Assembly (NCBI GenBank): GCA_965644295.1
Contig: CBFFRP010000249.1
Location: 1-64,000 of the forward strand
DNA length: 64,000 nt
Direction: 5' to 3'
Origin: Paraphysomonas bandaiensis
Lineage: Eukaryota; Protista; Chrysophyceae
Numbering within the stretch: the stretch's first letter is position 1; each line of letters starts with the position of its first letter. Below the pieces are notes generated by a model. It worked only from the letters and a program-made list of their open reading frames with translations. It made no database searches and was not told the origin of the DNA. The position numbers were made by a program, and so were the translations under genes. This document shows positions 1-64,000 of this stretch, piece by piece.

Positions 1-295
1 CTTTATATCATATCACTTGCCTCAGCAATTCAGTAATTTATTAGCGACATTTTGCATGAGATACTAGATAATGCCACACTGTACCCTATGTCCTTATCCC
101 ATTCTTGACACATACTACAAAATATTTAAGGGCAACATTATTATTACGTTGTGACTTCATCAATATACAGCATTTATACACTACAACATGAAGTCACGGA
201 ATGATATTAATATCAATCATATTCACAATCCACACAAGGAAATTTCGGGAAATCCACACTAACCCATCCCATGTACAATAAACACTCTAAACTAT

Positions 296-862
296 TCAAC
301 TATCCCCAGCTGCGCTGACAAGACGGTGCCCACCCAACTGCAGGGAGGCATTCTGCCAAGGCATACTCCCTCTCTGTACATCAATCTTATGTTGTTTCAA
401 TGCCGATCGTAGCCTACATATAATAATTAGAAAAGTAACAGATAACACTATTATAAGACAAATGCACATGCTCTAACAACGTCATTACACCACAAGTACA
501 TGTCAAACGTGAAATATAAATCCACTCAATAGGAGACAAATACAATGTACTTACAATTTCTCGTTGCTATTGTCTTGCACTTTCCGCACCCTCCACGCCC
601 GAACTTCTCCATCACCTCCCTCGCAGTGTGCCCGTTTCTTTCCAATAACTGAACTCTTGTCTTCTGGCGGCAATTGAAAAGTGACTCTTTTCTTCTTACG
701 AGTCTCTGTGGTTATGAACAAGGAGGAGACTGGTGCGTTGTCATCAAACACCAGAGTGATATCGTCATCATCATCACTACTATCTCCCCACGGGCCATCT
801 CCCAACAGCAGAGATTCATGTGTCCTCCCTATCGAAATATTTCCCAACTTCATCGACTGCAT
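296..862 (-). CDS. Small two-exon protein (~141 aa) with an acidic patch and RKKKRVTF (RVxF-like) motif, copy 1
   Basis: 103-codon ORF ending in a GTAAGT donor, then a 141-bp intron with CTAAT branch and TAG acceptor. Exon 2 stays in frame (LRSALKQHKIDVQRGSMPWQNASLQLGGHRLVSAAGDS*). Splicing is inferred. Confidence 0.55.
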
Positions 863-1284
863 TTACTTTACTGTTAGTTTCCTCTTTATATGTCTGTGTA
901 TGTTCTACTATGAATGTAAAACATATTTGACACCTCTGACGAAATTCACATTTCTGTGCAACCAACAAACCCATTTTCCAGTATAGTATTATGTACAGGT
1001 GACGACTGGCACGTTCAGTTCCTTATGTTCCATACACATCATCCCCAGTAGTGCACTGTACTGTACACTCTGCATGCAATTTCTTCATACATTCATATAT
1101 ACAGTACACTGCAGTGTACGTACATGACATACTGCTGCACGAATACAAGACCCACATATACATACATACTTGCTGTACACCATTTCAAAAATTCAAAGAT
1201 ATACATCAAAACATGATACTGCTGCCAAAAATAGTGCTGAATTTGTATTTTTGTTGAAATATTCCCATATCCAGCACTTCATAT

Positions 1285-1588
1285 AGTGCTGGTTTTTGTG
1301 CAGAGGGATTTCTACTGTATGCACACGTGTATTAGGGGCGTCCGTGGTTTGTGAAAAAACTTGTGGATTTGCATGTGAAAGTCCGGACCCGATATAAGTT
1401 TTTCCTAACTTTTTTTAGCGGTCCGGACGCCTCTGAAAAAAACTGTAGAAAAAGTGATTTCCCTAATTTCGCGAAGAATTAGAAATTTCCAGATAACAAC
1501 AGAACGAAAATACTTCATTTTGTTGAAATATTCCCATCGAGTGCTGGTTTTTGTGCAGAGGGATTTCTACTGTATGCACACGTGTATT
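1285..1588. repeat. 49-bp direct repeat (1285-1333, 1540-1588) bracketing an insert in the palindrome spacer; also present in unit 2
   Basis: agtgctggtttttgtgcagagggatttctactgtatgcacacgtgtatt occurs twice, 255 bp apart. The unit 3 spacer has one copy and no insert. Confidence 0.85.
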
Positions 1589-1857
1589 GTATGTATATGT
1601 AGTGTACGTATGGTAGTTAAGTTCTTGTGGTGTCGTTGAAGAAACTGCAGAGTGTACAGTACAGTGCACTACTGGGGATGATGTGTATGGAACATAAGGA
1701 ACTGAACGTGCCAGTCGTCACCTGTACATAATACTATACTGGAAAATGGGTTTGTTGGTTGCACAGAAATGTGAATTTCGTCAGAGGTGTCAAATATGTT
1801 TTACATTCATAGTAGAACATACACAGACATATAAAGAGGAAACTAACAGTAAAGTAA

Positions 1858-2426
1858 ATGCAGTCGATGAAGTTGGGAAATATTTCGATAGGGAGGACAC
1901 ATGAATCTCTGCTGTTGGGAGATGGCCCGTGGGGAGATAGTAGTGATGATGATGACGATATCACTCTGGTGTTTGATGACAACGCACCAGTCTCCTCCTT
2001 GTTCATAACCACAGAGACTCGTAAGAAGAAAAGAGTCACTTTTCAATTGCCGCCAGAAGACAAGAGTTCAGTTATTGGAAAGAAACGGGCACACTGCGAG
2101 GGAGGTATGGAGAAGTTCGGGCGTGGAGGGTGCGGAAAGTGCAAGACAATAGCAACGAGAAATTGTAAGTACATTGTATTTGTCTCCTATTGAGTGGATT
2201 TATATTTCACGTTTGACATGTACTTGTGGTGTAATGACGTTGTTAGAGCATGTGCATTTGTCTTATAATAGTGTTATCTGTTACTTTTCTAATTATTATA
2301 TGTAGGCTACGATCGGCATTGAAACAACATAAGATTGATGTACAGAGAGGGAGTATTATGCCTTGGCAGAATGCCTCCCTGCAGTTGGGTGGGCACCGTC
2401 TTGTCAGCGCAGCTGGGGATAGTTGA
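1858..2426 (+). pseudogene. Copy 2 of the small RVxF-motif gene, with a 1-bp deletion (frameshift)
   Basis: ggaggtatgg at ~2101-2110 versus ggaggtgatgg in intact copies, giving a 111-aa alternative ORF (1858-2193). It also has an in-frame tat insertion in exon 2. Confidence 0.5.
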
Positions 2427-3959
2427 ATAGTTTAGAGTGTTTATTGTACATGGGATAGGTTAGTGTGGATTTCCCGAAATTTACTTGTGTGGATTGTGAA
2501 TATGATTGATATTAATATCATTCCGTACTTCATGTTGTAGTGTATAAATGCTGTATATTGATGAAGTCACAACGTAATAATAATGTTGCCCTTAAATATT
2601 TTGTAGTATGTGTCAAGAATGTCAAGAATGGGATAAGGGCATAGGGTACAGTGTGGCAGTATCTAGTATCTAATGCAAAATGTCGCTAATATATTGCTCA
2701 ATACTTAAGCTAGCGATAGAATATGAAGCACTGAAAACTATTAGGATTCAGCTTAATACAAGATTGTATCTGTGACTTATAGTGTTCAATGAAATTTAGA
2801 GAGTATCTGTCAAAGATACATGATCGTCATCATAACGTCGTCATTATCAGTTACACTTCTAACTATTCCGTTGTACATGATAGTTATGCTATATATTGTT
2901 ATTTGAAATTCTCACTGTACCGTGTTCATTACTTACACTCTAATAGTCACAACATTGTTTCACTATTACTAAGATCAGTTCTTTATTAAAACTGGATATT
3001 TAGATTTCTGTTGCCCGGGTAGCATAAACAATTGTAATGTGTGTAATATGTAATAATAGAAGAATAGAATGACTGGTAATAGAAGAATACAGAAATGGTT
3101 AACAGTATTTTGAGAAACTGATATTTATTAACAGATTAAAAAATTCTTAACCTTAGCAAAGACTAAATTTTTTGTTCAATCATGTCATTTTCTAATAGCC
3201 CTTGTGAAAATATGTATATCTACTTCCAGCTTTCAGCTGCTTCCTGGTTATCATCAGAGGTAATGTTTCAAATTACTGTTATATCTACATAAGCGAATGG
3301 CAATTTGTAGTAGTAGATTAACTTCAAACAATAAATCCCGAAATATAATAATAGCAACTACTGTGTACACCTACCGCAGAAGTATGCTAAGGAAATACTA
3401 ACTGTGAGTTATTGAAATTTGTACATAAATGAGTTGATGAATTTCAGAAAATATTGTCGCACGAAGATTTTTGATGTCATTGATACAATAATGTAGTCAC
3501 TTCAATATGTTTGTCAACATTTTATTGTTCCAATCTGTCATTACTTTTAACGGCAAAAGAAAAGAGAATCGTAGCTACTTTATTTCACACACTACAGTAG
3601 TTTCTGCTTTTCCTTCTACAGTATTAGAATTATAGGCAGTAAGACGACATGTAATACATACTTTACACTACTTTATATCATATCACTTGCCTCAGCAATT
3701 CAGTAATTTATTAGCGACATTTTGCATGAGATACTAGATAATGCCACACTGTACCCTATGTCCTTATCCCATTCTTGACACATACTACAAAATATTTAAG
3801 GGCAACATTATTATTACGTTGTGACTTCATCAATATACAGCATTTATACACTACAACATGAAGTCACGGAATGATATCAATCATATTCACAATCCACACA
3901 AGGAAATTTCGGGAAATCCACACTAACCCATCCCATGTACAATAAACACTCTAAACTAT

Positions 3960-4526
3960 TCAACTATCCCCAGCTGCGCTGACAAGACGGTGCCCACCCA
4001 ACTGCAGGGAGGCATTCTGCCAAGGCATACTCCCTCTCTGTACATCAATCTTATGTTGTTTCAATGCCGATCGTAGCCTACATATAATAATTAGAAAAGT
4101 AACAGATAACACTATTATAAGACAAATGCACATGCTCTAACAACGTCATTACACCACAAGTACATGTCAAACGTGAAATATAAATCCACTCAATAGGAGA
4201 CAAATACAATGTACTTACAATTTCTCGTTGCTATTGTCTTGCACTTTCCGCACCCTCCACGCCCGAACTTCTCCATCACCTCCCTCGCAGTGTGCCCGTT
4301 TCTTTCCAATAACTGAACTCTTGTCTTCTGGCGGCAATTGAAAAGTGACTCTTTTCTTCTTACGAGTCTCTGTGGTTATGAACAAGGAGGAGACTGGTGC
4401 GTTGTCATCAAACACCAGAGTGATATCGTCATCATCATCACTACTATCTCCCCACGGGCCATCTCCCAACAGCAGAGATTCATGTGTCCTCCCTATCGAA
4501 ATATTTCCCAACTTCATCGACTGCAT
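3960..4526 (-). CDS. Small RVxF-motif protein, copy 3
   Basis: Identical to 296-862. Confidence 0.55.
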
Positions 4527-5521
4527 TTACTTTACTGTTAGTTTCCTCTTTATATGTCTGTGTATGTTCTACTATGAATGTAAAACATATTTGACACCTC
4601 TGACGAAATTCACATTTCTGTGCAACCAACAAACCCATTTTCCAGTATAGTATTATGTACAGGTGACGACTGGCACGTTCAGTTCCTTATGTTCCATACA
4701 CATCATCCCCAGTAGTGCACTGTACTGTACACTCTGCATGCAATTTCTTCATACATTCATATATACAGTACACTGCAGTGTACGTAAATGACATACTGCT
4801 GCACGAATACAAGACCCACATATACATACATACTTGCTGTACACCATTTCAAAAATTCAAAGATATACATCAAAACATGATACTGCTGCCAAAAATAGTG
4901 CTGAATTTGTATTTTTGTTGAAATATTCCCATATCCAGCACTTCATATAGTGCTGGTTTTTGTGCAGAGGGATTTCTACTGTATGCACACGTGTATTAGG
5001 GGCGTCCGTGGTTTGTGAAAAAACTTGTGGATTTGCATGTGAAAGTCCGGACCCGATATAAGTTTTTCCTAACTTTTTTTAGCGGTCCGGACGCCTCTGA
5101 AAAAAACTGTAGAAAAAGTGATTTCCCTAATTTCGCGAAGAATTAGAAATTTCCAGATAACAACAGAACGAAAATACTTCATTTTGTTGAAATATTCCCA
5201 TCGAGTGCTGGTTTTTGTGCAGAGGGATTTCTACTGTATGCACACGTGTATTGTATGTATATGTAGTGTACGTATGGTAGTTAAGTTCTTGTGGTGTCGT
5301 TGAAGAAACTGCAGAGTGTACAGTACAGTGCACTACTGGGGATGATGTGTATGGAACATAAGGAACTGAACGTGCCAGTCGTCACCTGTACATAATACTA
5401 TACTGGAAAATGGGTTTGTTGGTTGCACAGAAATGTGAATTTCGTCAGAGGTGTCAAATATGTTTTACATTCATAGTAGAACATACACAGACATATAAAG
5501 AGGAAACTAACAGTAAAGTAA

Positions 5522-6090
5522 ATGCAGTCGATGAAGTTGGGAAATATTTCGATAGGGAGGACACATGAATCTCTGCTGTTGGGAGATGGCCCGTGGGGAG
5601 ATAGTAGTGATGATGATGACGATATCACTCTGGTGTTTGATGACAACGCACCAGTCTCCTCCTTGTTCATAACCACAGAGACTCGTAAGAAGAAAAGAGT
5701 CACTTTTCAATTGCCGCCAGAAGACAAGAGTTCAGTTATTGGAAAGAAACGGGCACACTGCGAGGGAGGTATGGAGAAGTTCGGGCGTGGAGGGTGCGGA
5801 AAGTGCAAGACAATAGCAACGAGAAATTGTAAGTACATTGTATTTGTCTCCTATTGAGTGGATTTATATTTCACGTTTGACATGTACTTGTGGTGTAATG
5901 ACGTTGTTAGAGCATGTGCATTTGTCTTATAATAGTGTTATCTGTTACTTTTCTAATTATTATATGTAGGCTACGATCGGCATTGAAACAACATAAGATT
6001 GATGTACAGAGAGGGAGTATTATGCCTTGGCAGAATGCCTCCCTGCAGTTGGGTGGGCACCGTCTTGTCAGCGCAGCTGGGGATAGTTGA
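5522..6090 (+). pseudogene. Copy 4 of the small RVxF-motif gene, same frameshift as copy 2
   Basis: Identical to 1858-2426. Confidence 0.5.
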
Positions 6091-7721
6091 ATAGTTTAGA
6101 GTGTTTATTGTACATGGGATGGGTTAGTGTGGATTTCCCGAAATTTCCTTGTGTGGATTGTGAATATGATTGATATTAATATCATTCCGTACTTCATGTT
6201 GTAGTGTATAAATGCTGTATATTGATGAAGTCACAACGTAATAATAATGTTGCCCTTAAATATTTTGTAGTATGTGTCAAGAATGTCAAGAATGGGATAA
6301 GGGCATAGGGTACAGTGTGGCAGTATCTAGTATCTAATGCAAAATGTCGCTAATATATTGCTCAATACTTAAGCTAGCGATAGAATATGAAGCACTGAAA
6401 ACTATTAGGATTCAGCTTAATACAAGATTGTATCTGTGACTTATAGTGTTCAATGAAATTTAGAGAGTATCTGTCAAAGATACATGATCGTCATCATAAC
6501 GTCGTCATTATCAGTTACACTTCTAACTATTCCGTTGTACATGATAGTTATGCTATATATTGTTATTTGAAATTCTCACTGTACCGTGTTCATTACTTAC
6601 ACTCTAATAGTCACAACATTGTTTCACTATTACTAAGATCAGTTCTTTATTAAAACTGGATATTTAGATTTCTGTTGCCCGGGTAGCATAAACAATTGTA
6701 ATGTGTGTAATATGTAATAATAGAAGAATAGAATGACTGGTAATAGAAGAATACAGAAATGGTTAACAGTATTTTGAGAAACTGATATTTCTTAACAGAT
6801 TAAGATCGTGGTATATCTAATATAGTTGGGTAGTTGAGACAACATGAATTTGGCGACTGACAGTGAGTGACAAGTGATGTTGATGTGTTTACTATATGTT
6901 TCCAATTCTTAACCTTAGCAAAGACTAAATTTTTTGTTCAATCATGTCATTTTCTAATAGCCCTTGTGAAAATATGTATATCTACTTCCAGCTTTCAGCT
7001 GCTTCCTGGTTATCATCAGAGGTAATGTTTCAAATTACTGTTATATCTACATAAGCGAATGGCAATTTGTAGTAGTAGATTAACTTCAAACAATAAATCC
7101 CGAAATATAATAATAGCAACTACTGTGTACACCTACCGCAGAAGTATGCTAAGGAAATACTAACTGTGAGTTATTGAAATTTGTACATAAATGAGTTGAT
7201 GAATTTCAGAAAATATTGTCGCACGAAGATTTTTGATGTCATTGATACAATAATGTAGTCACTTCAATATGTTTGTCAACATTTTATTGTTCCAATCTGT
7301 CATTACTTTTAACGGCAAAAGAAAAGAGAATCGTAGCTACTTTATTTCACACACTACAGTAGTTTCTGCTTTTCCTTCTACAGTATTAGAATTATAGGCA
7401 GTAAGACGACATGTAATACATACTTTACACTACTTTATATCATATCACTTGCCTCAGCAATTCAGTAATTTATTAGCGACATTTTGCATGAGATACTAGA
7501 TAATGCCACACTGTACCCTATGTCCTTATCCCATTCTTGACACATACTACAAAATATTTAAGGGCAACATTATTATTACGTTGTGACTTCATCAATATAC
7601 AGCATTTATACACTACAACATGAAGTCACGGAATGATATCAATCATATTCACAATCCACACAAGGAAATTTCGGGAAATCCACACTAACCCATCCCATGT
7701 ACAATAAACACTCTAAACTAT

Positions 7722-8288
7722 TCAACTATCCCCAGCTGCGCTGACAAGACGGTGCCCACCCAACTGCAGGGAGGCATTCTGCCAAGGCATACTCCCTCTC
7801 TGTACATCAATCTTATGTTGTTTCAATGCCGATCGTAGCCTACATATAATAATTAGAAAAGTAACAGATAACACTATTATAAGACAAATGCACATGCTCT
7901 AACAACGTCATTACACCACAAGTACATGTCAAACGTGAAATATAAATCCACTCAATAGGAGACAAATACAATGTACTTACAATTTCTCGTTGCTATTGTC
8001 TTGCACTTTCCGCACCCTCCACGCCCGAACTTCTCCATCACCTCCCTCGCAGTGTGCCCGTTTCTTTCCAATAACTGAACTCTTGTCTTCTGGCGGCAAT
8101 TGAAAAGTGACTCTTTTCTTCTTACGAGTCTCTGTGGTTATGAACAAGGAGGAGACTGGTGCGTTGTCATCAAACACCAGAGTGATATCGTCATCATCAT
8201 CACTACTATCTCCCCACGGGCCATCTCCCAACAGCAGAGATTCATGTGTCCTCCCTATCGAAATATTTCCCAACTTCATCGACTGCAT
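7722..8288 (-). CDS. Small RVxF-motif protein, copy 5
   Basis: Identical to 296-862. Confidence 0.55.
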
Positions 8289-8720
8289 TTACTTTACTGT
8301 TAGTTTCCTCTTTATATGTCTGTGTATGTTCTACTATGAATGTAAAACATATTTGACACCTCTGACGAAATTCACATTTCTGTGCAACCAACAAACCCAT
8401 TTTCCAGTATAGTATTATGTACAGGTGACGACTGGCACGTTCAGTTCCTTATGTTCCATACACATCATCCCCAGTAGTGCACTGTACTGTACACTCTGCA
8501 GTTTCTTCAACGACACCACAAGAACTTAACTAATACAAAATGGGGTTATTTTGGAGGTGTGGTCGAAAGAAGTCTTTTTTTTGAAAGAAGTGTGAAATCA
8601 TGAACTGCGAGTGCTGACGATGAACTAGCAAGACTGATTCATGAACTGCAACAAGTTTTAACACACATATCACCATATTACACTACAAACCAAAGCATAT
8701 TATGAGAACATTGTATTGAT

Positions 8721-10589
8721 ATGATGAGTAGTCATCTGTCTCATTCTGAATCTGGCGAAGAAAGTGACTTAGACGCTATTGCAACAAAGTTATCTGAGGT
8801 GGAACCTCCATATGTTGCTGAAGGGTCTTGGATTCAAGTCAATATAAGAGGAATAAGTGACTACAACAAGAAAACAGCATCGCCACATGTTAAAGTGGCT
8901 TTGGTAGACTCATTTTTTGTTAATGTCAAGTGTGTAGTGTACCTGTATGTGATATATGATACTCACATCTATTCTGTTGACAGATACCTCAAAGCGAAAT
9001 ACAGTACAGTGGATTTAATTCCTTTGATTTTCCACAAGCTTCGTGGGTTCGCAACGGCAGCAGAAGAAATTGAGGAGACTAAAAGTAGTAGTAGGGCTCT
9101 GGAGGCCCACCCTTGTTTGAAATTAGATTTCTCACGAGGCATTCTCTTCAAGACAACCACTGAGAAATATTGGACAAAAGGTAATATAAAAACTTAATGC
9201 AATATGTTTCCTTTGCGAAGCTAGTAATATTATTCCCAGGCTACGAGGTGACTGGCACAAATGAAGAGCTTAAAGTTCCAGTGTTCCGTAGTTCCCGCCA
9301 ATTGTTCCCTTTCATTTGCATCGCGGCTGTAAACTTCCCTATGGAATACATCACAGAGTCCGATGTTATTAGGAGGTGGTTGATATTGACAGAAATGTGC
9401 GACAACCCTAACATAACGAAGAAAGAGATGGTTGAATTTCTTTCCCAGGTACGGTATGCTACCCTTCAAGACTTCCATCATTATAACTTAATATTGTACA
9501 TAGGATACCACTCATTTCAACAACTGCTTACTTCTTCGTAGTGGGTTGGATAAATTTCCAAATATTTTCTGGTCCAAATGTATGCGGAGTGTCATAGATA
9601 GGATGGAACCAAACTCTTCGATGGACCCATTGCCGTGCTTGACGTACTTGCGGGATAAAAGCTTTGGTAATAAGACCAAACTTAGTAATACATTCATCGA
9701 TAAGTGTATGGGAAAGATCCAGACCATATGCCATCCAGCAACCAATGCTGAGATTGAATCTGTGTTAGGTTTGAATGAGCATGTCGCTTATACTGAAAAA
9801 CGCAATATGGTGTCGAAGTTAATTAGTGCCTTTGAGTTGGGATCAGGCGGTATAACTAATGAGCAGCTTCAAGTTGCCATGCGTTTGCCGAGTAATGTGG
9901 TCATACTTCCAGCAGGGAACAAAGTCCTCCGGCATTTTCTCGCTACTATATTTTTTAATCGTAACTCTAATGAGGATGAAGCGCCTGGGAACCCATTCGA
10001 ATGGGATTCGGGAGTAAAGCAGTGGGTCCTTAAAAGCCCTAATTGGTTTAATGAGAGCCCATTACTGTTCCCTTCCTACGAAATGATCGTGGAACTGATG
10101 ATGAAAAGAAGAAAAGATCTTCCAAAGCGGGTATTTCGCACAAATGTGGTACCATCAATCTCAAGTCTCCCTATAACGACATGCCCTGAAACATATCCCC
10201 TCCCGAACACGCATCCGTGTCTTTTGCCCACAACCTACTTAGGGCCCCAGAATATTTCATCTTATTCAACTACACAGTGGCAAAGGGATCGATCTTGCAG
10301 CCAAGAACATAAATCTCAAAGTCTTGAGCATCACCATCAAAGTACTTCTGATAGTCGGAATGATAGACCTTATCATACCGCTCCGCATCGCTCTCGCAGC
10401 CGGGATACCAGGCCATTTCGTAGCAGTCGGCACGACAGGTCTCATAGCAGACGACGTGATAGGTCCCATCACAGGAGTCATGGTAAAAGACATGATAGGT
10501 CCCGTGGCAGGTCTCATGGCAGAAGGCATGAGGCGTCTTCTGATCACCATCGCCATCACAGCAGCAGGCAGGACAGAAGTAGGTATTGA
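8721..10589 (+). CDS. Transposon passenger gene of unknown function (~571-584 aa) with an Arg/Ser/His-rich C-terminal tail
   Basis: Three ORF pieces join in frame through GT-AG introns 9181-9239 and 9449-9503, with a possible 39-bp intron at 8945-8983. The ATG is 8 bp inside the left TIR. Confidence 0.7.
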
Positions 10590-10633
10590 TAGGCTGTGAA
10601 TGTAGTTTATATAGGTTTTGTTTATTTTCTTGA

Positions 10634-10716
10634 TTTGTTTTCGATTTTGCTTTGTCCTCTGTTTTGTTTTCGATTTTGCTTTGACCTCTGTTTTGTTTTC
10701 GATTTTCTTTAACCTC
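10634..10716. repeat. ~3 copies of a 29-bp T-rich unit downstream of the passenger gene
   Basis: tcgatt recurs at 10641, 10670 and 10699. Confidence 0.8.
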
Positions 10717-10960
10717 GACACACATATCTCGATTTTCGTTCTTTAATACTTTCAAATTAATGTGAAATTTAGCATCTGTTGGGGATGATCATTTCGATTA
10801 GGGTCAGAATTTTACTACATACTTCCTAAACCTTAAATTTTCTTAATTATTGCAATAATCCATAAGGGACTAAGATCTAAGATTCCTTACATCATAGCTA
10901 AATTAACCATTAACCTATTTCCACGTAAAACTAGCATTACATAGCTATGGAGTACCATAA

Positions 10961-11998
10961 CTACTCAGGAATTTCATATTCTTTAACCCAGGCAATATCG
11001 GCGTTGCTAATAGTAAACCCAGCATCTTGATATAGACGGCAGCCAATGGAAGGTGTCACACAGTTGAATAACGCTTCCTCAAACTGTTCTTTCAGTGGAT
11101 GGTCCATGGACACTTCTCCCCAATGATTACGAATATAATGTTTAGCTAAATGAAAAACACGTTCAATAGGGTTCAGGTCAAATGAATATGGTGGAAGGAA
11201 GAGAACTCGGACACCACGAGCCAAACATAATGCCACCACAGCTGCTTTGAGATGAGTTGCAGCATTATCCATCACCAATATGCTCATCGGTACCGGTTCG
11301 GTGGAGTAGGGATCGTCTGCTCTATTCATCAAGGGAAGAATGTCTGTCTCCAGCGCAAAAAGAAATAGGTCTCCATCCACAATATCAAAAGTAGACACTG
11401 ACAACACCCCGTACATAGCCATAGATGTCACTGCAGAGCACGATACACGATCCCCTAATGTACTTCTCACCCATGCTCGTTCGCCTGCTTGGCTCCAGCC
11501 ACGACGTCGCTTTGCCTCCAGCGCACTAATATGTGACTCATCAACAAACACATACTCTCGTGCTGACACAGTTAATTCTCCAGTGACATGTTCTCTCCAT
11601 AGATCCCGCAAACCTTCGTTACGTTCTCTAGCCATTACCGAAATAGCTTTGGAGCTGTAACCAATACGAGCAAGACTATCTCTAACTTCCCAGGTTTCAT
11701 AAATATAACCATTTTCCATGTAAATCAACTCGGCTACTTCTCTCATGAACAGGGTGGGCTCCGTTTCGATACAAATCCTCGCAAAAATAAGGTCTTCATC
11801 TCTCATTTTTCGGTTTAGTGTTGTGCGAACTCGCTTTGGACCAAGCAAACCATGTTCACGTATCAAAAACCACCAATTACGAAGGCTGTTGACTGAAGGG
11901 CCTAGTGTTTCTGATATTAATCTCAAATTACTTTCAGTCAATCCCCGCTCAATCAGCAGCTGGATTGCTCTTTCCCTGATTTCTTTACCCCAGGTCAT
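10961..11998 (-). CDS. IS630/Tc1-like DD34E transposase, intact, intronless (345 aa)
   Basis: N-terminal HTH-like region; VFVDESH, VMDNAATH and LPPYSFDLNPIE, with 34 residues between the second D and the E. Confidence 0.95.
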   Translation of the reverse strand: MTWGKEIRERAIQLLIERGLTESNLRLISETLGPSVNSLRNWWFLIREHGLLGPKRVRTTLNRKMRDEDLIFARICIETEPTLFMREVAELIYMENGYIYETWEVRDSLARIGYSSKAISVMARERNEGLRDLWREHVTGELTVSAREYVFVDESHISALEAKRRRGWSQAGERAWVRSTLGDRVSCSAVTSMAMYGVLSVSTFDIVDGDLFLFALETDILPLMNRADDPYSTEPVPMSILVMDNAATHLKAAVVALCLARGVRVLFLPPYSFDLNPIERVFHLAKHYIRNHWGEVSMDHPLKEQFEEALFNCVTPSIGCRLYQDAGFTISNADIAWVKEYEIPE

Positions 11999-12708
11999 AG
12001 TAATAACACACTAGTATACATACATAACAAAATGTTCTCATAATATGCTTTGGTTTGTAGTGTAATATGGTGATATGTGTGTTAAAACTTGTTGCAGTTC
12101 ATGAATCAGTCTTGCTAGTTCATCGTCAGCACTCGCAGTTCATGATTTCACACTTCTTTCAAAAAAAAGACTTCTTTCGACCACACCTCCAAAATAACCC
12201 CATTTTGTCTTACCATACGTACACTACATATACATACAATACACGTGTGCATACAGTAGAAATCCCTCTGCACAAAAACCAGCACTATATGAAGTGCTGG
12301 ATATGGGAATATTTCAACAAAAATACAAATTCAGCACTATTTTTGGCAGCAGTATCATGTTTTGATGTATATCTTTGAATTTTTGAAATGGTGTACAGCA
12401 AGTATGTATGTATATGTGGGTCTTGTATTCGTGCAGCAGTATGTCATGTACGTACACTGCAGTGTACTGTATATATGAATGTATGAAGAAATTGCATGCA
12501 GAGTGTACAGTACAGTGCACTACTGGGGATGATGTGTATGGAACATAAGGAACTGAACGTGCCAGTCGTCACCTGTACATAATACTATACTGGAAAATGG
12601 GTTTGTTGGTTGCACAGAAATGTGAATTTCGTCAGAGGTGTCAAATATGTTTTACATTCATAGTAGAACATACACAGACATATAAAGAGGAAACTAACAG
12701 TAAAGTAA

Positions 12709-13275
12709 ATGCAGTCGATGAAGTTGGGAAATATTTCGATAGGGAGGACACATGAATCTCTGCTGTTGGGAGATGGCCCGTGGGGAGATAGTAGTGATGA
12801 TGATGACGATATCACTCTGGTGTTTGATGACAACGCACCAGTCTCCTCCTTGTTCATAACCACAGAGACTCGTAAGAAGAAAAGAGTCACTTTTCAATTG
12901 CCGCCAGAAGACAAGAGTTCAGGTATTGGAAAGAAACGGGCACACTGCGAGGGAGGTGATGGAGAAGTTCGGGCGTGGAGGGTGCGGAAAGTGCAAGACA
13001 ATAGCAACGAGAAATTGTAAGTACATTGTATTTGTCTCCTATTGAGTGGATTTATATTTCACGTTTGACATGTACTTGTGGTGTAATGACGTTGTTAGAG
13101 CATGTGCATTTGTCTTATAATAGTGTTATCTGTTACTTTTCTAATTATTATATGTAGGCTACGATCGGCTTTGAAACAACATAAGATTGATGTACAGAGA
13201 GGGAGTATGCCTTGGCAGAATGCCTCCCTGCAATTGGGTGGGCACCGTCTTGTCAGCGCAGCTGGGGATAGTTGA
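12709..13275 (+). CDS. Small RVxF-motif protein, copy 6 (exons 12709-13016, 13158-13275)
   Basis: Intact frame. It differs from the other copies by one V>G change in exon 1 and two synonymous changes in exon 2 (GCA/GCT, CAG/CAA). Confidence 0.6.
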
Positions 13276-14137
13276 ATAGTTTAGAGTGTTTATTGTACAT
13301 GGGATAGGTTTGTGTGGATTTCCCGAAATTTCCTTGTGTGGATTGTGAATATGATTGATATCATTCCGTGACTTCATGTTGTAGTGTATAAATGCTGTAT
13401 ATTGATGAAGTCACAACGTAGTAGTAATATGTGAAAGTGATTAATAAGGTTAACTCTAGGGTAATGTCCTATTCGTATTGGTGTGTCAATGACTAATGTT
13501 TATCGCTTTCTCCTATCCTGTATTTTCTGTAACAATGAAATACAGAATCTAGAATATAACGACAAGAGGAGTAGGAATAAAAAGTATTATTACAATCTTA
13601 CTAATTCTCTGTTTATTTGTAGGTGATCAAAAGATGTATTAAATTAGGGTATTAAAGTATTTTCGTTGAAGACAGTATCACATGAATTATTTGAATTGTG
13701 TTCATAAAATTGAAATGTATAACTGTATAAGATTGTGACTATCTATGACCTGATAATGTTGGTTGATTAGAACTATGGGATGGCAATAAATGTTATGAGG
13801 TGTTGAGTGCGTTACACTGTCCTAATTCCTGATGTCAGCTTAGGGTATTGGATACGCCTTAAACTCCATTCTAATTGGTGTGTGGTAATTATTACCAAAG
13901 CGTTCTGAAGTACTAAATACCTTCCAAAACGACATTGTAACACATGGGGCTATATACATCAGTCGGTTAGGTAGAATGCCGTCGAAAACAACGTATAAGA
14001 GTATATCATGAAGTAAAAAAGAATTTCTTCACATTAAATACAACAACATTTACACAACAATATAAGACAGTGTTTGTGTAGACTACACTTTATTCGACAA
14101 TTGTGTCCTGCGCAATTAAATTAAAGCAACAACGTTT

Positions 14138-14467
14138 TTACGGGAAGTATGACCTCAGTTTAACTATTTCGGCATAGCTTTGTTGTAACTCTTCTTTGTA
14201 TCCTGCTACCTCTTGCCTTAGTGCCATAGTTAGTTGTCGTTCCTCCGTTAACTGAAAGAAAAAACGTGAAGTAACAATACTACAAGAGGTACTTAATACC
14301 ATTGCCATGATTACAGATTTCATTTCTCTTTCATCCTTCACGTCCTTCTCAATTTTGCTTCGTAACTCTTCACTTTTAGCAGCTTCAAGTTTCAATCTCT
14401 CGTTCTCTTCCATGAGAGAAACGATCTCCTTCGCCGCAACATCAAGATCACTGGACTCTGAGTGCAA
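14138..14467 (-). CDS. Small coiled-coil hypothetical protein (spliced, boundaries uncertain)
   Basis: Heptad-rich E/K/L ORF (LMEENERLKLEAAKSEELRSKIEK...LRQEVAGYKEELQQ) with a probable internal intron. Confidence 0.4.
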   Translation of the reverse strand: MHSESSDLDVAAKEIVSLMEENERLKLEAAKSEELRSKIEKDVKDEREMKSVIMAMVLSTSCSIVTSRFFFQLTEERQLTMALRQEVAGYKEELQQSYAEIVKLRSYFP

Positions 14468-15095
14468 TACGATTAATCAGTCACACGATACGACTACTAC
14501 TGATACCTAATATCCATTGTCTGCCGTTTGAAAATAAAATTCGGTTGTTACCAACAGTCAGCGTGAGGGGGTTATCAGTGTATGCGGAGTTAACTTTTGA
14601 AATGTGATAATTAGGGATAGCGCTTGTAGCAGGACTAGACATTAGCAACAACAGGATGTATCTTACTGCTTTTCTATACTCTGGTATATCCTTCTACTTG
14701 AATGAACTAGATAACAATTGCGATATCGATTTCTATGCGTTAAATATACTGTATGATCATATTACACATGCGTCCATAGCTATATATTCGAATCAGCTAA
14801 TCACATATACAGCAGTACAGTACAGTGTAAACTGTCCTTTCCATGACAGGTGTTTTGCCCCAATCAAACTCTAATATAGAAACTGAAAACTAATATCGTT
14901 TAAAGATATGTTTCATGTCAAAGAAAAAAGTTTTGAAGTCAAGCTTTGGAGTTGATTACATACATATTGTTTTTGTGCACTTGATTGGAAATGGTTTGCT
15001 GCTGATTGGCTTGATTTGCTGAAGTGAGTCTTCGAATCGAAGCAATATGCAGAGTGTATATAGACATAATTCTCATAGTTTAACATGGTATAAAT

Positions 15096-18000
15096 ATGAG
15101 ATCAACTCGAAAGCGTACTCGGGTTACTTATAGAGAGGATGATGCTCTATCTGATGAAGATCTCCTGGAACCTGTATCTAACCAGACAACTGCCACCAAT
15201 TCAGGTGCTTCATCTCAACTCGTAGTGGATAAAATATTAGGCAGAAAATTTGTAATAAATCCAGACACAGATGAGACAGATGAGATGTTTCTTATCAAGT
15301 GGAGGGGCATGTCTTACATCCACATATCATGGGAGTTTAGAGAAGATGTTGAGCGTGTTGATTTACAGGGGAAGGTGAAGATAAGGCGCTTCCTGTCCTC
15401 TCCATTGCCTCTTAATATTTTAGGCGATGCAACGAAAGTTCAGCGACTTGATGAGCAGTTTGATGATGATGAGGACGTGGAATACTTCAACCCTGAGTTA
15501 GCGGAAATACAGCGTGTGATATCTTGCGATACTCCTACGTGTATTCACTCGGGGTGCTCCACGGCTGCAGAACTCGAATCGATGGCTTCTGACCCAGAAT
15601 TGGAAATTAATGTGTATTATTTGGTGAAGTGGCGTGGTGCGCCCTATAGTGATTGTACTTGGGAGCGGTGGGAGGACATCAAGTACTACGCTGGCGAAGT
15701 TTTTGCATTCTGGCAACGACAGAGGCCACCCAAAGCCCCCATGCGTGCAATGGCTCACCCCTCCATACAGGACTACCATAAGCTAGAGAAATCACCTATG
15801 TTTGGTGCTGTGGACGAGGAATCGGGCGAGGAATCTGGACTAATGCTTCGAGACTATCAACTTGAGGGTGTGAACTGGCTTCTATGGAATTGGTGGCACA
15901 AGCGACCTTGCATACTCGCCGACGAGATGGGACTAGGTGAGTAGTACACTTTGTTGATATGCCACTGTCGTTGCTCAAGTATTCGTTACTTTAGGGAAGA
16001 CAATTCAGACAGTGTGCTTCCTTCACCAGTTGCAGCACATGTCAACTACTCAAGTGCCGGGTCCATTTCTCGTCGTTGCCCCTCTCTCCCTAGTCAACCA
16101 GTGGCAAAGTGAGGTAGCTCTCTGGTCACCGGGCATGAACTGTGTGGTTCTTCATGGCAGTGCTGAGTCGAGAGATATTATTCAGCAACATGAGTTTTTC
16201 TACAGTGAACCATTTACTTCAAAAGCAGATGTGGCGGCTGTGCGGCACACTAATCCGTGTAAGTTTGATATACTATTGACCACATACGAGATAGTGATGA
16301 AGGAAGTGAAGCTCTTCGCTAAAATAAAGTGGAAGGTTCTGGTTGTTGACGAAGCACACAGACTAAAGAATCAAACATCTCGTTTATTTGAGCAGATGAA
16401 GATGATACCCCGCGATCAGTGTGTGTTGCTTACTGGGACTCCACTGCAGAACAAAACGGAGGAACTTTGGGCTCTTCTACACTTCGCTGACGCTGGCAAG
16501 TTCTCCAATCAGGGCGAATTTGTTTCACGGTTTGGGGATCTCCGAGACTCAAACGATGTGGCTGAACTGCATGGTGTGCTGAAACCATATCTTCTCCGCC
16601 GAGTTAAAGAAGACGTGGAGAAAAGTCTTCCCCCAAAAGAGGAGACAATTGTGGAAGTGACTCTTACTAGTTTGCAAAAGCAGTTTTATCGGGCTATATA
16701 CGAGCGGAATACACAGTTTCTTTTTAAGGGGGCGAAGGCCAACAATCAGCCCTCTCTAATGAATGTAATGATGGAGCTACGAAAGTGCTGTAACCATCCG
16801 TACTTGATCAAGGGCGTGGAGGACAGAATTGTGTCAGAGATGCCAGTCACTGAGCGAACAGAAGCTAATTTTCATCGCAAGTTAGTTGAATGTTCCGGGA
16901 AGCTGTTGCTTCTTGACAAACTCCTGCCTCGCCTGTATGAAGAAGGGCACAAAGTACTCATATTCTCCCAGATGGTGAAAGTTTTGAATCTGTTAGAGGA
17001 CTATCTACGACACCAAAATTATCTGTTTGAACGCCTAGACGGCTCTACGCGCTCCACGGATAGAAATCAAGCTGTGGAACGTTTCTGTAGACCATCGCTA
17101 AAGAGGTTCATAATGTTGCTCTCTACGAAAGCTGGTGGACTCGGGTTGAACCTCACTTCAGCGGACACTGTGATCATATTCGATAGTGACTGGAATCCCC
17201 ACAATGACATGCAGGCGCAGGCCCGGGCTCATCGCATTGGTCAAAAGAAGGCGGTTATGGTGTACCGTCTGCTCACACGCAAGACCTACGAGATGCATAT
17301 GTTTCACAAGGCTTCTCTAAAGCTTGGCTTAGATAGAGCTGTTCTTGCGCATGCACGCAATGAGCAGGAGGGTGATGACGACACCTCAGATTCTGGGAAC
17401 AGCAAAGGTGGATTGCAGGTAATACGCTGCTAATTTCGTTTTTCGATTTTATTAACTTGGAACCTTAATGTAGGTGAAAGAAATTGACGAGCTTTTAAAA
17501 CGTGGGGCCTATGATATATTCCGAGAGGATGATACAGAGCAGACCGAATTCGCTGAGGCCGACATAGACTCTATCATGCAACGTCGTTCGCATAAAGTGA
17601 GCTACGAAGGAATTTCGGAAAATTCTCTTTCGAGCAGCCTTGGTGGCTTTTCGAAGGCGTCGTTTGTGTCCGCTGATGAGAAAGAGGATGTGGACATAAA
17701 TGATCCTGATTTCTGGAAAAAAGCCATTGGTTTCGAAGAGCCGGAGATATCAACTGAGGACCCATTCGCAATGAACCTTCCCTCACAGCGAAAACGAAAG
17801 CAAACACAGGTGTACGGTGAGGAGCACAGCGCTAAGGAGAGTGAAATCGATGAGCTGCTTGAGGAGGACGCTCCGCCGGAACCTGAGCCCAGTGCACCCC
17901 CTACAAAGAAGGAGAAAAAAGCTTCAGAGCCGAAACCTCCAAAGGAGCCAAAAGAAAAGGAAGTGAAGGCATGGGGCCCCCATTCTCGGGACAGGCTCAT

Positions 18001-21000
18001 ACGCGCCCTACAGCAATTCGGATTTGGCCGATGGCAACGCATCCAAAAGGAAAGCGGCGCCGCCAATCGCGACCGCAAAGATGTAGAAACGTTTGCTAGG
18101 GCATACATGATGCAATGTGGCCTGTGTGCGGGCGAAACGGCTAGTATCAAAGGAGACACACAGTTTATTACTGATGCAATCAATGGTGCCAAGAAAGTGA
18201 ACGAGATGATTCAGGCCGGTCAGGCAAATGGATTTGAAATCCCGCCCATATTACAAGACGAGAAATATCTTTCTAAGCTTAAAGCCAATGCTCGTAAAAC
18301 CCTCCAGAAATTGGAACTGTTGGCGAAGCTAATCAGTATGATTGGCCAGACCGTCGAGGAGATTCAAAAGAAAAATCCTGATATTGTTAGGGCAGACTGC
18401 CTCGACTCAACTGTGAAGAGCATTCCTCCGAAGGAAATTGCTTCCCAACTACCACTCGGTAACGTCCGTCCTGCCTGGACACGCCCTCGGAGCTGGTGGG
18501 ACGATGATTGCGATCGACACCTCTTAGTGGGCGTCTTTCTACATGGCTATGGGCGCTACAATGACATCGGTAGCGACCCTAACCTCGTCTTCCAGTCTAA
18601 AATGAAGGACTGGGCTCAAAACGCCAAGGAAATGGTAAAAGCTCAGTCGGATATCCAGGACGCACCATCTGTTAAGGAAGTGGAGGTGACTAGCCAACCT
18701 ACTCAGTATTCTGAAGAGGGTGCAATGAGTATGTTCACTCTTCCATCTGGCCAGGGCTGCCGCCTGTTGGTACCCAACGTTCGTTACTCCTCGTATGTTG
18801 GGGTCTACTCTCAGCCCGGAAGTGTGAAGTGGCTCTGCCAGTATGGTGACAATGTGAAGAGTACGTACATTGGCACGTTTGATTGTGAAGTTGACGCCGC
18901 CATGGCGTATGACGAATACGTACACGCCATATGCGCCCGGACTGGAGAGGGAGAGGAGGACATGAAATACAATTTTGTAGGTGGCGAACGGGTTATGCAC
19001 GAGATCGACAGGGAGAAGACTCCCGGTCTGCCGTGGCACCGGTCCAGCAAGTACCGGGGTGTGCGTGCATCTGGGAGCAAGTGGACAGCACAGATTAGCT
19101 ACGATGGTGGAAATCATCACCTCGGTACATTTTGCACCGAGCTTGAGGCCGCAGTGGCGTACGATGTGGCGGCTCAGGAACACCATGGGTCACTTGCAGT
19201 ATTTAACTTCCCTAATAGTGTTGAAATGACACTCAAACAGCTTATGAAGGAGCCTGGTGTAGTGGTTGAATTTTTGAGCAACGATTCGAAGGCGAAACTA
19301 GAGTCAGACGGAAATAAGCCTAGTCCAGTGGAGGGTTCTATGGAGGTTACTAGCTTAAAGGGGGAAAGTGATAGCGCAGTAGGTGATAGTGTCCAGATGG
19401 ATGTAGAGCAGAAAGACGTCAATGGGTGCGCTGGCAAGTCCGAACCACCTAATAGTAACCAGGTGGTAGGAACTGACTCGGGTTACCAATCTATTGAAGG
19501 CTCATGTGACAAGCCTGTGCCATCTCCCGTAGCTAAGAAAGACAAGGATGAAGATGATGAAGATGAAGAAGATGAGGGCCATGAGGAGGATGCAGATTTT
19601 GGCGACGATCAGCCAGATGGAGAAGGCGATAACGATGCTGATGGGGATCAAGAGGTTCAAGACAAAGACAAAAAGAAAGATGAGAGTCCTGCTGATGTTG
19701 AGATAAGCATGCCAGATGCTCGTCTGCTTAATCGTCTCTTCGCGTGGCTAGTGTCCTCGGAAGCTGCGAGACTGACAAAAGAAGATTTGAAAAAGCGGCA
19801 AAAAGCAACTAAAAAAGCAAGGCTACTGGAGATTGCGGAGCGAAAGGCTCAAAGGGCACAGCAACAGGTAGAGGATGAAAAACGTCAGAATATTCGCCTG
19901 GGTGAGAAGGGTATCTTGTCTTTAAACTATGAGCTCTTTGAAGCAGATGCCCAATTATTTGCGGACAAGAAGGCGCTTTTGCGTAAATGCGAAGCCGCTC
20001 TTCGGAAATCAGATGACAGTGCTGACTCTGGAAATGGGGCAGAGACTGTCACTGCGGAGGAGGGTCAGAACAGTGAGGGAGCAGCACTAACAGAGGATGA
20101 GATACAACGGATATGCTGTGCCCTTTTACTATACGGTGCTCCGTTCTCTGAGTCGAAGCTCCCTCTTCCATGTGCCTCTGTGCATCCTGTGATCAGCATA
20201 TCACCGTACGCTCGTGATCCCTTAGGAAACCTTTCTCAGGGACAGGTCAGCGAGGTGGAATGCGATAATGAACTGTCAAAGGAACTCAAGCCTCTCACTA
20301 CGTATGATGTTGACGGCTCTCCCCAAGATGCAGAGTACACTGGGGATTTAGAGGAACAGGTCAGACCATACAGCTGGGAAGACCTAATAGCTTACGCAGG
20401 GGTGAATGTTCCTGTAGAGAAAGTCTACACGTTTTACACCCATGAGTGGTTGCCCTTCTGTGTCTCCCTTTCTAAAACACATTCTTTCACAAACAAAGTC
20501 TTGCTTCCGAACCCTATGAAACCCCCGTCCGCACACAGTATCTCTAGTAAGGGACTCTGTAGTGTCTTCGTCATGCGTCAACGCCACCTTCGGTCTATTC
20601 GATATGTGCTGTCGAGGCAGATGAAGGAACTTGTGCACTATCTACGGTCCAATGCTGGCAAGTTGACAGTCGGTATGCCTGTGTGGTGGTGCCCATGGAT
20701 TCACGACGTTGCTGTAATGGTTGGGTGCGTTAAGCATGGGTATATGGCGATGGAAGCAATTACTAGGGATGTAAACCTACCATTAAACACAGAACATATA
20801 TTAAAACACATCAAGAGGGTGTTTCTGTATGGGACCTGCAGCCATCCTCCTGCTGCCTGTGGCGTCTTTTCCTCGACCGATGAAGCTTCCCAATGGGTGC
20901 GCTGTGCGGCTTCGATATTTCCTGATCAGAACACACTTGAAACACGCATATCTAAGATCCTGGTAGAAATGACGCAGCACTTGCCTCCGAAGCACATGTG

Positions 21001-21184
21001 TCATGTTAAACGAGTTGCTGACAAGTCTGTGGAAGCAGTAGGAAAGCGCAAAGGGAAACACGTTGAAATAACCGTGGAGAAAGATGCATTCCCTGCGCTA
21101 CCCTTGGAAACATATCTCCTTGAAACGGCGAAGCGGAGAAGACTGGCAGTTGCAAAGTGTCACCCATCCATTAATGTTAGTTAG
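15096..21184 (+). CDS. CHD-family chromatin remodeller (2 chromodomains, SNF2 ATPase/helicase C, SANT/SLIDE-like region) with two AP2 domains; exons 15096-15936, 15995-17418, 17474-21184
   Basis: FLIKWRGMSY and YLVKWRGAPY chromodomains; ILADEMGLG|KT across intron 1; DEAH; MELRKCCNHPY; QARAHRIGQ; FGFGRW; WWDDDCDRHLLVGVFLHGYG; AP2 motifs at ~18788-18976 and ~19043-19213. Confidence 0.95.
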
Positions 21185-21492
21185 GCTATAACCTGATTTT
21201 TTCTGATAATATGAAGATCTGGGCCGTCACGAAATATATATGAACTTATTTTTTATGTGGCATTGCTGTTATTGGTAGGATATTATTGTGTTGTCATTTA
21301 AATACAGAAATAATGGTAACATGACTTTTCTGAAAAATAGTATCTCTCGCCGTTGCACAATGCGCTTGAAATTAGTATGTAATTTTTACACTAAGTAGTT
21401 ACATATAATGAGAAACGGTATTACCTAGTCAAAATACTGTATAGCTATACTGTACAACTGAAGTATCATGAAGCTTCATGATACGAAGTATT

Positions 21493-21619
21493 GGCATCCT
21501 TTGTATATTTTTGTTCAAATATGCCTCAAATATTGAGACAACAATTCCAGCCGTAGTTGTACCTCAGTAATATTGGATTCAATTTATTTCTGAAAAGTAA
21601 GATGCTGACTGCCGATACG
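21493..21619 (+). repeat. Dispersed ~130-bp repeat; diverged copy at ~38616-38757
   Basis: Shared blocks ggcatcctttgt, atattgag-caacaatt, ttccagccgtagttgta, ttcaatttattt and taagatgc-gact-ccgatacg. Confidence 0.75.
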
Positions 21620-21879
21620 GAAAGCACCTCCGTATGAGGCTAGCAAATGATTCTGTGTTAGAAGTGGTAGATACGTAGATGCTAACGTAAATTTCGTGTT
21701 TTCAGAGAATGCACAACATATTATTTATATAAGTTTTCTTACTAAGTTCAACTACAATTTATGGCGTTATCGTCTAACAAGACAGTCATCATATACGTAA
21801 TAGTAATATGTATCTTCCTCTCTTATATTTCAGTCACTTTAAATTAACGTCATTACAATACATAATAACCTTGTCTTTC

Positions 21880-22327
21880 AATGAGCAGGTACGTCATCTA
21901 GCTCGCATATTTCTAAAATCGCAATCAATGCATCATATACAGTCCCAACTAACATATCCAAACGCTCAGGGGAGATACGATCAGGAAACCCTACACCAGT
22001 TGGTGTAAACTCTTGATCTTATATTGATGCACGCTGAACAACCATCTACTTCAGATGGCATTCATTTGATGCCTTCTTAAAAGACTCCCATCGTTCAACA
22101 GGCATTGCAACTGTTTCCTTATTAAGGTCACTATGAACTTGAATTCAAACACTTTGAAAGGCTTGAATCTCTACAATGTGTTCAACTTCTGGCCTTACAT
22201 GGCGATCATCATCACCTCGAGATAGCACTTGAACAAAGTACAAGAAGGAGCCGATAGTCGTAAAGTCATTCAATGATGGCATACCGTCACGAAGACGTTT
22301 CGCAATCTTGTCAAGAGGGATACTGAT
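21880..22327 (-). pseudogene. Decayed coding fragment with three in-frame stops; contains EVEHIVEIQ
   Basis: Manual translation gives ~150 protein-like codons (ISIPLDKIAKRLRDGMPSL...EVEHIVEIQAFQSV*...) and is truncated at the microsatellite. Confidence 0.3.
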
Positions 22328-22329
22328 CG

Positions 22330-22331
<2 letters not shown>

Positions 22332-22361
<30 letters not shown>

Positions 22362-22855
22362 TGTATGTATGTATGTATGTATGTATGTATGTATGTATGT
22401 ATGTATGTATGTATGTATGTATGTATGTATGTATGTATGTATGTATGTATGTATGTATGTATGTATGTATGTATGTATGTATGTATGTATGTATGTATGT
22501 ATGTATGTATGTATGTATGTATGTATGCATGTATGTATGTATGTATGTATGTGTGTATGTATGTATGTATGTATGTATGTATGTATGTATGTATGTATGT
22601 ATGTATGTATGTATGTATGTATGTATGTATGTATGTATGTATGTATGTATGTATGTATGTATGTATGTATGTATGTATGTATGTATGTATGTATGTATGT
22701 ATGTATGTATGTATGTATGTATGTATGTATGTATGTATGTATGTATGTATGTATGTATGTATGTATGTATGTATGTATGTATGTATGTATGTATGTATGT
22801 ATGTATGTATGTATGTATGTATGTATGTATGTATGTATGTATGTATGTATGTATG
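22332..22855. repeat. (TATG)n microsatellite, ~130 units
   Basis: Direct reading; two variant units near 22527-22555. Confidence 0.99.
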
Positions 22856-22924
22856 GCTTAAGGTGGTGTATGTGTATATTCATTCTTGAGTTTGATCCTC
22901 GTGCTGAAGTAGTAGTGAGGAATC

Positions 22925-24483
22925 ATGACTGAAGAAGCAGTCAGTAATCCGCCTGATGACTATAACTCTTCCCTAACAGACAGTGTATGTGCTTATGTAT
23001 CTATGCATGTATGTATGTGTGTGTGTGATGGTTGTGTGATGTGTGCAGTCTAAGAAGAGGAAACACACTGAATCCTCACCCTCTGAAGGTGTATCAGAGG
23101 CTAGAAATCGAGCTCAGAAGTTTCTACAGCCCTTTTCATCTGATCAGATATTTAACCTCATGCTCGACATGTGAGTCCTCATCACCCCGTCAGCTGCACT
23201 ATTCACAACAGTCTCATCATAATCTGCCCTGTTTGTAGTGCGGAGAATATACCTGAGGCAATGGAGATGCTTGAGGACCTCGCACAGACAGATATCACTC
23301 ATAGAAAGCTTTTCATTCGTGGGCTGTCATGGGAAACCACTGATGATCATCTGAGGGCTGTCTTCTCCCCTTTTGGAGAGATTGAAGAGGCTGCTGTTGT
23401 AGTTGACCGTGCCACAGGGCGAAATAAGGGGTACGGATTTGTTATATTCAAAGATATGGATGCGGCGTATGCGGCACTGGAGGATCCAACCAAGGAAATA
23501 GATGTGAGTACTTTTGTGCACTTACAGTGTAGCCACTTTAGTTGGTTGGGACCAGATGCGAATAGTGACTATATATATTGGTATTAGTAAAGTAATGTGG
23601 GATGTTGGTGTTATAATACAGGGAAAGAGTACGAGGTGCAATCTTGCGGCCCTTGGCGTAAGTGGAAATGGGTCTACAGGTGGTGGTCATAGTGGCAGGG
23701 GACGCAGCGCTTCCTTTGGTGATGACGACGGGCGATCTATTGAAACACGGTACATGTGTGATGCAAAACTATGATGTATATAATGTTTTGCGTCTACTGT
23801 CAGGAAGTTGTTTATACGTGGTCTAGACTATAACACCACTGTTGATGAGCTTAAAGCAGTCTTTCAAGAATATGGTGAAATTGAGGATTGCACTATACCC
23901 TCTGATAGGGCCACTGGACGTAGCAAGTGAGGATTTAATGCCTTATGTATATGGTGTTCTACACAATGCATAGTCGTTTCGTCTATGACTACCGTTGTAT
24001 CCGAATATTCAACATGAGTTGCGTAACAATTCTACAGGGGGTTTGCGTTTTTGACATTTAAACAATCATCTGCAGCCTCTGATGCTCTTCACATGCCAAC
24101 GGTATGTATTACATACGCTATGTATTGTCTTGCTGTTGCACAACGTTGTCGTTGCTCTTGTATGTTCACTACTCTGGATAAGTCGATTTTGTTGTAGCGT
24201 GAGATAGGAGGACGCACCGTAAATGTGCATCTCGCCACTCATGGTCCTCGCGGTGGATCGGGAGGTCGCGGACACCCTGGTGGAGACATGGGACCTGGAG
24301 GGTTCATGGGGCCTCCGGGGGGCGGTTTCATGGGGCCACCGCAAGGAGGGTTTCCACCGATGGGAGGGGGACCACCTGACGGTATGACTTTTTCGTATCA
24401 TATTCCCGTTTTATTCTTTGATATTTGTTGCAGCTTTCTTTGGTGGAGGTGGGGGGCGCTTCTTTCCTGGACCGATGTGGTAA
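22925..24483 (+). CDS. Two-RRM RNA-binding protein resembling plant UBP1-associated protein 2 (UBA2), with Gly/Pro-rich tail; multi-exon
   Basis: [14 protein letters not shown]...[10 protein letters not shown], second [15 protein letters not shown]...GFAFLTF, and C-terminal GGFMGPP repeats. Confidence 0.85.
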
Positions 24484-24895
24484 ATCGACAATAGCAGGTT
24501 GTCGAAGAATGCTTTAGATGTAGCTGATATATAATACTCTAATTAATTGGCGTATTTTTTAAGCATTAGCTATTTAACAATTAACAATTCGTTTGCATAA
24601 AACCTAAGTTCTGAGTATGAAATATGCTTGTGTTTACTAGCGTTTACTAGTTATGTTAAATTCAAAGAGTTAGCAAAACTTCAACATACGTGCGATGTAG
24701 TACATCGAAATTGTGGAGTACAATTGGTGTGGGCTGGTATCCACTGCAATAGCAACTTCAGTCAACTGGTACCTCTTCGAAAACTAACAGCTGGAGAAAA
24801 ATATCAGCAATTGTAAAGTTGGAAAAAATTGAATATTGTTAATACATGTATAGAGTTACTGTACTACCAATAATACTCCTACAACAGATCTACAC

Positions 24896-26995
24896 CTACA
24901 ACTTCAATGTATTGGACTTAAGCTTCTTTTTGTCTTCTTCTGATTGGCTTTTCATCGTTTTCTTCTGAGAGGCAATTCCTTTATTTACTGTATCCTGTAA
25001 ATGCGAAAAGAATGTTGCAGATTGGGAGAACGTTGATTTCTTATCACTAGCAGAGCCAGGTGCAGCTGTTGTGACCCGTGAGTCCTTGATCGGCCCTCTA
25101 TCTTCAGTAGGATTGTTTTGTTTCTCCAGTTTCCTTTCACGTCTTCTAGTGGCTTTGTTGGCACGACGTAATCTCTGTCTGTCGTCCCTATCGGCCTCCT
25201 CTGGAGCGATGAAAGCAGCAGATCTCCCCCTCTTCTTCTCATATACCTGTTTAACACAATTATATACATACGCAAAAGCTTCTATTCGACAACACTAACC
25301 TGTTCTGGTGCGAGAGTAGACTGGCCACCGCCCTGAGCCATGGGCAATGCATCCTCCATTGATATAGACGGGGTTGCAACAGCAACAGACGAAACAGCCA
25401 TCTCTGATACGGTGGGCTTGGGAGCGAAGTGGAAATGAGACAATGCATCCAGTTGTGAGCACACCTGTCAATATTTACATTCATTACCATAACTACTACT
25501 TGATGGTGCGCTTTCAACATATAGTACCTTTTTAAACTGGGCATAAAGCGCACTGACCGCCTCTGATCTTTGCTTTTCATTCTTATCGTACTGCAATGTT
25601 TGCTTCACAAACTGCTCAGCATACATCTCCCCCAATCCCTTTCGGTCCTTCTCTTGCGAAAGCTCCGGAAGCTCTGTGTCTGTGTAAACCTTATCACCAG
25701 CAGAACTGGTACACAAACAAATACTAACCTCGTTTAGGCGCATCCTCACTCACAGGAACTATATTGTCGAAGCGGGACGCTTTTATTCGCTCAATGATCA
25801 TATCCTCTATTGTTTTTGAGTACTCTTGTGTAATGACCGGTACTGGCTTGGACGCCCTGCACAGACACATAAGTGGTTGCAGACATAGTACAAGTACAAA
25901 CTAACATACCTTTCAACTGATACAGGCAATCCCAATAATGAGTTCTCTGGCCTATCGGACGACTTCACTTCACCCTTAAGATCCCAAGGTTTGGGGGCTA
26001 CAGATGCTTCTTCTAATGCTTTTATTTGGTCTTGAATACGCTGCTTTTTGCGTTGATGAGGGGTTAACGGTTCACCCTCAACATCACCCTCACTTCCTTC
26101 ATCACTCTCATCCTCGACTTCCTCCTCACTTTCATCCTCTTCTTCCTCGTCAGAGGCCTGACTATCTGATCCGAAAAAGTCGTTATACTTTGGGTCATCC
26201 TCATCCTCTTCTCCACTAGAGAGATCATACAACTCCCGCTCTACAAATGCTTCATCGTCCTCCTCATCGTCATCATAATCGTCCTAAAACACACCCATTA
26301 CAACGTAGCAGTTTGCATTCCTAATATTTAAAACACAAATATGGCATCACATACACGACTTTACCATCGCTGGAATAACAACTACTTACCTCTTCAACTG
26401 ATCCTTTGTGACCTTCATTGGCTTTTGCTTCTTTCATTCTCCTTCGTTCCTCCTTTGTTTCAACTTCGTCCAACCAGTTCTCCATCTCCAACTCAGCTTC
26501 GTCATCATCATTTTCATTATCCTCATTCTCATCACTTGACTCCTCCATATCATTGTCATCAGCTTCCATAATCTCATCATCTTCATCCTCCTCCTCATCA
26601 TCATCTTCTTCACTCTCTTGATCAACATCTTCATCACTATCAACAGTAGAATATTCATCTGAACCATCATCTTCAGTAGTATGATCGTCAGACACTGCAG
26701 TCTTACTGGTCATACTATTATCAACATGTGCCTCTTTAAGGCGACGTATAGAGCTCTCTATATACCGATTAAGAGGCCTGTTCCGCACCTGAATCTGTTC
26801 CCAAACACTCTGTGCATCCATCTGATCGACTATCAACTCCGTGAGTGAACCAAACTGTCTGTTCGTTAGCTGCCCGCTTAATTCAAACATAAGTTTAAGT
26901 AAACTCAATAAATCACTAGCATTATCATGTGATGGAGCACAGAATGAGTCGATGTTCTCAATCACAGCATTCAATCGACTTAAGACTTCCTCCAT
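24896..26995 (-). CDS. MPP10: U3 snoRNP protein Mpp10; multi-exon
   Basis: VWEQIQVRN, acidic tracts, KPWDLKGEVKSSDRPENSLL, LSQEKDRKGLGEMY, LDALSHFHFAPKP, ISMEDALP and LAPEQV. Confidence 0.92.
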
Positions 26996-27871
26996 ACTAT
27001 AATCTTCACCCTATCAGACAGACTGGAGGATGGATAGAAGGAACTGCAGAGGAGCCGAGGCTTATATATATATATGTGTGTATGATCATACGGTACGTAT
27101 ACAGACCATAATTAATGGTACGTATAGTACTCACCACACTCCACTCTCAGCCTGTCACTGCCTCCTATATATATATGTACAGGACGCTACATACGGTAGA
27201 AGTGATGGGACAAAAATGTAGAGGATGGGAAATGAGAGTGTAAAAATGTCGAAAAGCAAAATTACTGACAAAAATGTATCACAAAAATGGTGTAAACATC
27301 AACTTTTGGGTGGACAAAATTGTATTTGGGGGTAAAAAATAACCAAATTTACCACAGAGTCATACAGAGAGAGGACATACTTTACATGGCAAGATCATGC
27401 ATATGTACACTGGCTGTCACCTCATCGCTCTATAGCAAGCTGGAGGGCATTGGCTCTAACCTATAATGCGCATGATGTGCTGTCATATGGAAGCCTATCA
27501 AACAAGCTATTGAAATATATATATATATATTACTATTATCTGAGTGATGCAGTCAGTGTCTGGTAGTTAACTCATTCACTTATAGGGAGGTTTACATGTG
27601 CACAGTATCCATACATGAACCAAGCTAGTGGATGACTTCAGGTATTCACAATATGGATAGTAAATTGTTTACAGGGGATTCATTGGCTTCCCAATGCTCG
27701 TATGCGCTCCTGTCTTCGGAGGATGGATATCGTATCAGTCTATTAGTAGTTTAGAATCAGTTTCATAATATGTAGTAGTTAAGTATCCGCTCATTATGTT
27801 GTGGTGAGTAGGACAAAATAGTTGTATATATATATTATCATTGCTAAATAATAAGAAAATAGACATCTGAC

Positions 27872-28051
27872 CAGGGATAGGGAACAATATATTGCAATAC
27901 TATTGTTAGATAGCGTTTCATCAATAGTATTGATGGATTTTATAAACCGGTCCTACAATACAATTACAATATATTGCAATATATTTTCAATGTATTGCAA
28001 TATATTAGTATGACTAATCAGTAGGTAAACACATCCGTAGATTTCATTTTT
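27872..28051 (+). mobile_element. Solo end of the hAT element found at 48870-50194
   Basis: Starts with the TIR cagggatagggaacaatatattg and follows 48870-49050 for ~180 bp with scattered mismatches. Confidence 0.88.
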
Positions 28052-28560
28052 GGTATTACTGCTGCCTCATTAATATCACATGACAACCAAACCAACTGCT
28101 GCTTATAGCTACAACTGTTCCCTATCCCTGCATCTGACTACTTTGCGGAAGTCGTTAATTACCCACTGCCGTTACTGGGTAAGTGAACAACTTAGGCAAG
28201 CCGATACATATTATAATAGTGTATATTGCACAATAAAATATTCCCTAACACAATTCCATCTCAAAGTGTGCGCTCGAATATAGTTTAAAAGTGAAAAGCG
28301 ATTAATTTTACCGCAGTACTACGTGTCATATATCACTCATCATATATCAACGAAGATCTCCCAACGCATGAGCATATATACGATGTCTATTATATAATTC
28401 TGTGTCACGTTCAAATGAAATATTATATTGATTTACGAAATATCGAAAAATAAAAATATCCCCTCTTCACAAAATGTTCAACGACATTATTCCTGGCAAA
28501 AAATAGCAAACATACCACCACCCTTAAAAACGTTATCTACTCATTCAAGCTTGATTTAGC

Positions 28561-29190
28561 TTAATTTCCGCGCTCAAACATACCCATATATATCTTCTTC
28601 TCCTCTTCCTTTTGTGCCTTGTACAGTTGATTCAACTTCTTCATTTCCCTCTTGATTGCATTTACATGGCTGACTTCACTCGTACATGATAGTGCATCCT
28701 TTAGATCAAATGTTGTCAGCAAAATGAGTAAACCCATAATTCACATTACCTCAAACAACGCTTTGGCTGCATCTAGATTTTTCAGTAGCATCTGCGCTTC
28801 ACCTTTACGCAGTTTAGCTTTCCATGAATTAGAATCGATAGCTAAAGCTTTATCACAATGAGAAATAGCTTTATCAAACATATTAGTCTTAATATAACAC
28901 GTTGCAATGTTTTGTCGTAACAGTTTCTCGAGTTCAGTGGCATCTGCTTCCTCTTCATCAGTTGCCTTGGCCCCTTGATCCACCATCTGTGAAGCCATAG
29001 CTAACCACTGTGTCTGTGATCGGCTACTCCCTGGAAAACCAGTAATAAAAGCTAATGCTTTGCCGTATTCGCTTCTTGCTTTACTGAATTTTCCAGCTTT
29101 AAAGAATTCATTTCCTCGATTCTTAAGATCACGAGCAGTTTCAATCTTCTCTTGGATTGAAGAGGGATAAGGGGTTTTCTTATCATCCAT
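28561..29190 (-). CDS. TPR protein (TTC9/FKBP-type 3-TPR); two exons
   Basis: LKNRGNEFFKAGKFSKARSEYGKAL, NIATCYIK and KAKLRKGEA; exon 2 ends EKKIYMGMFERGN*. Confidence 0.85.
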
Positions 29191-29601
29191 TTTAATAGTT
29201 TAATATTAAATTAATGATAGTTACGTGAGAGATGGTCGCAACAGCACTGCTATGTATGTGTATGAGTCTCTATGTAGAGTAATGCAGTGGCTGCATCATC
29301 ATGCACACGCACATCCTTCATATGAAAGAAGAGGCAACGAAATGTCATGAAATTGTGTAGAAAAAGACTCAATTAGACCTAAAATATTCGATTTTTGTAT
29401 GTCTTTCATTTAAATATCCATGGTTTTTAGTTTTGATAAGTAGAAAAGTACATAGATCTAGATACATATGTTTATGTACTGTGAATGTACAGTGTGTGCA
29501 TATGGCAGTGTGGATGCTCATACTTAACGTGCAGTATGCTCCATGTCCATCTGCATAGCATGGTCGATACATATCCTCATTAACCACATCAATCCACTGC
29601 A

Positions 29602-30981
29602 ATGCACATATGTATCCTCTTCTTATTCCCTCTCTATCTGCATATCAATAACGCCAAACAACTGAGTGATAATAAGAGAGTCGATGTATCGCCTTATGAC
29701 TATGTAAAGCACGCATCTATTGCAAGTAATTTGTCATATGCTCCATCCCCATGTGGTAGACGACACGATGGGAAATACTGGTGCATGCCTGATCTCTATC
29801 TCATCGGTGTATCGAAGGCTGGCACGAGTTCAATGGCAATGCACCTCAACAATCATCACTGTATTACGGGTGCTAAGAACGGCAGGAAATATGAAGGGCA
29901 CTTCTTTGATACTAAACCTGAAGTTAAACTCAGTGATGCACAAACTGGACTTAGAAGCTTGTATAATCGCCCCATGATAATGGACTTTACCCCGAACTAC
30001 CTCTCTGTGGACTCTGTACCACGTCTTATACGCTCACTCTATGACCCGGACATAGCAAATAAGCTGAAGTTTATAGTGGCACTTCGTGAACCTGTAAGTC
30101 GAACGATAAGCTCTTGGCTTTACAAGAAGAATTCCCATCCGAATTTGCCAGACTTTGCTAGTTCTGTCAGAGGCGGCATGAAAGAGGGCAAGTGTATTGA
30201 AAAATGCTACAGCATGGGGCAGGGAAACAAAGATATTGAAAAATTCGAAAAGTGTGAAATAGCACACTGCGTAGATCGAATAATGAGCTCTCATGTTGTG
30301 AAGTCAATGTAAGTATTTGGTTAATTAAAATGAATCAGTGATTGATCTTTGGATAGGTACTTCTACCAGCTACTCGTATGGTTCAGGTAATCGAAGTTGC
30401 TCACTTAATACTCTCGAAATTAAAAATAATATCGAACAGATATTTCTCTCCTGATCAATTTTTCATATATACGATTGAACGGTTCATAAGTGAACCACTG
30501 CAGGTTGTTGTATGTGTGGTTGTGTGCCCTTGATTTTGACTAGTATGTCATGCTCAGGTATATAGAGATATCATTACATTTTTGGATATCCCTATGTACA
30601 ACAGGAGAAAGGTTTGTTTTAATATATGTATGTTGTATACTATTTCTGAGTTTCTATTTTTCGTAGAATGTGATTACTTGTGGGAGTGCTGCAAAACGTA
30701 ACGTTCGCGGATTTAAGAACGAAACTGATTTATTATGTGCTATCAACGAAAGAGTCAATAGTAACAGGTGAGGAGGGTCCGTGAATTGTATTATATTTCG
30801 TGTACCTGTAATTACAACGATATAATTTATATATGTTAGAGCAAAAGCAGATCTGATTGAGCAGACAAAGGACGAAGCCCTGATTAGAAAACTTCAGAAA
30901 TTTTATGAACCACATAATATATTACTTGATAAACTGCTCGTGGCTGTCGGGAAAAATGTGTCTGGTTACTCTCCGAATTAG
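29602..30981 (+). CDS. PAPS-dependent sulfotransferase (heparan-sulfate 3-O-ST-like); multi-exon 3' half
   Basis: 5'-PSB LYLIGVSKAGTSSM, DFTPNYL, 3'-PB KFIVALREPVSRTISSW, C-terminal LQKFYEPHN; hydrophobic N-terminus. Confidence 0.85.
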
Positions 30982-31786
30982 TAAGGAATCTAATGCTGGT
31001 GACAGTACTCCGATTTAAATTTTATGTATTTTTGTGACCTTTGCTATATACTACTGTCGTAAATCTTATAATCGATATGATATTGCTGTTGTCGAAATAT
31101 GCTGTATTTAGACTGGCCCTTAAGTATATTGAAATTATATTGTGTAATCGAATGAAATAAGAGTGTGCTATGTGTAAAGTGGGCCTCTAATACGAAAGAA
31201 TGACTCTAATAACTTAGAAATTAAATTAAGTTGTTTTCTGATAGATAGATGTCTGTTAAATATATTCATGGATTGACTGGTGAACATATGTAACGGTGAA
31301 CAGCTGTGTACTGTGATACATGAATATTATATGAGGTAATCAGCATAATACTTATAGCTCTTTCTAGGATGTACAACGCATATTCACCAGAATAAGGCCA
31401 AAGTTTAACGTAATGGAAAGTTTACTCAGTGGTATGCTCAACTCCAACACCTACTATTGACAATAAACAATATACTAGAATAAAATATATATCATTTTAC
31501 GCATACACGCATGATGTAGAGCTGACAGCATTGTAATATCAATAGGCAGTAGGCAGAGGGGCGCAATTTTATTCTTATAAATATCGAGCTAAAGTCTTTT
31601 ATAATACGTAAAAGTTATCTTGCAAATAGCCAACGTATATTCGTCAATTCGTCTGATGTTTGCACTAAGAACTAAGACTATTCTAGGTTACAGATACAGA
31701 AGTAGTGTCAAGTAGAGAGAGATTCAGCCATACTTAATGAAAACACTGGAGCATAAATAGTATATAAATTAAATTTACAGAAAATC

Positions 31787-32842
31787 TTAAAGCTTAAGGA
31801 GATAATTTTTTTCAAATACGTCCGCTCCATTCGAGTCCGTTATGCCTACAAGAGAGGAACCGGCAACAGACTTTGACGCGCCAGCTGCATCACCAGATCC
31901 TATGTGTGTGTGTGGAAATTTTCGATCACATCCAGGTTCGTCACAATAGGACCCTTCCTCCGGTTGCGTTTCTAATTCTCCAGATAATTCTAATTCGGTA
32001 TCATCATTAAGCAAATCATATTGTAACCGGAGGACAGCTTCATTTTCTCGAAATAGCATATGGTCATGGTCTAGGTGTTTTTCAATCTCAGATATCAACA
32101 TCACATTCCCCCCTGCATCGAAGCGCTGTATATCGGTAATGCTACTGGTCACTTCTCCCCGCTTTACACAAATAATACAAGGGACAGCAATTTCCGAAAC
32201 GGAGAGAGCATGTAAAAGAGGTCCACTTTCAGAAACCAGTATACGGCGAAATGCAGTGCCCAGGTAAACTCGTGCCATTGACTCCATAGCGAGATCCAGA
32301 CTGGCACATAATCGCTCATCTGGACTGCATACATGAATCACAAATGGCGCAAAACTACTCTTTACAAGATCCAGTAAATGAGTTGCTGACTCCTGTATGT
32401 GAATACCAAATCCCAATAAAGAATGGTTTTCAATTGTGATAGCAGCGGTTTTGGCTTGCTCAAGTCTCAGCTTTTCAGACGGCGAAATGTAATCATCCAA
32501 CATATCTAAGTCATCATCACTGTCACTGCCACATGAGGACGCGTCCCTCTCATCACCATATGTATGGTGTGGGTCCCTACCATTCATAGCACTCTGCTGC
32601 TCCTGACGGAGTAATGATAAGAGGTGATACTCTTGTACATGCCCACAACATCCACAATGAGAGTTATCATGTATAGTTGTGAATACAGAGTCTCTCATCC
32701 TGTGTCTCTTATTCGACCGATCATACATACGTATCTTCTCTTTAAAGGCCGCCTCTTTCCTCTGTTGAAGGATCTCTTTCTGGCAACAGGGTTCTAATTC
32801 CTCGAATGGAAGGCATATGTTTCTATCCACACCTTTTTCCAT
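31787..32842 (-). CDS. Phosducin-like/thioredoxin-fold protein with Cys/His-rich termini
   Basis: Acidic DSDDDLD, VIHVCSPDERLCASLDLAMESMARVYLGTAFRRI, VPCIICVKRG; C-terminal CDEPGCDRKFPHTH. Confidence 0.7.
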   Translation of the reverse strand: MEKGVDRNICLPFEELEPCCQKEILQQRKEAAFKEKIRMYDRSNKRHRMRDSVFTTIHDNSHCGCCGHVQEYHLLSLLRQEQQSAMNGRDPHHTYGDERDASSCGSDSDDDLDMLDDYISPSEKLRLEQAKTAAITIENHSLLGFGIHIQESATHLLDLVKSSFAPFVIHVCSPDERLCASLDLAMESMARVYLGTAFRRILVSESGPLLHALSVSEIAVPCIICVKRGEVTSSITDIQRFDAGGNVMLISEIEKHLDHDHMLFRENEAVLRLQYDLLNDDTELELSGELETQPEEGSYCDEPGCDRKFPHTHIGSGDAAGASKSVAGSSLVGITDSNGADVFEKNYLLKL

Positions 32843-33332
32843 GGTGTTAATATGATCTATAGGTAGATGGCACCTGCTGGTATATGTATGTATGTATATA
32901 TGATGCTGTGGCCACCGCTCTTGTCGTGTACTGTGAGCTATACTGTTTCTCTACGAATATTTAGACAACAAATCGAAAAAGCTACTTTTATTACACACTA
33001 ATATTAAGTTTTTATAATAAAGTTGACATTTTCACAGTTTCTGGAAATTTAAACATGGATTTTCTGGAAGCCTTGTACAGTACATAGGGAATATATATGA
33101 AGTGGAAACTTACGAAATTATCCAATAGTATACTCGCAATAGTGTAGAAATTGTTGTTATTGGCTGCATAAATGAAGACAACAATAAAGTGTGCATATAT
33201 ATAGCTACAGAGCTCGACTTCACTGTTAGTATGAGGCATATATACATACATATATATATGGGCCACTTAACCATAGTATGATTGCTAGAGTCTAATTCCA
33301 CCCCTCCCCTCATTGTCCACTCCATCCATCTC

Positions 33333-36300
33333 ATGACTCCCAATCCTCTTCATCTCCTTACTTCTCTACTTCTATTACTCTTCACATACAGCAAAACAGA
33401 TACAAGAGTCATCACTCTGTTCACACCCCATAAACCAGGTGATAATATCGGTCAATTCCGTCTACAACAACGACTGGATATACTTGGAGTAGAGAAGTCT
33501 TATGTCAGTGATTACGGTGTGGGGTTACTGCCGAATGGGGTCCATTACACGAACAAGTACCTGCCGGAGCCAGTAGCCCCTGATGACTACATCATATACT
33601 CACATGATCATGATATCAGTACATTAGAAGAGGTATATATTGATGCCAATGATGAATCTATTAAAAATGGTCAATTTTATCTTGATAAAAAAATATTTTT
33701 GGGTGGACATGGAGAAATATGGCTTGCGAGAGAAGTACTTGACAATGGTAGTATTGATACTAATCACTCCTTTGTGTTGAAAAGAATGCACTTCAAGAAT
33801 CGGCCTGAAATACTGCGCTGTGCATTAAGAGAGATTTATTTCGGGGAGCTGTTGAAAAATAACCCCCGAGTTGCTCGACTTGTGACCCACTTTCGAAACG
33901 ACGATGACTACTGGCTTGTGTTTAGAGATGAAGGGGTATCTCTGCAGCACTTGCTCTATGCCCTTACTGTCAACAAAGGGAATGTTGTCCTTGAACCATC
34001 AGCAATATGGCGCAACATGCGCACCACTCGGCGAGGACATGATTCCATGAGAAGCATCCTGTACCAGATAATATCTGGTGTATCAAGTCTGCATGCAAGG
34101 GGGATCGTCCATCGAGTGGGTAACATCTATGCTTTGCTTCAGAACCTTCACTGTAATATGTAGGACGTCAAGCCGTCGAATATTCTGATCAATGCCCACG
34201 GAGATGGTACAGGGAACAGCCGTACCCGGTTACTGGTTGCGGATTTCTCATCGGCAGTGAGTGACGAAGCCCTCACGCAAAGCATGTATGGTCCACATGG
34301 ACCTACTATTGATGAGGTAGCTCTATGCGTTATATATATATAAGTTAAGGCTATAATGATTTCCCGGTGTTTAAATTGGATATTAGTATAGACATGTATT
34401 CTGTCGTTTGATAGCGTATATACCGTTCTTCTATGACATATGTAATTAGGAGAGTGAGCAATATATGCCGCCGGAAGTACTGTTCAGTTGTACTGGATTG
34501 ACTGATATGTGTACTCCTACGCCATATGCTGATGGAAATAGGCGATCTTATGACTCATGGTCAATCGGTATGTGCTTGGTGGATATTCTTTGATACAGAA
34601 ACAGTACGATTATTGTTTACCATATGTATATGACCAGGAGTGCTGTTTGCCGAGATGATTCTAGGAACCGCGGATGTGTTTAGTGTAGACCAAAGGACTG
34701 CAGCACTAATAAGGCACCGCATGCGGCTGGCTGACAAGACGGTTGTTGAAGATGCCCTTAAACTCGCTGCCATGGCAGAGTGGTGTATATACGCTGGACC
34801 TGTGGAAGGAACGCGTGAAGATGACGAGGATGATACAGGCGACGAATCTATCAGGAGTGTCGCTAGAAGTTACAGCGCATCTGACAGTGCCCTCCGCAGA
34901 GAGTGGTCGAGTCCAAGTGAGGAAAAACAAGGCTTTAGACGCAAGCAGACTTCAACTGAGAGAGCTGCCAGTGTTCTAAAGTTGTCTGCAGTCTCTGATC
35001 AATATTTGAGACCTACTGCAGCACCTTCTATGTGTGGAATTGATCAACTCAAGCGAGCTCTGCAGCGTCGAGATCCATTGGGTACTGGCTACTCTAATGA
35101 ATACGGCCTTGATTTACTATCCAGGCTACTTAAATGGAACCCCAACGAGCGCATTGGGCTGATAGAGGCACTTTCACATGCATATTTTGTCGGTAAGGAG
35201 TGTAAATTGACATCCTGTAGGATTGTGTAGAAATATTTCTTGAGTTATGTCGCTGATATTATTGCGATGTGTCTGGTGTCTATAGGTCCATATGTCAGTA
35301 TTATCGATGGTTCTGAACACATGACAAAGGCGGACTTGGATATGCATGACAGTTCGATAGTTACGACAGACCCATCGTTGTGGAGTGAGGCTGATGAAGC
35401 AAGTTTCGATCTGGATGATGATTCAAGCGAGATTTTAGATGACGAAAGTGTGTTGCAACTTTATGATAGCAGTGATATTATGTACGATGAAGAGGATTAT
35501 GCCTATAGAGTCGATGCATTGTATGGAATAGATTCCCTAGCTAACCAGGTTAATCAACTTATGAATCCGGTATCACAACCAGTAGCGGATGACATTACAG
35601 CGGGAGTTCCGTACACGCTTAGTCGGTCTCATATTCGACAACATATTGCTGCGAATCACACGTGGCGGGTTGGCCACAAGTTGGATAGTCAGTACTCCTC
35701 GGGGTCGATGAGCGAAGAATCCACGCCTCCACATTGCTTGGAAATTCCTGGCACCGTGGGCGAGAGTCATGATTGTGCCAGTGACCACACGCATACCCCA
35801 GATGTCGCAAGCCAGCTAGTGTACAGGTGTCCAAAGTGTAATAGGAGTTTCACTGGCAATTGGCAATCTTGCCACGCACACCTTACATCCAGAAAGCACG
35901 GAAGACGGTGTATCTATGATACTTCTTCCCAGCATATTTCACTTCCTACCTGTTTGTCATCTCATGCTCTTCTTCCTTTGGATCCTCAGTCTGGGTGGTG
36001 TGATCTACAAGGAAGAAGAAAACATATTGAAGATGCCCACACAGTTGTATTTGCCCAGCACTACAAACTCTTTGGTGTGCTGGATGGGCATTGGGGTAGC
36101 AGCGCGGCAAAGTTTACATCACATCATCTTCCTGTTCTGTTTGAGAAGAATATGCGATCTAATAACCACTCCGATAATTTGTCGTTGAATCGGCTTGACG
36201 ACAACATGGAATCGCTTCCTGCTTCGGCTGTTTGGCGAGAGGCGTACCGTGTAAAGGACTATAGCGTTGACATAGTAAGTCCTTTTCAAGGTCGCAGTGC

Positions 36301-37114
36301 ATCGGGATTAAGTATTGCTGAAACTATACTCTCTCTAGAAGATGCTTTTGTTATGACTGACCTAGATTTTGTATCTGCCCTATATCCAGATGATACTGAT
36401 GAACGAAGCGGCACAACAGCCACTGTCACCGTCCTTTTCGACGAGTTTATAGTGGTTGGAAATATAGGCGACTCTAGGGCTGTATTGTGCTGTGATGTGG
36501 GTGGGAAGTCGATTCAGTTGACTGTTGATCACACTCCTTATGTACCTGAAGAGCGAGATCGCGTAGTGGCAGCTGGGGGATATGTAGAAACGCATGGTGT
36601 TCAAAGAGTCAACGGACAGCTTGCTGTTACACGATCAATCGGGGACAAACAACTTGGTTCTGTCCTTTCATCTCATCCGGATATAGTTGTTTTTCATAGA
36701 TTTCCAAGACAAATGCATGCTACACTTGACGCAAATGACGTGAGCGACACCTTCATGCAGTCAGATATGTGGAAGTTGCCTATATGCGAACAACTCATGA
36801 AAAGCAGAAGTGACGTTTCAAGTACTGGAATAGGGAGTAATAGAATGGTTCCACAACAACAGTTCCTTATCCTCGGGTCGGATGGCCTATGGGATGTGAT
36901 AAGTAATCAAGACGCCGTTGAATTTGTATGTGAGTCGCTTGTACTTCAGCTCAATGCTACCATCCACACCACTGGTGAAGGACCAACAAAGCAGTTACAT
37001 CTACCCGTAGATGCTTTTCACACTGCTGCTAGAGAACTGGCACTGGAGGCATATATTAGGGGCAGCATGGATAATATTGGAGTCTGTGTGATTGACTTGT
37101 TTATTGATGTATAA
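33333..37114 (+). CDS. Ser/Thr kinase - C2H2 zinc finger - PP2C phosphatase fusion with a signal-peptide-like N-terminus; multi-exon
   Basis: GGHGEIW, VLKRM, HR|DVKPSN, ADFS, YMPPE, YDSWSIG; CPKC...H...H at ~35828-35900; GRRKHIED, VLDGHWG, SGTTA, NIGDSRAV, LAVTRSIGD, LGSDGLWD, GSMDNI. Confidence 0.9.
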
Positions 37115-38818
37115 TTATTAATTGTAAAAATGCTTGGTATATAGTCGCACTTTTCAAAAATAGCAAATTTCTTCCTGTATTATATTGGTTTACATCCAGT
37201 ATTGAGTTTTTCATAAATGAAGAACTCGGTTCACTGTTGAATAGAGAGTAAAGTGCTAATCCTTGATTATTGTAATGGTGTGCGAAGTCGTGGTGTATTT
37301 GATTAAATGTGACCGAGTATATATTAAAAATGAAGTAATATAGTAGTAGGGTTGACAGTTACAGCCATCAATAGGGGATATAATAGGGTAGTATGTAGAA
37401 CAACGTCTTATAAAGAAATATAAAATACACAAGTCTTGTAATCTTTAGTAGAGCACGGTTACTAAAAGCTTAGAAATGGACAAAAGGGAATAAGTAGTGT
37501 TGTAAAGGAATGAATAGTACATTTATATATCAGCCAAGATTGCTATGTTGCTCTTTGTGTGGCTTGTAGCCTAGGTATAAGTAAGAAGGAGTCGTCAATA
37601 GTGTGGCAGGGTAGTACTCCACATTACCCTTTATTACTACGCGTTATGTAGCCGCCGCATGAATATGCAGACTAAAATACTCAGTTAAAAACATGAAAAC
37701 TGTTAACTATATATATAAATGTATATTATCTAACGTGCCAGTCATGTATGAGAAAAATTATAGATTACCAGAAGGAAGTTGTGAAAAAAGGAGCCACAGC
37801 GATAAGTTAAGACGCTATTATCTCAGTACACATCTATCAGGATCTGGATAGAGGTCATTGTCTGCAGTTACACACTACTTCCCTATGCCCCTCGATATCA
37901 TTTGTCCTCTTATCACAGCATGCCCTATCCATAACATTTTACACAGTCATCTCTTCTACTCAGATGTCCACTTACAAATCGACATACTAAAGCATCGAAA
38001 TCATGACTTATATCCATTTACATGTGTATATGTTCATATATGTGGGGGTATGATGTATAGGTAAGTGAATACTTCCACTCGTACCTGGCTATGCAACTGC
38101 AACATGCAACATATCATGTTGAGGGTGAATAATACAATACTACATCGAAGTACACCAAACACAGCATGAAGCTTTGTTCAGTGTAATGGAGTAAGTCAAT
38201 TGTGTGGATCAACAGTATGTCTGTGTTATTCGTGTGTACTTGAGATGTGGTATATTATATAATTGCTCTAGATGGGTAGTTAAGAGCTCTGTGAGCCGTT
38301 GGTTATTCCTATATGCAATTTGTGGCTATGAACAGACTATTGCTAGGTAAAGATTGATGAAGCTAATCAGAATTCAATAATAACCATGGATTATCGCAGG
38401 AGTTTGCTAAGTGATATGCATATATAGTGCAACTGGCTTTCGATCACTACTTTGCAATGGGACATACAGTCATGCATGTACAAGTATGTCCTTCATTCCC
38501 TCCTTCATACTCAAAAAACACATAAACCCCATATTTTGTGGTCTATAAACTAGGATTATCAAACTCCATGGGTCCAAAATCTGGGGATTATACAGTATAT
38601 AGACAGCAGCGTATCGGCATCCTTTGTGTTTTTGTTCCAGATGCCTCTAATATTGAGTCAACAATTATGTGTATTCCAGCCGTAGTTGTATTGCAGTATT
38701 ATAGACTAATTTTGTTTCAATTTATTTCCGAAAAATAAGATGCAGACTACCGATACGAGCTGTGTGTTAGTATGCATCATATATATATACACAGTAGCCA
38801 AGAGTTCATTATCTAACC

Positions 38819-40335
38819 ATGGAATTAATCAAACTAAACAAAGAGACGATCATTTCAACTCTCGCGGTATCAGGCATCATCCTAGGGGTGGGAATAAGAT
38901 ACTACATAAGCACAAGATCAGCTCTAAGGGTCCGTCTATGGAACACTGTGGACTGGAGTTTGAACGACATCGTTGATGATATTCATAATAATAAAGGACA
39001 CTTTACTCGTATTCTTCTAACAGATGCTGAGAAAACAAACTTCATGATGGCTCATTCAGTGTCTACCTTAACTTTCTATGAGGGGGACATGCCTGTGGCT
39101 TATATACGAACACGACTGGCTCTCATCATACAACACAATCCATGGTTATTAAGTCGTCTATTCAAACTACCATACTATGGTATCACAGCTGTATATCCTA
39201 ATTCAAAATTGTTATTAGATGATATTGAAAGTATTGGATGTTTTGAAGTGGTATCTAATAGTGAACTGCATCACACGATGAGCTACACAAACCTGAGTTC
39301 CAGCACGATACACCTAACTGTGAAGAAAGGAAATGATTGTATCAATAAGGATGAGCCGTTATTTAAAGTAGTGCTGATAGAAATTGAAGCACGGAAGAGG
39401 TATGCGGTCATGATGTCTTTAAGTCATGTCGTGGGAGATGGGCACACCTTTTATCGTGTACATTCTATGCTGCATCCTACTGCTACGTGCACAGCTATGG
39501 TACCTACACGAAAGCAAAGTATTATGGAAGACGTACGCTTGTCACAAGGCAATAAGTTTATAGATTTTTTAATGTCGGCAAAGTTTGTCTTCGGGTTAGT
39601 GCGGGGGATATATTGCTTTCCTACGCCTACCATAAGTGCTTTTTATCTGAACAAGGAATGGATACAAGACCAAAAGGACACTTATGCGAGGACCCATTGT
39701 GATCAGTCATCTTTACAAGTTCCACCTTTTATATCTACGAATGATATTGTGACTTCTTGGTTATGTAATTTATTCAAGCCATCATATGCTTTTATGGCAT
39801 ATAATCTACGCAACAGGTATACGCATGTACGATTGGAGATATTGTAGACAATTCGGATTCTATGTTATGTCATTAAGTGTCTATATAAGAGTGTAGATGT
39901 GTGTATTATATCTTATTGGATTGATTTTGTAACGCGAAATGGATATGCAGAATGAAGGGCTACAATGATGACCTTGCGGGCAACTACGAAACTATATTGA
40001 TGTACTGTCCGATGTCATATTCTAAACCCGAGTATATTCGACAATCAATAGACACAATGAAACCTAGGAATGAAACCATACCATCTTTCTTTCAAGCATT
40101 AGAAAATAAGTATATGGTGATCACCAATTGGACCACGTTTTATAGTGAAGTGCTTTACGAAGGTTCATCGTATGTCAGTCACATCCCCTTAGTTCCCGCC
40201 ACCGAAAACTGTTTTCGAGACCTTGTTTGTATATATACACCATCTAAGGGTTCTATTGCTGTCTTAACTGTAAATAGAACCGTAAGTGAAGATGTATTAA
40301 TGCAACAAAACGCAATTGAGAAATGCATATGCTAG
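38819..40335 (+). CDS. CoA-dependent acyltransferase-like protein (HxxxD), N-terminal membrane anchor; two exons
   Basis: SLSHVVGDGHTFY, ISTNDIVTSW, AGNY and ITNWTTF. Confidence 0.75.
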
Positions 40336-40779
40336 CGCCATAGCTATGTGAGCCATGGAAATATTGGGATTGTGTATTTCTTGCGCTTGTAAGTACTGTA
40401 TATGTTTGAATGTTTGCATTATATGACATCAGGATCAGTAACTGAACAAAGAACTCTATATATATTCACTTAATTAAAATTGTGATCAAGCCTTGAAATT
40501 TAGAAGGTAGTCGTTATAACAATGAATATACTACTTAGCACTTCAACTGAATATTCGTGTGGGAATACATTGGTCGATCGTTTTTGTATAGAAAATCAGT
40601 AACTATTAATTAAGATGATCCTAGACTGAGGCGCAAATATCCGCTCATAACCAGTCATACGAATCTCGTGTTTACAAAACTATTCGCAAAGACAAAGATA
40701 TACTTCGTAAAACCTCAACATGAAATAAATTCTCCTCAAATGAAGACAAAAAAAATGCACACTTTCCATATCATACTAC

Positions 40780-41490
40780 TCACGCTGACTTTATACTATG
40801 GCAGTTATTTTGGTGTGACACTAAACTCTGCTCATCCCATAAAGCCTTTCGCTCTTCTGCAAGCGCAACAGGGACAATCGCAGATAATATAAAGCTGAGA
40901 ACCTTTACAATGTAGTGTTAAATCAGCACACCAGACACAACATAATAGGTTCTTACCTTAACCCAGCAAGATTTCATGTAAGGCGTAAATTCGTCTTTCA
41001 GACAATCGTGCAGTGTTAAAAGTAGTGCTTCACCAAAAATTCCATACTGTACTGCATGAACACCCCTAGATGCTAGTGCTATAGCGATCTCCATTAGACT
41101 CGCATGGATCTCATTCGAATCTTCCAAACATGTTAACAATTTATTCAGCATCTGAGAAACTATTTGATTACACTCTTTCGAGGAAGGGGCATTCTTTAAT
41201 AAGTGAGTTGCCGCCGGATGAATTGAAATAAAACGTTCTATGAGACAATTTCCAAACCAGTCAATACAATCATCATATTTGAAATTGTTTGAACTCTTAA
41301 TCTGTTGATAGTGCACACAAGTCCCATCTGTGATGATCGACCAGCTCTTAACTATCGCATGCACATCCTCTTTATTCATAGTATGATTTTCAAGGTAATA
41401 ATAAGGCATCACACTGCCGTATATGTTCTCAGTATATTCCGGCTCAAGACACACGCAGGATGGAGCGATAGTTGAGATATATAAACCCAT
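40780..41490 (-). CDS. Single-domain globin-fold protein, proximal His apparently replaced; two exons
   Basis: IVKSW (helix A), RFISIHPAATHLL, LASRGVHAVQYGIFGEALLLTL...FTPYMKSCWVK|VLSFILSAIVP. The start is taken as MGLYIST. Confidence 0.75.
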
Positions 41491-42069
41491 TGGACTGTAT
41501 GGGGGGTCTGTTATGTGTTCATCATCATTGATTCTCTCAGAGAGATGTGTAAGAATATGAATGGGATGGAATTCTTGTGTTCTGAGGGTTGTATATGTGT
41601 ATGTGGTAGATATCAGACAGCTTATACATATATAGAGAGAGGAGCGAGGGGTACATACACACACGCACACAGCCCTCCTGTACATACATACAGGTGTACT
41701 ATACATACATGTACATACATACATACATACCTTCAGATGACTCTGGGTAAAATTTCTATAGCAAAATTTCGACCATTTTCAACATATTTTTGTATAGAAG
41801 TACGACCATCAGTTCAGTTTATTGTACCGTATGGAGCGGGTTTGAATTTTTTAACATCATCAAAAAATTGATTTCTGAATTTTTGTCATTTTGTATTCTC
41901 GTACTGTATTTCGCGGTATTATGATGTAGTGGACTGTACTAATAGAGTGGGTAGAGTAGTACTATGAGTATACTGCACAAGTACTATTCTCGACGTACAC
42001 ACACTGCTCCTGTAAGATGCATATATATACACACATACATATATATGACTGATCCATAAGCACTTTAAC

Positions 42070-44385
42070 ATGAAGATCCCCATATTCGAAGCACTACTCC
42101 TTACATCTCTTCTTCTATGGAACACATGCTTCATATCCTCTATCACAACGTCCCTCAGCAGCGGCGTATGGACCTACATGCTGTACTTTGACGACGTCTA
42201 CAACTACAAGGACACTGACATGACGGTGTCCCTACGCAGCCTCTCGTGGGACCGTGTAATGACCATCATATCTCATCAGGGCCTTAACGTATATGAACCT
42301 GTTGGATCAGTCTTGAAATCTATTGAGATCAGTGCGATCGGACACAACACAGCAAGCCTGCGGCTCGTATCTTATGCACTGCATGTATTCACTGGCGTCT
42401 TATTAGCTGTATGGTTAACTCTATTATTTCGTAGTGTTTGTCGTATATCTTTTACAGTATTGATATCAATGACTATTTCACTAGCTTCTGTGTTTGTGGT
42501 GCATCCTTTGAATGTTGAAGTGATTGGATGGTTGTCAGCTCAGAGTTATACACTTGCTCTGTGCTTTGCTCTTATGTCTTGTATTTGTTTTGAGAATGTG
42601 ATAGTACGCAGTTTACGAGGAGAAAATACATTTTTATTGGAAATGCTCAGCTCAGCGTTTTACTGTGCCAGTTGCCTGGTAAGTGCTGTTTTGATAAAGA
42701 AGTGACCCTTAACGTCGTGCACCTCATCCAGTCGAAGGCTCCAGCCATAATGCTTCCTGCCATACTTTTGCTTCGAGTATTGTTAATTTCTTTCTCAGTT
42801 CATGGGGAAGTACACAATGAAAAGTACATCCGCGCATTATATCGCTATTTCGGAGTGCTTGCTCTCTTTGGATCTATAATGGTGTATGTGATCACATCTG
42901 CTAACACAGGTGGCACAAATAATGCACTCGTGAGTTTTAATTCTGTAGAAACGAAACTAATACGAGCAATGGTATGTACGGTTTTTATGTGTGATAAGCA
43001 CTGTAGTCATGAAATATCGCATAGGTGACGGTGTGGAGCTTTGCACAAAGAATTCTCATGCCAAATGACCTTAGAGTACACTATACTGTTGAGGAGGTTC
43101 GTGTATACAACTACATGTACATAAAGTGTAATATGAATTGTTGTTCTTTAGGAACATATTTATTCTATTTCGGGTTTGTTCGCAAACAATAGCTCCACAC
43201 TCTACCCCTGTGTTCTCATAACCGCCACTACCTGCACTGTACTTGCAGTGTACCCCCGCCTTCCCTTCGTTACCTTCTCATGGCTGTCACTGCTAGTGTG
43301 GTGGCTTCCGTGTGTTGGTCTTGTTAATCATGGCTGGGATATCTTGGGTGCTGATAGGTGAGTGATACCCCTGGACCGCTAGCGCAACAAACCTGAATCT
43401 ATATTACCGTCACAGGTACTGCTATTTTCCTATAGCGTTTCTTGTACCGGGTGTACTTGAAATAGCGATAGAAGTATTTATTGTTACTATGCCAAGTAAC
43501 AATACATTCACTTCGCGAATTCAAACGAAGCGGGATGGTACATCTAGTTCAGATGGCATGATTCGTGGTGGCGCTTATATAAATCATATATGTACTGAAA
43601 GATATCCACTACTTTTTACAGCTGCCAAGAAATTCTTGTTTGTGATTGTACTATTCGGATTTTTGGCCATGTATGAAAAAAAGTTTATCATCCAGCTCGA
43701 ATCTTGGAGGACAGACAAAACACTTCTTAGTAACTGCTTGAAGTAGTATTGATGCTTATTTTTTTCCATTTTGACAACTACTTTTTTAGGATTGATCCCA
43801 CAGATTCTGTGTGTCATGATTTGATTGGAGACTGGTATGGACATCACGGTATATTTACTGTTGTAAAATATTCTGTTTTATACCATATGATTATAGAGGG
43901 TAATGAAGAATTAGGGTTATATCACAAGAATTTGTCAATGACATATTTACCCAAAAGTGGTGCAAAATCACAGTTGTACCGAGCAATGACACTATTTCAG
44001 TTCGGTGATCAAACTGGGGGTTGTACTATATACGATGAGTTATACAAAAGCATTCAAGATATACCATTGGCTTATCACCCGTATATACTTAATAATTATG
44101 GTAAGATATAGTATGTATAAATAAAGCTCACGGTGTTCTAGTCATATGCCATGCCATACGAGAGGGTATTTCAATAAGTCATCGAGAAATGGCTCTGAAG
44201 TTGTTGAAGGAGGCCAGTGCTGCTATAAACAAACTAAAGCATGTTCCTAAGTAAGTCTGTTGTGTTTTATTAGTCATTGTTGATTCTGTATTAGGTACGT
44301 TGTGGATGGTATCAGTGACCATATCGATGTTATCAGTTCGTGGGATGATGGTAGAAGTCAGTATGGTGTGAGTCTGTTGTTTTGA
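42070..44385 (+). CDS. TMTC-like multi-pass GT-C membrane protein with C-terminal TPR-like region; multi-exon
   Basis: YFDD, VYEPV, FVVHPLNVEVIGWLS, SKAPA, GADR|YCYFP and SWRTDKTL. Confidence 0.75.
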
Positions 44386-45974
44386 AATTGTAAATTTGTG
44401 AATAATAGCATTTCTTACTTATAGAGATTGATAAGATACATTGTGTTTTTGATTGTTTCTAGATGAGTATCACTGTATACTACTTTACTGAATATATATT
44501 TCGCTTTTGTGATAATCATCTGTTAATATGTCTACCCTATTAACTATTAAGATTATTGATTTACGTATATAAACAATGAAATATCAATAGACTGAATAAT
44601 TACCAGACTATATATGAAATACGCGACTGCACAAGATACGCAAATGCGCGGTACTAATGCCATGTTTAAACGTATCTTGCTATCATACGATTAGGCTTTA
44701 TCCTTTATGTGAAGTATATAATCAGTCCTTATCTTCTAATAATACGAAGTGTATCTTTCATTAAATACTAAGAGATCTCGCAAATTGTCCTGAACCTACA
44801 ATCCCTTCATTACGGAAATCACGGCAAAAGACCACCCCGGTGCAGGAAGTATAATATCATATTTTAACCTCAATTTTATAATTAATAGCTCTCGGGTTAT
44901 TTTATACTATGATCTCATTTTTATATGTTTAATTTTGTACATATATTATATGTTTGAAATCACGCAATTATTAGTTCTTGGGCCTATGCACTATGCACCA
45001 GAAGCTGAGCATATTATAGATTATAGCGCTTGTGTGATGGGCACACTATTGTACTATTATATTGATATATATATGAATTAATTTAAGAGAAACGGACAAA
45101 AAAACAGAGTCATGATGAATACTAGCTATGAAGAATGGTAATTAGAAAAATAATTGATGATATTCATAGTTTATGAGTGAGCAAGGACGGAGAATTCCGG
45201 GTTTTATAACCATGCTGATAGATGTGTATTGCCAAATTATCCAGTAATTCAGTTGTGTTTTACGTATTCTATGTCATCCTGAAGTTCGTGTGTATTGATT
45301 GCACTTCGTCGAAGTCTTCTTTGCCCCATTCCGAGAGCGTACCCTAGTAAAAACTACTAGTGTTGATTTAGCTAATAACGTAGAGACTGTGAATAGAATA
45401 TCAGCGTATTCTTCGTGTGTCGGCACCAAGAAAGCTCTAGCTAGATCTACACTATATGAGATTACGAGAAATCCCGCGCCGTATAGGGGAGGATAGAGGA
45501 GAGGGCCCGGTCATGTCACACTAGACCTATACTGAATCATTTATGGCCACGAGAAGGTAAAGGGAAGGTACACATGGTCCTACCAGAATCTGCGTGAATT
45601 ACATACATAAGTCATGCATAGGTATGATAAATCCCGCGTAATCTTAGCGAAGGTGAACACGGGTGGGGCGGCAATAGAATCCGTGCGTCTCGGTGTTATT
45701 AGTGGTGTAACACCAGCGACCAGCGAGCCTACACTATGGTCACGCACTCGGAATGACGCAATAATAATTGTTTATAACCTCAGTTTTACAAATATTTGGA
45801 TTCAAAAAGTATAACGGACTCGCCAAACAATAATGTTCGAAAAGCGGATTATCTCGACCATATATATATTGAAAGTCTTATTGTTAGCAGTAGGCGTCAA
45901 GAATCGACACCAGATAAGTAGTTAGATGAAGACTAGTCATGCTAGATCGACCTCTACCAGTAACTAACTAGTAC

Positions 45975-46075
45975 AAATTTAACTAACTAATACTCTACTA
46001 TATTTAACGCTACAAAAGCTGGTGCTTGTGCGTTGCCGCAAGGGCCCGCAAACACCAAGGTGCAACTACTTCCGT
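45975..46075 (+). repeat. Short diverged copy of the dispersed repeat that flanks the KRE6/SKN1 gene
   Basis: aatttaactaacta...cgctac-aaa...gcttgtgcgt...caccaaggtgcaac matches 57261-57350. Confidence 0.65.
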
Positions 46076-46484
46076 ACTTGTGTATGAGGGAGAAGCTCTT
46101 GGCGGACGTCAGTCCTTGAATTACAGAAGACCATATATTATGATATCTAGAGGGTTTGTACAAGTGGTATTCTACAACCTACAACGTCTACGACCGAAGG
46201 TATTAACTGGTGCGTCAAGAATTAATGCAACTGGTGTTCCACCCAATTTGAATCTAGCTAATAGCATTTCGTCGCCGGAAGAAAATGTTGAGACCTTTTC
46301 TAGTGATAGAAAAGGAATGAATACTACTTTGCCGGCATTATGTCAGAAAATGCTAGATTATGTTACGGTTAATGACGTGGTGCCTGCAACTAGTACCCAC
46401 CTCGACAGCCTACGTGATACACTTATAGCAGAACTTAGAACAAGTTGTACATCACATAATGTAGAGCGAGTTCCTACACAATAA

Positions 46485-46860
46485 GAGCAATCCACATCAC
46501 GAGAGAATTTCGACAACCATGCAATTGCTCCAGCACATAAGAATATCATATATCCCGTAGTGTATATAGCACCTGCCCAGTCCACATCACTGAACACATG
46601 CAAAACCCTTTATTCGTCGTTCCTCTCAAGTATTTCAATAAATGAATTACTAACCGACAAGATGCATATGTAGGCTTACTGCTGTATCTCGATAATAGCA
46701 TAGGCGAGATCTGGTCTTGTATGGAGTGCGAGATACAGGATAGCTCCAATAACACTGCGATACGGGAGCGTTGATATCCAGTTCTTCTGTTCTGATGTGA
46801 GTTCTCGTTCTGCCGCTAGTAGTTCTTGTGCATTCCTTATTCTTGCTACTATTCCTCACG
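46485..46860 (-). mobile_element. Degenerate Ty1/Copia RT-RNase H fragment related to the element at 58564-59835
   Basis: TRPDLAY, SRYSSKPTYASCRL, HLLKYLRGTT, VFSDVDWAG and TTGYMIFLCAGAIAW, with frameshifts. Confidence 0.88.
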
Positions 46861-47029
46861 GCAGATTTAAATTTCAGACACATTCCCCTCATGAACCAGT
46901 GAGGTTTGAAACAAGCAGGTTTAAATCGGTACAAATGTTGTACTTCATGACAGACATGGGTTTACTAGATTAATTTCTGACCCTTGTATATATAAAAAAC
47001 AGATCGATGGCAAGATTATGTTAATCGCC

Positions 47030-47212
47030 ATGTACTGTATGTTGATGACATTATCATCGCATCTGCATCAGACACTGAAATACAAGACTTCAAAAGTCGT
47101 CTAGCCCAGGTCGACAGTACGGACCTCGGACTCTTAGATTATTACTTAGGCATTTCCATCCACCAGTATTTTGATAAGAATATCACAATTTTAAGTCAGG
47201 AGCAATATGTCT
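47030..47212 (+). mobile_element. Second Copia RT fragment, opposite orientation, different family
   Basis: Translates as LYVDDIIIASASDTEIQDFKSRLAQVDSTDLGLLDYYLGISI...LSQEQYV. Confidence 0.8.
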
Positions 47213-47708
47213 AACCCAAATCCTGATAGCAGTCACACGACACACACAGACCGTTGCATTAGCCTCTACATGATAAGTATGCAACTAAACAACCATTATT
47301 AGATGTTCTGCTATCAAACAGTGTAGTTATATAGACAGACCTCTACACTTCAATTGATCTGCTGGGTAACTCCAGTAACTGTCATTAGCAATGCAGTTGC
47401 TGCTGTCACGGTGTGATGTCCTCTAGATGTGAGATGGGGACATCTCCTCCATCGTACATAACCAGGTATTTTTGTCCCTGATTTTTCTAGATATCTGCCT
47501 TTTTTGCTGATCTGAAACAAAAAACTAGGATTTATGAGATCCGTGTGTAGTATGTATGCTATCCGTGTGTTGCGTGTGCCTATCCGTGTAGTAGTGTCTA
47601 GCAGTCAATAGAAGGTCCAGCCGGCCACCACATGGCTGACTGTTGCACTCAGCTCATATCATACTCATATATACACATACATGGACTGCATTCTATGCAC
47701 AGTGCATA

Positions 47709-48839
47709 ATGCATCACATCAAGGGCACTGTATTCATTCTCTTGATTGCACTATTTGCTTCCCAGAGCCAGCAATATGATTTAATATCTAGGAAGTGCAG
47801 CAAGTACAAGAGCTTGCACGTGCCTCATCTGCCAGCCCCTCCTATAGACAGCACCAGTGGGGTTGCAAAGATATTTGCTGCATTAGAATCCGATAAAGTA
47901 TCTGTGATTCATCGAAGTGGGAAGCCCAAATGCTACGAGTGGACATGCAGGTCTGCAAGAAGGAAGGGGCAGTTGTGTCGATACTGTTTGCCGTATTTTT
48001 TTGTGGCTGGATTTTCTAAATGTGGAACAACTGCTCTATGCAGCAAACTATCTACTCATCCTGATATTAAACCTTATAGAAAGAAGGAAATTAACATTTT
48101 TACAAAGTTTTTTGATGAGTTTTCTTGGTTAGAGTTGGAGAAACGAGTCAATGACACGCACCCTGAAGTGACGGGTGATTACTGGATGGACTGTACGGCT
48201 GGGGCGTTTCGAGACTACAACGCGGCTGCGCACTTGAGAAAGTATAGTCCAGAGACTAAACTCATATTTGTCGTACGTGACCCGTGGCAACGGTTAGGAT
48301 CGTGGCTGTCAATGAACCAACGACAGCAACCTAAAGACAAGTTATCGCGCTTTCAATATAACTGGCAGTCTATTCTTCGTCAAACAAAGCCGCCCAGACA
48401 TTCAAGATTTGATTCATCTGTTGTGTCGAATTTATCGAACACCAAATATGTTGGAAGTTTTTTATATGCCGAAGTGCTGCTCAATTGGCAAGCACTTTTT
48501 CCCGAGAGTAATATGTTGGTTGTTGATAACCACGAGTTAGAGTTCAATCCATTTGTCACCATGCGCAGAATTGAATCTTTTCTTGGGCTTCCACATTACA
48601 ACTATGAAAAGGACACATTGACTTCTGTTTCTGTCAATGCGCAGCGGAATGTAAATATTCTGTCAAGTGATGTTTTGTACGGTCAATCTAATGACTCGTC
48701 CATTCATAAACCATACACCATTACAAACAAATTTATGCTCACTAGAACAAGATATCTCTTTTGGCCATCGCTATGTCTTTTTCGGGAAATGTTTGGGTGG
48801 GCGATTAAGATTATCACTGAAAGTGAGTCGAAGTCATAG
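47709..48839 (+). CDS. PAPS-dependent sulfotransferase, intronless, with N-terminal signal/anchor
   Basis: LPYFFVAGFSKCGTTAL, KKEINIF, KLIFVVRDPWQRLGSW and RIESFLGL. Confidence 0.9.
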   Translation: MHHIKGTVFILLIALFASQSQQYDLISRKCSKYKSLHVPHLPAPPIDSTSGVAKIFAALESDKVSVIHRSGKPKCYEWTCRSARRKGQLCRYCLPYFFVAGFSKCGTTALCSKLSTHPDIKPYRKKEINIFTKFFDEFSWLELEKRVNDTHPEVTGDYWMDCTAGAFRDYNAAAHLRKYSPETKLIFVVRDPWQRLGSWLSMNQRQQPKDKLSRFQYNWQSILRQTKPPRHSRFDSSVVSNLSNTKYVGSFLYAEVLLNWQALFPESNMLVVDNHELEFNPFVTMRRIESFLGLPHYNYEKDTLTSVSVNAQRNVNILSSDVLYGQSNDSSIHKPYTITNKFMLTRTRYLFWPSLCLFREMFGWAIKIITESESKS

Positions 48840-48869
48840 TGATAGAGTGCGATGATTTTTAAGATATAG

Positions 48870-50194
48870 CAGGGATAGGGAACAATATATTGCAATACTA
48901 TTGTTAGGTAGCGTTCCATCAATAGTATTGATGGATTTTTTAAACCGGCCCTACAATACTATTGCAATATATTGCAATATATTGTACAATATATTGCAAT
49001 ATATTAGTATGACTAATCAGTAAGTAAACACATCCGTAGTTTTCATTTTTAGTACTTGCCATATTTTATAAGGTCTAAGGTCACTTGATAATCAAACCCA
49101 CTACTCTTAACTAATTAAAAGTTTCCTCATACTCATCCTCTGAGCCATCATCGGTGACATCATCATCACCATATTCATTCAATATTGATTGAAATATGCT
49201 TGCATCCGGCCACAACTGTCGGTTAGCTTTCAGAAACAACAGCATATTAAGTGTAGTAGGATGCATACGTTTGCGCAACACTGATATAATCAGTTTTGCT
49301 GCGCTGAACAGGCGTTCACACGTATTGGAAGTACATACTACATGACTCGTGCACCTGTACTTAGATATTTCAACTTTTCGCTTCTTAAGTTTTTGAGCTG
49401 ATTGAAGAATTTTTTCCGCATAGCCAACTTCAGCTTCATCATCCTCTGTATTGTTGCAATAATCACTGTCTGAACGGAGATATATTCTAACAGCATCTTT
49501 CTCAGATCTTGTCAAGTCCAATTCTTCGCCTGCTTGGAGTTTTGCAATTCCATTCTCGAAATTCGGATCATTAAGTCTGAAGGCTGCAGAACAAAAGCAT
49601 CCATGGGACCATTGGTGCAGACAGCCCGTAAATACCTCTTCAATGTCTCCTCCCACACATCATGAGAGAAAGTGTGATCCTTTAGATTGTTGTATCCATT
49701 CCGAATATTCTGTTGTCGTTTACGTCCGCAGATTTTACACTCGTGTTTGTTCGGGACACCTTCGACCGGACTCCAAAAACAGCGGTAAATGTCCCTACTC
49801 TTGTATGCACTCATCATTCAGTTGTCTCTTCTTGTCACTATAGGATATATATACTATATTAAGAGAAGTACTGTACATACATGTGGAGAGGTGTAGAGTG
49901 CTGTTTGAGCTGGCGATACATAAAAAATAGAAAATAACATCAAAAATAGGCTTTTTTTCTTATTTTCCGGATATTTGTATACAGAGGCGTATATTTTGCA
50001 CCATACAGTTGAGGATCTTCTCTTATATGACTATCATAATATTGATTGCAATATATTGCAATAGTATTGTGAGCTCTATTAACAGAAACACTATTGATGG
50101 AATATTTGACCAGTCCACCAATCAATATATTTTACAATATATTGCAATATATTGTACAATATATTGCAATACAATATATTGTTCCCTATCCCTG
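48870..50194 (-). mobile_element. Internally deleted hAT DNA transposon, 1325 bp, 23-bp TIRs, 8-bp TSD AGATATAG
   Basis: TIR cagggatagggaacaatatattg and its reverse complement at 50172-50194; agatatag at 48862-48869 and 50195-50202; subterminal CAATATATTG repeats at both ends. Confidence 0.95.
49111..49817 (-). pseudogene. hAT transposase remnant: BED zinc finger joined out of frame to the C-terminal dimerisation region
   Basis: CKICG...GYNNLKDHTFSH, then TSNTCERLFSAAKLIISVLRKRMHPTTLNMLLFLKAN; junction at ~49580. Confidence 0.88.
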
Positions 50195-50757
50195 AGATAT
50201 AGTACATGTACTGTATAAATGTAATTAATGTAATATACTTATAGATAAATTAAAAGGACTCCGAAATTTGGCATCACTTACTCTTGACCATCATTACATT
50301 TGTTTTATGCAAAGGTTTGTTGATTACTAAGGGCTACGAATTGGGGAGGGGTCTAGCTTCTAACTATCTACTAGACATTTTGTGGGTAATAATTTGTCAC
50401 ATAAATAATGTAAGTTTGGGTTTTGGTTGGAGATGTTTCCGCCATTACGCAGTATAAGCACGACAGATCTACTCCTGCTGATACTACACGTCACTTTGTC
50501 TGCACACTTGGATGTCTCTAGTTGAAAGAACGATCAAACTTCTTCGACTGATTTGTTGTTGGTGTCTCGACCCCGTCCGTAATGACGACATGTGTACAAG
50601 AACTGGATCTTGGTCAGATAAAATGCTAAGCTAGTACAAGATGATAGAAACTATGTCAAAACGGTTCCTCAATTATTAAATACGCGGCGATTGTGAAATC
50701 GATACGATACGAGTTCGTTCAACAGAGAAAGCAATACGCATAGAACTTCATGCTCAC

Positions 50758-51286
50758 TTAAGCAAACTTTCTGCATGCTTCAACCATAGCATCAACAGTA
50801 AGTTCAGATAAATCAGTGGCGGTAATCTTGGTGGAGACACCAACCAGTGCGCGGGTAAGGGCGTCCTTGGAGCCCGCGTATATCATCTTGGATTTGACTT
50901 TGGCGGAATCAGGAGCCCTTCAATACAAAATTAGTTTAATATCACAACCATATTAAAATACGTACCACGACACCATAACAAGCTTGTTTCCAGGGCGGCC
51001 ATCTGTTGTAGTGAAGTCCATATCGTAAATGGCATATCGGCAGTCGTCTGCGGGAAGATTTGAAATAAATTCCTCAAAACTGGCTTCAGTTTCGCCACGA
51101 TTTTCAGTAACAATCTGCCCGTCTACAATTGAGTAGACAATAAATTTAGGGGAGATGCGTTTGAGTTTCATCTCGTTGAACTCGTTGATGACATCATCAG
51201 AGACGCTAATACCAGTTTGTGCCTGTATATACATATCATCAGATCAACACACGAACATACACAGTATACAATCACATACGAACCAT
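50758..51286 (-). CDS. Actin-depolymerising factor/cofilin; three exons, with the first intron directly after the ATG
   Basis: TGISVSDD, CRYAIYDMDF, KLVMVSW|APDSAKVKSKMIYAGSKDAL. Confidence 0.95.
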
Positions 51287-51856
51287 TTTGACTTCTTTAC
51301 TAACTTAAAACAGAATAGAAATGCTTGTCTTTGTAATGGAGCTTGCTACTATATATATATACATATACACACGGCGGCTTCCATATGGAGGCTACGTTGC
51401 TTTGTATACAGAGCAACGTACCACAAAAACATAAACGAGTAGAAGGTGTGTGGAATCCCAGTCACCAGCAGCCACAAACTAAGATCCGATCTATCCGTAC
51501 ATCTACTGTATACAAGGGAAATTTTCACCCCTATGATACCGTAGGATCCTATAGAGAGTATGTACTGCTGTATATGGTACATACATATAGGTACAGCAGT
51601 ACCATATGTACCATATGTACCGTCTAGTCGTCAAGTACGCTTGTGACTGTTCAAGATATTTCTTGTAAACTTGTATTTTTGCAACGTTTCTTTCATATAG
51701 AAACTATCGTATGAGAGGGAAGAGTTGGATGCAACTATCATTATCACATAGTTCGCCTTGTGATAGCTGTTCTGAGGATATTTCATCGCAGAAATTCTTG
51801 GGGAGTAACCATCTGAACTGTCTTGGTGATTGACGCATAGAGAAGGTTAGAATACA

Positions 51857-52216
51857 ATGCTCCTAGCCCCCAAACCGAGAAGAATTTTGCCGTCTCTCTC
51901 TGCTTTTAGTGACGCTTATGACGATGAATATAACCCACCTATGACATGTGTTAACCCATCTGGTCCTGACACTTGTAGTGTTCTGTCGTTTCAGCTGAAG
52001 TGTTCTGGACTAGCTGATGTATCGACCACTGTGTTTGCAGTGGATTCTGATGAAACGGTGAGCAGGCCGCATAATCCGGCTCCTCATCCCCACCCTGCTG
52101 AACCTAAGCAGGAAGAAACCAGAGAATTTTATGCGAAAGCACTGCGATCTAGTAAATTGCAGGAGCTTGTGGAGTGTAGCTACGGATCTAGTCTCAGCAT
52201 GGCTCGCACAGTTTAA
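51857..52216 (+). CDS. Hypothetical protein (119 aa)
   Basis: ATG-initiated ORF divergent from the cofilin gene; no recognisable domain. Confidence 0.3.
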   Translation: MLLAPKPRRILPSLSAFSDAYDDEYNPPMTCVNPSGPDTCSVLSFQLKCSGLADVSTTVFAVDSDETVSRPHNPAPHPHPAEPKQEETREFYAKALRSSKLQELVECSYGSSLSMARTV

Positions 52217-53339
52217 CTGCTTTGCCCCGTAGGGTTGGGAGGCACACTCAGTTTGTTGATTTTTTCCTGTAGTTTGTTCTACTCCTATTGATAATACTGT
52301 ATATATGCGATTACCTTCCATAGATGGATATCTTGTGCCTAATAGTCTAGAATATCAGTTAAGTGTACACAAGTGATCAGTGTGTGAAGAGCGAGATAGA
52401 TATTTCTGAATCAAAAATTTTCAAGGTGTTGTTATATGCTATAGTACTCTCTTTCGATCATCATGTAATGCGAAGTAGATGTTATTATTTTTCCGAATCC
52501 TATGGTGTGGTACGAATAATTGAGTTTTTTTCTTCCTCCTTTCTTGATTTTTTTAGGAATTATATATATATTATCGACCTAAAGCTATTATGTGTTGCTA
52601 GAAGTAGATGAAATGTGACGTTAGTATCAGGAAATAGTGTCTCTCAGAGAGCGCAATTGTATTATTGCAGCTGTTAGATATACGCTGATGCAATACTTCT
52701 ATTAACTATAGAAATAAGTAATATTATGGCGGAGGACAGAGGTATTATAGTAACAACCGATACGCTTCATTCCTATTGCATTTTCAGTTGTGATGGCTGG
52801 TGCCTTCCTGATAAATTAGTGGATCGAGAGTGTGTTTTGTCAATCATAGCAGTATCACGCTAATAAAAAGCTAATCCACGTGATTTCAAGAAAAGTTTCT
52901 GCTAAGTACGGGTGCTGGTAAGTAGGCCAATGAAACTAGTGTAAAAATCAGCATTGTCAAAATATCAAGATACTATCGTGTATTAATTAACAAGGACGTC
53001 ATAGGATATTGGAGTCAGATGCTAATCCATAATTTTAACCCAAACATATAATATTCATGGAATATGTCACCTATGTTCACTCGTCAATCTTACATAAATA
53101 TTTTAACTGTAGCCTTACATCAGTTACTGGATCGACATCGTCAGTGACGTTTTACATTTTTACATTTTTTCATGATGAGGTGATTGCACTTATCACACAA
53201 CAAACCCCAATACTCCCGATAATTACAATTCTAAATTAGTTACGACGAGTTCTCTTAACCTTGGGTACTTCCGCAATTATCTGTAGGCTTTAGTTTTACT
53301 CCAAGACTTCCTCAACAAAGTCGGACTCGAACCTTTACA

Positions 53340-53766
53340 TTCTCCGCGAAACTAACGTGAGCCGCAAACATAGTCAGCAGATATTGTTCTGCCCGCTCAT
53401 AGCCTAATGCTTGTGTAGTGCAAGGGACACTAAAGTAAGTGTCACATGTGTAGATGTCTTTGGGCCTTGACAAATAAACAGGCATCATCCAAGGTATTGG
53501 GCTGCCTGCTAAAATCAAGCATCCGGGCTAGTTCACCTTCAGGACTCAACAATCAATCCTGTAGTAAGGAGATGTCAGGTATAGCAACATTTTGCTTGTT
53601 CACTGCGATTGGTTTGAATGATAGAGCAAACGTGGTTGCACCTTGGTGCTTGAGGTGACGCACAAGCAGCTTTCGTAGCGCAGAATAGTAGGATATCAAA
53701 GTTAATCATTAGGCTAGTTAAATTGTTTTGCTACATTAGTTCTGACTCTTCCATGCCTATTGCCTA
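53340..53766. repeat. Dispersed repeat; inverted copy at ~57219-57560 and partial direct copy at ~57645-57820
   Basis: gaaactaacgtgagccgc, gtattgggctgcct, catccgggctagttcacctt, gtggttgcaccttggtgcttgaggtgacgcacaagc and ctagtt/aaattgttttgctacattagtt all have reverse complements in 57219-57560. Confidence 0.85.
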
Positions 53767-54208
53767 CAGCTAATAATCAGACATTCACTAGCATTCTTAA
53801 GTTGATAGTTTGTAGTTTCAAAGGGGGATATGGATTGCCGTTGGAATGAGAGACTCCTCGAAAAACCTCCACTTTTATGTTGTCCCCCAGACAGAATATG
53901 CCTGGTTTTAGTATCATAAAAGGGGTTTTCATTCTATATATCCTGCGTTTTACTACGAACATATCATACAGTACTGCGGTACGTACCTGTCCTCTCGTAC
54001 ATGTGTGTATGTATCCATGCATCTGATACGTACTGCTGTAGTGTGTACAGGTACAGCAGCAGTGTGTACATACATACATATATGTACATATGCAGAGCAT
54101 CATCTGCATGCACAGCACAGTCACTCCAGTGCCCTGCACAGTTACATGCATGCATGAGAAGCAACCAAACTGCCAATAGGCCAACACATTCAATAGAGTG
54201 CAGTGAAT

Positions 54209-57000
54209 ATGCGGTGTGTGTGTCTTCTATTAGTGTGTATACAGGCTGCTGTATCTTATGGCCGGCTAATCGATCCATCCACTAAGAAACACACACACAT
54301 ACGACGATATGACAATAAAACACTGCATCTTATGATGTCTGATGAATTTGAAGTGAGTGATAGAAGGTTCGAGAAGGGGAGAGACGCCTTCTTTGAGTCG
54401 TTGGATCAGCCTGACTTCACTAATCAGGCCATGCAGTACTGTGAGTGCATATGCGTGTATACCTCTGTGTATATGTATGTATAGCTATAGGCGTAGAGTT
54501 ATATATGTGTGTATAGTCGCTTACTTGTACACGTGCTCTAGATATATATACGGAGTATGAGTGTGTATATATATGCTATCATGTCCTCTTGATCGCATTC
54601 ATGTATAATTGCGGTATAGATAATTCCAGTGCGGAGTATGTAACCACCAAAGATGGAAAGCTGGTTATCAGAACTAAGGCCGAGAAAGCTACATGGCGGG
54701 AGTGGGATAGAGATAAGCGTCACATGGTTGAAAGAACTAGGAATTATACCTCTGGAATGGTGCAAACTTGGAACAAATTTTGCTTTACTGGGGGAGTGTT
54801 GGAGATGTCTATCCAGCTTCCCGGAGGACATGCAAATGCTGGCGGTAAGAAGCCTATAACTTCATGTCGGCAGCTCTGATCACAGATTACAGGATTATGG
54901 CCAGCAGCATGGATGATGGGAAATCTCGCCCGTGCTACGTTTCCGAAGTCTACAATGGTATACTCATTTTTCAGTGTCCTTACGCTTGTGATGTTAACAC
55001 TTTGGTTGTGCAGGGTATTTGGCCGTGGAGCTACGACAAGTGTGGAGAAATCTCCCATCTTGAGTCGAAGCAGCAGATTAACGCCTGCAACTCGTCGGGG
55101 GAGCACGGAATGCGACCCAGACAAGGAAGAGGCTCTCCAGAAATCGACATCTTTGAGGTCATGCTGGGCCACACGATGCCTAATGTGGAGAAGCCTTTTC
55201 CTGCTTTCATGAGCTCTAGCCTGCAGGTGAAGCAATTGTGTACCAGTCTTGCCCAATAGGCAGTTGCTAGTATTGAATCAGTTGTCGTCTTATTGAGTAC
55301 GTCACTCCGATGTATCGTGAATAGGTGTAACATATATGACAAATTTAACTGCTTTTCTTTATCTTAGGTATCTCCAGGGATACCAAAGGGAAAGCGACCG
55401 AAGAATGGGATAAAATTAAATGATTCAGTGGTCTGGTAAGTTTTGGTGTGCATATATCAATGTAGTGAGAGTCTAATTGAATCACAGGTACGACGGCATT
55501 CGAATGAGCGATGCCGGAGAGTTTAACTATGGCTTTTGGGGACAAGAGTGCGGACCAGAGATCGACGAAACAAAAGAAAAAATTCACAAATACATGGAAG
55601 ACGCGATTTCAGTAAACACAAGTGCGTATATTCTTGTTTGGTTCTCTGCTAAGTACAAAAAGATGCATCACTTTGCTTATTATGCGCCAGTCATAATAAT
55701 TGTGTATTGCAGATCTTCGAGATGAGCACTTTCAGTCGCAACACATATACCGGCTTGAATGGCAGCCTGGTGCACAAGGTTACTTAGAATGGTGAGCTGT
55801 GTTGTTGGGCAATACGTAACATTTGTGGTATCTAACGTATCTCTTACTGGCTCAGTTTCATGCATGGATATCTAGTTACAGCGTGAATATAACTCTAAAA
55901 TGCAGGTACTTAGACGATGAATTTATCATGGGAATTGATGCCGACACCCTCAAACTGACCGGTGCAATGATTCCTCAGGTATGTATTGCATAGCTGTAGA
56001 GAGCTGGAATACACGTACCTTTGATGAACTATATGTATGTATTTAATGCTTTGTGTGCCCGTAGGAGCCGATGTATTTAGTTCTCAACACAGCTGTGTCT
56101 CATAGCTGGGGGTTCCCAGAGCCATGTGACAGACACACGTGTGGGGTATGCTACCACTGCTACGACTGCACCAACCCAGGTACTTCGTATTAAAGTGAAG
56201 TTTACAAGACGTATACGATCGAAAGTCTATGTAATATGTAAATGCTACAAGTATAACCTCTTCAACATAGCTATATGTTCTGAATGTCGTATACACATTA
56301 TATATATACTGACGTTTATTAGCACTTACATAACTGTGTAAACAGAATGCCAGTGCACACTCCCGGATGGTATGAAAAACTGCAAGAACCTCCCAGCAGA
56401 GATGCAGATTGACTATATTCGACTTTATCAGGTATTTATTGATTCCTTCTCATTCCTTTGACTCTGTGTAGCTCATGTTATAGTATGATTATGCACTATA
56501 TATCTATACTTCCTTAACTGACTAGTTATTTATCTTATTCACTCTTCTCTGTCAGGACGTATCCGATTCGAGCCACACAATTGGATGTTCACCCGAGGCT
56601 TTTCCGACTGAGCAGTTTATTGAGGCCTATGCCGGTGATACACTACAGTACTCTGCAATTGAAATTATTCTGTGACTGATTGTGATGAACAGATCGCTAC
56701 GAGGATTGGATGCCCGAGCAACCATCTAAGGAAACTATTAGAGCTGATTTTGTTGTGATAATTGCACTGGTATGGTATTTATAGGCTGCAAATCAAGTTT
56801 CCGCGTAATATTTATTGGCACAGATAATTGTTCTAGTTTTGGCAATTATATGTTTTGGCACGAATGTTTGCTCGCTGTGGAGGAACTCACACATATTTGT
56901 TCGAAGAGGGACTGGTGATATCCCTTTGTCATCAGAAATGCCAAGACGAAGAGTAATGGGAACACCAACGGAGAGAACTTCGCTACTGAACGATCCATAG
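54209..57000 (+). CDS. KRE6: KRE6/SKN1-like GH16 beta-glucan synthesis-associated protein with signal peptide and C-terminal TM; >10 introns
   Basis: LMMSDEF, YTSGMVQTWNKFCFTGG, GLWPAAWMMGNLARATF, GRGSPEIDIFE and PAEMQIDYIRLYQ. Confidence 0.92.
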
Positions 57001-57218
57001 AAAATATATGCCAAGTGTTGGTATTTATATAGCTAGTAGCAATACATTAGAAGTAGTTTTTTTTTGAACAGTGGGTATATTGAAATAGGTTTCTTCGGGC
57101 ATAGAAGTGTGCCGTTACGGGTGCCAAAAGTTTTTGATTTTTGATTCTATTGTAATTTAAGTTTTTTCATTTTGGGAAATTTTGCAATGTTCAGTAGTGA
57201 ATGTCTGATTATTAGCAA

Positions 57219-57820
57219 TAGGCAATAGGCGTGTAAGAATCGGAACTAATGTAGCAAAACAATTTAACTAACTAGTGCTCGACTCTGATATCCTACTATT
57301 TGGCGCTACGAAAACAGCTTGTGCGTCACCTCAAGCACCAAGGTGCAACCACCTTCGCGCTATGTCCTTAAGGTGAACTAGCCCGGATGTTTGACTTCAG
57401 TAGGCAGCCCAATACCCCAGATGCCCGTGCGGTGAACTAGTCACGCATGCCTATTTATTCGTCAAGGATTAAAGAAGAAGTCAACACAAGCCTCTTGTAC
57501 CACACACAAATGGCACAATATCTGCTGACTGTATATTATGCGGCTCACGTTAGTTTCCCTAAGAAATATCTCCGGTACTTATCCCCCTCCCCCAGACCAC
57601 TACGAGAAGGTTGTTGGGGGAATCCTCTCCAGAGCAGGCAGCTAAAGTCAAGCATCCGGGCTGTATACCATAAGAACTGAAGTCAGTAAATGTCAGGTAC
57701 TATATCAAAATTCTGTTTGCTTATACTGAGTTTGCTTTGAGTGATCGAGCGAAAGTGGTTGCATTTTGGGGCTTGTGGTGACGCACAAACAGCTTTCGTA
57801 GCGCCAAATAATAGGGTATT
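57219..57820. repeat. Two further copies of the 53340-53766 repeat in opposite orientations, forming a local inverted pair
   Basis: 57288-57352 is approximately the reverse complement of 57756-57820. Confidence 0.8.
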
Positions 57821-58397
57821 ATATCTCTATTAATCAGACATTCACGACAATTATCAATTACTAGTAAGTTCTCCATTTGATTGGTTCTTTCTGTCAACCT
57901 TATTATGTCAATACTCAATACCTCTCATCATTCGTTGTCAATTGCTAAATTTACTTTCCCACTACTCACCACTACCAATCTACCAATCAATATTATTCAT
58001 TGTTTAGAGCTAGATTTATATAATCTCAACTACCAATGAATAATTTCAGATAATCTATAGTCATGATCTTATACACTATTGACTAAAGACCATTTTCAGA
58101 TGATTAAGATCGTTGTAAGAGAAGTTTAAGTTAGTCAAACTAGATAGATTACTTTATTATGATTGTATACACAATTGTGTGTGTTGTCATGTAGCACATG
58201 TCAACAACATGATAAATTATTTCGTTCATGTTAACCACTGCTCAACTTCCGTATCTTGAATCGTCATGATATAATACTTCAGTTTCACAGTTATAGCTAT
58301 ATAGCACCTTTTGACTATTGACTACGTATTACTGTTTTTCACATTGTATTTAACGTATTCTACAGTACTATCTTAGAGAACCATACGTATTCCAACA

Positions 58398-60192
58398 CTC
58401 CTCCTCAATGTAGAAACGAGTAATCGTCATTATACTGCAGCTATATATATCATCTAGTCATCTTAGGATAAAACGGATGTGAAAATCTTCATAAAGATAC
58501 TGTGAACATCACACTTCGCTGTAACACAGTTATGTGGGATTCTTACCCACTAAAAACACACCCTTAACCTTTCTTGAACCGCTTCTTCTGATTCTTCTCA
58601 ACTTCATTTGAAATGCTCCTCTTTTCCCCTGTGATAGTTTCTTCATGGAGTTTAAAGAGCTTTGTAGATAACGCTTTTGTAAATATGTCGGCCGCCATAT
58701 CCTTAGTCGATACATGAATCAATCTGGCTGTAGGAAACCTTCCATTTACGTGTTCCCGAACCCAGTGGTACTTTATCTGAATATGTTTTGATCTTTTGTG
58801 ATAGACTGGATTTTCTGACAGATCTTTTGCACTCTTGCTGTCCATGAAGAATGGGGTTGGCTTCGTCAATGCGAGTCCTAGCTCTCGTAACACCCCCGTA
58901 GCCACACCAGTTCTTGCATGGCCGCATATTCAGCCATATACTCGGACTCCATACTGGAAGTTGCAACTGTAGTCTGCAGTTTGGACTGCCATGCGATTGC
59001 TCCAGCACATAAGAATACAATATAACCGGTAGTTGAACGTCTCGTTAGTATATCACCTGCCCAGTCCGCATCACTAAATACATGTAAATCAAACTTACTC
59101 CCACTGAATTTGATTCCTTTGCTGGTGGTGCCTCTCAAATATTTCAATAAATGAATAGCTAAACGACACGATGCGTATGTAGGATTACTGCTGTATCTCG
59201 ATAGTAATCCGATTGCATAGGCGAGATCTGGTCTTGTGTGGAGTGCGAGATACAGGATTGCTCCAATAATACTACGATACGGAAATTTTGAGACCCAGTC
59301 CTCCTGTTCTGATGTAAGTTCCCGTTCTGCAGCTAGTAGTTCTTGTGCATTTGATGGCAACGGAGCTTCCTTATTCTTTCTACTGTTTCCCATGACATGG
59401 TTGAATTTCTGAATCACTTTCTCCGCATACTGTGATTGATCTAGTTTGAACCAGTCTTCGCCTCTCGTGATTCGAATATTTAGGAAACTTTGGCACTCTC
59501 CCATGTCCCTCATTTCAAACGTTTGGCAGAACTTGTTCTTGACAAAAACAAGGAATTCAAAATCCACAGATGCGATTATGATGTCATCTACATACAGGAG
59601 TAATAACGTAAGTTTGCCTTGGTGCCAACGATAATATAAGCAGGTATCTAACACGCATGATCTAAACTGCATTGACTTTATGAATTTATCGATGTGGCGA
59701 TTCCACTGACGCGGTGAGGCTCGTAAACCATATAGTGCTTTGATGAGTTTAAAACACCATCCATTGCTGAGCTCCTCATCTGGAGGTGGGTACATGTAGA
59801 CATCTTCATCTAAATTTGCATAACAAAATACATACATGAACGCATAGAAAGCTGATCTGTTGTCACGCATTTGGTCAATCTTCCTTTGGCGTGTCTTTCT
59901 CGCATCCTTAAGTTCTTCCAGGTTCAGACCGTGGGGGTCATTATCAAGATCATAGTCCTCGATCTTTATCTTGGGTGGTTCATAATACTCATCGGTCTCC
60001 CCGAGCCTCGCTAGGTCACCAAATAGCATCATGGCGGCCACTGTGAGCTTCAAATACCGCCAGGTTGGTGTTCGTCCCATACTTCAGAATCGGCACCGTT
60101 GGGGTCAATGCCTCTGCCCCTTGGCCCCTGGACCGCTGGTCCAACGCCTTGTTCCTAAACTTCTTGAGCTTCTCGTTACTCGACTTCTTCAT
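58398..60192 (-). mobile_element. Deleted Ty1/Copia retrotransposon: gag-like 5' piece joined to RT-RNase H, polypurine tract at 58398-58406, 3' LTR starting TGTTGG at 58397
   Basis: KALYGLRASPRQW, LLYVDD, YRSIIGAILYL, FSDADWAGD, SSMESEY, HKRSKHIQIKYH and ADIFTK. Frameshift in the G-run at ~58890. GAGGAGGAG lies directly before TGTTGG on the minus strand. Confidence 0.92.
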
Positions 60193-61129
60193 AATTTTCT
60201 ATCACGAAGAGAAATACGTACTTGGATCGGAAATACAACACTGATACTACAGATCAATCAAACACTCACGGATCCAGTTCGCCCGTTGTCCTCCGTTCAA
60301 ACTACACTACAGGTAGGCAAAAGACAAGTCTCTTTGCAAATACTACAGAAATCGTTAGTGATAGAAAATTATGGTGTCTCCCTACAACACAATAATACTA
60401 CAGCTGATCATGTTCTACTGTACACTCTCACTCGTATCCTACAGAGTCACACATGTACAATGACTGAAAACATAATCACTGTAACAAAAACGAATGTGCA
60501 CGTTGACTTTCATTTCCATCACTCGAAGACTTCTATACCGAATCATCATTTAGCTCTACGTCCTACACCGTATTGTCATCATACACCGTATAATGGTATA
60601 CCGTTACCCTACTGTAGCTGTACACTGTATATCCTGTATGCTACACACCAGCTGTATAGTGAAGTATACAGCTGTATACTACCAAGCCAAGCTCTCACTC
60701 CAATGATAGCTTACCTCCTATACGGGAATGACAACACTCTTGTCCAAACATGTTGTACACGTTCCAAGCCCCATTGCTTGGCCTTAAAATTCCCATCTTG
60801 TCCAACTGTCTCAGTTATAAATCATGTGCCTGCACCACTGCAACTGCCCCATATTGACAGCGTAACTAATTACTGCGTGCGGCCCTCTAGTGGGTGCTGC
60901 CGAGTGTTGCGACCGCGCACCTCTACCTATGTACACATTGCTTAGTTCAGCAGTTCCCTACTCTGGGTTCTCACCGCATAATCAGCGCTGAATACCGTGT
61001 GATAATGATGTAACTAGTTGGGTTCAGTAGGTAGCTAGCAAATAACGTATGGGACTTAAATCAAGTATTAGTTAGGTACCCACCCGGCCCCCACCTGGAT
61101 CTACCGAAGTACGCGCTCAGAATGGGGCA

Positions 61130-61970
61130 CCTATATGACACTGTGAGTCCTATACGGCACTGTGAGTCCTATACGGCACTGTGAGTCCTATACGGCACTG
61201 TGAGTCCTATATGGCACTGTGAGTCCTATACGGCACTGTGAGTCCTATACGGCACTGTGAGTCCTATATGGCACTGTGAGTCCTATACGGCACTGTGAGT
61301 CCTATACGGCACTGTGAGTCCTATATGGCACTGTGAGTCCTATACGGCACTGTGAGTCCTATACGGCACTGTGAGTCCTACATGACACTGTGAGTCCTAC
61401 ATGACACTGTGAGTCCTATACGGCACTGTGAGTCCTATATGGCACTGTGAGTCCTATATGGCACTGTGAGTCCTATACGGCACTGTGAGTCCTATATGGC
61501 ACTGTGTGTCCTATACGGCACTGTGAGTCCTATATGACACTGTGAGTCCTATACGGCACTGTGAGTCCTATATGGCACTGTGAGTCCTATACGGCACTGT
61601 GAGTCCTATATGGCACTGTGAGTCCTATACGGCACTGTGAGTCCTATACGGCACTGTGAGTCCTATATGGCACTGTGAGTCCTATACGGCACTGTGAGTC
61701 CTATATGGCACTGTGAGTCCTATACGGCACTGTGAGTCCTATATGGCACTGTGAGTCCTACATGACACTGTGAGTCCTATACGGCACTGTGAGTCCTATA
61801 TGGCACTGTGAGTCCTATACGGCACTGTGAGTCCTATACGGCACTGTGAGTCCTAAATGGCACTGTGAGTCCTATACGGCACTGTGAGTCCTATACGGCA
61901 CTGTGAGTCCTATATGGCACTGTGAGTCCTACATGGCACTGTGAGTCCTACATGGCACTGTGAGTCCTAT
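61130..61970. repeat. 19-bp minisatellite (GGCACTGTGAGTCCTATAC), ~44 copies
   Basis: The 19-bp period is read directly; variants are almost all confined to TATACGG/TATATGG/TACATGA/TATATGA/TACATGG. Confidence 0.98.
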
Positions 61971-62903
61971 TGAAGCGGTTGAACGATAAGGACAGTTAGG
62001 AAAACTGGTTATAATGCAAATTGATTGAGAGATAGCTGCTGTTCGCATGTCAGATCATCTGTGATCAATAGACTCAATACAGCGGACTGTGATTGTAGGA
62101 GAAATCTTTCCGGAATATGAAGGCGTTATATGTTGTGATGTGGCTAGAATAGTAACCACACTAATTATTGATCCGGTGCTAATTTATATACGTATACGGG
62201 ATATATATCGGACTTATGGTAGATGAAGAATAGTAGAAATGAGGTTAGAATGAAGATATAGCTCCAGGGAACAATAATAATGCTAAAGCGTGGTATGTGA
62301 GTTAATAATTTTTGGGTGAGCTGTTACTCTAAAAAGTTAGAAGATTACATTGCACTATAATATTAATTTAATATGGAAATTTATTCACGATAACCTACAG
62401 AACCTGCTCAATGCTGTGGAGAGCGAAAACAATGATGAAATGTAGGTATAGCAGGTATAGTAGTAACGACTCGTAGCCTGATAATTGACCTAAGTAAAAA
62501 TTAAGGTGGAGCCACGGAGCCACCTTATATTACATCTAGCTATTATGAGAGATATTATCTCTTATCTAGTTAGTAATCGATACTACCATTGATAGCATTA
62601 TAATTTGGCACCATTAGCGGTTATCATGCTTTGTACACATACATTGCGTTTAAGCGCTGCATTTCGTACAACTGTAATAGTGGCACCTTCTTGGCGATAT
62701 ATAATATAGCTATCACCAACGTGTCAAAACAATCACAACAAATGAATATTAAGCAAATTTAGTGGAATGTGAGGTGTTATCTACTTTCAGAATCCCGCTT
62801 TTAATTGGATACTGTATATTCAATTCACCAAAAAACTTCGCAGCAGAGTAAATAAAGGTATATTAAACATATATTTCTCGTAACCCACTTCTATACGATT
62901 TCG

Positions 62904-64000
62904 CTATGCAATTCCAGGCTCTGTATGCAAGGGTTGTAAACACTTCTGCAATGCAATCTGCAGCATGTGCCCAATTTCACTTTTTCTGTCTGTGTCAGCT
63001 GCATTTTCAGCATTAATTTTTTGAACCGTACTTCCAGAAAGAACAGCCTTGCTGAGTTTCTGTTTTCTCTCACCCATATCGTAAATACATTCATCCACAG
63101 TATTCTCTGCAACCATCTTGTACACAGTAACCAACTTCGTCTGTCCGATGCGGTGGCAGCGGTCCTGGAGGAGAAAAGAAATTAAATGCTATATCAATAC
63201 AAACTCGTTACAAGTGGATACCTCGGCCTGCCTGTCATTCTCTGGGTTGAAGTCGAGGTCATGAATGACGACGGTATCAGCCGCGGTTAAGTTTATACCC
63301 AATCCTCCCGCCTTTGTAGACAAAAGAAACACTGGAATAGTAGCATCTCTCTCAAACTTGTCAATAAGTTTTTGCCGCTCTCCAACAGGAGTGGACCCAT
63401 CTAGACGCAAGAAGTGGAGCGATAAATCTTGCAAGAACGCTCCGATAATGTCAAGCATTCTTGTCCATTGACTAAACACAAGCACGCGATGGCCGCTACT
63501 CTATTATAGGTGCGCAAAATTTAGACAAAGAATTCATACGCAAACATATACTCACAATGAGAGCCGGTAACATATCGCGCAATTGCCGCAACTTCGGTGA
63601 ATCATATAATACATCACTGCTCAACTGTAGATGCCCTAGATGTGAGGGGTATTCCAAGCATAGGTGGTTAATATCGAAATCCGAGAATTGCTTAACTTCC
63701 TCTCTAACTCTAGCAATGTCGCACTGATCACCGAAGTGTCCGGTGGCGTATAACACAGTAGAGATTTCATCAATGACAGCATCATCCGAATACCTCACTC
63801 GTAAGAGCAGTGGATGATTGGCGGCCTTGCGCAACGTGGAGAAAATATTATTGGCCTCGGAGGTCGATATGCTGCGGACGATATGCTCCTTGTAGTCGTC
63901 GTTGTTGCTATCTCCTTTCTCACCACTGGATCGACGTAACATGTGCTTCTTTATAATATCCTCGTAGAGTTTTCTCTGTGTCTCTGTCATCGGTACTCGC
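62904..64000 (-). CDS. SMARCAD1: SMARCAD1/Fun30-like SNF2 remodeller, 3' part (runs off the window)
   Basis: LRKAANHPLLLR, SDFDINHLC, RVLVFSQWTRMLDI, LLSTKAGGLGINLTAAD and HDLDFNPENDRQAE|DRCHRIGQ. Confidence 0.85.

What the first reader, a model, noticed from the sequence alone, without database searches (positions are those of the whole stretch)
8531..12212. Two-gene IS630/Tc1 transposon whose 180-bp TIRs sit directly upstream of both convergent genes
Seen: an intact DD34E transposase (-) and a spliced ~580-aa gene (+) point towards each other. Their ATGs lie 8 bp and 32 bp inside near-identical 180-bp TIRs. The TA duplication is proven by empty sites in the same window (1614-1615, 5278-5279). 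Known: most Tc1/mariner elements encode only a transposase; multi-ORF DD34E/DD35E elements with long TIRs are described mainly in ciliates (Tec, TBE, Sardine/Thon). Inference: the TIR is an inward-facing promoter that co-expresses both genes, making this a young bipartite element family with a dedicated accessory protein.
Basis: partly seen in the sequence, partly recalled or inferred. Interest (0 to 1): 0.8.

Follow-up and report, generated by a model that had tools for sequence, protein, structure and literature searches.

The report
Two-gene Tc1/IS630 transposon with partner gene
This is a recently inserted, transcribed cut-and-paste transposon of a marine protist (probably a diatom) that carries, besides its transposase, a second conserved gene of unknown fold. 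The same second gene accompanies every related transposase examined, and each gene is read inwards from one of two near-identical 180-bp end repeats.

Summary
Window 8533-12210 is a 3678-bp element with TA duplication, two empty sites in the same window, 180-nt TIRs (1 mismatch), an intact DD34E DDE_3/IS630-type transposase (-) and a convergent spliced gene (+). RNA contigs correct the gene model: three GT..AG introns (54, 59 and 55 nt) give 566 aa, not about 580.

ORF2 is not a one-off capture. All 16 ORF2-domain matches in the 62.5-Mb genome lie beside, and convergent with, a DDE_3 transposase; none stands alone. Metagenomic elements whose transposases are 55%, 41% and 37% identical carry ORF2 homologues in the same arrangement, with long TIRs abutting both genes. 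In two of them and in a sister family of this genome the TIR holds an ATG that can start both genes.

Both genes are expressed. The ORF2 transcript begins inside the TIR (at or before position 123) and no RNA contig joins the element to its flanks. The exact start site and promoter activity remain inferred.

ORF2 has no Pfam, PDB-sequence or fold match. An exhaustive search of 1.84 billion representatives found two relatives.

This scan had already noted sister two-gene Tc1/IS630 families elsewhere in this genome (s1-439151, s1-439139).

Verdict: a new variant of a known kind. ORF2's function is unknown.

The parts
8531..8532 (.). TA target-site duplication, left copy
   Evidence: Empty sites at 1614-1615 and 5278-5279 have a single TA between the same flanks. 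DNA-run joint 8530>12211.
8533..8712 (+). Left 180-nt TIR. It holds the 5' end and leader of the ORF2 mRNA.
   Evidence: 179/180 identical to the right TIR. Transcript contig L070 starts at 8655, TIR position 123. An RNA contig covers 8683 onward.
8600..8647 (+). Three ATGAACT motifs at 8600, 8620 and 8641, spaced about 20 nt, just upstream of the observed mRNA 5' end. Candidate protein-binding or promoter elements.
   Evidence: Read from the sequence and conserved in copy 2 and in relic C284. Their function is inferred.
8702..8719 (+). Short upstream ORF (MRTLY*) that starts at TIR position 170 and ends 1 nt before the ORF2 ATG
   Evidence: The same TIR ATG opens an 18-codon uORF (12041-11985, minus strand) that overlaps the transposase ATG out of frame.
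8721..8929 (+). ORF2 exon 1
   Evidence: Spliced RNA contig X15 record 2; P0001.
8984..9180 (+). ORF2 exon 2
   Evidence: Joints 8929>8984 and 9178>9238 (cut +2), GT..AG.
9240..9448 (+). ORF2 exon 3
   Evidence: Joints in X15 and X16.
9504..10589 (+). ORF2 exon 4 with its stop codon. It holds the conserved C-terminal domain (aa 296-420 of P0001) and the Arg/Ser/His-rich tail.
10590..10960 (.). Spacer holding both 3' UTRs, with a 29-nt tandem repeat at 10634-10716
   Evidence: The ORF2 transcript reaches 10818. Transposase RNA contigs start at 10865. TRF result. Copy 2 has one more 29-nt unit.
10961..11998 (-). Transposase gene, 345 aa, DD34E, unspliced
   Evidence: Pfam DDE_3 1.8e-18. NCBIfam IS630 4.5e-28, 98.6 bits against a cut-off of 100. 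Invariant D153, D244, E279. Colinear RNA contigs 10865-12060.
12031..12210 (-). Right 180-nt TIR. It holds the leader of the transposase mRNA.
   Evidence: An RNA contig reaches 12060, with no RNA contig over 12061-12388.
12211..12212 (.). TA target-site duplication, right copy

Best explanation
Window 8533-12210 is an autonomous IS630/Tc1-type cut-and-paste transposon (TA target, DD34E transposase). It belongs to a clade of marine-protist elements that always carry two convergent genes: the transposase and a 500-600 aa partner protein. The partner has a conserved core, a C-terminal alpha/beta domain with no recognisable fold, and a basic Arg/Ser/His(Asp)-rich low-complexity tail.

Shown: each 180-nt TIR abuts one gene. 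Both genes are transcribed and ORF2 is spliced at three introns. The ORF2 mRNA begins inside the TIR, and no RNA contig links the element to its flanks. The two transcripts end in the 370-bp middle spacer without observed overlap. The partner gene co-occurs and co-diverges with the transposase.

Inferred: the identical TIRs act both as transposase substrates and as inward-facing promoter/leader cassettes, so both genes start from the same sequence. The TIR-borne upstream ATG gives a 5-codon uORF before ORF2 but an 18-codon uORF overlapping the transposase start. This may set different translation rates for the two proteins.

Inferred with less confidence: the partner protein is a nuclear factor that the element needs for its own propagation, either helping or regulating transposition. 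It is not a passive passenger.
For: Element anatomy and TA duplication.

Transposase family: Pfam DDE_3, NCBIfam IS630 at 98.6 bits, invariant D153/D244/E279.

Expression and splicing: X15 record 2 has three GT..AG joints, the polyA metatranscriptome X16 shows intron 3 spliced and covers the transposase, and X18 covers the ORF2 3' part. Transcript contig L070 has its 5' end at 8655.

Linkage: 16 of 16 ORF2-domain hits in the genome lie next to, and convergent with, a DDE_3 hit. Copy 2 and relics C284 and C358 keep ORF2 pieces.

Relatives: L066 (transposase 55% identical; ORF2 homologue P0069, phmmer E 3e-37), L068 (41%; blastp 8e-25) and L072-74 (37%; hmmsearch 4.5e-24 and 3.8e-13) have the same convergent layout and TIRs of 120-156 nt or more.

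Co-divergence: the two closest transposase pairs (window-L066, L072-C134) are also the two closest ORF2 pairs.

TIR start codons: the TIR carries an ATG that can start both genes in L066, L068 and the C357/C134 family.

Orphan status: no Pfam, NCBIfam or PDB-sequence hit. The C-terminal domain model has pLDDT 86.5 but a best VIA Z of 3.7, no Foldseek hit and atlas TM of at most 0.40.
Against: The 5' ends come from assembled contigs. The Logan contigs stop at 8683 and 12060, TIR position 151 on both sides. DNA runs show the same stops, and the public 3378-nt DNA unitigs span exactly that interval, so these ends are k-mer graph breaks, not start sites. Only one transcriptome contig (L070) places the ORF2 5' end further out, and none does so for the transposase.

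Promoter activity was not tested.

Nothing shows what ORF2 does. The complex prediction with the transposase gave no verdict, and the C-terminal domain is not consistently basic across homologues.

This subfamily has one intact copy, so current mobility is not shown.
Confidence: 0.75

Rival explanations
1. ORF2 is a passive passenger. It was a host gene captured once by an ancestral element and is carried along without any role for the transposon.
For: ORF2 has no recognisable transposition-related domain. Tc1/mariner elements normally need only the transposase (general knowledge; PMC7325037).
Against: No stand-alone paralogue exists in the genome, since 16 of 16 hits are linked to a transposase. 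The open frame is kept in lineages whose ORF2 proteins are only 22-29% identical and whose transposases are 34-55% identical, with matching closest pairs. The exhaustive search of 1.84 billion representatives found only two relatives. One (P0069) lies beside a related transposase; the other (P0070) sits on a 2.4-kb contig too short to show its neighbours.
Confidence: 0.1
2. The long identical TIRs exist only because the transposase needs extended binding sites (an IR/DR-type arrangement as in Sleeping Beauty). Transcription of both genes starts at ordinary promoters that merely lie near the TIR inner ends, so the symmetry is a by-product.
For: Three spaced ATGAACT motifs in the TIR could be transposase-binding repeats. 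The start site is not mapped to the base.
Against: Only 8 nt and 32 nt of non-repeat sequence separate the TIRs from the ATGs. L070 starts 58 nt inside the TIR. In related elements the start codon itself lies inside the TIR. So at least the leader, and probably the core promoter, must be TIR sequence.
Confidence: 0.15
3. ORF2 is a self-limiting regulator that dampens transposase activity or expression, or a counter-silencing factor, rather than a positive cofactor of the cutting reaction.
For: It is co-expressed from the same leader as the transposase. Its RS/His-rich basic tail is the kind of sequence that sends proteins to nuclear speckles (general knowledge). Its uORF layout favours ORF2 translation over transposase translation.
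Against: There is no direct evidence either way. The complex prediction gave no verdict.
Confidence: 0.3

Closest known systems
IS630/Tc1 (DD34E) transposons, including eukaryotic IS630-like elements of fungi
   Same: TA target duplication, TIRs and a DD34E DDE_3 transposase. The nearest named relatives are fungal transposases at 30-33% identity (Paramyrothecium, Monosporascus). The bacterial IS630 profile scores 98.6 bits. Promoter activity in the terminal sequences is known for Tc1-like elements such as Bari (PMC5570127, PMC6446368).
   Different: There is a second, conserved, convergent gene. The TIRs are 180 nt long and reach to within 8 nt and 32 nt of both start codons. There is no detectable sequence match to the solved Mos1 or Sleeping Beauty transposases.
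Ciliate TBE and Tec elements (multi-ORF DD34E elements)
   Same: A DD34E transposase together with extra ORFs and long TIRs, with one ORF on the opposite strand (PMC7325037).
   Different: Those carry three ORFs and TIRs of about 700 bp, and Tec carries a site-specific recombinase. Here there are two genes, 180-nt TIRs and a TA duplication, and the partner protein has no recombinase or any other Pfam domain. The host encodes silicon transporters and uses the standard stop codons in these genes.
Fanzor1-carrying Mariner elements (PMC3627910)
   Same: Tc1/mariner-type elements with TA duplications that carry an extra protein-coding gene.
   Different: Their extra gene is a TnpB/Fanzor nuclease, an endonuclease or a methyltransferase, and it differs between related elements. 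Here the partner is an orphan protein that co-diverges with the transposase.
Sister two-gene Tc1/IS630 families in the same genome (scan notes s1-439151 and s1-439139; here the C134/C357 family)
   Same: Convergent transposase and partner gene, with TIRs of 200 nt or more abutting both genes and TA-type targets. The partner of the C134/C357 family matches the ORF2 profile (hmmsearch 1.8e-16; domain profile 3.7e-36).
   Different: That family has 13 near-identical copies. Its TIR holds a shared ATG followed by a GT...AG stretch. The window element has one intact copy, and its TIR ATG is only an upstream ORF.

Membership tests
IS630/Tc1/mariner superfamily | TA target-site duplication | tested here: met
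   TA on both sides and a single TA at two empty sites in the window. Joint in a DNA run.
IS630/Tc1/mariner superfamily | Terminal inverted repeats | tested here: met
   180 nt, 179/180 identical.
IS630/Tc1/mariner superfamily | DDE transposase with DD34E spacing | tested here: met
   D153, D244 and E279 are invariant in alignment A4, with 34 residues between the last two. Pfam DDE_3 scores 67.2 bits against a cut-off of 28.6.
Bacterial IS630 family (NCBIfam NF033545 equivalog) | Score above the curated cut-off | tested here: inconclusive
   98.6 bits against a cut-off of 100, covering profile positions 16-279 of 299.
Canonical animal Tc1/mariner (Mos1, Sleeping Beauty type) | Sequence similarity to the solved transposases | tested here: not met
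   No PDB chain at E up to 1. Placement in a reference phylogeny could not be done because no reference sequences were on hand.
Ciliate TBE/Tec elements | Three ORFs, including a recombinase (Tec), and TIRs of about 700 bp (PMC7325037) | tested here: not met
   Two genes and 180-nt TIRs. ORF2 and all its homologues lack any Pfam domain.
Fanzor/TnpB-carrying Mariner elements | Second ORF with a TnpB/Fanzor RuvC-like and zinc-finger motif | tested here: not met
   No Pfam match for ORF2 or for 8 homologous pieces. No PDB profile match.
Two-gene Tc1/IS630 clade of marine protists (proposed here) | ORF2-family gene convergent with a DDE_3 transposase between long TIRs that abut both genes | tested here: met
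   Met in the window element, copy 2, the C134/C357 family (13 copies), L066, L068 and L072-74.

The most novel reading that the evidence does not exclude
The ORF2 family is an obligatory second component of a previously undescribed clade of eukaryotic IS630/Tc1 transposons. It would be a nuclear protein with a new fold that the transposase needs, for example to assemble on the long TIRs or to choose targets. The mirror-image TIRs would have evolved into promoter, leader and sometimes start-codon cassettes that force co-expression of the two components.
Probability: 0.35. Interest if true: 0.75.

Novelty: new variant of a known kind. Interest (0 to 1): 0.62.

Why it matters
Tc1/mariner elements are the textbook one-gene transposon, and their simplicity underlies their use as vectors. 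This clade keeps a second, fast-evolving but always intact protein over deep divergence, and its inverted repeats supply the start of both genes. That points to an unknown requirement or control step in this kind of transposition.

It also yields a new protein family with a confidently modelled domain of no known fold. The TIR is a compact candidate promoter in a group of algae where genetic tools are scarce. The element is transcribed in cultures and in ocean metatranscriptomes, so the proposed experiments are feasible.

Tried and rejected
1. ORF2 as a diverged transposase copy: the profile-profile comparison A1 versus A4 gave probability 0.1. Rejected.

2. ORF2 as a D5/DUF5906-type helicase: this rests only on a language-model feature score of 0.86, below the tool's own threshold. 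ORF2 has no GK[ST] (Walker A) sequence, its homologues share no conserved P-loop motif, and there is no Pfam hit. Rejected.

3. Whole-protein AF2 model: poor (pLDDT 53), and the fold searches on it gave only helical noise with Z of at most 5.7.

4. Complex prediction of transposase with ORF2 1-450: no verdict (score 0.00, controls not run). This is no evidence for or against binding.

5. Metagenome scan with ORF2 peptide patterns: 236 pattern matches, none confirmed. Alignments A1 and A2 were too divergent for the tool.

6. Profile word search with A1: returned only fragments of the same gene.

7. New insertion sites in DNA run X5: one loose end is the old relic at C263, and the other has no match in the genome. 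There is no evidence of insertion polymorphism.

8. Exact look-up of the transposase protein: not on record.

9. Taxon names: cluster look-ups and a paper search for the assembly accession gave none.

10. dN/dS between copies 1 and 2: not meaningful, because copy 2 is dead (a 2-bp insertion in each gene and three nested LTR elements) and differs by only 22 substitutions.

Full report
**Observation**

The inverted-repeat search gives arms 8531-8717 and 12026-12212. Base-by-base comparison puts the element at 8533-12210 (3678 bp), with 180-nt TIRs that differ only at position 2, T versus G.

TA stands on both sides. The reverse strand at 1614-1615 and 5278-5279 reads ...aagaacttaacTAccatacgtacact.... 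This is the left flank, one TA and the right flank, so these are true empty sites. A DNA sequencing run of the organism also contains the joint 8530>12211.

The element sits in the central spacer of the third unit of a palindromic array with a period of about 3.7 kb. The two empty units carry an unrelated extra 255-bp segment about 70 bp away, flanked by a 47-bp direct repeat.

**Transposase**

- The 345-aa ORF at 10961-11998 (minus strand) matches Pfam DDE_3 (1.8e-18).
- It matches the NCBIfam IS630 profile at 98.6 bits, just under the cut-off of 100.
- In a 23-sequence alignment D153, D244 and E279 are invariant, which gives DD34E.
- It has no sequence match to any solved transposase.
- Its nearest named relatives are fungal, at 30-33% identity.

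**ORF2 gene model and expression**

RNA contigs of a culture run (X15) carry three GT..AG joints: 8930-8983 (54 nt, in frame), 9181-9239 and 9449-9503. A polyA marine metatranscriptome (X16) confirms the third joint and covers the transposase without introns. A second metatranscriptome study (X18) covers the ORF2 3' part.

The product is 566 aa. It equals database protein P0001 apart from one residue.

The transcriptome contig L070 that encodes P0001 runs from window 8655 (TIR position 123) to 10818. Transposase RNA contigs run from 10865 to 12060. No overlap of the convergent transcripts was seen.

The Logan contigs end at 8683 and 12060. Both are TIR position 151, that is 30 nt into the repeat. 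The DNA run ends at the same places, and public 3378-nt DNA unitigs span exactly 8683-12060. These ends are therefore k=31 graph breaks, not start sites.

What the RNA data do show:
- Both mRNAs contain TIR sequence.
- The ORF2 mRNA begins at or outside TIR position 123.
- No RNA contig crosses either element boundary.

**Copies in the genome (62.5 Mb, 669 contigs)**

A second copy has 22 substitutions over about 3.7 kb. It is split over four contigs (C610, C638, C219, C37). At two of its three internal breakpoints the adjoining sequences form direct-repeat pairs of 98.7% and 99.4% identity; at the third a 97%-identical pair lies 0.3-0.75 kb away. I read these as three nested LTR retrotransposons. 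The copy also has 2-bp insertions in both genes.

Relics at C284, C358 and C263 (69-90% identical) keep pieces of both genes or of the TIR. An older multi-copy subfamily keeps ORF2 aa 30-116 next to a decayed transposase.

**Is ORF2 a dedicated partner?**

A profile of the C-terminal domain finds 16 places in the genome. Each lies beside, and convergent with, a DDE_3 transposase hit. Thirteen of them belong to a near-identical sister family (C134, C357 and others) whose transposase is 32-36% identical to this one. No stand-alone paralogue was found.

Outside the genome, an exhaustive phmmer search of 1.84 billion representatives found only P0069 (E 3e-37) and P0070 (E 4e-12).
- P0069 lies convergent to a transposase 55% identical to ours on L066.
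- L068 (transposase 41%) carries a 501-aa homologue (blastp 8e-25).
- L072-74 (transposase 37%) carry a three-exon homologue.

All of these have TIRs of 120-156 nt or more abutting both genes. In L066, L068 and the C357 family the TIR contains an ATG that can start both genes. In L066 the six codons MTYSDS are common to both reading frames. The two closest transposase pairs are also the two closest ORF2 pairs.

In the window element the TIR ATG (position 170) instead opens a 5-codon uORF that ends 1 nt before the ORF2 start. On the other side it opens an 18-codon uORF that overlaps the transposase start.

**What ORF2 is**

- No Pfam, NCBIfam or PDB-sequence match was found for it or its homologues.
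- It is unrelated to the transposase.
- The conserved core spans aa 80-420.
- The C-terminal domain (aa 296-420; motifs LP..V, GNPF.W, W.L, W, FP.Y) folds with pLDDT 86.5. It has no structural neighbour: VIA Z of at most 3.7, no Foldseek hit, atlas TM of at most 0.40.
- The tail is Arg/Ser/His-rich with pI 12. Homologues have RD/RS, Ser/His or HHSRSRSPRS tails of similar composition but no sequence conservation.

From general knowledge, such tails send proteins to the nucleus and to nuclear speckles. A nuclear role is therefore inferred, not shown. The complex prediction with the transposase gave no verdict.

**Host**

The element occurs in seawater and marine metagenomes and metatranscriptomes and in culture runs. 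The genome has about seven silicon-transporter genes above the Pfam cut-off, so the host is probably a diatom. This is an inference.

**Literature**

Multi-ORF ITm elements are known in ciliates (PMC7325037) and as Fanzor-carrying Mariner elements (PMC3627910). Terminal promoters are known in Bari and other Tc1-like elements (PMC5570127, PMC6446368). No paper in the library describes IS630-type elements in diatoms or this partner gene.

This scan had already noted sister two-gene families elsewhere in this genome (s1-439151, s1-439139).

**Verdict**

The TIR's promoter function and the partner protein's role are still inferred. I class it as a new variant of a known kind.

Noticed in passing
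window 1-13428: A palindromic array with a period of about 3.66-3.76 kb; its arms are 99-100% identical. The two units without the transposon carry an extra 255-bp segment (about 1334-1588) flanked by a 47-bp direct repeat, which the filled unit lacks. An RNA-run contig covers 8300-8482 at high depth, so the repeat may be transcribed.
   Followed up: partly
L002 (C638), L003 (C37), L004 (C610), L006 (C219): The second copy of the element is cut at element positions of about 872, 2356 and 2688. The inserts' ends form direct-repeat pairs 97-99.4% identical to each other, most likely three nested young LTR retrotransposons. The assembly breaks inside them.
   Followed up: partly
L079 (C134:217500-226500) and L080 (C357:198000-207000): A sister two-gene family with 13 near-identical copies and 200-nt perfect TIRs, inserted in (TACA)n microsatellites. 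Its TIR holds ACCATG followed by a GT...AG stretch, which looks like a shared leader exon and intron.
   Followed up: partly
L007 / L084 (C263:183381-184069): A short derivative of about 650 bp made of the TIR plus the ORF2 5' part and an inverted copy of it. It is a possible non-autonomous (MITE-like) offshoot of this family.
   Followed up: no
window 10634-10716: A 29-nt tandem repeat (2.9 copies) in the spacer that holds both 3' UTRs. Copy 2 has one more unit.
   Followed up: partly
window 22196-22900 and 60978-62100: Long arrays of an 8-bp and a 19-bp tandem repeat.
   Followed up: no
L066:60-767: The metagenomic contig with the closest related element also carries a gene with Pfam PF24764 (rva_4) just outside the TIR. 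IMG names the ORF2 homologue P0069 'flagellar hook-basal body complex protein FliE', which looks like a misannotation.
   Followed up: no
G000 contigs C348, C406, C398, C150, C149, C298, C405: About seven silicon-transporter (PF03842) genes, which suggests that the host is a diatom.
   Followed up: no
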